A DNA stretch of 64,000 nucleotides from Chiloscyllium plagiosum (lineage: Eukaryota), in NCBI RefSeq assembly GCF_004010195.1, contig NC_057719.1, positions 82,531,417 to 82,595,416 of the forward strand. Reading direction: 5' to 3'. Every line of letters begins with the position of its first letter. Within the stretch, counting starts at the first letter, position 1. A model generated the notes under the pieces. The model searched no databases. It saw only the letters and a program-made list of their open reading frames with translations, and was not told the origin of the DNA. Below are positions 1 through 64,000 of this stretch, piece after piece. A program made the translations under genes and the position numbers.

Positions 1-610
1 ATTATTTTTTGCTCCTGCCTTTACATTTCCAATTCATTGCATTGACCCAAGCTTGATCCCTCACTCCTGTTTAATTTAAAACCCTCTTTGCTTCCTTAGT
101 TCTTTTGCTAAAACACTGAACCCAGATAAGTTCGAGTGCAATCCGTTCCAATGGTGCAGCCCCCATTTTCCCTGCTGTCAGTGCCCGTAAACTGGAACAT
201 GCTTCTCCCACAGCTGTGTTTTGAGCCATGTATTTATTTCGCCAATCTTACATACCTTTTTGCTAATTGGTATCAGGCTGACTTGAGATTCTACTGTTCA
301 GCTTGGTTTGTGCATCCTCATACTGTTCAAGTAGAGCCTCTTTCCTTGTTCTGTCTATGTCATTGGTACCTAATGAACCATGACAACTTAACTCCACTCC
401 CCACACTTAAAGTCCTACTCTGCCTGAACACTGGCCTTTTGTTTGTACAGAACTGTCAATGTGCCCTGCAGTATGCCATCTCAGACTGTTACTACATTTC
501 CTTTATGCTCTCCCCACTTGAATAGATTTGTGTACCACCATGCCATGGTCAGTTATATCATCTAATCTCCTATGGAAACAAACATGTAAACACTTGGAAC
601 TGTCAATCCA
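1..610 (-). mobile_element. Degenerate CR1 LINE ORF1 (SGNH/esterase region) fragment
   Basis: Reverse complement of ~120-230 resembles the ORF1 segment translated at 36813-37016 (WCGR..FMGHWHQY..LFRWDGL); heavily decayed, boundaries approximate. Confidence 0.55.
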
Positions 611-1016
611 GTACAGATGATGTTAGGTTGTAAAATCAGTATTGCAACAGAAGTCCTGTGATGGTAGTCTTTGAATCTTAGTCTCGGAGTGAAATAGAAA
701 TCACTGGTTTAATTTTGAACCATACAACTTTTGACAAATGATTAATCTTGTATCAGCTTTGACAGTTCCAATGAGTCTTAATAGTTCTTGATCAGCTTTG
801 GCAGTACCACTGAATTTATTCACATTTTATGCACAAACATGATCACTTTTACCAATCTCAGAGGGTACCTGGCCTCTCCCAAAGGTGTCTTGAAACCATA
901 TCCAAAAGAGTCCTGTAACACTCGAGCAAATCCACAAGCTTCAGGCATACTGAGACGAGATCTAAACTGCTCACTTCAAAATTCAAATATCTAACTCAGC
1001 AAACTTTGGGAGGAGT

Positions 1017-1205
1017 GAAATAAAAACAAAGTATTACTTTAAAAAAACTCAGCAAATGTAGTAACATCTGTGGAGAGAGAAACAACATTCTGCGTCCAAT
1101 ATTACTCAGAGTTCTAAAGAAGAGTCATACTGGTGTCTCAAACTTATCTCTTTGTTTCTCAACCTGCTGAGTTTCTCTAGCACTTTCCGTTTGTACTTTT
1201 TATTA
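1017..1205. repeat. Foldback of two inverted Penelope-like termini, degenerate
   Basis: Left arm aaactcagca...catctgtggagagagaaaca; right arm tgtttctc...cctgctgagtttctctagcactt; centre ttctaaagaagagtcatactgg resembles a decayed CTGANGA core. Confidence 0.6.
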
Positions 1206-1333
1206 TTTGTGTGCAGAGAAAATTCTGGTTTTCTAATTTGTCTGTTAGTCTTTACCAAATTCTAACCTCTGCATTGTTTTCTAGCCCCTTTTCTAACTCC
1301 GATTTAAAGCAGGCTGCTCCCAATTATATAGGT

Positions 1334-1460
1334 AAAAACAATGACTGCAGATGCTGGAAACCAGATTCTGGATTAGTGGTGCTGGAAGAGCACAGCAGTT
1401 CAGGCAGCATCTGAGGAGCAGTAAAATTGACTTTTTGGGCAAAAGCCCTTCATCAGGAAT
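1334..1460 (-). mobile_element. Penelope-like element terminal fragment with mutated hammerhead core
   Basis: Closely similar to 40722-40815, which adjoins Penelope RT sequence. Minus strand reads attcctgatgaagggcttttgcccaaaaagtc (GAAA mutated). Confidence 0.8.
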
Positions 1461-2923
1461 AATTTTCTTTTCAACTTCTGTGTAGAGTTCTGTTGATAAT
1501 TTGGCGCAGTACCACCAAAGTATGCATTGCCACCGATATCATACTTCTGTTGAAAGCACTAAACGATGGCCTTGTTCCAGCAATTAATATGGGGGTTATA
1601 AAATACGAAGGAACAGCTCGAAGTGATTAGCAATGCTTGAAATTATATTGTTTCTGAAACATAAGTTCTGTAAGCATTAATTTTTCCTTCAGCCTTTGTT
1701 TTATCTGCTCTGTTAAAATGGAAATGTTTTTTGAAAAGTTCATTCTTGCGATATGACATTGTGATAAGATGAGTTATTGTCCATTCCGAAATACAATGAG
1801 AATAAGGTGGTTTGTTTTATTTCTGAGCTGTTCCTGCCAAGTTAAGACAACTGGTGTCCTTGGTCTTTGGTGAATTTATGACAATAGGTTTGTGGTTACT
1901 TTCATTGATACTAAAATTTTGGGTGGGACTGAATTAAAAATGTAGGCTGTTATTGAATTCGAACTCATGAAAACTTGATAATATTCTACTACTACTCCAT
2001 CCTGTAATAATTAGGGTATTTTTGTAAAAAAAAATTAAAGTGGTAAACCTACAACATTATTTATCTACATTTTCATGTCTCACATCATTTGTGCACAAAT
2101 GATGTAGGATGCTTCATTGGCCTATTCAGACTATGTTCCTATACACCGATTTTCAGGGCTCACAAAGCCAGTCAGTGACAAAGAAGCAGAAACTACTGGC
2201 TCAAGATGGCCTTAGGTAACACTGCTTGCGGGCCAAGAGGAGCCTCTTCCTGCTCCTTCTAGGAGTGTTTGCTTTCCTACTTCTGATTTATGATCACTGC
2301 CATGCCTCCTTTAACTTGACAAGATCGCTCAGATCCTGACTTCCTTTTTGCCCAAAACTCTGGCCTGTAAACCATTTTTCACTGACCATCCTTTATGTCC
2401 TAGCTGTGGCAACTCCATTACGTTGACTTTCTTGCTCGACAGCTGTGATAGCCATCCTGTTAGTTTGGCCAATTGACAGGCAGAAACTGCAAAAGACCTG
2501 CATTCAGGTCTCACCTTTTTACCATGTTCCCAGCTTTCATATATTTTCTGGCTGTTTTCACCCTTACCAAAGCAACTTGCATTCATATCACTCCTTTAAC
2601 CTAGCATAACATCCTAAGACGTTTTACAAAAGTGACTACCAATCAATATTTTGCATCAAGCCACATAGAGAAATTAAGAGTAGCTGGCCAAAGACTTGAT
2701 CAAATAGTTAAGTTTTAAGGAATGCCTTGAAGGAAAGACGCTTTGAGATCTTTGGAGCTGGATAACTGAAGTGAACACTGGCATTGGTAAACCTATGAAA
2801 AACAAGTGTGGTTAGGAAGCCAGTTTTTTTTTCATGAGTTGTGTGCATTGCTGAAAGACCAACATTTATTGCCCATCTCTCATAGTTCTTGAAAAGATGG
2901 CGGTGAGTCATATTTTTCATCAA

Positions 2924-3099
2924 TGTATGAATTATTAATACACCACGAGTTAGGCCAGTAGCACTTGAACCAGGAGCCATTTATTACACACCTTTTATAG
3001 CTACACAATCAGACCTAGACTGACCCACAGCTCCTGTTTCAGGTCACCTGGATCACTCTATTAATGGAGCAGCAAGCACACCCAAGTACATACATAACA
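2924..3099 (-). repeat. 3' LTR of the Ty3/Gypsy element
   Basis: TGT...ACA termini. On the minus strand there is a TATA-like ctataaaagg (3000-2991) and AATAAA (2985-2980), and a purine-rich tract (aaagtgggtatga) immediately precedes the LTR. Confidence 0.65.
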
Positions 3100-5620
3100 T
3101 CATACCCACTTTATTCAAAAATTTTCATTGATATACATAAATACAGCAATTGTAAATATTATAAACCTATTGTAGCCAACATATGTACATAGTGTGGAAT
3201 ATTTACAAAAACATAGGAAGCATTGTGAGCTCCACACCCCCCACCACAATCCCAAGCATTGCTTTCATAGTCTACATTGAAATGATTAATCTCTTAGATG
3301 GATGGTGGTTTTTAGATGCGTCTAATCTAAGGAGCCTTTCTGGTGTAGTCTACCACACTTCTAAAAGCTCCTACTGTTCAGCAGATGTTTTCCTCTGTGA
3401 TTGGCTGCTATTATCCTTTGAATCATCTGTTTCGTCTCTAAATTTGGCCAACACTGTCTTGGAGACATATGACTTGGTTGACACTGCAGGTTCCATCTGG
3501 CCCATGTCTCCTCTAGACCAGCTCATCCCTGGTCTGCACCTTATACAGCGGCAGTCCTGCTTGAACTACCCCTGTTGCTGGAATCATTTCTCCCTAGACA
3601 TATTATTTCTGACCAAGATTGTCTCTTTTTCTTTTGTGGAATATCCCTTCTGGCCACCTGTCCCTCTTGATTACGCTGTACCATCTGTCTGGTCTCTTTT
3701 GGCCATAGCAAGTCACACACAGTTCGTGGCTGATATTTGAATATGAAAGATATCAGCAAACACTTGGTCGAATGTGACATTATGATATATGCTGAGGAAA
3801 CTTGTTGATTCACTGACCTATCAAACACTCCCTTTGGGAGACTTTCAAAAGTTGCTTCAAGGTCTGTACAAGTCTCTCCATCTGGTCATTTATCGCTGGG
3901 TGATGTAGAGCGGATCTTGTCTGTCTGACTCCATGATATTTCAGGTACCCTCCAAACTCTTTTGCGAGAAACTGTGGACCTTTGTCACTCATAATTTGTT
4001 CAGGGATCCTAAGCATGGCAAATATTTCATCCAGTCGGTCTACCGTTACTTCTGCTGATACCGGCTTCATGACCACCACCTCGGGCCACTTGGAGTGGTC
4101 ATCCACATTTGTCCCTCTGCTGCTCCTGTGAAATCACAATTTTCTGCTGCCTTGATAGTTGAGAACATTCCCTTGCGTGAGGGGATGATAACAGCAGCAC
4201 CTTCCTTACTAATGAGCAGAATTCACATTCTCCTCAATCTGGGAGTCCACGCTCAGCCACCAAAAATAGCTTCTTGCTATTTCTTCTGCACCACACCAGG
4301 GTGCCCTTGGTGCACTTGTTCCAGCATGTTTTCTTCTTTAATGGGGAAGGAATGACAACACTCGCGTCGTTCTGGGGAAGGATTCCAAACACGTACCTTG
4401 TCTTCCTGTGATAACTACATAATGTTCAGTCCCAGTTGGACACCTCTGTATCCCTCAGTAGTGGCAGCCCTGACGAGTCATTTGCATCGCTGTGCTTTTC
4501 TCTGTATTGGTGTCTGATTTCATATGTGTAGACTCACAGAGCCAGTACCCATCTCTTTGCTGCTACCATTGACCATATCCTTATATGCAAGCCAAAAATG
4601 AAGGTTAGCGGCCTGTAGCGATCAACAGCACGAAGTGCCTGACGTAAAGTTGTTAGGAGAACTACTTAACACTGAAACGATGCCCAGTTTTTATTTTTAA
4701 CTTTTTGTCACCTGTTCTCGACTTGGGCATAGTTCTCCTCCCACTTTATTAATAACCTTGATGAGAATCCAATGGGCTTCTCCTCCATTTGGTGAGATGT
4801 GTGACAGTACAGTGCCAGCTCCATAAGGCAAGATGTCACATGCTAACAGTAATGGTAACCTTGGGTTGAAGTGAGTTAACACTTTTGACCTTTTTAAGGC
4901 TTGCTTCACCTCATGGTAAACCTCCTTGCATGGCAAATTCCATTTTCACAGCTGTCCTTTCCTGAGCAACTTATGCAAGCATTTTAGTATAGTTGTCAGA
5001 TGCAAGTCAAGCTTAGTAATAATTTACTAAGTCCCAAGAATGATCTCAGTTGAGGCACATTCTCTGATCTAGGGGCCTTCATGCTAACCTCCATCTTGGG
5101 CAACTTATGTAGTCCTTCAGTGTTGCTTTGATGCCCAAGTACTCAATTAAATCCCTAAAAGAGATCACTTATTTCTCTCTTTTTACTTGTAGACCATACT
5201 TCTGCAACTTTTTAAGGGTTTCATTGAGGTTTCTCAAATGCTCCTATGGACTCCAGACAACCCACTTAAAATTTGGCCTATGGCATTCTGGAGTAGAGGT
5301 AGTGCTGACTTGACAACGAAATAGAGACACCTTTAGCAGAAAAGTCCCTGAGAGTCTGTATTGTTAGCAACAACTGAGACCTCTTCATGGACCTGCAACA
5401 GATCCATTTTAGAGAATTTCTTTCCTCCCACCAGTCCGCGGAATAGATCTTTCATGAATGAGAGTGGATGTTGTTCCATGGCCTTAAAAGTCACCACAAA
5501 TCCTCGCTGCATCATCTGCTTTTAAAACTGGAATACTTGGAGTAGCTCATTCGCTAGTGGTTACTGGTTCCAATGTTTCCAGATTCATCGGCTGTTTCAG
5601 TTCTGCCTCAACTTCAGATA
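3100..5620 (-). mobile_element. Degenerate Ty3/Gypsy pol remnant (RT-RNase H-integrase), 5' truncated
   Basis: ORF fragments in Gypsy order: RT (GGKKFSKMDL, 5333-5515), RNase H (VLTHFNPRLPLLLACDILPYGAGTVLSH, 4697-4936), integrase core (DDHSKWPEV...IPEQIMSDKGPQF...HPAINDQMERLVQTLK, 3810-4106). Many stops and frameshifts. Confidence 0.9.
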
Positions 5621-5854
5621 GCTTTTTTTAAAATTTCTGACCAGCCTGTCCTCTCACAAAACAAGAACAAAATAGTCCTTTGATTCTTTGAAACATTGCA
5701 ACTTAAGGTAGTACACACTTTGGAAGCTGGCTTCAAGACCAGGTCTTCTAGTCTGTGGTCTGTAGTTCTTGGGTATAATTGATCATTGTTGAACAATGGC
5801 CACCTTTGTTCAGTGAATACTTAAGTATTGTGTACTCTGTCATTCTTGCACACC

Positions 5855-6510
5855 AGAGTAAAATTTCAAAATTTGCTGATGATGCCTAACTTGGGAGTTG
5901 TGGCAAACATTGATGATGACATAAATTGACTGCACCAGGACATGGCTATTCCAATGGGCACTCAAGTGGCATGTGGAACTTAATTCAGAAAAGTGTGAGG
6001 TTTAAGTTTTTGCAAGAGAGATATTTAGCCTAATTATTGACTTAATGAATAGCACAGAGACTGGGATGTTCCTTGAAGTGGCAGGAAATATTGAAAGAGT
6101 AGTTAGTAAAACATTTAGGATCTTGGGCTTTTATCTTTATAGATTGTGTGCTAAAGCAGATAGGTTGTGCTGATTCTCTATTAAGTTTTAGTTGGGCCCG
6201 AACTAAAATATTGCATCCAGCCTGGTCCCCCATGCTTCATTAAAATGTGAGGGGACACATTTAGACACTGCAGAGGGGACTTAACAGAATGGTGCTAAGG
6301 ATGAGGACATTTCAGCAATAAAGGATGGATTTTAACCACAAGGTGAGGTGACAGAGACTGGTTGTGGAAGTGAAGACTATTAATGATTTCTAAAGGAAAT
6401 TGAATGGGTTTTTGAGTGAAATACATTTAGTGAGATGGAAATACAGTAGTGGAATTAGACTAACTAGATTGCGCAGAATTGATGAGTTGACTTGTCTGCT
6501 GTACTGCTTT
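5855..6510 (+). mobile_element. Old CR1 LINE 3' fragment
   Basis: aaatttgctgatgat (KFADD RT motif) at ~5870 followed by decayed CR1 C-terminal sequence. Confidence 0.7.
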
Positions 6511-6875
6511 TAGATTTTCAATCTTCTCATTTAACTTGGACAGTTCTATTTGAATTTCTTTCCTATGTCAAGAAATTTAATCTGACTGCAACCACTCTCT
6601 GGGAAAGAATTAAGGAATAATCTCAGAATAAGATGTTTTAAAGTATCGGGGAGAGTTGTTTGCTTACAGACATCTAATAGTTTATTGATGGTTTCTGGTT
6701 GTTAAAATGTATCTGAGTAGTGAAAATGTTTTTAAGAGTGAGGAGACCTTAACAATTGTGATCTGAATTATATCACCAAAAGTTAACCTTTATAGAGATT
6801 GTGTTATGTGCATGACCTGAGCATATCATTCAAAACTCTTTTTAAAAAATTAATCATTTTGTTTGGCTTATCTAG

Positions 6876-7510
6876 TGTTGGACTTTGAGAAATTGGAAGA
6901 TTCTGAGAGTGATTCAATGTCACCAAATCCTTCTGAGATGTGCAAATCAAAGAAGACCCAGGATATGGACTTGGATGCGCAATGTGATAGTCCTCAGAAA
7001 GAGCCTGCAGAATGTCCATCAGCAGAGCAACAGACAGTGGAGTCTAAAAATGCACCTAAGCTGATTGAGATAATTTCAAATTGTAATTGGGAAGCAGAGC
7101 GTGCAAATATCCTTAAAGTGATTGCATGCCACACCGTCAATAAAGGGACTTCGGAGAAAATATATACTGGGAACTTCCTTGTTGAGATCATGTCAAATTG
7201 TGAAAACAACCAAGTCCTTTCACCTGAAGGTGTACCGATTTATAGCTCCTTAGTGAAGATTACTCAGCCAGGAATCAGGGAGAGAGAAGGAAAAATGTCA
7301 GTTCACACGATGTCCATTCAGAAGGTCTCCCAATCCTCTGGGCGCAAGCTGCCTGAAACACGACCAATTGCACCAAAAGAAACATCTAACAGTCACATTA
7401 CAGGGAAAAGTCAGCTAACCAGCTTTCATTTAAGCTCGCAAGTGGCTAATAAGGGAAAGCCAGTATATGATGCTGATTTGCCTGCTTCCAATAAGACCGG
7501 CTTGATCCAG
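6876..7510 (+). CDS. MGA: MGA coding exon (first identified in window; phase 1 start, phase 0 end)
   Basis: Acceptor tctag/TG, donor CAG/gtatgt. Encodes KLIEIISNCNWEAERANILK...PIYSSLVKITQP, matching recalled MGA KLIEIISDCNWEEDRNKIL...VYSSRVKISMP. The acceptor is less certain than the donor. Confidence 0.88.
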
Positions 7511-7768
7511 GTATGTAGAAGGAGGGGAGAGGAAGGTGATGTAGTTCACATACAGCTTAAAGCTGTAATATCTCATTTGTAAATGAAATGAAGTACTATT
7601 AATTCATATAAAACAAATGTAAACCAAGTTAAATATTAATTTCCATAAAATATTTTTGAATTTTAAAATTATTTCTGTTGACAGACTTTCCTATCACTGA
7701 TAGACCGTTTTGGGACTGTTGAACAAGTTTTCCCATTTCTCTATTTTGTCTTTATTTCTTTTGATTAG

Positions 7769-8024
7769 GTCAGTGGAAATGAAAATAGTGAGACAAAGTT
7801 GACACTAGGTCAGGTTGGAGCACTGCATTCAGTTAATAAGGTGATTGCTAACCTTAAAAGAACATTGAAGTCCACTGAATTATTTGAGAAACCTTTCTCA
7901 GAAACAACTATCTTTTCAAACACAACTCAACCTGCCTCAAAGCAACCAATTTCTTGCACCATATCCATTGACCGCAAAGAATCTCAAAATACCATTGATG
8001 CTACTTCTGGTAACAAAGCCACAG
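7769..8024 (+). CDS. MGA: MGA coding exon (phase 0-1)
   Basis: Pyrimidine tract + ttag/GTC; donor CAG/gtaagg; VSGNENSETKLTLGQVGALH; phase-consistent with neighbours. Confidence 0.9.
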
Positions 8025-8842
8025 GTAAGGATGATTCCTGAAAAAATTACAGATCAACAAACCATGGATTAATAGTTAATTAGAAGTAGTGAAAAATGCA
8101 GGGATCTAACTGACATGGAACAGAACGTGATGGCCATGTATTAGATAATTGTAATTTAACTCGAGTTAGAAAAAATTTAAAGGTTGAATCTCTTTTTCAA
8201 GTAATGTTATGCTACACATTCTTTAGGTTCCCTGGGCCAGATAGTGTATGGGCTGTAACGGGGCATTCCTCCATGATATCATTGAAGGACACTGCACTTT
8301 AAAGTAACTCCTGGCATTGTCTTCCCCCAGGGGATTAGCAAAACTCAGCACCACCAGGAACAGTGCTGCGCAAAAATAGAGGTTTATACTACATTGTATG
8401 GAATAGTAAAACTAGTGGACATGAGATGATTAAATTGTGTTGAGATAGTTGACTTTTGTTATGGTGTTTTCTGTTGTCTGGTTTAGGAGGGGAGTTGGTC
8501 TTTTAATGCTTCAATGTTTACAGAAGGAGCACAGTAGTGAATAGTAAGATGGAACGTCTAAGGGTGCCATAATGTCAGAACTACAGTTGAAAGCCACATT
8601 TCTCAAGGTCAATTAGAAATGGGTAATAAGTGGTGGTTTAGCCATTCTTCTTTATCAGCCAATTCCTAGCCAATCTGACCAGCTGCTGGACAGGATAGCT
8701 AGGAGCAGGAGGGTTAGCATAATAATAATTGAAATAAGAATGCAATTTACCATGCTCCTGACAGCTTTCTGTGCTATTCATTATAACCAGGTATCAATTT
8801 TTTTGTTTTTACTTATTCTGAACCTTCCTTTCTTGTTTTCAG

Positions 8843-9418
8843 GCAGTCATGCAATACCTGATAGCTACACTCGCCTTGTAATAAAGAAAGATGGAGGTCT
8901 GCAAAAGTCGAATTCCTGCTTCAGTTCATTGCAGCCAGTGCTTGGCAGACAGCAGGGTGGAACTCCATTGTCCACATTACCAGCAGTCAGCATTACTACA
9001 CCAACTGGTACTTCTCTAATATCAACATTAATGGTTATGGCAGCTGCCCCAAACACACTCCCTGTTATAGCTGGTCAATCACAAAGCAATGACTTGTCTG
9101 TTTCAGTAACCACTGGTAACTGCTCCCCAAAGAACTCACAGACCACAGGTGCTATAGGGCCACCATCTTCTGCACTACTGGCAGTAAAGAGACTTTCAGA
9201 GCAGAGAGATGTATCTACAAGTGAAATTGAAACTCCTGCGAAAAGTACAGCAACAACTCTAGTTGCAGTGATCTCAGCAAGTGCTTCAGGAGTCAGGACA
9301 ATGTTATCTCCAGTGATCTCGCCCAGCTCCTCTACCATGACCACTGTTGCTCTAACCAATACTGTGAATACAAAAACAACCATAATGTCAGTATCCGCAA
9401 CACCAAATAATACCACAG
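8843..9418 (+). CDS. MGA: MGA coding exon, Ser/Thr-rich (phase 1-1)
   Basis: ttttcag/GC acceptor, CAG/gtatgc donor, open frame, phase-consistent. Confidence 0.9.
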
Positions 9419-10202
9419 GTATGCTTCACTTTTATTTATATAGCTGTACAATTGGCATTTGAGTTAGATTTCTGTTTGTTTCATTGTAAGATTCAAGATC
9501 ACTGATGAACAGGGCACTTAGAGAAAAGAGGAAATCTTAACACCTTAGTCTGTTGAGGGCCGAAAAAGTTCAAAATAGTGAAAAGCCTTAACCTGGCCTG
9601 CCACAATTCTATCTACTTTTGATTTGATGTAACATGGAGGCTGGCAAGTAATCTAATCTTGGGAGGCAGACTGGTGACTGTAACATGTTAACGTACCCGG
9701 AGCTCCAGATTTTAGCAACACTTTGGACTTCAACAGCTGTCAATTGGGTTTCCTAGGTCTTGGGAAATCTGGCAACTGAAGAGATGAGAAAACTGCCATT
9801 TCAAGCAGCTAAGTGCTTTTCCAGGATTCTGTACTGAAATTTTTTCCTATCAAATCTTTCAAAACAGATCTGAATCTGTTTGATTGTCATTACACACCCG
9901 CATCTCAAAACATCCTTATTCAGCCTGAGATGGTTGCTGGATGGAACTCAGCAAGACCATCACCATATCTGGATTTTCCCAGTTGCTGCATTCTGTAAAT
10001 GTTGGAGTAAAAATGCCCATTTGAAATCCTTAATCCATATCCCTGTTATGTTATGCATTCCTTGTGTTGCTGCTGTTCTCCTCTCACCTACCCGCCCCCT
10101 ATTTTAATCTTGCCTGCACGCTGCAATGAGATTAGAGCTGTAGACATTCTTAAAGCTTGAGTCTTGGTTTTAGCCAGTTTATGTCTCAAAAGCAATTTAT
10201 TC

Positions 10203-10401
10203 AAATAAAAGTAAAGTACTGCAGATGCTGAAGATCTGAAATAAAAACAAAGTGCTGGAGAAACTCAGGTGTGACAACATCTGTGGAACAAGAAAAAGTT
10301 CACCTTTTAAGTCTAGTATGACTTCTAAAGAGTTCTTGAATTCAATGTTAACTCTTTCTCCACAGATGCTGCCAGATCTGAATTTCTCCCAACTTTTGCT
10401 G
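10203..10401. repeat. Foldback of two inverted Penelope-like termini
   Basis: Arms ggagaaactcag...catctgtgga and tccacagatgctgccagatctgaatttctcc; flanked by the direct repeat aatttattc (10194-10202, 10402-10410). Confidence 0.7.
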
Positions 10402-10829
10402 AATTTATTCGAGAATGCTTAAAAGTTCTGTGAACCTAATACTTTACATAATGTGGCAACACTCAAAATGTTTAGTGTTGCCGATGGATTGAGTGCCTAT
10501 GTCCAAAACGTAGTGTGTTCCCAAAGTAAACTATTCAAGGAAAATTTAAAAAGTATAATTTAGTTATAGGAACACACATCAAAACCATTCAGTGGTCAGT
10601 CTCAACTTCTGCTTTGCCAATTACTAATAATTCTAACTTCTTGATGAGAAAGCATAAAGGAAAGCCTGTTAACTTTTAGTCTCTACTTCAGGGGAAACTT
10701 TCCCTGATATCAAACTCTAGGTTTTTTTTGTCATTTAATTACATGATATAGAATTTGCTGGATAGGCCAGCATTTCTGGTGCCGATCACCCTTGTGAAGT
10801 TGATGGTGAGTTTCTTCCTTGAACTGCAG

Positions 10830-11610
10830 TTTTGATCTCGTTATTTCAGAAAGGATATTATTGCCTTGGAGGAAGTGCAATGAAAAATTATACCTGGGAT
10901 GGGGTGGGAGAGACCTATGAATAGAGATTGGGCAAACTGGACCTGTATTCTCTAGAGTTTTAAAGAATGAGCGGTGAACAGTACTCCCAAGATTTCAGGT
11001 CATTCTTGGTCCAGTACCTCATAGTGCCACCAACCAGCATTCTGTTCAGCATTAAGGACAGCACGGTGGTTCAGTGGTTAGCACTGCTACCTCACAGCAC
11101 CAGGGACCCAGCTTCAATTCCAGCCTCTGGCAACTGACTGTGTGGAGTTTGCATGTTGTCCCCATGTCTGCATGGGTTTCCTCCTACAATCCAAAGATGT
11201 GCAGGTCAGGTGAATTGGCCATGTTAAATTGCCCATAGTGTTGTTGGGCCAAAGAACTAGGGAATCTAATCTAATCTAATTGAGACTTACAGAATACTTA
11301 AAGGGATAAACAGTAGATGCAAGTGAGATGTATACCTTGATTGGGACGTCTAGAACCAAGAGAAAAAATTTAATAGAAGGGGATTGCATTTAGTACTGAG
11401 GTAAGGGCAGCAAATGTTTGAAGTTCTCTATCCTAGAAGACTGTGGAAGTTCAGCTTTTGAGCGTATTTAAATTGGAGGTTGATAAATTTCTGATGGTCA
11501 GTGGTGTAAAGGGTTATGGGGCAAGTGTGATAAGAAGCATTGAAGTTTTGGTCAGCTGTGTTTGTATTAAATGGTGGGAAAGGCTCAACAGGCTGGTTTA
11601 TTTCTGTTCC
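10830..11610 (+). mobile_element. CR1 3' fragment interrupted by a SINE
   Basis: agaaaggatattattgccttggaggaagtgca...tattctctagagttt is typical CR1 C-terminal sequence; resumes after 11280. Confidence 0.7.
11056..11280 (+). mobile_element. tRNA-derived SINE (HE1-like)
   Basis: A-box tggttcagtgg, B-box-like gcttcaattcc, core gtgtggagtttgca, (aatct)n tail; same family as 23261, 50644 and 51429. Confidence 0.85.
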
Positions 11611-11619
11611 TAACTGATG

Positions 11620-12430
11620 CAAGTGGCAGGTGCACATACACTACTGTTTAAAGAGGGAGTTCCAAGATTCTGACCTAGCATCTTGCTATTCCTTCACATA
11701 TAATTCCACATCAAGATGATGTGTGACTTAGGGAACTTGCAGGTGATGGTGCTTCCTTGTATCTGCTGCCCTTGTCAGAGGTTTTGAAGGAGCTGTGTTG
11801 AATTGCTGCAGTGCATCTTGTAGATGTTACACACTAATGTCACTATATTGTACTGAATAGCGTGAATGTTGAAGATGGTAGATGGGATGCCAATCAACTA
11901 GGTTGCTGTATCCTTTGTTGCTTTGAGTACTTTTGGAGCTATAGCCATCCAGGAAAGTGGAGAGAATTTTGCTCATGCTCCAGAGTTGTATCTTGTAGTT
12001 GGTGGACAGACTTTGGGGGTTAGAAGGTGAGTTACTCACTTCAATATTCCTGGCCTCTGACCTGCTTTTGTCTGATTAGGATATTGACTCCAAGTGGATT
12101 CAATAATGGTAAGATCTTTGAATGTCAAGGGAAACTGTTAGATTCCTCCTTGTTGGAGATGACCTGGCACTTTGTAATGCAGGTATTTTGTCACTTGCCA
12201 CTTCTAGATGAAGCCAAAATGTATCTGGGTCCTGGTGCATCAGGATAAAGATTGCTTCAGTATCTGAGGATGTGTGACTAGTACTGAACACTTTGTGATC
12301 ATCAGTGAATGTCCCCACTTCTGCCTTTATGGTGGAAGAAAGGCCATTATTGAAGCAGTTGAAACTGAGGAGCTCCTGCAGTAATGTCTGAGGCTGAAAT
12401 AATAATCTCCTATAGTTATCCTCCATTGCT
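11620..12430 (-). mobile_element. Fragment of the second (non-CR1-ORF1) APE-RT LINE family, 3' region
   Basis: Minus-strand AEVGTFTDDHKVFS (FADD-like motif, ORF 12100-12438); similar to the reverse complement of 20600-21500. Confidence 0.7.
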
Positions 12431-12874
12431 AGCTCCACTTTCCACCCATTGGATTGGGCCCAAGATGATTTGGTTCTTCAATATTTTTAAGTTCCTCCTA
12501 GTAATTATAGCCTCAAAAATCTCAATTTAGTCCAAGAAAGTCTGCCACCTATAAAGATATATAAAGGTTGTATACTTTCAGTGACTCTGAATATTAGTTC
12601 AGGATTTATTTCACTAAGTGCACCATTATCTCTGTAACTTTGCTTTTCCCTTACTTTCCTATCATCTTGACAATTTCCTTTCCTACCCTGAAGAGCTTGC
12701 CTGTGTGTTGCCACTATTCGACAAATGCTGACCAACTCTTTGGTACCTCACTGCAGAGCTGACTCTTCCACTTGTGCATTATTTAAGACATGTCTTTACA
12801 TCAGCATTTCTATAATTGTAACTAAATAGATTTGAGTGAATCAAACTAACTAATGTGGTGTTTTGTTATGTCAG

Positions 12875-13177
12875 GGATACCTAGACAGCCTGAAGCTGCC
12901 AATTCAGTTACATCTGATTCTTCTAAAGCTGTGAAAACCAATGGACCACGGTTGCTTTTGATCCCAGCACAGTCTAGAACATCTTCTATCCGGCCTGTCC
13001 AGAATCTGCAACTCTCACCTGGGCAGAAATTGATACTACAGCCCCTAAAATGTCCAGATGGGAACCTCTTCCGACATCCAAATGGCCAGATCATTCAACT
13101 TGTGCCTTTAACAAATGTTGGTTCTGGGGCTCGTCCAAATCTCCACCAGATGGTCACACTTAACCTACGGAATCCAG
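12875..13177 (+). CDS. MGA: MGA coding exon (phase 1-1)
   Basis: tcag/GG acceptor, CAG/gtgaat donor; PRLLLIP...GQKLILQP...LFRHPNGQIIQLVPL matches a conserved MGA block. Confidence 0.93.
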
Positions 13178-14062
13178 GTGAATTCAGTCTTCAAGTCTTA
13201 GTACGGACTTGTTAAATTCACTTTTCGTTCAAAAAAGATATCCTTATTTTGAAATAAGCCCACAGCTTGCTTAATGCAAGACAAAAGAACTGCTGCAAAG
13301 GATTCTGTCAGAGATCTTGCCTTAGTGTGTCTCTTAACAAAGTGATTTCTTTGGCAACCATTGGTGATGATCTTGACACCTGTTGTTGATGAAATGTTAG
13401 AGGGCACATTGTAAAATAAGTATGAAGTCACAGAATAACTTTGCTTTAGGGGGAGAAGACCATGCTTGGCAAGTGAACTGTGGAGTTCTTCAAACTCCAT
13501 GGATATTGTTTGAGATTTTGCCAAGAAATTTGTTACAGTGCCACGTGAACCTAGTTCTCATTGTAGAAAAGCATATAACTGTTGAACGGTTAAAGAGTTG
13601 GTTTCACAACTGGTTGTATCAAAGGAGCTGCTTTGGAATGGTGTTTAACTACGTAAGGAGTATTTCAAAGATTGATGCTGGGACCTTTTTTGGATGTGGG
13701 GATAGAAATGAAAGTGCCACCAATGTATCAAGAAGAATTGTAAATTGAAGGGATGGAAACATATCCATTTCAGGTTAGGAAGTTGAGAAATGATAAAATC
13801 TATTGTTCCTTTCTAAATTTAAGCTAATGCCTGATAATGTAGACTGTCTTCTCCACATGCCACATCCCTCCCCAAAACATTTTTCTTCCACCACCCGCTA
13901 GAGGGAATTGTCTATCTACAACAGCCCTAAACATTCCTTTAATCATAGTAAATAACGGAATTAGGTCACCCTTTACTTTTCTGTATGTTCAATTTTTTTT
14001 GTCATTAAATGTTTTAACTCCTACACCTTTTCCCATTAAAAATAGGCCATTTGTCTCATCCG

Positions 14063-14549
14063 TGTGAAACTTGAAAGGGTTCAGAAAAGATTTAGAAGAA
14101 TGTGCTAGAGTTGGAGAGTTTAAGCTAAAGGGAGAGGCTGGGGCTATTTTCCCTGGACTGTCTGAGGCTGAGCGGTGAGCTTATAAAGGTCTATTAAATC
14201 ATGAGGGGCATGGATGTGTTGAATAGCCAAGGTCTTTTTCTTGGGGTAGGGGAGTCCAAAACTAGACTGCATAGGTTTAAGGGAAGGGAAATTTTTAAAA
14301 GGCACCTGAGGGGCAATTATTTCACGCAGAGGGTGGTGTGTGTAAGGAATGAGCTGCCTGAGGAAGTGGTGGCGGTTGGTACAATTACAACATGTAAAAG
14401 ATATCCGGATAGGTACATGAATAGGAAGGCCATAGAGGGATATGGGCCAAATGCCGGCAAATGGGATGAGATTAACTTGGGATATCTGGTAGGCATAGAC
14501 GAGTTAGACCAAAGGATCTGTTTCCATGCTGTACATCTATATGTCAATA
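14063..14549 (+). mobile_element. CR1 3' end
   Basis: Near-identical organisation to 28865-29358 (gtgaaacttgaaagggttcagaaaa...ctgtttccatgctgta). Confidence 0.85.
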
Positions 14550-14879
14550 GGAATAACTCGGATTTCACCAGTTTCCTCATTTCCCCTCCCCCCAGCCTGT
14601 CTCAGTCAAATCCATCAAATTCAGCACCGCCTTCCTAACCTGCAATCTTCTTCCCGACCTCTCCGCCCCCACCCCAGTCTGACCTATCACCCTCACCTTG
14701 ACCTCTTTCCACCTATCACATTTCCGACGCCCCTCCCCCAAGTCCCTCCTCCCTATCTTTTATCTTAGCCTGCTGGACCAACTTTCCTCATTCCTGAAGA
14801 AGGGCTAATGCCCGAAACGTCGATTCTCCTGTTCCCTAGATGCTGCCTGACCTACTGCGCTTTTCCAGCAACACATTTC
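14550..14879 (+). mobile_element. Penelope-like 3' terminal fragment with 16-bp TSD
   Basis: Flanked by catctatatgtcaata at 14534-14549 and 14880-14895; pyrimidine-rich UTR followed by gatgctgcctgacc...ttttccagca. Confidence 0.85.
14794..14821 (+). ncRNA. Minimal hammerhead ribozyme core (Penelope-type)
   Basis: CUGAAGA-A-GGGC-uaau-GCCC-GAA-ACGU-C: intact core, 4-bp stem II, palindromic ACGU stem III, GUC cleavage triplet. Confidence 0.7.
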
Positions 14880-15817
14880 CATCTATATGTCAATAAGCCA
14901 GCCTTGCTGTTCAAGCTAATTGTGACTCATCACCTAACTTTTATTGCCATTTTGCCCCAATATTTCCATATCCCCTGACATTATTCTCCAGAAATCCATT
15001 TATTTTTCTTGAACAGATTCCATGATTGAGCTATGAGGAGCAGAGAATTCCAAAGATTCACCATCCTCTGAGGAAAGTAATTCCTCCTGAAATATTCTGA
15101 GATTGTATCCCTCTGTTCTGGACTCACCAGCCAGAGGAAGTGTGTTTCAATGCAATTGTTTCTCATTCTTCAACTCTAGATCCAGTTTTCTCAATCACTC
15201 CACTTGAGATGCTCCCACCATCCACCTGGAACTAGAAATGGTGTTGAAACATCATTGGTTTACACATGAATGTTGGGTGTAATGCTGATCCTTCATAGAG
15301 CACTGTTTTATCCTAATTGGATCAATGTGAAGGAAAGTAATCCTTCTAATACATAGGAATTGTATGAGATTTCAGTAGTAGATTTTGTATTCCGTTTTTA
15401 AACTGAATTAGCCAGATGGACATAAGTAATCTTATTGGTATCGTATGTCTGTTCTGTAGAGAATTGTCTTTTGTTTCGAAGTAAAAAAAATCTCAAAATG
15501 GTAGGAAAATACTCTGACTGCCATGAGTGACATAAATCAGATAAGTCTTCATTCCTACTTTTTGCTTATTTATCATATAAATGAGACTTTCATGCTAAAT
15601 GTTGCTACATTTGAGTGTTCCAATGAATGATTGCTGAATCATCAAAAGTGATTATTCTTTCAAAAAAGAGTACAGCTTAATTTCGGTTCTAGAAAAAAAA
15701 TCTGAGCACAACGACGAAAATATTGCAATGGTGCAAATAGAAACTTCATGGGATTTTAATTGTTAGACTTTTATGATTACCTCTAAAGAAGTAGATATGG
15801 GGAAACAAAGATTTGAT

Positions 15818-16034
15818 TCGCACAAAAATAGAAATTGCTGGAGAAACTCAACAGGTTCTGGCAGAATCTGTGGAAAGAAAACAATTAATGTTTTGAGTCC
15901 AGTAACCGTTCTTCAGAAGTTGGTCACTGGACTCTAAACTGTTTTCTCTGCACAGATGCTGCCAGATCTGTTGAGTTTCTCCAGCAGTTTCTTTTTTGTG
16001 TTTCAGATCTGCAGCATCCTCAGTTCTTTGCAAT
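15818..16034. mobile_element. 217-bp foldback element of two inverted Penelope-like termini with 16-bp TSD
   Basis: About 90-bp inverted arms (gctggagaaactcaacag.../...ctgttgagtttctccagc); direct repeat gaaacaaagatttgat at 15802-15817 and 16035-16050. Confidence 0.85.
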
Positions 16035-16195
16035 GAAACAAAGATTTGATAGTGAACTTAGAGTGACAGCACTACAAGAAGGAATGTGTAGTACACCCCG
16101 ACAAGTAATAATATATAATTAGATTCGTGTAAACTTTTACTTCCAGCGTGGAAATCTTGAAATTCTTTAGTTAATGATTTCTTTTCACACTTCAG

Positions 16196-17445
16196 GTTCC
16201 ACAGGAGGAATCCGCTTCCCTACACCTACAAAAACTTCTGCAGCACCTCCCAGTAGTAACGTTCCACCTCGTATTGTTCAACAAGGGATAATACCACAAA
16301 GAGGAAGGCCACGTATTATTCCTTTTACAAAAGCCATTCCTGTTGCATTAAAGGTGTCCTCTGTTGCTACGCCTGTTAACCCTGTGGGCATGGCTGTTCC
16401 CATTGTAACCACACCACAGACAAAGTTTATAACTGTTAATGCAGCCAGTAATCCTGTTGATACGACTAGTAATCCTGTCTGTGCGGGCAATCTGGTTCCC
16501 TTACAGCCAATGGGATTTGCTTTGCTACAGTTACCACCAGGGCAGAAACTTTTACCAAACACCATCATAACCACTGGGGGGCCACTGAGGTTTGTGAGTC
16601 CTCAACCTGGTGTGCCTTTGACTGAAAAAACAGACAGTGAGAAAAACAGTAAAGGAGAGGAATCTGAGAACGTTTCCAACCAGGATAGCAATAGCACCTC
16701 AGAAGAACAGTTGACTGAAGCTGGCCTTGAAGATATTCATGTTGCAGGCTCTGAGCTTGTTGAAACAACGGTGACTGAAAATTCTCCTGGAGAGGACCAT
16801 ATATGTGCAGACTCTTTACCAGAAGCTAAACTGGGAGACAAGTCTGAAGCAGCACAGTCCTCCCCTTCCTTAAGTGAGGTGGATGATGAAGTGGAAGCTA
16901 ATTCTTTGGACCAGAAAGCTGGGCTAGAAAAGTCCACCCCTGCAGAGTTGGCTGACCATTCGTACACCAGTGAAATGCACAATATGAAAGAAAATGAGAA
17001 TGGAAGTTCTTTTGTAGAGCTGGCTGACCATTTGTACACCAGTGAAATGCACATTGTGAAAGAAAGTGAGAATGTAAGTTCTTTGCAGGAGAATGCTCTG
17101 GGACCTGGCAAAGAATTGGTTGCTGAACAAGATGCCTCAGAATCTAACACTCTAACAATTGGAAATAAACCAGATAATCCATGCAGTACAAAAGAGCAAA
17201 ATGACCTGCAACATGAGAGAATGCAGATGAAGACAAAAAGCTGTAGTAGAACAAATGCTTCTGATACTTCCTTTAAGTGTGAAGAAGATATCCAAAATGA
17301 TTCAGAAAGTGAGGAATTTATGGACCTTGATTCAGATATGCAGTATACAAACAACCTGGAATCAGATAAGGATACGGACTCTCCGAGTGACATGGAGGAT
17401 GGTGAGATTCCAAGTGATATAGAGGAGATCGATATTGAGAAAATG
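16196..17445 (+). CDS. MGA: MGA large coding exon, Pro/Thr-rich then acidic (phase 1-0)
   Basis: ttcag/GT acceptor, ATG/gtgagt donor, 1250 nt open frame, phase-consistent. Confidence 0.92.
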
Positions 17446-17849
17446 GTGAGTGCTTACTTTAGTCGGTAACACAATAGCTGGCTTCACATTATCTCACTAT
17501 TTATATTTTACTATTGGAGTAATGTTGTTATTGTTCCCATTAGTTGATGGGTTGTGGTAGCTCATTTTTAATGTTGAAATTTGGATTCTATAGACATAAA
17601 GCGTGAATCCATTAAGGAACATTTGGGTAACAACTGACTATTTCCAGTTGTGCTCACAAACTGAGAATCGTCTTTCCTCCAAGTAGGCATCCAGATTATT
17701 TGAGGATGCCAAACCATAACCATAATTTAGCATTAGGCAGGTCAAGAAGGCACGCCTCAATTCTAGCTCAATTGCAATGAATTTCTGCTGTACCTTTTGT
17801 AGAATATACAGACTGAGGGTCAGGGTATCAGTTGTTTGGGTGTGGTTGT

Positions 17850-18470
17850 TTATAAATGTGGTGCAAATCAAGTAAGCTGCTTTGTCCTGGATGCTGGCAA
17901 GCTTTGTGTTGGTGCTACATTTATCCAGGCACATGGGGAGTATTCCATCATTCCATTCCGGAGTTGTGCCAGAAGGTGAGTTACTGTTACACGATTCCCA
18001 GCCTGTAATATTTTCTTGTAGCCATAGGATTTGTATGACCAGTCTAATTCAATTTTTACCCAGTGGAAGCTCCCATGATGATGGTAGTGGAGCTGCAGCA
18101 ATGGTAATGCCATTGACTGACTGTCAAGAGGTTAGATTTTCTGTTGTGCGGGGTGGTCATTGCCTGGCATTCGGTGCAAGTGTTATGTCTCGCCAGCCTG
18201 GATATTGTTTAGGTCTTCCCACAAAGGAACATAGTCTGCTGTAGTATTCAAGGAGTCCTAAATGGTGCTGAACATTTGTGCAGCATTCCCACTTCTGACC
18301 TTAGAGGGAAGATCATTGAAGCAACTGAGCTTTTGTCCTTGGATGCTACGTTGAGTAACTCCCATAGTGATGTCCTGGGACTGAGATTACTGACAAGCAA
18401 CAACAACATTTGTGCTAGGTTTGACTCCATTTGGTAGAGTTTTCCCCAGTTCCCACTTGCATTAGTGCTG
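17850..18470 (-). mobile_element. Fragment of the second LINE family
   Basis: Similar to 11900-12400 and to the reverse complement of 20900-21130 (IQDKAA.LI motif). Confidence 0.65.
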
Positions 18471-18869
18471 CTTGGATGGAAAATGCATGAAGGAGTATAA
18501 ATCCTTAATTACCTGTATAATCAAAAACGCTTTCATTTGACTCCCGTGTAAAAGGGAAACATCTGTATTGCTGTATGTTCTCCATGGGTTTACTGTTACT
18601 CAGTAGCCTGTGACATGATGCATCTTTGGTTCTTCAGTCACACTGGTACTACATATAGTAAAGCTAGCAAGGTGAGGCTGCTCATGCAAAATTTAATTCT
18701 TTAGTTGCACAGTCACCAAGAAATCATTTAATAATAGGGATCCAATTCAAAAACATGTTCTCATTGATTGAGGATACATTCTTGGGTACCAGCTCTTTGA
18801 AAGATGTTTGTCATCAATAATAAAAGGAAAATACTTTGGATACAGATTAAAGAAATATTTGAATTGTTG

Positions 18870-19292
18870 AAAGCGTTCAGAAAAGATTTACAAGGATGTT
18901 GCCAGGATTGGAGGGTTTGAGCTATAGGGAGAGTCTGAATCAGTTGGGGTATTTTCCCTGGAGTGTTGTAGGCTGAGGGGTGACCTTTATAGAGGTTTAT
19001 GAAATCATGAGGGGCATGGATAGGGTAAATAGGTAAGGTCTTTTCCCCTAGGTTGAGGTGTCCAAAAGAAGAGGGTGTAGGTTTAGGGTGAGAATGAGCT
19101 GCCAGAGGAAGTAGTGGAGGCTGGTACGATTACAATATTTGAAAGGCATCTGGATGCCTAAATGAATGGGAAGCGTTTAGAGGGATATGGCCCAAGTGCT
19201 GGCAAATGAGACTAGGTTAATCTAAGATATCTGGTCGGCACAGACTAGTTGGATCAAAAGGTCTGTTTCCGTGCTGTATGTCTCTATGACTT
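18870..19292 (+). mobile_element. CR1 3' end
   Basis: Same family as 14063 and 28865; ends in gtgctgtatgtctctatgact. Confidence 0.85.
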
Positions 19293-19359
19293 GGCAGGTC
19301 TGCTAGTAATGTAATTAATTGTTCATTGGCATTGAGAAATTATATCAGCATTGAAGCAA

Positions 19360-21530
19360 ATCATTACAAAGCCTGATAAAAGAAATGAAACTGGACAGAC
19401 CACCTGGCAGCCAAAGCACTGGAAACTGAATTGACACTCTCTCTTACTTGCACCACACACTCTAAATTCACACTAAGCAATAGCCTGACAGTCCTTTCAC
19501 AGAATCATTCTTCACAGGCAATGCTCTGAATACCATTATCACTATCTCTGGGTATGCCTTTTTACATCAGTAGGATGGACCCACCACAGGTGGTGCACAG
19601 TGATATACAATTGGGAGAGAGTTGGTATGGGAGCCCTCATTGTTGTCTGTAGACCCCATGAAGTCTCCTGGTATCAGACTAAACATGGGGAAGGAAACTT
19701 TCAACTAATGACCATTTACACTCAGTCTAAACTGATTTAGTTCTCCTTCATGTTGAACACTGCTTGGAGGATGGACCTAGAGTGGTAATAGCATAGAATG
19801 TACTCTGGCTGTGGGATTTCATTGTCTGCTGTCAAAATTGGCTTGGTAACACCATTATTGATCTGAGCTGGCTGAATCCTTAAGGCTATACCTGCGAGAT
19901 TAAGTCTGTGGCATATAGTGATGGAACTAGTGAAGGGAGGGGGAAAATCTGTTGACCTCCTTCTCTACTTGTAGTACATGCATCTCTCCTTGTCTGTATC
20001 AGCAGGAATGGACACCACACAGTCCTTGTGGAGACAATGTCTCATCTTGCCATTAAGAACATCCTTCATAAAGAATTGTAGTATTACTGCTTCGTTAAAC
20101 TAGACAGCGTGAGCAGCGCTACCAACTCAGAGTTGGACATCCATGAGGCATTATAGGCCATCAGCAGCAAAAGAATGTTATTCAATCACAATTTGCCACC
20201 TCACTCCACCATTACCATCAAGCCAGGGGATCAACCCTAGTTTAATGAATAGTGGAGGAGGACATGCAAGGAGCAGCTCCAGTCATAGTGAAAAATGAGA
20301 TGTCACCCTAATGAAGCTATAGCACGGGACTACTTGCATGTTAAGCAACTTAAATTGAATAAATAACAAGCATAAGCTAAACAGAGCGAGCTATAAGTAT
20401 TCCCACAACCAGCAGCTTGTATCTAAGCTCTGCATGTAGCCATTTGTGGCATTAGGATACTGTACTGCTAGCAAAGCGGAAGTTGATGGGAGTCAGGGGC
20501 GCGGGTGGAGATCAGGGGAGTTTGAATCTGTTTCATACTAGCATAAATTTATAAGTGTTGTGGTTATGGCAGTTGATCATCTTAGCCATAGGACATCATT
20601 GCTGGTGTTAGTCAGAGTCGTGTCCTTGGCCCAACCATCTCCATGTAAAGCCAGAGATGATATTGTGCAGTTATCAGCAAACATTGAGATGTCACAAATG
20701 GTGTTGAACCGATACTGAAATAGTTCCTGTCAAAAGCAGCAAGATACAGGCAACATACAGGCTTGGGCTGATGTGTGGCAACAATGTGTTACTTGCGACT
20801 TGAATGCCAGGCAATGACCATCTCCCAACAAGAAAGAATCCAGCCTTCATGCCCTGGCATTACTTAATCAATAATGAATTCCAGCGTTATCATCATCCTG
20901 GGGTTCTCATTGACCAGAAACTGAAATTGCTCGGCCAGATAAATAATGTGGTAATAACGGCAGTTCAGGGACTGGATATTCTGCGATGAGTAACTTACTT
21001 CCTGACTCCTCAAATCCTGTCTCTCACCTACAAGGCACAAGTCAGGAGTATATTGGAATTCTATCCCCTAGCCTGAATGTTACTTGCCTCCAACAACACC
21101 TAAGGGTTTTGACACTTAGAACAAAGCTATCTGCTTGATTGGGCATCTAAAATTTTCAATACACTTTCTATCATTATTGCACATGGATAGTTTGTACCTT
21201 CAAAGAGGTGCACTGCAACAACTCTCTGAAGCTCAGTACACAAGCCTGAAATCTCTCATCTATAAGGAGAAAATTGGATATGCAGGAGCACCACCACTTA
21301 CGAATTCCATCCAAGTCACTCACCATTCTGACTTGGAACTATAACTCCGCTCCTTCAATGTCCCTGGGTCAAAATCCTGAAAATTCCTCCTTTGCAACAC
21401 CATGAGTTCTGCCTACATCATATGGAATGCAATACTTCAATGAGGTAACTTGCCATCACCTTCTCAAAAGCAGTGAGAGATGAGCAATAAATGTTGGCAT
21501 AGCCTGCAATACCCATTTCCCATGATTTGT
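19360..21530 (+). mobile_element. Second LINE family, internally deleted copy
   Basis: Starts gaaatgaaactggacagaccacctggc like 48655 and 49686; contains tgggatttcattgtc (GDFNV-like); ends with caccttctcaa...gatgagcaataaatgttggc. Confidence 0.75.
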
Positions 21531-21856
21531 AAATTTGAACTAGTTATATCATGTAGGTCTTTGATAATGACGTGGAACAGATTGACCTCTTAAATTTGAT
21601 TTATTAAAATTTTTAATAAAATTCAGGATTCTTGTGTTATTGTGGTAGTTATAGCTTGATTTGTTAATTCCTTGAAGAACTGGCTTGAATTTGAACTTGC
21701 AAAAATTTTTATTTTGTTGTGTAATGTAGTTACTTTGAATTTCAGTTTTGTCCTCCTTTCGTCATATCAAATACAGGTTGGGGATATTCTATTGTGAGAG
21801 TGGTTAGAATTTTTCCTACTGTTTATAGTCTAACTTTTTGAAAACCTCATTTGCAG

Positions 21857-21972
21857 TTTGACTCAACCTCCAGTGAAGAGGCTGTGGATATTGAGACAGT
21901 GGACGAACTCTCTGAGAAAATCAACATTGCACGTCTTATTGCTTCTGCTTCCCACCATCGTACCAAAGCCAA
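21857..21972 (+). CDS. MGA: MGA coding exon (phase 0-2)
   Basis: ttgcag/TTT acceptor, AA/gtatga donor; EEAVDIETVDELSEKINIARL matches MGA VDIETVEELSE.IN.A.L. Confidence 0.92.
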
Positions 21973-22069
21973 GTATGAAAGTGTGTTTTTAATTGAAAAG
22001 GCATTGAATGCTGGCTTGCATTTTTGTGCAACTGTACCTTTCATTTGATATTGCATGACTTACTTGTGC

Positions 22070-22635
22070 GTAAATAGTACTTAAGGAACATAAAAATTAT
22101 GAGCAGTTCCATTTTTTTTCCATAAGGTCTTGGCTGATCTATTTGTGTTTGAAATGTAACATTCTTATCAACCGGATAACCTTTGATTCCCTCACACAAG
22201 AACTTAGCCACCCGTGTCTTCAAAATATTAAATGACCCCACCTCTACTGCCTTTTTAGACTGTGTTCTAAAGTCATACTACACTCAGAAAACCATTTTTC
22301 TCATTATTCAAAATGGAAGATCTCTTAACTAGAGGACACAATTTTAAAATTGTGCCCTCTAGTTCTGAACTTGACAGTAAGAGTAAACATCCTTTCCATG
22401 TCCATCATGTCAATTTAGGATCCTATGTACTTCAGTCATGTTACCCCTCACACTTCTGGAGTGGAATTGAGCCTAGCCTGTCCAATCTCCTCTTAGAGGA
22501 TCCAAGTCATTCTAGGTACAGAACCAGTAAACCACCTTAGACCTACTTCTGACATATCATCTCCTTCCTTCAAGTAAGGAGATGAAAGCTGCACATAATA
22601 TTTCTGATGTGGTTTCATTAATGCCTTTTATAACA
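22070..22635 (-). mobile_element. Old CR1 3' fragment
   Basis: Reverse complement resembles a CR1 tail and C-terminus; similar to 55310-55920. Confidence 0.6.
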
Positions 22636-23150
22636 AACTCAGATTTGGTAGCATCTGTCTGGGGCGGGGGAGGAATGAAATTACCATTTCAAGCCCAAAA
22701 CAATTCTAAGTTGCAGTGGCTGAAGAAACATCACCTCATTTTTTGATTAAGGCACTTCACTACTATCAGGGCTCAACATTGAGTTCAACCACTTCAGAAT
22801 GTGGAAATTCTCCATTTTGTTGCACAGACACTGATGAAGAGAGACAGACACGCAGTCTTATTAACTTGGCTTGCTTTCAGCAGAGTTAATCTATGTTCTG
22901 CTGTTAGCACCAACCATTCATGCACAGCTATTCTTCAATTGTATCCCTACTGCCATTTCCCTTTTGTTTTGGGTACCCTCACCATCTCTTCCACTGTTCA
23001 TCCAACCGCTTTTGTTAACTGTGTAAGAATCTTCATTTACCAACTGTTTTTTTCAGTTCCCAAGAAGACCTATATTTAACTTGAAAAATTTACACACACT
23101 TTCTGTCCATAGATACTACCAGATCTGAGCTTTTTCTAGCATTTTCTATC
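22636..23150 (+). mobile_element. Penelope-like fragment: inverted terminus + GIY-YIG C-terminus + 3' terminus
   Basis: With frameshifts, 22722-22798 reads EEHHLIF*LGTSLLSGLNIEFNHFR (Penelope endonuclease end). Ends are inverted: ctcagatttggtagcatct / agatactaccagatctgag. Confidence 0.65.
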
Positions 23151-23260
23151 CTTACCATTATGTCCCATTCATCTCAATAAAGGTTACCATCTTATTTGCT
23201 TCGCAGTTACATGCTTTACCTGTGTACAAACTTTTTGTGACTCATGCACTATAATCACAG

Positions 23261-23569
23261 GATTCCTACAGTGTGGAAACAGGCCATTTGCCCCAACAAG
23301 TGCACACTGACCCTCCAAAAAGTAATCCACCCAGACCCATTCCCCTTCTCTATTATCCTACATTTACCCCTGGCTAATGCACTTAACCTACACTATGGGC
23401 AATTTAGCATGGCCAATTAACCTAACCTGCACATGTTTGGATTGTGGGAGGAAACAGGAATACCTGGAGGAAACCCATGCAGACATGGGTTGTCTGAGGC
23501 TGGAATCAAACCCTGGTCCCTAGCACTGAGAGGCAGCAGTGCTAACCACTTGAACCACCGTGCCATCCC
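23261..23569 (-). mobile_element. tRNA-derived SINE (HE1-like)
   Basis: Reverse complement starts gggatggcacggtggttcaagtggttagcactgctgcctc; same family as 11056. Confidence 0.88.
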
Positions 23570-24862
23570 ACTACAACATCTAATTCTCTCTACACTTCAG
23601 ATTTTGCTTGTTGTTATCTGTTCAATTAACAATCTGCTTCACTTTTCTGCTAAAATGAACATCTTCATATTTTGCTATACTAAAATCCATTTGGCAGATT
23701 TTTGCCTGCTACAGTGTTCTCTGTGACCTCCCTTATGTCATCTTCACAACATTCTTTGTGCTTATCATTCTACTATGCCTTCACTACCCTCATCTAAAGC
23801 ATTGATGTAAATGGTAAATAGCTGAGGTGTCTGAACACAGCATCTGGAGGACCTACATGCGAGCACTCATACACGCACACCTGTTGGTTATGATTTGGCT
23901 TGTCCCAATCTTCAAGAGTTGCATTGCACCATCATCTCTGCAACAAAGGTTTCTGGTTAAATTCTATAGGTGGATGAATACAAGTAGCATGAGAGAAGTA
24001 TGGCGAGCCATTGACTTAATTCTGATGGCGATGAAAATTATTGAACTTTACTGTACAATGCAGGCATATTCCAGCTATAGTTCCTACAGGATCAGTGGTT
24101 TTACCAGAATGTTGGAGAAACTTGGGTCCAGCAGCATCTATGGAGGACGAATCAGAGTTAACTTTTGAACTGGTTATGACTCTTTAGAACAGCATCTTTT
24201 CCTTAGCATTATGAAAAGATGTGGAAGCAGTGGATGAGATTTTCTACACTTTGAAAAGAATACAAATCTGAGGACAAAACAACTTGTACTGCCCTTGCAG
24301 ACCTATACAAAGTGTGCAGGGGCTTTGGACCAAATTACTTATCTGTCTGTTCAGGCAAGGTACGGGGTAGGAAAAGGTGTGGCAACCAGTAAGCCCTAAT
24401 GATAACACCCTAAACATCCAAGCAGCTTTGTCTTATGCTTATATTTCATATTCATTTAGCTCTGTTACTATTTTGCTGTGCTGAAAGTTTGTAAAAGCCT
24501 TTTTCCAGGCCTTGGTTTAATGGATCCTAAATTATCAGCATGAACAAATAATAGAAACAGCCTGATGTGTGCAAATTATGTGAAATTAGAATTAAGTATC
24601 ATTTAGGTATGTTTCATACATATGTACTCTGAATAATTGGAGAAGTTGAGCATTGCTTGTGCAATTAACTTAACACCCTTCTAAATTTTCATACATTAAG
24701 GTTTTGTCTTCTTTTGTGTTGAAGTTGATCGATCAGTCTCGTCATTGGCAAAATTTGTTAGTGAGAAAATATCAAGATCTCTTGTCAGGAGAAAGTATCA
24801 AGATTTATTTTCTACCTCCACATGAGTGGTGTAAAATAATCTTTGTTTTATCTTGTTTCCAG

Positions 24863-24926
24863 ATGTCACTTCCATAATCCGTACCTTATTAAAAAAGCCC
24901 CAGAGGAGGAACCCAAACCCAAAGAG
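24863..24926 (+). CDS. MGA: MGA small coding exon (phase 2-0)
   Basis: tttccag/A acceptor, GAG/gtaagc donor; (K)CHFHNPYLIKKAPEEEPKPKE; exactly reconciles the phase of the flanking exons. Confidence 0.87.
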
Positions 24927-25239
24927 GTAAGCAATAATGTAGAGAATATTAGTGTGGGGGAAGGTTCAGAGTCCAAAAAGTTTAATTAATCTTTGAGGGA
25001 GACCGTGATTGTACATGAAAAGCTGGGTAGGAGGCCTACTAAATCTGGAATAGCAATTGGTTTCTTTTAGCAGTGTGGGTTTACATACTTTAGTTAGACT
25101 CATGGAAATATTTATTGGAAAGTCTGCAGTTGTAAAAGGTTAACCTTCAGAGGTTTTGTAGATTCTGTTTCATTGAATAGCAAGTGACTTCAGAAATGTA
25201 CTTAATGGAAATATTCTGTACTGTATTTTTCCCCTATAG

Positions 25240-25425
25240 AAACCTAACCCATTTCTCAGTAAAGAAATAAAAGCTCAACTGGATGCTCTGGTGGTATATC
25301 GGACTGCACATACAGTAAATGAGAGGCGGAGGCGCTTTGTGATGAGAAACCTCTTTGAAAAATTGAAGAGAACCCTGGGGCTGCGCAAGGAACAGAGAGC
25401 CTCAAAGTATTACATTCTCAAACAG
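25240..25425 (+). CDS. MGA: MGA exon: bHLH basic region, helix 1 and loop (phase 0-0)
   Basis: ctatag/AAA acceptor, CAG/gtttgt donor; YRTAHTVNERRRRFVMRNLFEKLKRTLGLRKEQRASKYYILKQ. Not in the ORF track. Confidence 0.96.
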
Positions 25426-25504
25426 GTTTGTAAAATGCTTTGCATTTAACTATATTTAAATAGCAAAGTTTACTGCTGTGTTTTGTTATCATTCAAGCAC
25501 GGAA

Positions 25505-28500
25505 TCTGGGTAATCCAAGATGGAGGACAGGAAAAAGAATTGTGCTGTAAGAGCTGCTTCTTTATTTTTGAGATCGTTTCAGTGTTGGAGCTGATTTCCT
25601 TGAATTCCATGAGCAGTAATTACTGTTTTATAAGCTGTTGTATTGCTTTGGAAGTTTGTGGGGGAAAAGAGATCTAAACAATGGCACTTTGAAAAGTAGG
25701 AAGAGAGACAAAGGCAGAGACCACATGGTCAGTGAGCGAGAGAGAGAAACCTACACTGCTGTCTGGCACAACAGTGAATCTGCACAGCTACTGCCTTTGC
25801 TGTTGAGTTCAGGTATTTCTGGACATCGGAATGAATCTACAAAAAAATCAACAAATAGCGAAATTCACAGCTGACCATAGAGGAACCTGTGTGGGAGAAC
25901 TCACAGCAGAGGAACAGATAAGTGCATGATTTTTAAGTGTAACCTTGTTGTCTTTTTTTTAAATAGTGAATAGACTGGGTTCTTTTTGGTTATATGCTTT
26001 GTTGAGATCTGTGTCTTGATTATAGTTTAATCTGGAGCAGTGTTTTTTAGAGCAATAAGACTGTGCTATTTTCTGGGTATGTAGATTGTTAAAGTGTAAA
26101 GGTAACCTTTAGTAGAATGATGTGTTCTTCCTGTCAGATGTGGGAGATTAGGGAGAATTTCTGTGTTAATAGTTATTATGGCTGCGGTAGGTGTGTTTGA
26201 TTTGTGAATCCTATCGGATCGCATGGATCAGTTGTAGTGGCAGTTAGAGGCGATGAGGAAATTGCAGGAGCTAGGGACTGTGATGCATGACTGTTGTAGG
26301 AAGGGAGAACAACCGGAGATACATTCGGGTAGATGGGTTACCACCAGGAAAGGTAGGAGAAGTAGGCAGGTAATGCTGGAGTCTCCTGTGGCTATTCCCA
26401 TCTCAAACAAGTATGCTGTTTTGGAAAAAGTAGGGGGCGATTGACTCTCTGGGGAATGTAGCACGAACAGCCAAGACTAGCTCTAATGTAATGAGGGGTA
26501 CGTCAGGTTGCAAGCCATCAATTGTGATAGGGGACTATCTAGTCAGAGACACAGATGTTTCTGTGGCCGACAGCAAGTAACGAAAATTGTCTTTTGCTTC
26601 CATGATGCCAGGATCTCAAGGCTATCTCAGAGTGCAGAATGTTCTCCAAAGGGGAGTGGGACTAGCAGCAGGTTGTTGTACACATTGGAAGTAATGACAT
26701 TGGAAGGAAAAAGGATGATATTCTGAAGGGAGAATATAGGAAGTTAGGGAGGAATTTAAAAAGGAGATCCTTGAGAGCAGTAATATCTGGAATACTCCTG
26801 GTGCTACGAGCTAGTGAGGATAGGAGAATACAGCAGATGAATGTGTGGCTGAGGAACTGGTGCAAGGGGAAAGGGTTCATGTTTTTGGATCATTGGAATC
26901 AGTTCTGGGGTAAAAATGACCTGTATAAAAAGGACGGATTGTACCTGAATTGGAAGGGGACTAGTATAGTGGCAGGAAGATTTGCGAGAGCTGCTTAGGA
27001 TTTAAACTAGTAAGGTTAGAGGGGTGGGAGATGTTGAGGAAAGAGATCAGTCTGAGACTGGTACATTTGGGAAAAGGAAAACGTCAAACAGTCAGGGCAG
27101 ACAGGAACAAAGCAGAGAGCGAGGTAGGATCGATAGATTAAGCTGCATTTATTTCAATGCAGGAGGCCTAACCGGGAAGGCAGATGAATGCAGGGCGTGG
27201 TTGGGAACATGGGATTGGAATATCATATCAGTTACAGAGATGTGGCTCAGGGATAGATAGGACTGGCAGCTCAGTGTTCCATGAAACAAATGTTATAGGA
27301 AGGTTAGAAAGAGGGGCAACAGAGGAGTGGGAATGGTGTTTTTATTAAGGGATAACATTATGGCTGTACTGAGGATATTCTTGGGAATACATCCAGAGAA
27401 ATTATTTGGGTGGAACTGAGAAATAAGAAAGGATGATCAACTTATTGGGATTGTACTATAGGACTAAGGCTGGTAGGTATAGAGGAATTCTGGATGATTT
27501 AAAAAAATTGAGGTTTTGGTTAACAAGAAGAAGAAAGCATGTGTCAAGTATAGACAGCAGAGATTGAGTGAATCCTTAGAAGGCAGTGGGAGTATACTTA
27601 AGAGGGAAATCAGGAGGGCAAAAAGGGAACATGAGATAGCTTTGGCAAATAGGGTTAAGATGTATTCAATGGGATTTTATAAATATATTAAGGACAAAAG
27701 GGTAACTAGGGAGAGAATAGGACCCTTCAAAGATCAGCAAGGCAGTCTGTGTGGAACCGCATGAGATGGGAGAGATTCTAAAGAAGTATTTTGTATGATT
27801 GTTTGCTGTGTAGAAGATATAGAACAAATAAATAGTGACATCTTGAAAAATGACCATATTACAGAGAAGAAGGTACTGAATGTCTTAAAGTACATAAACA
27901 TGGATAAATCCCCAGGATCTGATCAGGTCTACACGACAACTCTGTGATTGGGCCCCTTGCTGAGATATTTGTATCATTCATAGTCGCAGGAGAGGTGCCA
28001 GAAGACTGGAGGTTGGCTAACGTGGCGCTACTATTTCAGAGAGGTGTTAAGGAAAAGGCAGGGATCTGTAGACTGGTGAGCCTGACATCAGTGGTGGGCA
28101 AGTCATTGGAGGGAATCCTGAGGGATAGGATTTAAATGCATTTGGAAAGGCAAGGACTGATCAGGGCTAGTCAGCATGGCTTTGTGCATGGGAAAACGTG
28201 TAACGAACTTGATTGAGTTTTTAGAAGAAGTAACAAGGAGGATTGACAAGGACAGAGCAGTAAATGTGATCTATATGGACTTCAGCAAGGCGTTCGACAA
28301 GGTTCCTCATGGGAGGTTGGTTAGCAAGGTCAGATCTCATGGAATACAGGGAGAACTAGCCATTTGGATACTGAACTGGCTTGAAGATGGAAGATAGAGG
28401 GTGGTGGTGGAGGGTTGCTTTTCAGACTGGAAGCCTGTGACCAATGGTGTATTATTTATTTGGATGTGAACACGAGTTTGCAGATGACACTAAAATTGGA

Positions 28501-29358
28501 GGTGTAGTGGACAACGAAGAAGGTTACCTCCAGAATACAATGGCATCTTGATCAAGATGGGCCAATAAGCCACGGAGTGGCAGATGGAGTCTAATTTAGA
28601 TAAACGTGAGGCGCTGCATTTTGGAAAGGTAAATCTGAGCAGGACTTGTACACTTTCTGGAAAGGTTCTGGGGAGTCTTGCTGAACAAAGGGACCTTGGA
28701 GTACAGGTTCATTGTTCCTTGAAAGTGGAGTCTCCGATTAATAGGACAGTAAAGAAAGTTTTTATGCTTTTCTTTATTGGTCACAGCATTGAGTAAAGGA
28801 GTTGGGAGGTCATGTTGCGGCTGTACAGGACATTGGTTAGGCCACTTCCTATAGGCAGGATATTGTGAAACTTGAAAGGGTTCAGAAAAATTTACAAGGA
28901 TTTTGCCAGGGTTGGAGGGCTTGAGCTATAGGGAGAGGTTGAATAGGCTGAGGCTGTTTTCCTTGGAGTGTTGTGAGCTGAGAGGTGCCCTTTTAGAGTT
29001 TATAAAATGATGGCAGCCTGAATAAGACAAATTAACAAAGTCTTTTACCCTGGGTTGGCGAGTCTAGAACTAGAAGGTATAGCTTTTGGGCGAGAGGGAA
29101 AAGATATAAAAGAGACCTACGGGGCAACATTTTCACGCAGAGGGTGGTATGTGTATGGAATGAACTGCCAGAGGGAAGTTGTGGAGGCTGGTACAATTGC
29201 AACATTTAAAAGGCATTTGGATGGGTATATGAATAGGAAGGATTTGGAGGGATGTGGGCCAGGTAGTGGCAGGTGGGACTAGATTGGATTGGGATATCTG
29301 GTCGGTATGGATGTGTTGGACCGAAGGGTCTGTTTCCGTGCTGTAATCTGTATGACTT
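25505..29358 (+). mobile_element. Near full-span degenerate CR1 LINE with internal deletions
   Basis: ORF1 zinc finger CSSCQMWE (~26120), PISNKYAVL and SGNH part (WLRNWC...KKDGLYLN); ORF2 APE (CIYFNA, VTEMWL) and RT (YMDFSKAFDKVPH, FADD at ~28477); CR1 tail. The 5' boundary is uncertain. Confidence 0.92.
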
Positions 29359-30089
29359 AATATCCCTAACAATTCTTCCTCTTCCACCTTTTATACAAAC
29401 TTATTGATCTGTTTGTATTAGTTACTGTTCTCTTTATTTTAGTGCGCTTCGGACTGAACTATAGTCTGAGTCCTTGGTCCCCCCCAAAGCAAGGAGGGTG
29501 TTGGTGTAGTCATGGTAGTGGTTGTGGAGGGGTGGGTGGGGGCATAACCCAGTAAGTCCTAGTAATCTCATTGAGTAACTTTGGAATATCCATTAGATTT
29601 CAAGTTGCCTTTTCCAGAAGCCTAGTCATTGGCCCGATTCATATTTTGAAATTGTGTGGTAGAAAACAATATTTTGATACACTCTGGCCTTTGACCCTTT
29701 GGGTTGGGTTTCAATAAAATTTAGACATTTTTGTGTATTCTGTGTAATGTATTTATGAAGAATAGAGTTCTATATCATGCTAACTTCAATGGGAGAGCAA
29801 CATCAGAGATGTGGTGCTTGGTCTGGGATTAAATAATTTTACCTGAAGTGCTAATATAACTCAATGGTGACTTAATCATAAAATCCAATTTATCCCCCTG
29901 ACTCATGCTGACTTCCATTGTCTAGCAGTGAGAAAGGAAACTATTGACTTGCCTCTGCATGAGCAACCCAGCACCCACATATAGCCAGGAGGAGTCCTTG
30001 AAGACTTGCCCACTCCTTCTGTAAGGTCTATCTGTTGAGCAGTTGATTGTTTGGAGATTTGGAGGAGGAGAACTATGACAGGCTGTTTT

Positions 30090-30452
30090 TGTTAGGTGTG
30101 ACTTAATTGAGACATGTAAAATAATCAAAGGGTTAGATAGGTTGGATAGTGAGAGCCTTTTTCCTCTGATGGTGATGGCTAACAAGAGGGGACATAGCTT
30201 TAAATTGAGGGGTGGTAGATATAGGATAGATGTCAAAGTAGTTGCTTTACTCAGAGAATAGTAGGGGTGTGGTAGGCACTGCCTGCAACATTAGTAGGCT
30301 TGCCAATTTTAAGGGCATGTAAATGGTCATTGGATAGGCATATTGACGAGAATGAAATAGTGTAGGTTAGATGGGCTTCGGGTTGGTTCAACAGTTCAGA
30401 GCAACATTGAGGGTCGAAGGGCCTGTACTGTGCTGAAATGTTCTATGTTCTT
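30090..30452 (+). mobile_element. CR1 3' end
   Basis: Ends gaagggcctgtactgtgctgaaatgttctatgttct; same subfamily as 31713-32886. Confidence 0.85.
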
Positions 30453-30503
30453 TAATGCAATAGATAAAATATTTTCTGATCACTCGATTCTGTCCTGTCT
30501 CAG

Positions 30504-30615
30504 GCATTTTCCGAAATCCAGAATCTCCAGGATCATGCTGATCGTCTGTCAGCTGAGAGAAGCATCCAGACTCGTAAAAGGGATTTACTCATCCGAAAGG
30601 TGTCTCTCTTGACTG
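30504..30615 (+). CDS. MGA: MGA exon: helix 2 and leucine zipper (phase 0-1)
   Basis: ctcag/GCA acceptor, CTG/gtaag donor; AFSEIQNLQDHADRLSAERSIQTRKRDLLIRKVSLLTG. Confidence 0.96.
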
Positions 30616-30928
30616 GTAAGAACTGACATATAATTCAGATCAAATTGCATGGCTTATTTAGCTGCAGCATTAAGCCTGGCAGTGAACATAATAACTTTTG
30701 TCAACAATAGGAAGTATATATAATGATGCAAATTAACTCTAAAAGTACTTACAAAGTGACAGTTTGCTTACAAGGCGAGAAACACAGTTTTGGATCTAAC
30801 AGCATTCATGATTACAATTAAATGTAATTCAGTTGAAAAAAACACCCTGGCTTAAGGAATGAGGGGAGAAAGAGAGCCTTCTGAAGATGCTGGAAAATAT
30901 TAATTTTAATTATTTTCCCTATTTTTAG

Positions 30929-31225
30929 GGAAGACTGAGGAGGTCATTTTGAAGAAACTGGAGTACATCTGTGCCAAACAGAGAGCATTAGATGTTCAGA
31001 AGAAAAATATTGTGCAACAAGAAGCTGATGCTGAAAAGCAGCCCTGCAGCAGTTGGAAAAGAATACCTACTTCATCTGAAACTATGGACATTCTCCAGAA
31101 GGTGGCAATGAATTTGCAGACCCAGAAACCACCTAACGTCACTATGCTAACAAGCAAGAAGGAACCGGCATCAGAGTCTGCGAAACCCCGTATTCTCACT
31201 AGAAAATGGTCATCAACAGCTCCCC
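30929..31225 (+). CDS. MGA: MGA exon following the zipper (phase 1-1)
   Basis: ttttag/GG acceptor; GKTEEVILKKLEYICAKQRAL is conserved MGA sequence. The donor CCC/gtgtgt was chosen by phase and is weaker than the others. Confidence 0.85.
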
Positions 31226-31712
31226 GTGTGTAACTTCTTTGCCTTCTACATAACAGCATGACAATATTGCACCAATGGGCAAGAATAGTGGTATTTAAAG
31301 GAGGTGGCAGGTTTTGGTCTGTTGGCTGGAGCTGGGAAAAAAACATCTTTTTTCTTTTAGGGAAGATGTGCTATATCATGTGCCACTTAACTGGGCAGAG
31401 ATGTGTTTTTCTGCAAGATCAAAGATCTTGGGAGCAGAAGCCCTGCCTGATGAGGACAGCTGACCAGTCAGAATCCAGCAGCTTCATTGAATAGCATCCA
31501 CCTCAGGCCTAAATTGTCGCTGGATCTCAGGCAAAATATAAACATTCAAATTAGAAACAGTAGTAGGCCACTCAGCCCGTTAAGCATGCTCTGCCATTGA
31601 GCAAGGTTGTGGCTGATCCCTTAATCCATAATCCTGTTCAACCGTGATAAATTTTCATCTCCCTACTTATCAAGGATCTATCTACCTCTGCCTTTAAAAT
31701 ATTCAGACTTTG

Positions 31713-32886
31713 ATTATCATCCACATATTTATCCAATGACCATTTTAAATGCCCTTAAAGTTGGTGAGTCAACTACTGTTGCAAGCAGGGCATTCCACAG
31801 CCTTACTACTCTGAGTAAAGAACCTACATTCTGCACATTCTCCCAGTGTCTGCGTGGGTTTCCTCCGGGTGCTCCAGTTTCCTCCCATAGTCCAAAGATG
31901 TGCTGGTCAGGTGAATTGGCTATGCTAAATTGCCCATGGTGTTAGGTGAAGGGGTAAATGTATGGGTGGGTTGCGCTTTGGCAGGTCAGTGTGGACTTGT
32001 TGGGCCAAAGGGCCTGTTTCCATACTAAGTAAGTCATCTACCTCTGACATGTGTCCTATATCTATTACCCCTCAGTTTAAAGCTATATCCCCTCGTGCTA
32101 GCCATCACCATCCGATGAGAAAGGCTCTCACTGTCCGCCCTATCTAACCCTCTGATTACCTTAAATGTCTCAGTTAAGTCACCCCTCAAACTTGTTCTCT
32201 CTAATGTAAACCACATCGAATACCTCAGCCTTTCTACATAAGACCTTCCCTTCATACCAGGCAACATCCTGCTAAATCTCCTCTAAGCCCTTTCCAACGG
32301 TTCCACGTCCTTCCTTTAACGCAGCGACCAGAACTGTACGTAACAGTTCAAATGCAGCCGCACCAGAGTTTTGTACAGCTGCAACATGACCTCATGACTC
32401 CAAAACTCTACCAATAAAAGCTAACATACCGTACGCCGCCTTAACAACCCTATCAACCCGCGTGACAACTTGCAGGGATCAATGCACATGGACACAGAGA
32501 TCTGTCTGCTCATCCACACTACCAGAAATCTTACCATTAGCCCAGTACTCTGTATTCCTGTTACTCCTTCCAACGTGAATCATCTCGCACCTTTCTGCGT
32601 TAAACTCCATTTGCCACCTCTCAGCCCAGCGCTGCAGCTTATCTATGTCCCTCTGTAACCTGCAACATCCTTCCATACTGTCCACAACTCCACTGACTTT
32701 AGTATCATCCGCAAATTTACTAACCCACCCTTCTGTGCCCTCATCCAGGTCATTTATATAAATGACAAACAGCACCGGCCCTAAAACAGATCCTTGCGGT
32801 ACACCACTAGTAACTGAAATCCACAGGTCGGCGCAACATCGAGGGCCGAAGAGCCTGTACTGCGCTGCATTGTTCTATGTTCTATG
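31713..32886. mobile_element. CR1 with inverted body (31713-32820, minus) and forward tail (32821-32886, plus)
   Basis: Minus ORF FVIYINDLDEG...KFADDTK (32479-32775); plus-strand tail cacaggtcggcgcaacatcgagggccgaa...gttctatgttctat. Confidence 0.85.
31828..32036 (+). mobile_element. 5'-truncated HE1-like SINE nested in CR1
   Basis: tgcacattctccc...ccaaagatgtgc...ggcctgtttcc core as in the other SINE copies; CR1 resumes at ctacctctgacat. Confidence 0.8.
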
Positions 32887-33744
32887 ATTCCATGTCTTTT
32901 GAGGATGATAATTCCAAATACCCACCAGGCTCACTGTTAAGAAAGATTTTCTCATCTTTATCGTAAATGCATGATATCTTACTTTCAGTACTAGAATTTC
33001 CAACATTAGAAATCATCCTTTCCATATGCAAACCTTGGGATATTATGTTTCAACTAATCTTCTAAACTGTAAGAAGCCAGTCCAACCTTTCTTTATAATA
33101 CATTGTAGCCATTCAGATCTAGGAAACATTCACTTAATGGCTTCCAACACCTTTACACCCTTCCTTAAATAAGGAGACCAGTGCTCCACATAGTATGTGC
33201 AATGGGTGAGTTGAACCCTTTATTTTCTCTTAGACTCGACCATACCGTGGTTCTTTGTTTAAACATTTATTCCATGTATATTTGGGAGATGTTCATAGCC
33301 AAAAATGTCAGAGAGCTCAAATCTTTATTGTTTTAATGCAAAGAATCATCCCTCTTGATTGTACTAATGACATTCTTAATTATTTGAGCCACCTCTTCAC
33401 CTTTTTACCTAGCTTCCTTTCCTTTCTAAATGTCCTGTAACCTTCAATATTTAGATCCCAATCTATATCATGCAGCAACCATGTCTTTGTCTATCAGACC
33501 ATGGCGCAAATAGAAATGTGTTATCAATTTATCTGTTTTGATTTAAATACTACATGCATTCAGTTACAGAGCCTTCAGTTTTGTCCTTTCATTATTTTCT
33601 TAAGCTCTTTAGATTTGTACTGTCATGATTTATCATTTGCCCCAAATATCTTTATCTCTTGCTTTGTCCCTATTCAGATTTTACAGCATTTCTCCAAATT
33701 TGATCCCTTGCCCCACTATTTAGTTTGAAAGCCCCCTTTTCCTT

Positions 33745-36700
33745 AAGACATAGGAGCAGACATTAGACCATTCAGCCCATTGAGTCTGCTCCGACACTCA
33801 ATCATGGCTGATAAATTTCTCAACCCCATTTTTCACTTTCTCCCCATAACCCTTGATAATCAAGAACCTAGCTATCTGCGCCTTAAATATACTGAATGAC
33901 CTGGCCTCTACAGCCTTCTGTGGTAATGAATTCCATAGATTCACCACTCTGGCTGAAGAAGTTTCTCCTTATGTCCGTTCTAAAACTTTCCTCTAAGGCT
34001 GTGCTCTCCGGTCTTAGTCTCTCCTACCAATGGAAACAACTGTCCATGCTATTCAGTATTCTGTAAGTTTCAATTAGATTCCCCCTCATCCTTCTAATCT
34101 CCATTGAGTATAGACCCAGAGTTCTCAAACTTTCCTCATATGTTGAGCTTTTCTTTACTGGGACCATTTTTGTGAACCTTCTGAGCATGCTCCTGAACCA
34201 GTATATCCTTCCTGAGATATGGGGCCAAAAACTGTGCTAAATATTCTAAATGTGATTTGACCAGAGTCTTACAGAGCCTCAGAAGTACATTCCTGCTTTC
34301 ATATTCACATCCTCTCAAAATAAATGCTATCATTGCATTTACCTCCTAACTACTGACTCACCCTCCAACTTTATCTCGAGAGAATCCTGGACTAGAACTC
34401 CCAAGTCTCTTTGCACTTCAGACATCTCAATTTTCTCCCCATTTCGAAAACAGTCCATTCCTGTATTCTTCCTACCAAAGTGCGTGACTTCACACTTTCT
34501 CATGTACTCTATCTGCCACTTCTTGCCCGCTCTCCTAATGTGTCAAACTTTCTGCAGCCTCCCCGCCACCTCAGTATCTATCTTTGTATTGTCTGCAAAC
34601 CTAGCCAGAATGCCCTCCGTTCCTTCATCTAGATCATTAATGTATAAAATGAAAAGTTGTGGTCCCAATGCTCAGCGTTGCGGAACACGACTTGTCATCA
34701 GCTGCCGTCCTGAGAAGGAGAAAGTGAGGACTGCAGATGCTGGAGATCAGAGCTTAAAAATGTGTTGCTGGAAAAGCGCAGCAGGTCAGGCAGCATCAAA
34801 GGAGCAGGAGAATTGACGTTTCGGGCATAAGCCCTTCTTCAGAAACGACCCTTTTATCCCCACACTCTGCTTTCTGCCAGACAGCCAAACTTCTATCCAT
34901 GCTAGCACCTTGCCTTGAACACCATGTGTCTTTATCTTACTCAGTAATCTCCTGTGCAGAATCTTGTCAGAAGCCTTCTTGAAGTCCAGGTAGATAACAT
35001 CCATTGGCTGTCCTTGGTCTAACCTGCTCATTACTTTCTCAAAGAATTCTAGCAGGTTTGTCAGGCATGACTTCCCCTTGATGAAACCATACTGACTTTG
35101 CCCTATTTTACTATACAATTCTAAGTATTCAGAAATTTTATCCTTCGCAATGGATTCCAGGACCTTGCCCATAACTGACGTGAGGCTAACTGGTCAGTAA
35201 TTTTTCATCTTTTGCCGTACTCCCTTTTTAAATGGAGATCTCACGTGAGTGATTTTCCAGCCATCTGGGACTCTCTGATTCTAGCGATTCCTAAACGATC
35301 ACCACTAATGCCTCCACTAGCTCTTCAGTTATCTCCCTTAGAACTCTAGGGTGTAGCCCATCCGATCCAGGTGATTTACCAACCTTCAAGCCATTCAGTT
35401 TTTCTTGCACTTTCTCCTTGGTGTTGTTCACCATACTCTGCTCTGCCCCCCATACTCTCTTGAATTTGTGGCATATTACTCATGTCTTCCATCATGAAGA
35501 TTGACACAGTAATTATTCAATTCCTCAGCCATTTCCTTGTTCCCCACTACTATCTCTCCAGCGTCATTTTCCAGCACCCCAATGTCCACTTTTGCCCTTT
35601 ATATGTCTAAAGAAACTCTTACAGTCTTCCTTTATATTATTGACTAGCTTAATCTTCTCCCTCCTTATTTCTCTTTTTTTTTTGATGCCCTCTGTTGGTC
35701 TTTGTAAGCTTCCCAATCCTCTGGTTTCCCACCTGCCCTTCAGCACATTACATGTTTTAATTTTACTTTTATGCGATCCCTACTTCCCTAGGTAGCCATG
35801 GTTGCCTAGTCATCCTCCCTGTACCATGCTGCTTTATCTTGGGATAAATCTCAGCTATGTCTCCTGAATTATTTCCAGAAATTCCTACCATTGCTGTTCC
35901 ACTCTCTTTCCTGCTCAGCTCAGAGTCCATTCTACCTAGCTCCTCCCTCATACCTCTAGTTGCCTTTATTCAGCTGTAATATTGTTGCTTCAGATTCTGT
36001 CTTTTCCTTTTCATATTGCAGAGTAGATTCAATCATATTATGATCACTGTTTCCTTAAGGGTTCCTTTACCTTAAGCTCCCTTATTAACTCTGCCTCTTT
36101 GCACAACACTAAATCTAGTATTGCCTGTACTGTAATGTGCTCCACCACAAGCTGCTTCGAAAAGCTATCTCGTATACATTCCACAAATTCCTTTTCTTGC
36201 GAACCACTACCAACCTGGCTTTCTCAGTCCACCTGCCTATTGAAATCCCCCATGATCCCCCCTTGCCTTTCCTACACATCTTTTCTGTCTTCTGGTGTAT
36301 CTTGCACCCCAGTTCCTGACTACTGTTTGGAGGCCTGTACATAACTCCAACTGTGCAGTTCCTCAATTCTACCTGCATTGATTCTATACCATCTGCCCCT
36401 ACTTCGTTTCTTAGTATTGATTTGATTTAATTTCTTTAATTCCTTACTAATAAGGCAACCCCACTCCCTCTGCCCATCTGTCTATCTTTTCGATAAAATG
36501 TATATTCTTGGATTTTCAGCTCCCAATCCGGGTCGCCTTGCAGCCACGTCTCCGTGATGCCCACCATGTCATACCTGCCAATTTCGATCTGTGCCACAAG
36601 CTCATTTACCTTATTCCTTATCCTGTGTGCATTCAGGTATAACACCTTCAGTCTTGTATTAACTGTCCCTCTTCTCATTGTCATTCGTCTGTCCATTGTG

Positions 36701-37200
36701 CTTGAAGTTTGAGAGTATTTGCAAATACTCTGTCCTATTTGTGTCTATGCTGGAGAATTTAATAACCTCTCCAGAGTTCCTACTCTTACTCCCAATAAAT
36801 GACCCCCACCATTTAGTTTAAACCCCTGCCCACAGCCCTAGGTATGCAATTCGCTATGACTCTGGTCCCAGCGCGATTCAGCTGAAGACCATCCCATCGG
36901 AACAGGTCCGTTTTTCCCTTGTACTGGTGCCAATGTCCCATGAATTCAAGCCCATTTCTCCCACACCAAACTTTGAGCCATGCATTTACCTGCTTAATCT
37001 TATTGACCCTGTGCAAATTAACTCATGGCTCAGGTAGTAACCAGAGGTTATTATTTATTTGGTTCTGGTTTTAATTTAGCTCCTAGCTGTTCCTATTCCC
37101 TTAGCAATACCTTTGCCCTAGTTTTACCTATGTTGTTGGTACCTGCATGGACCATGACCACTGGATCCTTACTCTCCCACTCAAAGTTCCTCTGCAGCCC
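33745..37200 (-). mobile_element. CR1 LINE, degenerate (part of ORF1 + ORF2)
   Basis: Minus ORFs: WCGRNG...WDGLQLN (ORF1), LYLNAHRIRNKV...GITETWL (APE), GVMYRPPNS, YLDFKKASDK (RT). Confidence 0.92.
34717..34843 (-). mobile_element. Penelope-like terminus nested in CR1, intact hammerhead core at 34815-34842
   Basis: Minus strand ctgaagaagggcttatgcccgaaacgtc...gatgctgcctgacctgctgcgcttttccagcaacaca, nearly identical to 14794-14875. Confidence 0.85.
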
Positions 37201-40200
37201 AGAAGTTAGGCCTTTTGGCCCATTGAGTCTGCTCCACCATTCAATCATGGATGATAGGTTTGTCAATCCCATTTTCCCACTTTCTCCCCATAACCTTTGA
37301 TTCCCTTGGCAATCAAGAACTTATCTATCTTTGTTTTAAATATAATCAATGACCTGGCCTCCACTGCCTTGCATTGAATTTCACAGACTCGCCACTCTCT
37401 GGTTAAAGAAGTTTCTCCTTATCTCTGTTCTAAAAGATCTTCCCTTTTACTCTAAGGCTATGCCATCAGGTCCTTATCTCTCCTCCCAGTGGAAACATCT
37501 TCCCAGTGTCCACTCTCCAGATTGTTCAATATTCTCTAAGTTTAATTCAGATTCCCACCCCCCACATCCTTAAACTCCATCGAGTAAGGTACCAGAGTCT
37601 GCAAATATTCCTCATATGTTAAGCCTTTTGTTCCTGGGTTCATTTTCATGAAACTCCTATGGACCTGCTCCAGGGCCAGTACATCCTTTGAGGTATTGGG
37701 TCCAAAATTGCTCACAGTACTCTAAATGTGGTTTGTCCAGAGCTTTATAAAGCCTCAGAAGTACATCCCTGCTTTTATATTGTAGTCTTCTCGAGATGAA
37801 TGACAACATTGTATTTGACTTCCTAACTACCAACTCTGCTTGAAAGTTTACCAAGAGAAACCTGTACTAGGACTCCCAATTCCATTTGCTCTTCAGACTT
37901 CTGAAATTTATCACCAGTTGGAAAATAGTCCATGCCCCTCTCCTTCCAACCAAAGTAGATGGCCTCACACTTTCCCACATTGTACTCCATCTGCCAGTTC
38001 TTTGCTCACTCTCTTAACCTGTTTAAGTCTCTCTGCAGCCTCCCTCTCTCCTCAATACTACCTACCCTTCCACCTTTTTATTATCTGCGAGCTTAGCCAA
38101 AATCTTTCACTTCCTTCATCCAGATCATTAATGTTTAAAGTGAAAGTGGTCCCAACACTGACCCTTGTGGAACATCACTGGTTTCATCCTGAGTAGGACC
38201 CTTTTATCCCCACTCTCTGTCTTCTGCCAATCTTCTATCCATGATAGTTGCTGGCCTGTAATACCATAGACCCTTATCTTACTCAACAGCTTCCTATGTG
38301 ACACCTTATCAAATGCCTTCTGGAAGCCCATATAGATAACATGGCTCTCAATGTCTAACCTGCTTGTTATCTCCTCAAAGAATCTTAACAGATTTGTCAG
38401 GCATGACCTCCCCTTGATGAAACCATGCTGACTTTGCCCTATTTTACCATGCATTTCCAAGTATTCAGATATTTCATCCTTTACAACGGACTCCAAAATC
38501 TTACCAGCATCTGAGGTCAGGCTAATTGGCCTATACTTTCCTGTCTTTTTCCCTACTCCCACCTTAAAGGGTGGGTTACATTAGCGATTTTCCAATCTTC
38601 TAGGGCCCTCCCTAACTCCAGTGATTCCCGAAAGATCACTACCAAAGCCTCCTCTATCTCTTCAGTTATGTCCTTCTGAACTCTGGTGTGTAGCCCTTCT
38701 AGTCCAGATGACTTACCCACTTCCAAAACTTACAGCTTTTCTAGCACTTTCTCCTTGGTGATGGCCACCATATTCATCTCTGCTCTTCCACACCCCCACC
38801 ACCACTCACCCCCCACACTCTGTTGACATTTTAGGATATTACTCGTGTCTTCCACAGTGAAGACTGACATAAAGTACTTATTCAGTTCCTCAGCCATCAA
38901 TTTCCAGGGACCCAATGTCCACTCTTGCCCCCTCTTTTTGCTCTTGATATAGCGAAAAAAATTCTTGCAATCTCTTTTAATATTATTGGCTCGCTTTCCC
39001 TCCTATTTAGTCATCTCCCTCTGTATTTCTTTCTTCGTTGTCCTCTGATCTTTGAAGGCTTCCCACTGCCCTTTTCCACATCATATGCTTTCTCTTTTGC
39101 TTTTATGCTGTCCCTGACTTCCCAGGTCAGCCATAGTTGTTTCATCCTCGCTTTCATATGCTCCTTTCCTCGGGATGAGTTTTTGTTTTGTTTCTCAGAA
39201 ACTCCTGCTATTGTTGTTCCACTGTCTTTCCTGCTAGGCTCCTCTCCCAGTCAATTCTACCCAGCTCCTCTGTCATGCCTCTGTAGTTGCTTTTATTCAA
39301 CTGTAATCCTGTTACACCTGAATCCACCTTCTCCCTCTTAAATTGCTGAGTAAATTCTATCATATTATGGTCACTGTCTCCTAAGGGTTGCTTGGCCTTA
39401 AGCTCCCTTATCAAATCTGCCTCGTTGCACACTAAATCCAGAATTGCCTGTTCTGTAGTGGGCTGCACCACAAGCTGCTCCAAAAAGCCATCTGAGACAT
39501 TCCACAAATTCCTTTTCTTGTGATCCACTGATTTTCCCAGTTCACCTGCATGTTGAAATCCCCCATGATCATTGTAACCTTACCTTTGTTACTCGCCCTT
39601 TGTATCTCTTGGTGTACCTTGTGTTTCCAATCCTGACTACTGCTTAGAGGCCTGTAGGTAACTCCCATTGGTTTTTTTTTCCACCAATTGGGTTCCTCAA
39701 CACTACTCACGCAGATTCTACATCATCTGACCCTACTTAGTTTATTGCTACTGATTTAATTTCATTTCTTACTAACAAGGTAACCCCACCCCTCCGCCTG
39801 GCCTTTTTCAGTAGGATAAGTATATCCTTGGATATTTAGCTCCCACTCCTGGTCCCCTTTCAGCCACATCTCTGCCCACTGCATCGTACCTGCCAATTTC
39901 AATCTATGCCACAAGCTCATTTATCTTATTTTGTTTACTGCGCAAATTCGGATACAGCACCTTCAGTCCTGTGTTGATCATCCCTCTTCTCATTGTAATT
40001 TGTTTATCCAGTGTGCTTGCAGTTTGGTTCTTAACCCTTTCCAAACACTGTCCTAATTTGTATGCTGGAGACTTTAATGACCTCTCCTGAGTTCTCCTTT
40101 CTTTTCATTTTTCATATTTCATATTTTTCCATCCCCTTGGCTGTAGCTGCTTGGATTTTTACCCTTTCCTTCCCCCCAACTTCCTAGTTTAAAGTCTTGT

Positions 40201-40450
40201 TGACCACCCACTTACCTTTCTCGCTGGTCCCAGCTCTGTTCAGGTGGACACCATCCCAACTGTACAGATCTTTCTTGTTTCAGTACTCGTGCCAGTGACT
40301 CATGAAAAGGAACCCCTCTTTCCGACTCAACTCTTTTAGCAATATGTTTACTTCCCTTATTCTCACATCCTTATGCCAGTTTGCACATGGTTTGGTCAGT
40401 AATCCAGAGATTATAACCTTTGACATGTTCTTTAATTTTTAGTTCTTGAT

Positions 40451-40731
40451 AATCCCTAAACAGGTCCTCTTACCTAATATTGTCTATGTTGTTTGTATCG
40501 ACAAGGATCACGACTAGATCCTCTCACTTCCTCTCCAATATCCATTCAAGCCAGTCCTGGACACTGGCACCGGGCAGGCAACATAATATTCTGGATCAGA
40601 ATCCCTAAACAGGTCCTCTTACCTAATATTGTCTATGTTGTTTGTATCGACAAGGATCACGACTAGATCCTCTCACTTCCTCTCCAATATCCTTTCAAGC
40701 CAGTCCTGGACAACATAATATTCTGGATCAG
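40451..40731 (+). repeat. Tandem duplication (149 bp + 132 bp)
   Basis: aatccctaaacagg...attctggatcag occurs at 40451-40599 and 40600-40731; the second copy lacks 17 nt. Confidence 0.9.
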
Positions 40732-41620
40732 TGGTGCTGGAAGAGCACAGCAATTCAGGCAGCATCCGACGAGCAGCAAAATCAACGTTTTGGGCAAAAG
40801 CCCTTCATCAGGAATAAAGGCAGAGAGCCTGAAGCGTGGAGAGATAAGCTAGAGGAGGGTGGGGGTGGGGAGAAAGTAGCATAGAGTGCAATAGGTGAGT
40901 GGGGGAGGAGATGAAGGTAATAGGTCAGGGAGGAGGGGGTGGAGTGGATAGGTGGANNNNNNNNNNNNNNNNNNNNNNNNNNNNNNNNNNNNNNNNNNNN
41001 NNNNNNNNNNNNNNNNNNNNNNNNNNNNNNNNNNNNNNNNNNNNNNNNNNNNNNNNNNNNNNNNNNNNNNNNNNNNNNNNNNNNNNNNNNNNNNNNNNNN
41101 NNNNNNNNNNNNNNNNNNNNNNNNNNNNNNNNNNNNNNNNNNNNNNNNNNNNNNNNNNNNNNNNNNNNNNNNNNNNNNNNNNNNNNNNNNNNNNNNNNNN
41201 NNNNNNNNNNNNNNNNNNNNNNNNNNNNNNNNNNNNNNNNNNNNNNNNNNNNNNNNNNNNNNNNNNNNNNNNNNNNNGAAATGTCGGTGGATGATTTGGT
41301 TTATGCGAAGGTTGGTAGGATGGAAGGTGAGCACCAGGAACGTTTTGTCCTTGTTGCGGTTGGAGGGGTTGAGTCTGAGGGCGGAATTGCGGGATGTGGA
41401 TGAGATGCGTTGGAGGGCATCTTTAACCACGTGGGAAGGGAAATTGCGGTCTCTAAAGAAGGAGGCCATCTGGTGTGTTCTATGGTGGAACTGGTCCTCC
41501 TGGGAGCAGATATGGCGGAGGCGGAGGAATTGGGAATACGGGATGGCATTTTTGCAAGCGATAGGGTGGGAAGAGGTATAATCCAGGTAGCTGTGGGAGT
41601 CGGTGGGTTTGTAAAAAATG
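40722..41620 (-). mobile_element. Penelope-like retroelement, 5' truncated, spans N gap 40957-41277
   Basis: FYKPTDSHSYLDYTSSHP..CKNAIPYSQFLRLRHICS is the Penelope RT thumb/linker signature; terminus matches 1334-1460; candidate TSD cataatat (40714-40721, 41625-41632). Confidence 0.9.
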
Positions 41621-43187
41621 ACAGCATAATATGTGGATTCTCTATCCTGCTTACAAAGGATATTATCTATTCCTCTAATTATAGAATCACCTACAATTAC
41701 CACTTGTTTTCTGTATTGTGTCCCTCCTACTACCCTTTTTTACTCTCCCATTTGGATGAGCTCCTGGATCATGCCGTGGTCAGCTATCTCACCCATCCTG
41801 CAGCCCTCACTCTCATCCAGACAATTAAAACAAAACCCCAAGCATGTTTGGCAATTGCAATGTCTGAAGAGTTCAGTGCTGTCCCTGAATCCCCTTCCCT
41901 GCCTCAAAATGCAGTCACACTCTCTCTCGATTAGTGACCAAATCAGAAGACCCGATCCTAAAGGATGTGACTGCCAAGTTATCCAAGTTATTTTCTTCCC
42001 TCTGGATGTGTTATATTGCATTTAGAATGGTTTCCCATGGTCACACTATCAGCCAAAGCTGCTGAAGTTGTAAAAACTTTATGCAAACATGTTTGCCCCG
42101 GATCTCTCAAGAACCATGGAGCTCACATCTGCTGCAGCCATGTCACATCATTTGCAAATGTGGTTCTGTGGTTCAGTTAACTGCCTTGATCATTTATTCA
42201 ACTCTTGTTTCATGCTTTTATCATCCCTAGCACAGGTTCCTGTACTGTTTTAAATCTTGGGAAGATAATATACCTTTAACTACTATAACAGTTGTCTTCT
42301 TCGCTTGCAATAAAGTTAGAATTAATTTTTGGAGGATGAGTTGAAAATGAACACCTCCTTCTCTTCCTCCCTGAACTCACTTACTCATCAAACTTTCAGC
42401 ATTCTGTCCCAAGTTGCACTCTGGTGCAAGGTCACAGAGAATAATGAGGACTGCTGTGGGTGAGGGGTGTAGTCAGCAAGGGCATGGTTGTGGCTGTCAA
42501 CAGACATTCCTCGTCCCCCAACTGTTTCCTTGTCGTGATCCATATATTGTGGGCTTCCATCAGCCCACTGCTGGGTTATATCACTTGTGGTGAAATGAAT
42601 CCTTTTCAGGGATGTTCATTGGCAACCATTCCTCAGGTTTCCTTCCACTGATTTAATTCGGCTAGAGGCAGGAATGTACTAAGATCCCAGTCTTCCAACT
42701 TTCCACCTAAATGCCCCCCACTGCCAAACATGCTATGGGGAGGGCATCAAATTCTGCTGCTATTGGAAGAAAGGCCAATAGTAATAGCATAAGGCTTTTG
42801 TCTCCACAACCTGCAAGTCAGCAAGATCACAGTGTGTTTGAGAAAGGAGTAGAGAAAAATTAATGATATCAAAAAAGTAAATTAGATTTGGAACCAAGAA
42901 ACGAGAGTGGGTTGCTGTCCAAACAACAGTATTTTACATGGATCTTATCCCACCAACGTGCACGAGAAGCTTTAAAAATCTCAATAAATTTTAACTTTTT
43001 TATTGTATGCTTCTAAAGAAATATGGCCTCCGTCATCTTGATTGCTTCTCAAATTTTTGTGATATTTTCCCAAATATTGGGTCAAGATGAGGATTTTATC
43101 CTGGATCTTATCCAGGACTACAAGTAAGGTTATATTCACTGTTGGTAATGCAGCATTCATTTAGGACTGTTTCTCTTCTTTTGCCAG

Positions 43188-43370
43188 ATTCTCCAGTCTC
43201 TTCTGTCCCCTTGACTCCTGGGAGTTTGCTAATGATGCCACAGGGTCAGGTGCTGACTTTAAAAGGCCCACTTGTTTCTGGTGAAAGCCCTGTCTTCACT
43301 ACTGAAGGACTTCTACATGGAAACCAGTTGATACCCAAGTGTGATGACACAGCAGGGGCAAGGTTTGCAG
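43188..43370 (+). CDS. MGA: MGA coding exon (phase 1-1)
   Basis: Pyrimidine tract + gccag/AT, CAG/gtaata donor; LMMPQGQVLTLKGPL matches MGA TPQGQLLTLKGPL. An in-frame alternative acceptor exists at 43197. Confidence 0.9.
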
Positions 43371-44328
43371 GTAATACTTTTGAATGTTGGACTGGATCTT
43401 GCATTCATTCTATTATTACAAAATAATAGTGTTACAATAGAAAAGACTTGCCTGAGGACTGGACAATAATGTGGTTCAGTGTTTTCATCTTTAGGATCTA
43501 ATTGATAATCCAACCAGTGTATGAATTAAACATTTCTCTCGCATATTAATTAGTGCAAGAACTGACTGACTGAAAGAATTGTGTACACAAATGCTGATCT
43601 AACTTCAGTCACAGAGGTAGGCATTTGAAAATGGAATTGTCAGACAATTGCACTGTTTTTGGAAGAAAGGAAAACTCTCAATTTGGAAGTAGTTAACTTG
43701 GTGTTAGGTGCTTAAGCTGAAAACGTATTCCATTCCAAGCATTGACATGCTTCAAATAACACTGAATTTATTTTTAGTTCATAAACATTATAAATGGAGG
43801 CAGAGGGCACAAAATCAAGTGGTTGTCCTTTAACTGAATGAAGTGAATATGGTGCTTATTCACAGTAGTGTTGTCTTATCACTCCTCTGACTGTTGATTT
43901 GCATTCACTCAATTTCCATACCTTAAATTAAAATTCTTATACTCTGTCAAATCTCTCCATGTCTATGCCTTTCTCTAATCTTGCAATCCTAAATTGTTCT
44001 GTTATTGTGGCAACTCCCTGTTCTTTTTAAGCAGCTCTTGTAACTCCACTCCTTTGACCAAAATCTGATCACCTGTTCTAATATATCCGAACATGATTTG
44101 TTGTGAAACACCAGGTTAACTCCGTTAAAAGGTCTTGGGCCTTTCTACTGCATTAAAGGTACTATGTAAATATATGTAGTTCTTTGGAATTAACACAGAC
44201 TACCTTAACCCCAGGGTTGTGTATATGTGAGGGGAGGGCAGTTCATACTTCAGAACTTGGCTATGTTCTACACTGCCCTGTTATACTGGCACTTTTAGTT
44301 GGATTCCCACCAAAATTACTTTATGAAA

Positions 44329-45985
44329 AGTCATAGAGATGTACACCATGGAAACAGACACTCCAGTCCAGCCCGTCCATGCCGACCAGATATCCCAACC
44401 CAATCTAGTCCCACCTGCCAGCACCCGGCCCATATCCCTCCAAACCCTCCTTATTCATATGTCCATTCAAATGCCTTTTAATTGTTGCAATTGTACCAGC
44501 CTCCACCACTTCCTCATGCAGCTCATTCCATACACTTACCACCCTCTGTGTGAAAACGTTGCCCCCTTAGGCCCCTTTTATATCTTTCCCCTCTCACCCT
44601 AAACTTATGCCCTCTAGTTATAATCTCAGCAAGAGCCCCAGCAATCACTTCTCTAGTTTCCCACAGAGTTCTAGGGTACACCTGATCAGGTCCTGGGGAT
44701 TTATCCACCTTTATGCATTTCAAGACATCCGGCACTTCCTCCTCTGTAATATGGACATTTTGCAAGGTGTCACCATCTATTTCGCTACTTTCTATATGCT
44801 TCATATCCTTTCCTACAGTAAATACTGATGCAAAGTGCTCGTTTAGTATCTGCCCCATCTCCTGCGGCTCCACGCAAAAGCCACCTTGCTGATCTTTGAG
44901 GGGCCCTATTCTTTCCCTAGTTAACCCTTTGGTCCTTGATGTATTTGTAAAAACCCTTTGGATTCTCCTTAATTCTATTTGCTAAAACTATCTCATGTCC
45001 CCTTTTTGCCCTCCTGATTTCCCTCTTAAGTATACTCCTACTTCCTTTATACTCTTCTAAGGATACACTTAATCTATCCTGTCTATACCTTACATATGCT
45101 TCCTTCTTTTTCTTAACCAAACCCTCAATTTCTTTAGTCATCCAGCATTCCCTATACCTACCAGCCTTCTCTTTCACCCTGACAGGAATATACTTTCTCT
45201 GGATTCTTGCTATCTCATTTCTGAAGGCTTCCCATTTTCCAGCCGTCCCTTTACCTGCGAACATNNNNNNNNNNNNNNNNNNNNNNNNNNNNNNNNNNNN
45301 NNNNNNNNNNNNNNNNNNNNNNNNNNNNNNNNNNNNNNNNNNNNNNNNNNNNNNNNNNNNNNNNNNNNNNNNNNNNNNNNNNNNNNNNNNNNNNNNNNNN
45401 NNNNNNNNNNNNNNNNNNNNNNNNNNNNNNNNNNNNNNNNNNNNNNNNNNNNNNNNNNNNNNNNNNNNNNNNNNNNNNNNNNNNNNNNNNNNNNNNNNNN
45501 NNNNNNNNNNNNNNNNNNNNNNNNNNNNNNNNNNNNNNNNNNNNNNNNNNNNNNNNNNNNNNNNNNNNNNNNNNNNNNNNNNNNNNNNNNNNNNNNNNNN
45601 NNNNNNNNNNNNNNNNNNNNNNNNNNNNNNNNNNNNNNNNNNNNNNNNNNNNNNNNNNNNNNNNNNNNNNNNNNNNNNNNNNNNNNNNNNNNNNNNNNNN
45701 NNNNNNNNNNNNNNNNNNNNNNNNNNNNNNNNNNNNNNNNNNNNNNNNNNNNNNNNNNNNNNNNNNNNNNNNNNNNNNNNNNNNNNNNNNNNNNNNNNNN
45801 NNNNNNNNNNNNNNNNNNNNNNNNNNNNNNNNNNNNNNNNNAATTCCTCTCCATCTAAACCCTTAACACTATGGCAGTCCCAGTCTATGTTTGGAAAGTT
45901 AAAATCCCCTACCATAATCACCCTATTATTCTTACAGATAGCTGAGATCTCTTTACAAGTTTGTTTCTCAATTTCCCTCTGACCT
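44329..45985 (-). mobile_element. Younger CR1 copy with internal deletion, spans N gap 45265-45841
   Basis: VGDFNFPNIDW, DKSPGPDQVYPRTL; same subfamily as 25505-29358 in opposite orientation. Confidence 0.9.
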
Positions 45986-46060
45986 AGAATTTTGGAATTA
46001 ATTTTAATTTTTTATTGTTCAGTTATGAAATATAGCCTAAATAATCTTGCTTTCTTCTCA

Positions 46061-47398
46061 AATGCATTATGGATTAATTGGTTTGGATGTCAGAACGTGT
46101 CTCAAAAAGATATTGTAGTGGTCCATGAGAGAGAGGCAGAAAGCAGAAGCAACATGAATTGGAGACATTTTCAGTGCAGCCAGGCACAATGCATTCCAAC
46201 TTATTAAAGTGTTGCCTCCATGTTAAGGCTCTAAAGTTCAACTTTTACTCCATAACCATCAATGCTACACAGAGGCAGGTAAACAGATATTTGGCATGAC
46301 GTGCCAATTGCCATGCAGCGAAAGCCAATAGTCTAGCTGTCTACTTGCTGGAATCGTACAGAATTGGCAGATTGTGACATCAATCAGCATCTAGTGCAAA
46401 TTTGGCATATGATCATCTATTTTGGGAAAATCCTATTAATGCCCTGCAAACTATCTTGCTGCTGGCCAAGCAGTCAATGATTTGATATGACCATCCAGGT
46501 CACTGTAGCTCTTAATTTTGAAGCCAGTCGATCTTTCTAAGCTGGAGACAGTAACACCTCTTTAAAAATTTCTGATTTGTCATGCATCACTGTATCTGGA
46601 ATATCACCAAGGGACTGTATGCAAAAGGAATGGAATTCATTGTCTTCTTTCAAGGTGGAAAGAAGCTGGAGGAGGGGGATTGTGGTTTTGCCAAGGTAGT
46701 GGATTCCCCAGTGTTAAATGGAGCCATGAACAAGATGCGTATGGTTCTATGGTTGCCGCGTTTTAATATGACGATATACTGGAGCCAAAGGGGGTTCAAA
46801 ACCTTGAAAGTGTAGTTCATGTATAATCTCACAGACCACCATGTTGTTGAATTGCTGCTGTCTCAGTAGCAGTCTTGATGTTTTTGTCTTAAGTCATTCA
46901 GCTGGTACCTCATTCTTCAAGCCACCATGCCAAAATGGAGGGGTAGCTGTGTGGCGACAGGGCTGCCTGCTCCACGTACATCTGAGACCACTTGCAATCC
47001 CATCACAGTGGACAGTAATACTAAAAGGAGAGCCATGGTCCAACTGGGAACTTCATGAATCAGACCTTTTGTGCTCTGGTTTCTGCTTCCTGGCTTGTAT
47101 GGATGAATCCCTCCAGTTCCTCCCAGAACTTGTCATCATTCATGGTAGTCTGCCCCATCCTCCACAACCTAAGGATCACAGGGTGCAGCCCTTGAAGCTT
47201 TCAGTGACCATCTCAGGAAGAGACACTGGAAAACACCATTGCATGGGCCAACTATGAGCATCTCATCATTGTGTCTGGCTGCACTGAAAATGTCTCCAAT
47301 TCATGTTGCTTCTGCTTTCTGCCCATTTCTCATGGACTACTACAATAACCGTTTGACACACATTCTGACATCCAAACCAATTTAATCCATAATGCATT
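46061..47398. repeat. Inverted repeat pair of ~131 bp (46061-46191 and 47267-47398)
   Basis: ggcagaaagcagaagcaacatgaattggagacattttcagtgcagccag and its exact reverse complement, with similarity extending over ~130 bp. Confidence 0.9.
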
Positions 47399-47810
47399 AA
47401 ACAACGCACTCCTATGTATTACGTGTAAGGCAAACATTAAATGATCTTTGCCTGTCCTGGTGCTCCTCTGCGTTGCTACCTCAGTGGCTAAGACATGGTT
47501 TCTTACATGCACTCAGAGCCAACAAGAGCCTTGTAGGATGCCCTTGAGCAGCTTGGATTTGAGACTGTTAATTCAGAATGAACTGCCTTGGTATGGGAGA
47601 CAGCAGTCTGAGTTGATGGGCAACAAGTACACTGATGGAAAGGAAATGGTGGCTACATTGATCCTGTCTGAGGATAGTATGCTTCTGCATTCTGGAAGGG
47701 CTACCAGACGTCTGACTGTTCAGCAATCGTAGTAATCAGAGTTCATATTGTTCAACTACGTTAAGACCTTGAAAGCCCCTTTGACCAGAGGTGATCGCAT
47801 TCATGATGGC
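47050..47810 (-). mobile_element. Probable PIF/Harbinger transposase remnant
   Basis: Frameshifted minus-strand peptides RGFQGLNV (cf. RKGFHSLNV), AYILRQ, KG...WL*VHVRNH (cf. KGYPL..WLMTPVRNP) occur in the expected order; very decayed. Confidence 0.5.
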
Positions 47811-47816
47811 AGCATT

Positions 47817-47921
47817 AAAAATAGAAATACTGGAAAAATTCAGCAAGTGTAGCAGCACAGCATCTGTGGACAGTGAGAGAAGCAAAGTTAACATTTCAAG
47901 TCTGATATGACTCTGCAGAAC
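47817..47921 (-). mobile_element. Penelope-like terminus, degenerate
   Basis: ctggaaaaattcagcaag...gcatctgtggaca...gttaacatttcaagtc, like the left arm at 15820-15910; a similar piece lies at ~24105-24190. Confidence 0.65.
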
Positions 47922-48420
47922 AAAGATCACATTTGGGTGTGATAATGGGGAAAATTTAATGGAAAGCAAGAAATACATGGTCACCACTTACAGCTTGTGC
48001 TTCATACCAGATTGTGAAATGAGGATGAACTGTAATTTGAAAAGAAGAATAGGCAGGACTACCTTCATCATGGTTTGTTTCAGCAGTACATTTGTTTACA
48101 GTGATCGTAGGAACCGTTCTGTTATTAACCAAATGCACAGTCTCCTTATGCAGTGTGAGAGTATGCAGCCATGGCTCTGCGTTGCTAGCCTTTTGCAGTT
48201 ATGCGCCAATTGCCCTATCAGAGAGAAGGAAGTGTCAGTGAATATGTTCCAGTGTATTCAGGTGAAGAGCCTCATTACTGAGTAGTTGGCAATATGTAGA
48301 AACTGTGATGCAAGGGTGAGGTGGAGCACCTGCAGGTTAAACATAAGTCCTGATTGCTAGACATTGATGATGAGATCTGTTCATTAAGGAGTGTGGCTGT
48401 GATTGGTAGGAAGGTGAGGA

Positions 48421-49510
48421 GGAAGGTAATGGCCGTGTCACCAAATTAGTGAACCGGAGACCCAGGCTAATGTTCTGAGGTCCCACCACAACAGATAATG
48501 GGAATTTGAAGAGACTTAATAAATGGCAATCATGAAACATTGTGGATCTAGTTCACCCTCCATATAATTCCAGACTTCCTGCAAAGTGGTTGACTTCGAA
48601 CTGCACTCTGATATAGCCTGGTTAGCCTCAGTTGTATTAAATGCTGCAAAGTCTAAAGAATGAAATGAAATTGGATGGACCATCCAGTATCGACCTATGC
48701 ATTGGACAGAGCTGGGTTTGCCATTGTCCTACTAACTAACATCTGAGGTCTTGTGCCAAAATTTACAGAACTTTCCCACTGATCAGTCCATCATTAGCCT
48801 GACTTAGTGATGTTCACTGCATGATAACCTTTACACAAACTTCCAGATACCACTGTCCCCAATATGACTTGCCCTACCAGACCTGAAAAAGGTACAGAGG
48901 AGTATCGACTATCCGAAGGACACGGACGGGGAGTATTTCGATCGGTTAATTGAAAGCTGGATAACATAGTTTAGTCGAGCATCGGGACCTTGTGATCCTG
49001 TCGGATAATCCAGTATTTGGATAATTGAATGCCAGATAATCGCGTTTTCTGTATATGGTTGGAAGGGAATTTTCTGGGAATCTCAAGATTGACTCTGGGC
49101 ACAGCAAAATCTCATGGCATTAAGTCAGACTTTGGCAAGGAAACCTCCTGTTGACAACCCCCAACACCAAGTGGCTGATGGATCAGGAGTCCCCCTTGTT
49201 GGACACCAGTTGGAAGAAGCACAGAGATTGGCAATGTCCTATCCACTACCAAGGCACAGCTGTTAGTCTGGATCTACAGCAGTTGGCATAGGAACCAGCA
49301 AGAGGAGAAAAATCTACTTGACCTCTGCTTCACTAATCTACCTATCATAGATGCACTTGTCCATTGCAGTACTGGTAGGAGTGACAATAGCATAGTCCTT
49401 TTTATGGAGATATAATCCAATCTTCACATTTTAAGGGTTACCTCATCTTCTGAGAGATTTAGAACACATTTAACAATTCTCAACTGGGCATCCATAATAT
49501 GCAGTGGGCG
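48421..49510 (+). mobile_element. Second LINE family, 5' copy with SINE-like head then endonuclease region
   Basis: Head gagacccaggctaatgttctg...tcccaccac...gaatttgaa, then gtggttgact...ctctga...ctcagttgta, then gaaatgaaa.tgga and TNI*GLVPK. Confidence 0.7.
48895..49051. mobile_element. 157-bp pogo/Tigger-like MITE
   Basis: TA|cagaggagtatcgactatcc ... agataatcgcgttttctg|TA: imperfect TIRs starting CAG, TA duplication, internal ggataat repeats, CpG-rich relative to host. Confidence 0.75.
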
Positions 49511-50643
49511 ACTAACAGTAGGCGAATTCACTAATATTCTTTAGGAAAAGAAGTATGCCGTCCTCACTTCGCCTGGCTGACCTGCGACTCCAGATCCATA
49601 ACACTGCGGTTAATTGTCTACTGCCCTCTGAAATGGCTTCACAAGCCACTCAGCTGTATCAGTTGCTACAAAGTGTTGTCAAAGAAATGAAAGCCAACAG
49701 ATCACCTAGTATTGACCTAGGCACTGGAAACTGCAATAAAAAAACAATTTGTTGACCCTGCAAAGTCATCCTCATTTAGATCTGGAGGTTAGTACCAAAA
49801 TTGAGAGGTCAGAATAGTCGAACAACAGCCTAATATTGTCTGTAAGATATGATTCCATAAGTATGACTATGTCCTAGGCATGACCATCCCTGGATATGTC
49901 CTGTCCCACCGACAGGGCAGAGCAGGTAAAGATGGCAGAACAATGGTTTACAATTGGGAGGGAGTTGCCCTGGGAGTATTGAACATTGACTTCACATCTA
50001 GTGGCTTCAGGTTAAACATGGACAAGGAAACTTCCTGATTACCTCGTACTGTCCTCCCTTGGCTGATGGATCAGTACTCCATGTTGAACAGCACTTGGAG
50101 GAAGCCCTAAGGATGGGAGATTTCAATGTCCACTATCAAGAGTAGTTTGGCAATAGCCCTACTGATTTGAGATGGTTGGGTCCTAAAGCACATAGCTGAT
50201 ACACTAGGTTTGTGGCAGGTAGTGAGAGAACCAAAAAGAGGGACTTGACCTCATCCTTAGCAATCTGGTTGCAAATGCATCTTCCACGTCAGTAACGGTA
50301 AGAGTGGCCACTGTTTAGTCCTTGTGGAGATGAAGTCCTACTTTCACATTGAAAATACCCTCCATCATGTTGTGTGACATGATCATTCTAAATAGGACAG
50401 ACTCTGAACAGATCTACTAACTCAGGACTGGGCATCCATGGGTGCTGTGGGTCATCAACAGCAGCAGAATCATATTCCCAACAAAATCTGCAAATTCATT
50501 GCCATGCATATTCCCCACTCAATCCTGATTCATTGAAAAGTGCAGGAGTATGTCTGGAGCAGCACCATGCAAATCTAAAAATGAGTAATCAACAGGGTGC
50601 AGCGACCAAACAGGACTATTTGTGTGCCAACTTAGCTCTGTTA

Positions 50644-50960
50644 AGATTAGATCAGATTCCCTGCAGTGTGGAAACAGGCCCTTCAGACCAACCAGTCCAC
50701 ACCGACCCTCTGAAGAGTAACCCACCCAGACCCATTTCCCTCTGACTAATGCACCTAACACTATGGGCAATTTAGCATGGCCAATTCACTCGACCTGCAT
50801 ATCTTTGGATTGTGGGAGGAAACCAGAGCACCTGGAGGAAACCCACGCAGACACTGGGAGAATGTGCAAACTCCACACACAGTCACCTGAGGCTGGAGTT
50901 GAACCTGGGACCCTGGCGGTGTGAGGCAGCAGTGCTAACCACTGAACCACTGTGCTGCCC
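50644..50960 (-). mobile_element. tRNA-derived SINE (HE1-like), full length
   Basis: Reverse complement gggcagcacagtggttcagtggttagcactgctgcctcacaccgccagggtcccaggttcaactcc (A and B boxes), (aatct)n-like tail. Confidence 0.9.
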
Positions 50961-51333
50961 AGAACTTCCACAACTGAGGGATTAGATCGGAGTTCTTCAG
51001 TCCTGCCACATACAGTTGTGATGGATGTGGATAACTGACTGGAGGAGAGGGCTCCACAGTATCCCTGGAAATCAGTGTAAAAGATAGGACTAAAGCATTT
51101 GCAGCCATCTTCAGCCAGAAGTGCCAACTGGATTATCCATTTCTTCTTCCTCCTCTGGTAGTCCCCAGTACTACCAGTCTTCAGCTAATTCAATTCACTT
51201 CACATAATATCAAGAAATGGTAGGAGACACTGGGTACCGCAAAGGCTATGGGCCTTGACAGCATTCTGGAAATAGTACTGAAGATTTGTGTTCCAGAACT
51301 TGACACTCCTCTAGCCACGCTCGTTCAATACAG

Positions 51334-51403
51334 ATAATTGCTCAGTTGGGAGAGTTTTAGACTGTAGATCTAAAGGTCTCAGGTTCAAACCTGGATTTCA
51401 GCA
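51334..51403 (+). pseudogene. tRNA-Phe-derived pseudogene (anticodon reads GTA)
   Basis: gctcagttgggagag.ttagactg[t]agatctaaaggtc...ggttc...tttcagca matches vertebrate tRNA-Phe(GAA); the acceptor-stem 5' strand is lost and D and T stems carry mismatches. Confidence 0.85.
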
Positions 51404-51428
51404 AAAAAGTGTTTCCTGACTGCGGGGT

Positions 51429-51717
51429 AGGAGCACAGTGGCTCAATGGTTAGCAGTGCTGTCTCACAGTGCCAGGGACCTGAGTTTGATTCCAGCCTCT
51501 GGTAACTGTGTGGAGTTTGCACATTCTCCCTATGTCTGCGTGGATTTTCTCCGGGTGCTCAGGTTTCCTCCTATAATCCAAAGATGTGCAGGTTTGGTGC
51601 ATTAGTCAAGGGTAAATGTAGAGTAATAAGATAGGGCAATGAGCCTGAGTGGGTTACTCTTTGGAGGGTTGGTGTGGATTTGTTGGGCCAAATAGCCTGT
51701 ATCCACACTGTAGAGAT
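51429..51717 (+). mobile_element. tRNA-derived SINE (HE1-like)
   Basis: gcacagtggctcaatggttagcagtgctg head, gtgtggagtttgcacattctcc core, gcctgtatccacactgta tail. Confidence 0.88.
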
Positions 51718-52619
51718 ACAACACTGGCATGTTGTCTATCTGACAATGTGAAACGTTGCCCAGATATGTCCTCTACACAAAAATCGGGACAAATCCTGAC
51801 TTACCAGTTCACTCTTGATCATCAGGTATCACCAATAATGCTACTCAACAGCATCTGCTCAACAATAAATTGCCCAATGATACTCAGTTTGGTTATGCCA
51901 GACCATTCAACCCCTGACCTCATTACAGCCTTGGTTCAAACGTGAACAAAAGAGCTGAATTTCAGAGGCGCAATGCGAGTGACAGTCCTTGACATCAAAG
52001 TTGTGTTTGATCAAGTGTGGTATCAAGGAGCCCTTGCAAAACTGGAATCAGGGGGCAACTCTCTGCTGGTTGGAGTCAACATAAGAGCATCTAACCATTG
52101 CCATTTGTCAAAACAGTGGCATTACCAGCACTGAAACTCCAAATATCAATACACTGGAGGTTACCCTTGACTTGAAACTGAACTGGACTTGCTACAGAAA
52201 CACAGTGGCTACAAGAGTAGGTTAGAGGCTCGGAATCTTGCAGCAAGTAACTCACCTGACTCCCCAATGCCTATCCACCATTTACAAGACACAAGCCAGG
52301 TGCATGATAGAATACTCCCCTCTTGGCTAGATGGGTGCAGCTCCAAAAATATCCAAGAAGCTTAACAACAACCAGGACAAATCAGCCCATCCACATTGGC
52401 ACTGCATTCACAAGCATCCACCCCATTTACCACTGATGCTCTATTGCTGCAGTGTGTACTCTTTCCAAGATGTACTGCAGAAATTCACCAAAAATCGTTA
52501 GACAGCATCTTCCAAATCAAATACCATTTCTACATGTGGGAACGCTACCACCTGCAGGTTCCCCTCCAAGCCACCCACCATTCTGACTTGGAAATAGATC
52601 ACTGTCACTGGGTTATGTC

Positions 52620-53630
52620 ATGGCCTAGCATTTCCTCCACCCCACCATTGCCGTCAAGACAGGGAACAATCTGGGCTCAATGAAGAGTGCAGGAGGACAA
52701 GCCAGAACAGAGAATTCCTACCTAAAATGAGATATTTATCTGGGGCAGCTACAGCACAGGATTACTTCCATGCTACTTCTGTTTGGCATGCCATTGAGCT
52801 AAGCAATTCATTACTAAAAGGATTGGTACAAAGGTCTTGGTTCTGCTTAAGGGCAATCAGCGATAGGCAATAAATGCTGCCCAGGTCTGATGGATGAATA
52901 AACAAAGGTACAGTCTCTTCCAGCCATAAATAATGGTGACGAACAAAAAGCTCACTGGAGCTGGAGGGGATAAGTTAAATTTGCATCAAAACTGCCAGGT
53001 TGTAATTATCTCCGAGAGAACCTAACCATCTGTCCCTGATGTTCAGTGGCATTACCATTGTTAAATTCCCTACTAGCAAAGAGTTTGTCTTCACTAGAAA
53101 CTGAACTCTGTGAACCAAATCAATGTTGTGCTATAAGAGCAAGTCAAGGACTAGGAATTCTGTGGCAAGTCGCTGGCCTCCTCTTTCCCCAGTGGTGGTT
53201 CACCATTTACAAGGCACAAGTTAGGAGCCCCGTGGAGTACTCCAACCCACCTGACTGAATGCAGCTCCAACAACACTCAGGAAGCTTGACACCATCCAGA
53301 TAAAGAAGTCTACTTGATTAGCACCACATTCAGCACATTAACCATTATTCACCCCTTCCCATGCATTTGACTTATACTATTAGAAGGGTTGGGGCAGCAG
53401 GTATATGAGAACGCCATTGTGTGTAAGATCCCCTTCAGGCTGCTCACTGCCCTGACTTGGAATTTTACCGCTGTTCATTCACATCAGTGTCAAAATGCTG
53501 GAACTCCTTTTCATACTAACATTGAGTGTAACTGTGCCCTAAGACTGCAGTGGTTTAAGAAGGCAACACACCCCTGGCACAGTTTTCAAGAATAATTACA
53601 AATGACCCCCACAACCCATGAATAAATTTG
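52620..53630 (+). mobile_element. Further fragments of the second LINE family including 3' tails
   Basis: aagggcaatcagcgataggcaataaatgctg (~52850) and actgcagtggtttaagaaggca (~53545) tails; TIYKAQVRS motif. Confidence 0.65.
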
Positions 53631-54595
53631 ACAAACGCCGTCACTCACCTTGATCACTCGTAAGCTCATTTAATATTTTCCCCCAGCAATATAATCAGCT
53701 ACTTTGTGCCAAATTCCTGATATTGACCTCTCTGACAAACTGCTTCCTTTTGTTTCAAAGCACTTGGAAAAACCTCCTAGCCCACCTGTGGAAAATCAAT
53801 GCTGTTGTCCTTACGTGTACAACTTTAAGGTTCCTGCAGTAATTTGGAGAATCTAGGGAATACTTTTTCTGTATCATTTTCTCAGATATGACCTTTGGCT
53901 ATTTATTCATTGGATGCAGATGTTACTCATTACCTGCTGCCCCAACCCTTCTAATAGTAGAAGGCCTCATTTGTCATCAACCCATTAACAAAGATGGTGG
54001 TGAGCAGCTGCCTTGAAGTGTTGCAGTCCATGGGAGGTTAAGAATAACCGCAGTGCTTCCAAGAAGGGAGTTCTCGGTTTTTCAACACAGCGGTAGTATT
54101 GGAATGGCGTTAAGACTGCAAAGCCGGATGGTTTATGGCTTGGAGGGGAATTGGAATATTGTGGTGTTTTCATTCATGTGCTGCCCTTGCCAGTCTTGCT
54201 CACTATCTCCTAGACACGTTGTTCCTCCTGCATGTAGAACAGCCCTATCCTTTCAGTATTGCAGATTGACTTTAATAAGTTCGAGCCTAGCAGAAACCTA
54301 GGCACACTACTGAGTCATCATGAAGTTTACTTCCTACCTGTGTCTCAAATTCATGCAGTTTCCTGATGCTTGGTGGGTGTTTAATCTATTTTCATTGCTC
54401 CTTGTTAATAAACATCCAACTAGTACTTCTGAAGTATTTGGGGTGAATCTTCTATATCCGTGGTGCATCATTGGCCCAAATATGTGATGGTACTACATTA
54501 ATTACTTTGACATTAAATATGAACTCGCAATGTTTTTGCCTTTGTTACTTAATCTTGAGCTGTAAATGAGCTTTTCCTTCTCTCTGTCTCTCCAG

Positions 54596-54802
54596 GCATT
54601 GCTTTAGTTACTATCCAAGTGCAGGGCTTGCCGGTTCCATTTCAGGTAAACAATGCTACTGTTGAGGGGTCTCACAGTTCCGCAGGGAAAACATCTGCAC
54701 TCTTGAGAACCAGACCTCCTGGGACTGAAGTGGTAGGTTCTGGTGCAGCTGATGTCATGCAAGGGAAAGAACCCAAGTCTGAAGCTTCAGCAGATTCACT
54801 TG
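54596..54802 (+). CDS. MGA: MGA penultimate coding exon (phase 1-1)
   Basis: Long pyrimidine tract + tccag/GC, TTG/gtaaga donor; GIALVTIQVQGLPVPFQVNN. Confidence 0.9.
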
Positions 54803-55309
54803 GTAAGAAATATTTCATGTACTTTGTTGTATGTTTTCTACAGAATGTTTTAGAATGCCACTGTGTAACCTTGTAATCGTTTCAGGATTGCATTTTACTC
54901 CTCGCTGTCCTTCAAAAGGAGAACAGAAATGTGACCTGTTGAAAGTACTAAACTCCAGACCGCTGTGTGTCAGGGAGTGTATTGCCCAACATTTCTGGGG
55001 AATTAAAAAGCAGTTTAAAAGTCTTACTGGGGGACTCGGCAGTAACAGATTCTGACAAACACTGCTGTACACCCCCACCAGTTTCTTCAGCACAGAAATG
55101 ACATCTGAAGATACATTGTTTATATGGATTATGAGAGATCCTAACCCCTCTCCATCAATCATTTGAATCAGAATTGAGTTTGACTTGGTACTTTGGATTT
55201 CAGTTAAGTTTTATAAATAATCATCCTAACATTTAAAATCAGTTTTGCTAATAATTTAAGGTCAGCATGATTAGGGTTAGATCAGTGCATGACAGATGTT
55301 TGACTGACA

Positions 55310-55920
55310 TAAGAAATAGCAGTAAGTCATTCAGTATCTTGAGCCCACTCTACTATTCAGTGAGCTCATGGCTGGTCTGAATGTAGGCTAGCTCCCATAC
55401 CTGCCTGCTCCATGAACCTCTGACTCTTGTCAATCCAAACAATCTGTTTAGCTCAGCCTTGAATATATTCAATGACCCACATGCCACTTTTCACCTGAGG
55501 AAGAGAATTCCACACACGAATGACCCTCTGGAAAAAAGAAATTCATCCTTGACTTTTAAACTGCGAGACTCCTGAATTTGAAACTGTGCCCCCTTGTTTT
55601 AGATTCCACCTACCCTATCAAGTCCTCTCAGAAGCTAATTCTACTAAACTCCAAAAAATATAGACCCAGCTGAAGCTTTCCTCATAAAAGAAATTCCTCA
55701 TTTCAGAAATCATCATCCAAATAACTTCTCTTGAACTGTTTCTAATGCAAGTATGTCCCTCCTTTAAATAAGGTGACTAAAACTGTACATAGTGCTCAAA
55801 GTTGTGGTCTCACCGACGCCCTGTACAGTTTTTTTGCATTTTATATTTCATCATTGTTGCCGTAAAAGCCAATATTCCATTTGTCTTCCTGATTACTTGC
55901 TGTACATGCTAACTTTTTGT
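55310..55920 (-). mobile_element. Old CR1 3' fragment
   Basis: cataagaaatagcagta tail (reverse) and CR1 C-terminal similarity. Confidence 0.65.
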
Positions 55921-55964
55921 ACAAGGTGGGCAAAGTTCCTGTACACACTTTTCAAGTAATTCTT

Positions 55965-58932
55965 GGTTTGAGATGTTATTGGATAGGCTAACATTCTTTT
56001 GCCTGTGATTAACTGCCCTGGCGAAGGTAGTAGTGAGCTATTGTCTTAAACCTCTGCCAGTTTTGGAGTGTAGGTACACCCACAGAGCTGATAAGAAAGG
56101 AGATCCAGGAGTTTGAACCAGCAACAGTGAAAGAATGACAATATGGTTCTAGGTCATGATGCACAGTTTGGAGGGAAATTTGCAGATAGTGGTGTTCCCA
56201 TGCATTTACTGTCCTTGTCCTCCTAGGTAGTGGAGGTTTTTAAAAATCATTTTGTGGGATGTGGGTGTCACTGGCTGGATGATCATTTATTACCCATCCC
56301 CACTTGCCCTTGAGAAGTTGGTGGTGAGCTAGCTTCCCTGCTGTGGGTGGGCCCACAATGCCATTAGCAGGGGGGAGTTCCAGCAACAGTGAAGGAACAT
56401 TGATCTATAGGATGGTGAATGACTTAGAGGGGAACTTGAAGGGGTTGTGTTCCCATATATCTGCTGCGCTTGTCCTTCTAGATGAAAGTGGTAATCGGTT
56501 TGGAAGGTGCTCTCTGAGGGTCTTTGGTGAATTTCTGCAGTGCGTCTTGTAGATAGCAACAGTGTGTACTGAGCGTTGAAGATGGAGGGAGTGGATGCAT
56601 GTGAATGTGCCAGTCAAACGGGCTGCTTTGTCTTTGATGGTGTCAAGCTTCTTGAGTGTTGTTGGTTACAAGTTTGGATAATCCTGTTGAGGAATCTTTG
56701 CTAATTAACTGCAATGCATCTTTTAAATTGTTCATATTCCTCTTATGTATCATTGGTAGAGAGAGTGCATATTGGTGGATGCACTGCCAGGCAAATGGAG
56801 AGGCATTCCTGGTTTGTGCAATATAATGGCTTGAGGAAGCAAGAGGTGAGTTACTGTAGAATTTCAAGCTTCTGAGTGACTGACTGGTGTTTTAACCACA
56901 GGACTTATTTGGCATGTCTGGTTCATTTTCTGGTTAGTGGCACCACAGAATGAAGTAGAGGTTTCAGGGATGGTGATCCGACTGAGTATCGAGAGGTGAT
57001 GGTTAAATTCTCACATTGGAAATGTATATTGCCTGACACTTGTATGATACAAATGGTGCTTATGACTTTCAGCTCAAGTCTGGATGGTATTCTGGTCTTG
57101 CTGCATGTGGGCATGGATGCTACAGTATCTGAGGAGGTGTCAATGGTGCTGAACATTGTGTAATTATGAGTGAACACCAGCACTCCTAACATTATGATGG
57201 AGGGAAGGTTATTGAGGAAGCAGCTGACGTGGTTTGGCCTTGGACATCACCCTAAGAAACCCTTGGAGTGATGTCCTGGAGCTGAAAGATTGACCTCCAC
57301 AACCTCCAGCATTTCCTTTGTGACAGGTATTACTCCTTTAATAATTGGAGAGCTTTCGCCTGATTCTCACTGATTTTGCTCAAGTTTCTGGATGCCACAC
57401 TTGGTCAAATGCAGCCTTGATGTTAAGATCAGTCAGTCACCTCTGGAGTTCAGCTCTGATGTCCATGTTTGGGCAAAGATTGTAGTGAGATCAGGAACTG
57501 TGAGACCTTGACAGAACTCAAACTGAGTGAACAGGTTATTGCTTTGTAATGGTTTCTTGATAGCCCTGTTGACAACAAGTTTTCTCATTTTGTTGATGGT
57601 GGGGAATATCTTGTTAAGGCAATAATTGACACGGGTGGAGTTGTCCTGCCTTCCTGCACCAGGGCACTTTTCCACATTGTCACATAAAGGCCAAGGTTGT
57701 AACTCTCTTGGAACAGGTTGGCTCAGAGCATGGTAGTTTTGGTGTACAAATCTTCAGCACTGTTTCCAGGGTGCACACTCTTTGCAATATACTGTGCCTT
57801 CAGCCATTTGACATTGTATGGAGTGAAACAAATTGGTTGACAATTAGATTGGCATCTGTGATGCAGGGGATTTCTGGAAGAGGCTGAGATTAATGACCTG
57901 CTATCTACTCCTGGCTGAAGACTTGCAAATGCTTACCTTTATCTTTTATGTTGATATGTTGGGCTCCTCCATTGTTAAAAATTGGGATGTGGCTCCTCCA
58001 TTGTTAAAAATTGGGATATTCGTGGAGCCATCTCCTCAAGTGAGTTGTCTAATTATCCACCACTGTTCACGACTAGATGTTGCAGGATTGCAGAGCTTGA
58101 ATCTGATCCATTGGTTGTGAAATCACATAGTCCTGTCTAAAGTCTGCTGCTTCCGCAGTTTGGTGCGCGCATAGTCCTGTTGTAGCTTCATCAAGTTTGG
58201 GTATACCAAAAAAATGGAGTACATTGTTGCTCTTAGTATCCCCTCCTACGTTCTTCTTTGAACCAGGGTTGATTTCCTAGCTTGAAAATCATAGTGAAGT
58301 AGGAGATATGCTGGGTCATAAGAGCGCAGATTGTGGTTGAGTACAGTTCTGCTGTTGATGGCCCATAATGTCTCTTGGATGCGTAGTTTTGATTTGCTAG
58401 ATCAGCTTGAAATTGATTTCATTTAGCAAGATGGTTCTAACACGGGTGGTTCTAACTGTGAAGGTCAACCTGGTCTCCGCCAGGATTGTGCAAAGGTCAA
58501 TCTTAACAGCACTGCCATGAATGGACACGACTGCACACTTGGATTTGTGGGACGAAGTCGAGTAGTTGTTTTCCAATGGTTCATTCACCAATTGCTGAAG
58601 ACCCAGTGTATCAGCTATGTCCTTTAGGCTGTGGTCAGCTTACTAAACATTGACTATACTTGAGCTACTCATGGTGATTGACATTAAAGGTCCCCACCCA
58701 GAGAATACAGTATTCTGTGCCCTTATCCTCCGAGAGCACACTATTCAACATGCTGGAGAACTGATGATTGCAAAATCACTGCAGAGGACCATCACCAGCT
58801 GGAGATTTACTTGTCCATGTTTGACTCCTGCCATGAGACATCATGGTATCCAGAGTTAATATTGTGGACTGCTAGACCCACTGATTTCTGACTGAATACC
58901 ATTCCACTCTGACACCTGATAAGTCTGTCCTG
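55965..58932 (-). mobile_element. Second LINE family, minus-strand copies
   Basis: Reverse-complement tails at ~55970 and ~56250; QFEFCQGLTVPDLTTIFAQTWTSELNSRG (RT, 57433-57675) matches the plus copy at 51885-51970. Confidence 0.8.
57962..58019 (+). repeat. 29-bp tandem duplication
   Basis: ggctcctccattgttaaaaattgggat(g/a)t twice. Confidence 0.9.
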
Positions 58933-59771
58933 ATAACAACATAAGAAATAGAAGCAGGAGAAGGGAATTTGGCCCCTCCGGCCTGCTATGGGTTGAATTG
59001 CCCCAGGCCTCAACTTCTGTTTTCATGCCAGCTCTTCAAAGCTCTTTCAAAAATTTATAGATTGTAAATGGTTGAGGCCGAGCACTTATCCATAATATCC
59101 CATTAGTTACACTTTGTCATCCTACAAAAGCCCAATTTTTCCTGACTGTTCCATATTGGTTAGTACACCATCCATGTTAAATAGCACCCCACAAGTAGAT
59201 GCTTTTTATTTGGAACCTTTTCAAATGCCATTTGGAAATCCAAATACAATGACCTACTGGTTCTCTTTATCCACTTTACTTGTAATACCCCAAAGAACTC
59301 CCAGGAAACCTATCAAACGTGACTGGCCTTTTGCAAAACATCCCTGGTTGATAATATTATTATTATTCTTATTTGTCATCATTTGAGGCAATTGGTTACT
59401 GTTGTAATGCTTTAGACTTTGGTGGTTTGATTGCAATGAAGTGATAATACTGGGCAGGTAATTATTCTTGCAATTGTTCACATATTCCTTCTGTTATTAT
59501 TCACTAAGATACTGAATAATGGCCAAAAACTTCACTGGAATGTGAATAGGAAGGTGACTTATTGTGGTTGATGTTGCATACTTCACAGTAAATATTTAAA
59601 GGACAATGGTAGTTAGTAAAATATGTTCCTTTCCTATTCTGTGACTGACAACGTTGAAAGGTTGGAATTACTAGAAAAGGTTTTGTTAGTGTAATTAAAG
59701 TACGCAAAAATGCGGCATGCACAGCATCAGTAAATTCAATGATGTGTTCATTCTTTTCTATCTTATTGCAG

Positions 59772-61081
59772 GTGATAAAAATTCCTCCTTCCTGATGCCA
59801 AGAATAGTGAATGTGACCTCTCTGGCAACTGGAGAATCTCCATCATTGAATGTGCAAGGGATGAATGATTCTTTCGCAGAAGTGGATCCTCAAGCTCTTG
59901 ACTTCAGCATGAAAGGGAGGAAACAAGGAGAACAAGTTTCCAGAGACAGTAAAAGAACATCTGACCTAAGTAACAGCTCAAACATTACTGGAGAGTTCAC
60001 TGTACTTGGTGAAAGTGAGGTCATGCCATTTCTTATTGTATCACCAGAGGCTTCAAAGTCCGAACATCAACAGCAAGCACAGCAGATTGCAGCTTCTCAC
60101 GTAGTGGGTTCTGACAAAATCAATGGATCACCAAAGGCATTGGATCTGTCTTGTTTCCCTGATAAAGCTTCAGTGTCTTCCACAGAAAAGGCCTGGACTA
60201 GAGAGGAAACATCAACTGGGTCAGCACCAACAACTGAAATAATACTTGAAGACAAATTGGAGTTTCAGCTGATGAGCAGTCGGGTGCAGACATGCAACAC
60301 TGGCAAAACTATTGGACTGAGTGACAGGGATGCAGAACTGTCATCACTGTTAAAAGCCAATGGCACAACATCTAGTGAGATGGTGGATACTGATGGCTAT
60401 GAGCCATTCACTTCACTTTTAAATGAGCTTGCATATTTAAACCAGCAGTTCTCTGATGATGAGGAAAATCCAAATGCGTCTTCAATATCTGATCACCAGG
60501 CATTGGGCTTTATTGAGAATGGAAATCGAGGAGACGATATTGATGAATTTTCATTGATCCATGGACCAATAAGATTGGTGGACATTGGTGCTAATGAAGT
60601 CACTGAACTGAAACAGACGTCGGAGAGGGAAAGTGGTGGCTCAAGTAGCCCCCTGGTATTGCAGTTGGAGGGAGAGGAATTGAATGTTGAGCAGTTGCTT
60701 AGCAGCGAGATACCAGTGGGTTCCCAAAATGAGTTGGACGATGGCACACTGGATTTCGAAAGCGATCATGCTTGTGGGGTAAACAGTTCAGTAAATGTTT
60801 CCCCTCCTCCACTTGTACATATGAAGGCAGCCTCACCTTCATCAAACACAGAGGTTCCAAGCAGTTTAGACTTGCTTTGGAGACCAATGCCTAAATTGGC
60901 ACCCCTTGGCTTAATTAGGGTACCTGGAAAGGTTGAATCAGTAACACTGACAGATCATTCTTCAGATAATAACAGGCCTATGCCCGCACTAGCACGGATC
61001 TCATCTCCGCAACACATTAGCACAGAGAGTCCGTGCAGTGTTTCGGGAGAACACTTCAACAATTCCTCTGTGAAAGAGTGA
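59772..61081 (+). CDS. MGA: MGA terminal coding exon to stop codon
   Basis: ttgcag/GT acceptor, phase 1; FLMPRIVNVTSLA, TSLLNELAYLNQQ, SPPPLVHMK and WRPMPKLAPLGL are characteristic MGA C-terminal motifs; TGA at 61079-61081. Confidence 0.96.
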
Positions 61082-62450
61082 TCAAACTGCTACTTCAAAA
61101 TTACTCTCTGCTTGGCCAACTTTTGAGGATTCTCTTCTGAAAGCAAGTACACTTTCGGATCATCTCTCCAATGATTTTAAATATGAAATTGAAATAATTA
61201 TTCTGAATGGAATTAAACTTTGGAGATTTGTGGCGATTGTGCTAGGATTGCTATTAAAATAACCAATGAAGTGTATTAATAATCTGGTATTTCACCAGAT
61301 AATGAATCTAATGTATAGTTTCATCTACAAATCACCATGAATATTGTGGTGATCCCAGAACTGATTGCTGAAATTGAGTATTTTGCCATTTGGTTTTATG
61401 GTGTAGAATCTTCGATTTAAAATCATTTTCTGGACTTTTTGTACAGTTTCTTAACTTGTCACCTTAAGCATAAAGATGCTGAGCATAACTTCCTGGGTGG
61501 GTAATAAACATCTTTTGTATGTAGCTTGTATAGTATAGAGATTGAGCTTTGCTAGAGCAATCATTCATCTGGAGTACAAACTGACTTTGTTTCGGTGGTT
61601 TCGTAAATCTATTTTTCTGAATAGCTGAGGGAGTGTTGGTGCATTTCACATGCACCAGACCTTCCTTTTAGATTTCCTAGTATTTGAATGGAATCTATTG
61701 TGTTGATACAAATGAAAATTAATTGATTATGTTGAGTGCTAAAAGGTTGACAGACGAAATCGGATTTTTGATGTATCTTGAATAATGTGTAAATACTGTG
61801 CTACATATTTTTTAAAAAAATTGTGAAATAGAAATTTCTTAAGTTTTTTTGGTTTTCTTTTGGCAAGATCCCACTATTTTTTTAGAAAAGACACTAACAA
61901 ATCTGAATGGTATCTCTTGTGTATGTGGTTTAAAGGCATGTCTAACCTTGCAATTAAACTAGTTAAACCAGGTACTATATTTACCTTTGACAGACATTGT
62001 ATGCATTGTAATGTTATGTATTGAAGATTGCAATGAAGGGAGTCACTTTCTTGTGTTTCATTTGGATGTTGTTTGGGACTGGAAGACTGTACTTATCGAA
62101 TTGACTCTGAAATGGAATCAGATTACTGAAGAATTTCATTCATTTTCTTGAATGTAGAGACTAAATGGTAGTCCCACTTCATTCTTTCTCCATCACCTGC
62201 TAAGATTCAATTACCAGACCTTTTCATTGATCAATAACAGCAGGTTCAGTTCTGTTCTATGCTGAATGTGAAGCCTCACAAGATATACATTTTCTCATAC
62301 TAACATTTATATGGGGAGAAAAAGTCTACCTTTTGAAAGTTTCGTGCAAGTTATGTACTTTTTCATCACATACTTCTCCTTTTGCAGAATTCTCATCTAA
62401 TGCTTTCTATCTATGTTTAACGTCTTTGAAACAGCAGAATAAGATTTATG
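61082..62450 (+). other. MGA: Probable MGA 3' UTR
   Basis: AT-rich, repeat-free stretch after the stop; AATAAA at 61503-61508 and several ATTAAA. The true end is unknown. Confidence 0.55.
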
Positions 62451-62484
62451 GGCTATAGTCACTAGGTGGCTCTGTGGAATAAGT

Positions 62485-62975
62485 TTCATATGTTTCCCAC
62501 TTCAGATCATCATCCATATAACAAGATGCACTGTAGCAGCTCAGAGGCTCCTTCGATGTATCACCCAAACGGAACACCGAAACCATCTTCTGTGGTTGTT
62601 ATTACTCCAATCAGGAGAGAGTTTCCCCCATTTCCTAGTTTTGTTCAGTCTCCTTGATGCCAAGCTGTCAAATGTGACTTTGCTGTCAAGGTCAATGGCT
62701 CTCATCTCACCCCCGAAATTAATTCTTTTGTCCATATTTGAAGCAAGATTATAATGACAGCAGGAGCTGAATGCTCCTAGCAGAAACCAAACTGAATGAT
62801 AATGAGTAGGTTATTGCTGAGCAAATGCTGCTTGATAACACCATTGATAAACACTTCTATCACTTTACTGATGAACAAGAGTAGACTGATGAGGCAGTTA
62901 TTCAATGGGTTGAATTTGTACTGATTTTTGTGTGTAGGACGTATCTGGGCAATTTTCTATGTTGTTGGGGTTGGT
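62485..62975. mobile_element. Fragments of the second LINE family
   Basis: Minus ORF EMRAIDLDSKVTFDS (62541-62735), cf. LDIKVVFDQ; a short plus-strand piece caagatgcactgtagcagctc precedes it. Confidence 0.65.
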
Positions 62976-63470
62976 GCAAATTATAGACATATGGCACATG
63001 AAATGCACATTTTATGTCCGTGTTAGACTTGTATTTTGATTTTTTAGTTTTTTTTGTTTCTTAATTTTAGTGAGGAAATACTGTTTAGCTATAACTATAA
63101 ACCTCTCAGGATTGGATGACATTCTCACTTTTCTCTCCCAAATCAGAATGACAAAACAGAAATTGTGTATCTTTGCTTGATGCTCTCTCTTTCCATTTGC
63201 TGTATAGATAATAGGAATGTACTGCAGGCACAGTAGAGAATGGCAGAAAAGGATAAGGGCATACTGGGAAGCAGGTTTTAGGGAGATGTTCCTGGTATGG
63301 GAACGCGATAGAGCCTGATAGTGTGGAAATTGATTGTGAGCCATATAGCAAAGATGACCATCTACAGAGAATAGCAGCAGGAGGCAGTGGCATGGCATGG
63401 AGGAGGGAGTAGTGAATGATAGTGCCTTTTGAGCCAATATCAGTCAGGTCAGAAGGGCACTTTGGACTAA

Positions 63471-63514
63471 ATCAAGATGGAATAAGAGAAGCATCAAGAT
63501 GGAATAAGAGAAGC
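63471..63514 (+). repeat. 22-bp tandem duplication
   Basis: atcaagatggaataagagaagc twice. Confidence 0.9.
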
Positions 63515-64000
63515 ACAAAGATCGGAAGAGGAAAGAAAGAAACTGAAATGAAAAGTTGGCACAACAAATGAGGATACAATGGAGGCTAATAGAATGTACA
63601 CAAACACGTAATAAATGTTATGCAAGTGCTACTAATCATATATTGAAGCCTTGTATCTTTTCCGCATACATTGTTTAGTCTTTCTATCTACATATGCAAC
63701 TGAAGCCATGTTGCTTTCATTGTGTGTTTTATTGATTGGTTGCAAGTTAGCCGCCAGTAAATCCAAACCGAAGCAAGCAGTACACCCAGCAAAGCAAGAA
63801 AACGTAGTTCAGAAAACTACCAAGGATTGACGAAACTTAGAATCAGCCAACATAAGACCATAGATCACAAGCTATAGAAGCAGAATTAGGCTATTTGATT
63901 CAATGGGTCTACTCTGCAACTTGATCATAGAACATGGAATCCCTACAGTACAGAAGAGGCCATTTGGCCTTTCAAATCTGCACTGACTGTCCAAACAGCA

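Follow-up and report, generated by a model that had tools for sequence, protein, structure and literature searches.

Anatomy of the locus

The window (the whole 64-kb stretch of DNA that was analyzed) consisted of repeat-dense DNA of elasmobranch type, and whale-shark gene models were among its close protein relatives. Self-comparison of the window showed approximately 10 decayed fragments of one LINE family, 57–73% alike. The copies named here (A to D) and the later insertions in them were arranged as follows.

48421..48500, + strand: decayed tRNA-like head of copy A; by eye, colinear with nt 1 to ~100 of the published shark Zenon consensuses
48501..48664, + strand: remaining 5′ leader of copy A, with internal deletions; includes the shared block (48568-48664)
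48665..49521, + strand: ATG and decayed APE region of copy A, with a MITE-like insert inside
48895..49051, no strand given: high-copy insert in copy A, with TA flanks and CAG...CTG ends
49522..49686, + strand: 5′-truncated leader of copy B, with the conserved block and without the tRNA head
49687..52617, + strand: ATG, decayed APE, linker and RT frame of copy B; 3′ end missing, interrupted by later inserts
50655..50960, − strand: SINE inserted in copy B
51329..51404, + strand: tRNA-Tyr-like insert in copy B, with a short A-run after it
51432..51716, + strand: second SINE in copy B, of the same kind as 50655..50960
52618..52905, + strand: probable right part of copy A; the linker resumes about where copy A stops
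19365..21533, + strand: copy C, from ~20 nt ahead of its ATG (19385); shortened by internal deletion, 3′ tail present
56239..58960, − strand: copy D, 5′-truncated within the APE and extending to the 3′ tail

The initial annotation had described A and B as two adjacent copies. Both share the block, but only copy A has a head, copy B being 5′-truncated inside the leader, and mapping on copies C and D suggested that copy B is nested inside copy A rather than merely next to it. The DNA behind copy B resumes the linker about where copy A stopped and then, with copies C and D as rulers and by the tail alignment, skips ~1.7 kb of the element to reach the family 3′ tail at 52843-52905. Thus, copy B was most likely inserted into copy A, and later deletions would have taken the tail of B and the RT of A. 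Copy D was the longest RT-bearing copy in the window. Decayed copies ended in short A-rich stretches after AATAAA-like motifs.

The APE region of copy A matched protein P0003 (E 7e-11), and the Pfam families APE and RVT_1 were found on relatives. No APE or RT family of Pfam was detected on 14 decayed peptides of the window, and five long window frames were also without a Pfam match.

The insert at 48895-49051 has internal inverted motifs and occurs at very high copy in three species, with a summed contig depth of up to about 14,000 at 48932-49010; judged from its ends and flanks, it may be a Tc1/pogo-type MITE-like element. The SINE at 50655..50960, which we take to be V-SINE/HE1-like, has several copies elsewhere in the window (72–82% alike). 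Directly before the second SINE in copy B lies the tRNA-Tyr(GTA)-like insert (Rfam RF00005, 35 bits; also found by ARAGORN), probably a tRNA retrocopy. Elsewhere in the window, three segments were self-complementary (15821-16000, 10235-10414, and 22529-22615), the first two of which are alike and may represent a palindromic MITE family. A 460-codon stop-free frame at 59699-61081 (+ strand), without a Pfam match, is probably a large exon of a host gene.

Assignment to elasmobranch Zenon

Whether the element was already catalogued, a point that the initial annotation had raised, was settled by the elasmobranch Zenon consensuses of Stuart et al. 2026 (PMC13343379). As judged by sequence comparison, the window copies are decayed elasmobranch Zenon, a known LINE whose placement in the CR1 group is taken from that paper, in which Zenon elements recovered from five elasmobranchs are described. 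All our comparisons with these consensuses were made by eye on the first 400 nt of each row of Suppl. Table 2 (PMC13343379), and the species behind the row prefixes are our own reading of the abbreviations. Over this span, the leader and ORF start of the window copies were colinear with the CarCar, RhiTyp, ScyCan, SquAca, and HypSab Zenon consensuses, and the copy B leader was approximately three quarters identical to published Zenon leaders. An exact 17-nt motif of the window was found in three Zenon consensus rows of the supplement.

The five main elasmobranch consensuses are 3.24–3.31 kb long, with the ATG near nt 345 (PMC13343379). Only about 345 nt thus precede the ATG, which agrees with the earlier statement that no ORF1 fits upstream; the same paper describes all Zenons as lacking ORF1 and having a poly-A tail, the tails being general to Zenons whether the head is present or not. 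The missing ORF1 is therefore an ordinary, published Zenon trait. As in Zenon, the family has a single APE-RT ORF, with APE and RT matches in its relatives: full-length protein relatives were single APE-RT proteins of 940–1,000 residues, several of them encoded on 3.1–4.0 kb contigs. Intact ORFs are almost gone from elasmobranch Zenons (0 of 2313, 1 of 1419, and 3 of 612; PMC13343379, Suppl. Table 3).

The shared block and the leader–ATG junction

Copies A and B had been said to share a non-coding block soon followed by gaaATGAAA, and both observations were reproduced. Positions 48600-48706 of copy A aligned with 49620-49728 of copy B (70% identity over 109 nt, E 4e-6); when the non-coding parts alone were used, none of 1000 shuffles reached the alignment score. 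An 18-nt motif of the block matched the window twice, once in each copy (0.04 matches expected). The gaaATGAAA sequence was found at 48665 (copy A) and 49687 (copy B), in the latter 28 nt past the block. The APE motifs reported downstream were present, but in decayed form (NI*GLVPKF in copy A; IWRLVPKL and QQPNIV in copy B), NIWGLVPKL being the form found in whale-shark protein P0032. GDFNVH also exists, near 50120, but outside the interval to which it had been assigned. A third copy was rightly reported to start at the same ATG region: copy C matched from 19365 (ATG at 19385, E 6e-4), and its DNA further upstream did not match the block significantly (622 of 1000 shuffles did as well).

One contig of organism B (48988-49845) and one of organism C (49018-50080) each crossed both the A-to-B junction and the leader–ATG junction of copy B; the A/B locus is therefore not an assembly error. 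Other orthologous contigs of these two species covered the head of copy A. In two of 157 proteins tested, whale-shark P0032 and P0008, a translation of the block precedes the same APE (E 5e-17 and 7e-10, respectively); the remaining matches were at chance level. Junctions that varied between copies would have pointed to independent insertions, but the order of head, leader, and ATG was fixed, and the leader–ATG junction is family-wide. A chance juxtaposition or assembly artefact, with SINEs independently inserted beside LINE fragments, would suit a window dense in nested repeats, the whole of which is spanned by no single contig. Nevertheless, the same junction recurs in copies A and B, in the consensuses of PMC13343379, in whale-shark gene models, and in orthologous contigs from two further species, and we give this explanation almost no credence.

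The leader block was nearly invariant, by eye, between the sharks and a ray within the first 400 nt of their consensuses. The copy B leader folded no better than its shuffles, and several upstream ATGs lie within the Zenon leader. A 77-codon stop-free frame of copy B (49522-49752, + strand) crosses the leader block into the ORF start, and the whale-shark model P0008 likewise begins at the ATG of the block. Because the published Zenon consensuses have a stop two codons past this ATG, the frame through the copy B leader is probably due to chance.

A motif scan of the window found the block in copies A and B only, with no free copy that could represent a short SINE derivative. One loose end behind 49638, formed by seven near-identical RNA reads, looks like the block joined to the tail, but we do not count so weak a signal. 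The block had a summed depth of 3,200–3,800, which did not exceed that over the ORF (up to 15,000), depth not being equivalent to copy number.

The tRNA-type head

Within the first 400 nt of the consensus rows, all seven elasmobranch Zenons showed by eye an A-box-type motif (TRGCNTAGTGG) at their very start, and five of the seven also had a complete B box (GGTTCRAATCC or GAGTTCAAATCC), with the T-stem strand after it. The exceptions were HypSab, with a 1-nt gap inside the B box, and SquAca-3, where a deletion follows the box directly. The A box of CarCar begins at nt 9 and its B box at nt 73; between them, two similar stem-loops can be drawn by eye, the first of which is anticodon-like. The hagfish or coelacanth rows were without a tRNA-type head over the same span (zero of three).

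The additional hairpin arm differed between CarCar and SquAca by two both-sided pair changes (C-G to T-A and A-T to G-C, by eye). We take this arm to resemble that of the tRNAs with a long variable arm. The extra hairpin (consensus nt about 28–70; 48438-48482 in the window) also resembles the anticodon-like stem-loop as a tandem duplicate would, SquAca_Zenon-1 being the clearest case; most of the extra hairpin is missing from the ray consensus.

The boxes were thus read by eye from the published consensuses; in the window they are broken in copy A and absent from copy B. In copy A, deletions have removed the A box in its 3′ half and the B box for the most part, so that the window alone cannot show the promoter; the best matches had at least two (A box) and at least four (B box) mismatches, in agreement with the partial deletion noted in the initial annotation. 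The extra hairpin arm was retained (48459-48482). The head of copy A formed a hairpin of −8.5 kcal/mol, which was not significant (15 of 200 shuffles equaled it), and neither a tRNA nor a ribozyme was detected at this head by Rfam and ARAGORN. When it was compared with the tRNA-Tyr of the window, 44 of 1000 shuffles equaled the score and the match fell on the wrong part of the head; comparison with three SINE heads gave no convincing likeness.

The tRNA-like fold could instead be a signal for RNA processing or translation, in an element co-transcribed with host sequence whose 5′ end is freed by a nuclease such as RNase P. The pair-preserving changes seen by eye in the hairpin arm suggest that RNA structure is under selection, six LINE clades are known to free their 5′ end by cleavage (PMC5786205), and the self-cleaving ribozymes of R2 and RTE achieve a comparable 5′ release. 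However, the A box is kept in all rows, whereas HypSab is without most of the extra arm and the anticodon-like stem of RhiTyp is mismatched, and a processing signal leaves the TTTT depletion over the body (below) unexplained. We consider this explanation unlikely.

Relation to SacSINE1 and the Deu domain

The initial annotation had read the head and the block as the tRNA head and Deu domain of SacSINE1, with the shark Deu-SINE possibly an internal-deletion derivative of the LINE. Two Deu core motifs taken from Fig S4 of PMC7245038 had no match in the 64-kb window at up to three mismatches, and a third had 11 matches (15 expected by chance). The block could not be aligned by eye with the Deu alignment published in that figure. 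The UCON3 and Meta domains were also considered for the block and rejected, with no resemblance by eye.

In SacSINE1, the Deu domain is placed at about nt 124–258 and is accompanied by an L2-2_CM-type tail (PMC5499810), for which a CR1-4_DR-like donor has alternatively been given (PMC3747384). Its head and tail were set apart from those of Zenon by these published descriptions rather than by the SacSINE1 sequence. It is true that SacSINE1 and Zenon are both tRNA-headed and both present in sharks (PMC5499810), and that the block has a short GCCGTC stretch in common with the start of Deu. Yet the Deu core motifs are missing from the window, and the SacSINE1 tail is tied to L2-2_CM or CR1-4_DR-like LINEs, whereas the window family is Zenon. 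Derivation of the shark Deu-SINE from this LINE is therefore very improbable, and Zenon says nothing on the origin of the Deu domain. What stands of the original proposal of an autonomous element with a Pol III-type head is one family with a tRNA-like head, a fixed leader–ATG junction, and a single APE-RT frame; its Deu identity does not.

Depletion of TTTT on the coding strand

In vertebrates, a run of four or more T terminates transcription by Pol III. In 14 segments of the family in the window (11,493 nt, with limits chosen by us from the self-comparison), we counted 16 sense-strand runs of four or more T (T4+), whereas 33–36 were expected, and none of 200 simulations was as low under either of two null models. 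Runs of four or more A (A4+) on the same segments were close to expectation (65 observed, 66–71 expected). The control was a second CR1-type LINE of the window, present as two head-to-tail copies of ~3.3 kb (33757-40552, − strand) that are 68–73% alike; its nine segments had 51 T4+ runs (31–42 expected). Extension from three to four T was observed in 16 of 119 cases, significantly less often than for A (65 of 221, P = 0.0008) or for T in the control (45 of 163, P = 0.005; seven control segments, two doubtful ones having been dropped).

None of the 12 testable T4+ runs of Zenon recurred in another copy, in contrast to 23 of 56 A4+ runs and 19 of 43 T4+ runs of the control (P about 0.005), although mismatch among the control copies is somewhat lower (25%) than among the Zenon copies (31%). 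The T4+ runs of the window copies thus arose after insertion. In simulations, a TTTT-free ancestor that had decayed by 10–15% gave 12–18 T4+ runs. Among the consensus rows, TTTT was found by eye in the first 400 nt of zero of seven elasmobranch Zenons and of all three hagfish or coelacanth Zenons. The depletion and the lack of sharing between window copies suggest an ancestor without a T4+ terminator within the unit.

Back-translation of related proteins followed by decay gave 25–30 T4+ runs, with 0–4 of 100 replicates as low as observed. With P0021, a relative low in Phe, 22 runs were obtained before decay (11 of 100 replicates as low) and 25–26 after it (2–4 of 100). Because this low-Phe null overlaps the observed count, protein composition explains part of the depletion. 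Runs of five or more T were not significantly depleted (6 observed, 8–9 expected), and those of five or more A (A5+) were depleted too (12 observed, 19–22 expected). All copies being one lineage, the T4+ depletion is one evolutionary observation.

A probable Pol III-transcribed, protein-coding LINE

The A/B-box head together with the TTTT-depleted coding strand makes transcription by Pol III from end to end likely. We estimate a probability of approximately 0.6 that shark Zenon is a Pol III-transcribed, protein-coding LINE, a reading that depends on sequence and on a promoter read by eye from published consensuses. An ancestral Zenon would have acquired a head derived from a tRNA or a SINE before the split of sharks and rays. 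TFIIIC would bind the A and B boxes of this head, and loss of T runs would let Pol III reach the 3′ end of the 3.3-kb element. Pol III RNA has no m7G cap. The uncapped Zenon RNA would be translated by cap-independent entry via the conserved leader block, and the Zenon protein would copy its own RNA by target-primed reverse transcription, the internal promoter being regenerated in each full-length copy. The 3′ tail in the window contains AATAAA motifs (tail alignment), and Pol III transcripts of SINEs with AATAAA are reported to be polyadenylated in some cases (PMC8466645). The wider proposal, that Zenon is an autonomous LINE whose uncapped 3.3-kb Pol III transcript encodes a 950-residue APE-RT, with the T-run terminators purged from it, and that it forms a SINE–LINE hybrid class that predates the shark–ray split and can shed SINEs by internal deletion, seems to us slightly more probable than its opposite.

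The main difficulties for transcription by Pol III are length and expression. At 3.3 kb, Zenon is far beyond the known Pol III retroelements, given as 100–1,263 bp in PMC10886601. In one RNA run, 66 reads mapped to the locus, none at more than 95% identity and none on the head, and these reads stem from other copies. The upstream ATGs of the leader, the unexceptional folding of the copy B leader, and the poly-A tails of Zenons that have no such head also weigh against Pol III.

Both the length and the cap problem would be solved if the head were a captured tRNA or SINE fragment and Pol II, acting from the leader block or through host read-through, produced the coding RNA. The boxes would then be kept for another function, e.g., TFIIIC-mediated opening of chromatin, and the poverty in T would reflect codon use or avoidance of splice or poly-A signals. 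Non-LTR elements are described as Pol II-transcribed (PMC10886601), A5+ runs are depleted as well, and the low-Phe null partly overlaps the observation. Transcription by Pol II is, however, opposed by a depletion that is sharpest at the step from three to four T and restricted to one strand, with no T4+ run common to copies, whereas the control LINE retains shared T4+ runs; moreover, the position of the A box is the one that fits initiation by Pol III at nt 1. We regard a Pol II-made Zenon RNA as a doubtful but serious alternative.

By the accepted division, Pol II transcribes LINEs, and SINEs are short non-coding products of Pol III. If Zenon is transcribed by Pol III, a coding LINE whose Pol III-type head is conserved and whose body is free of terminators would break this split, would represent a natural example of cap-independent translation of a long mRNA made by Pol III, and would offer a direct route from LINE to SINE. 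The idea is testable now, the consensuses being published (PMC13343379).

Comparison with distant relatives and known systems

Twenty loci on GTDB genome contigs (L008–L027, mostly from metagenome-assembled genomes) carry CR1-group APE-RTs that are 22–40% identical; two of them lie on one 716-kb contig labelled Endozoicomonas. These loci apparently represent eukaryotic host contamination. ARAGORN found no tRNA in 19 of the distant CR1-group loci, and Rfam gave no match in 11. Eighteen were scanned for boxes, and an A and B box pair was present in none of the four with a full upstream region near the N-terminus. In the same 18 loci, the ratio of observed to expected T4+ runs lay between 0 and 3.9, in most cases at about 1 or higher. 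Five motif matches on viral contigs were attributed to chance; further motif scans over genome and viral contigs were negative, as was an alignment-based viral scan, and loci L006 and L007 were rejected as spurious.

The closest known system is elasmobranch Zenon itself (PMC13343379), with which the window family shares the head, the leader, the ORF start, the length class, and the absence of ORF1. The main text and preprint of that paper make no mention of tRNA, Pol III, polymerase III, or promoter. A literature search, mostly of titles and the beginnings of abstracts, retrieved no description of a tRNA-headed coding LINE and nothing joining Zenon, tRNA, and elasmobranchs. Thus, the family is known, whereas its tRNA-type head and TTTT depletion are not noted in PMC13343379 and, in the literature searched, are apparently undescribed.

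Like Zenon, tRNA-derived SINEs, including SacSINE1 and LmeSINE1, combine a tRNA-type head, a conserved non-coding body, and a 3′ end of LINE type (descriptions in PMC5499810); the A and B boxes of such heads are seen, by eye, in the published Zenon consensuses. Zenon differs from the Deu-SINEs among them in having no Deu motifs, a frame of ~950 codons for APE-RT, and, going by the published descriptions, a Zenon tail instead of L2-2_CM. Nor is it short and non-coding, as SINE2 elements are: its leader passes straight into the APE-RT frame. The bipartite, LINE-derived bodies of RTE and Vingi SINEs described by Kojima (2018, PMC5786205) also join a LINE 5′ leader to a small-RNA head, but there the head is on a non-coding deletion derivative, whereas in Zenon it is on the coding element. 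The TRIMp3 elements Cassandra, Helenus, and Ajax, as described by Kojima (2024, PMC10886601), likewise place a small-RNA Pol III promoter on a retroelement that is not a SINE; in contrast to Zenon, they are non-coding LTR elements of 311–1,263 bp.
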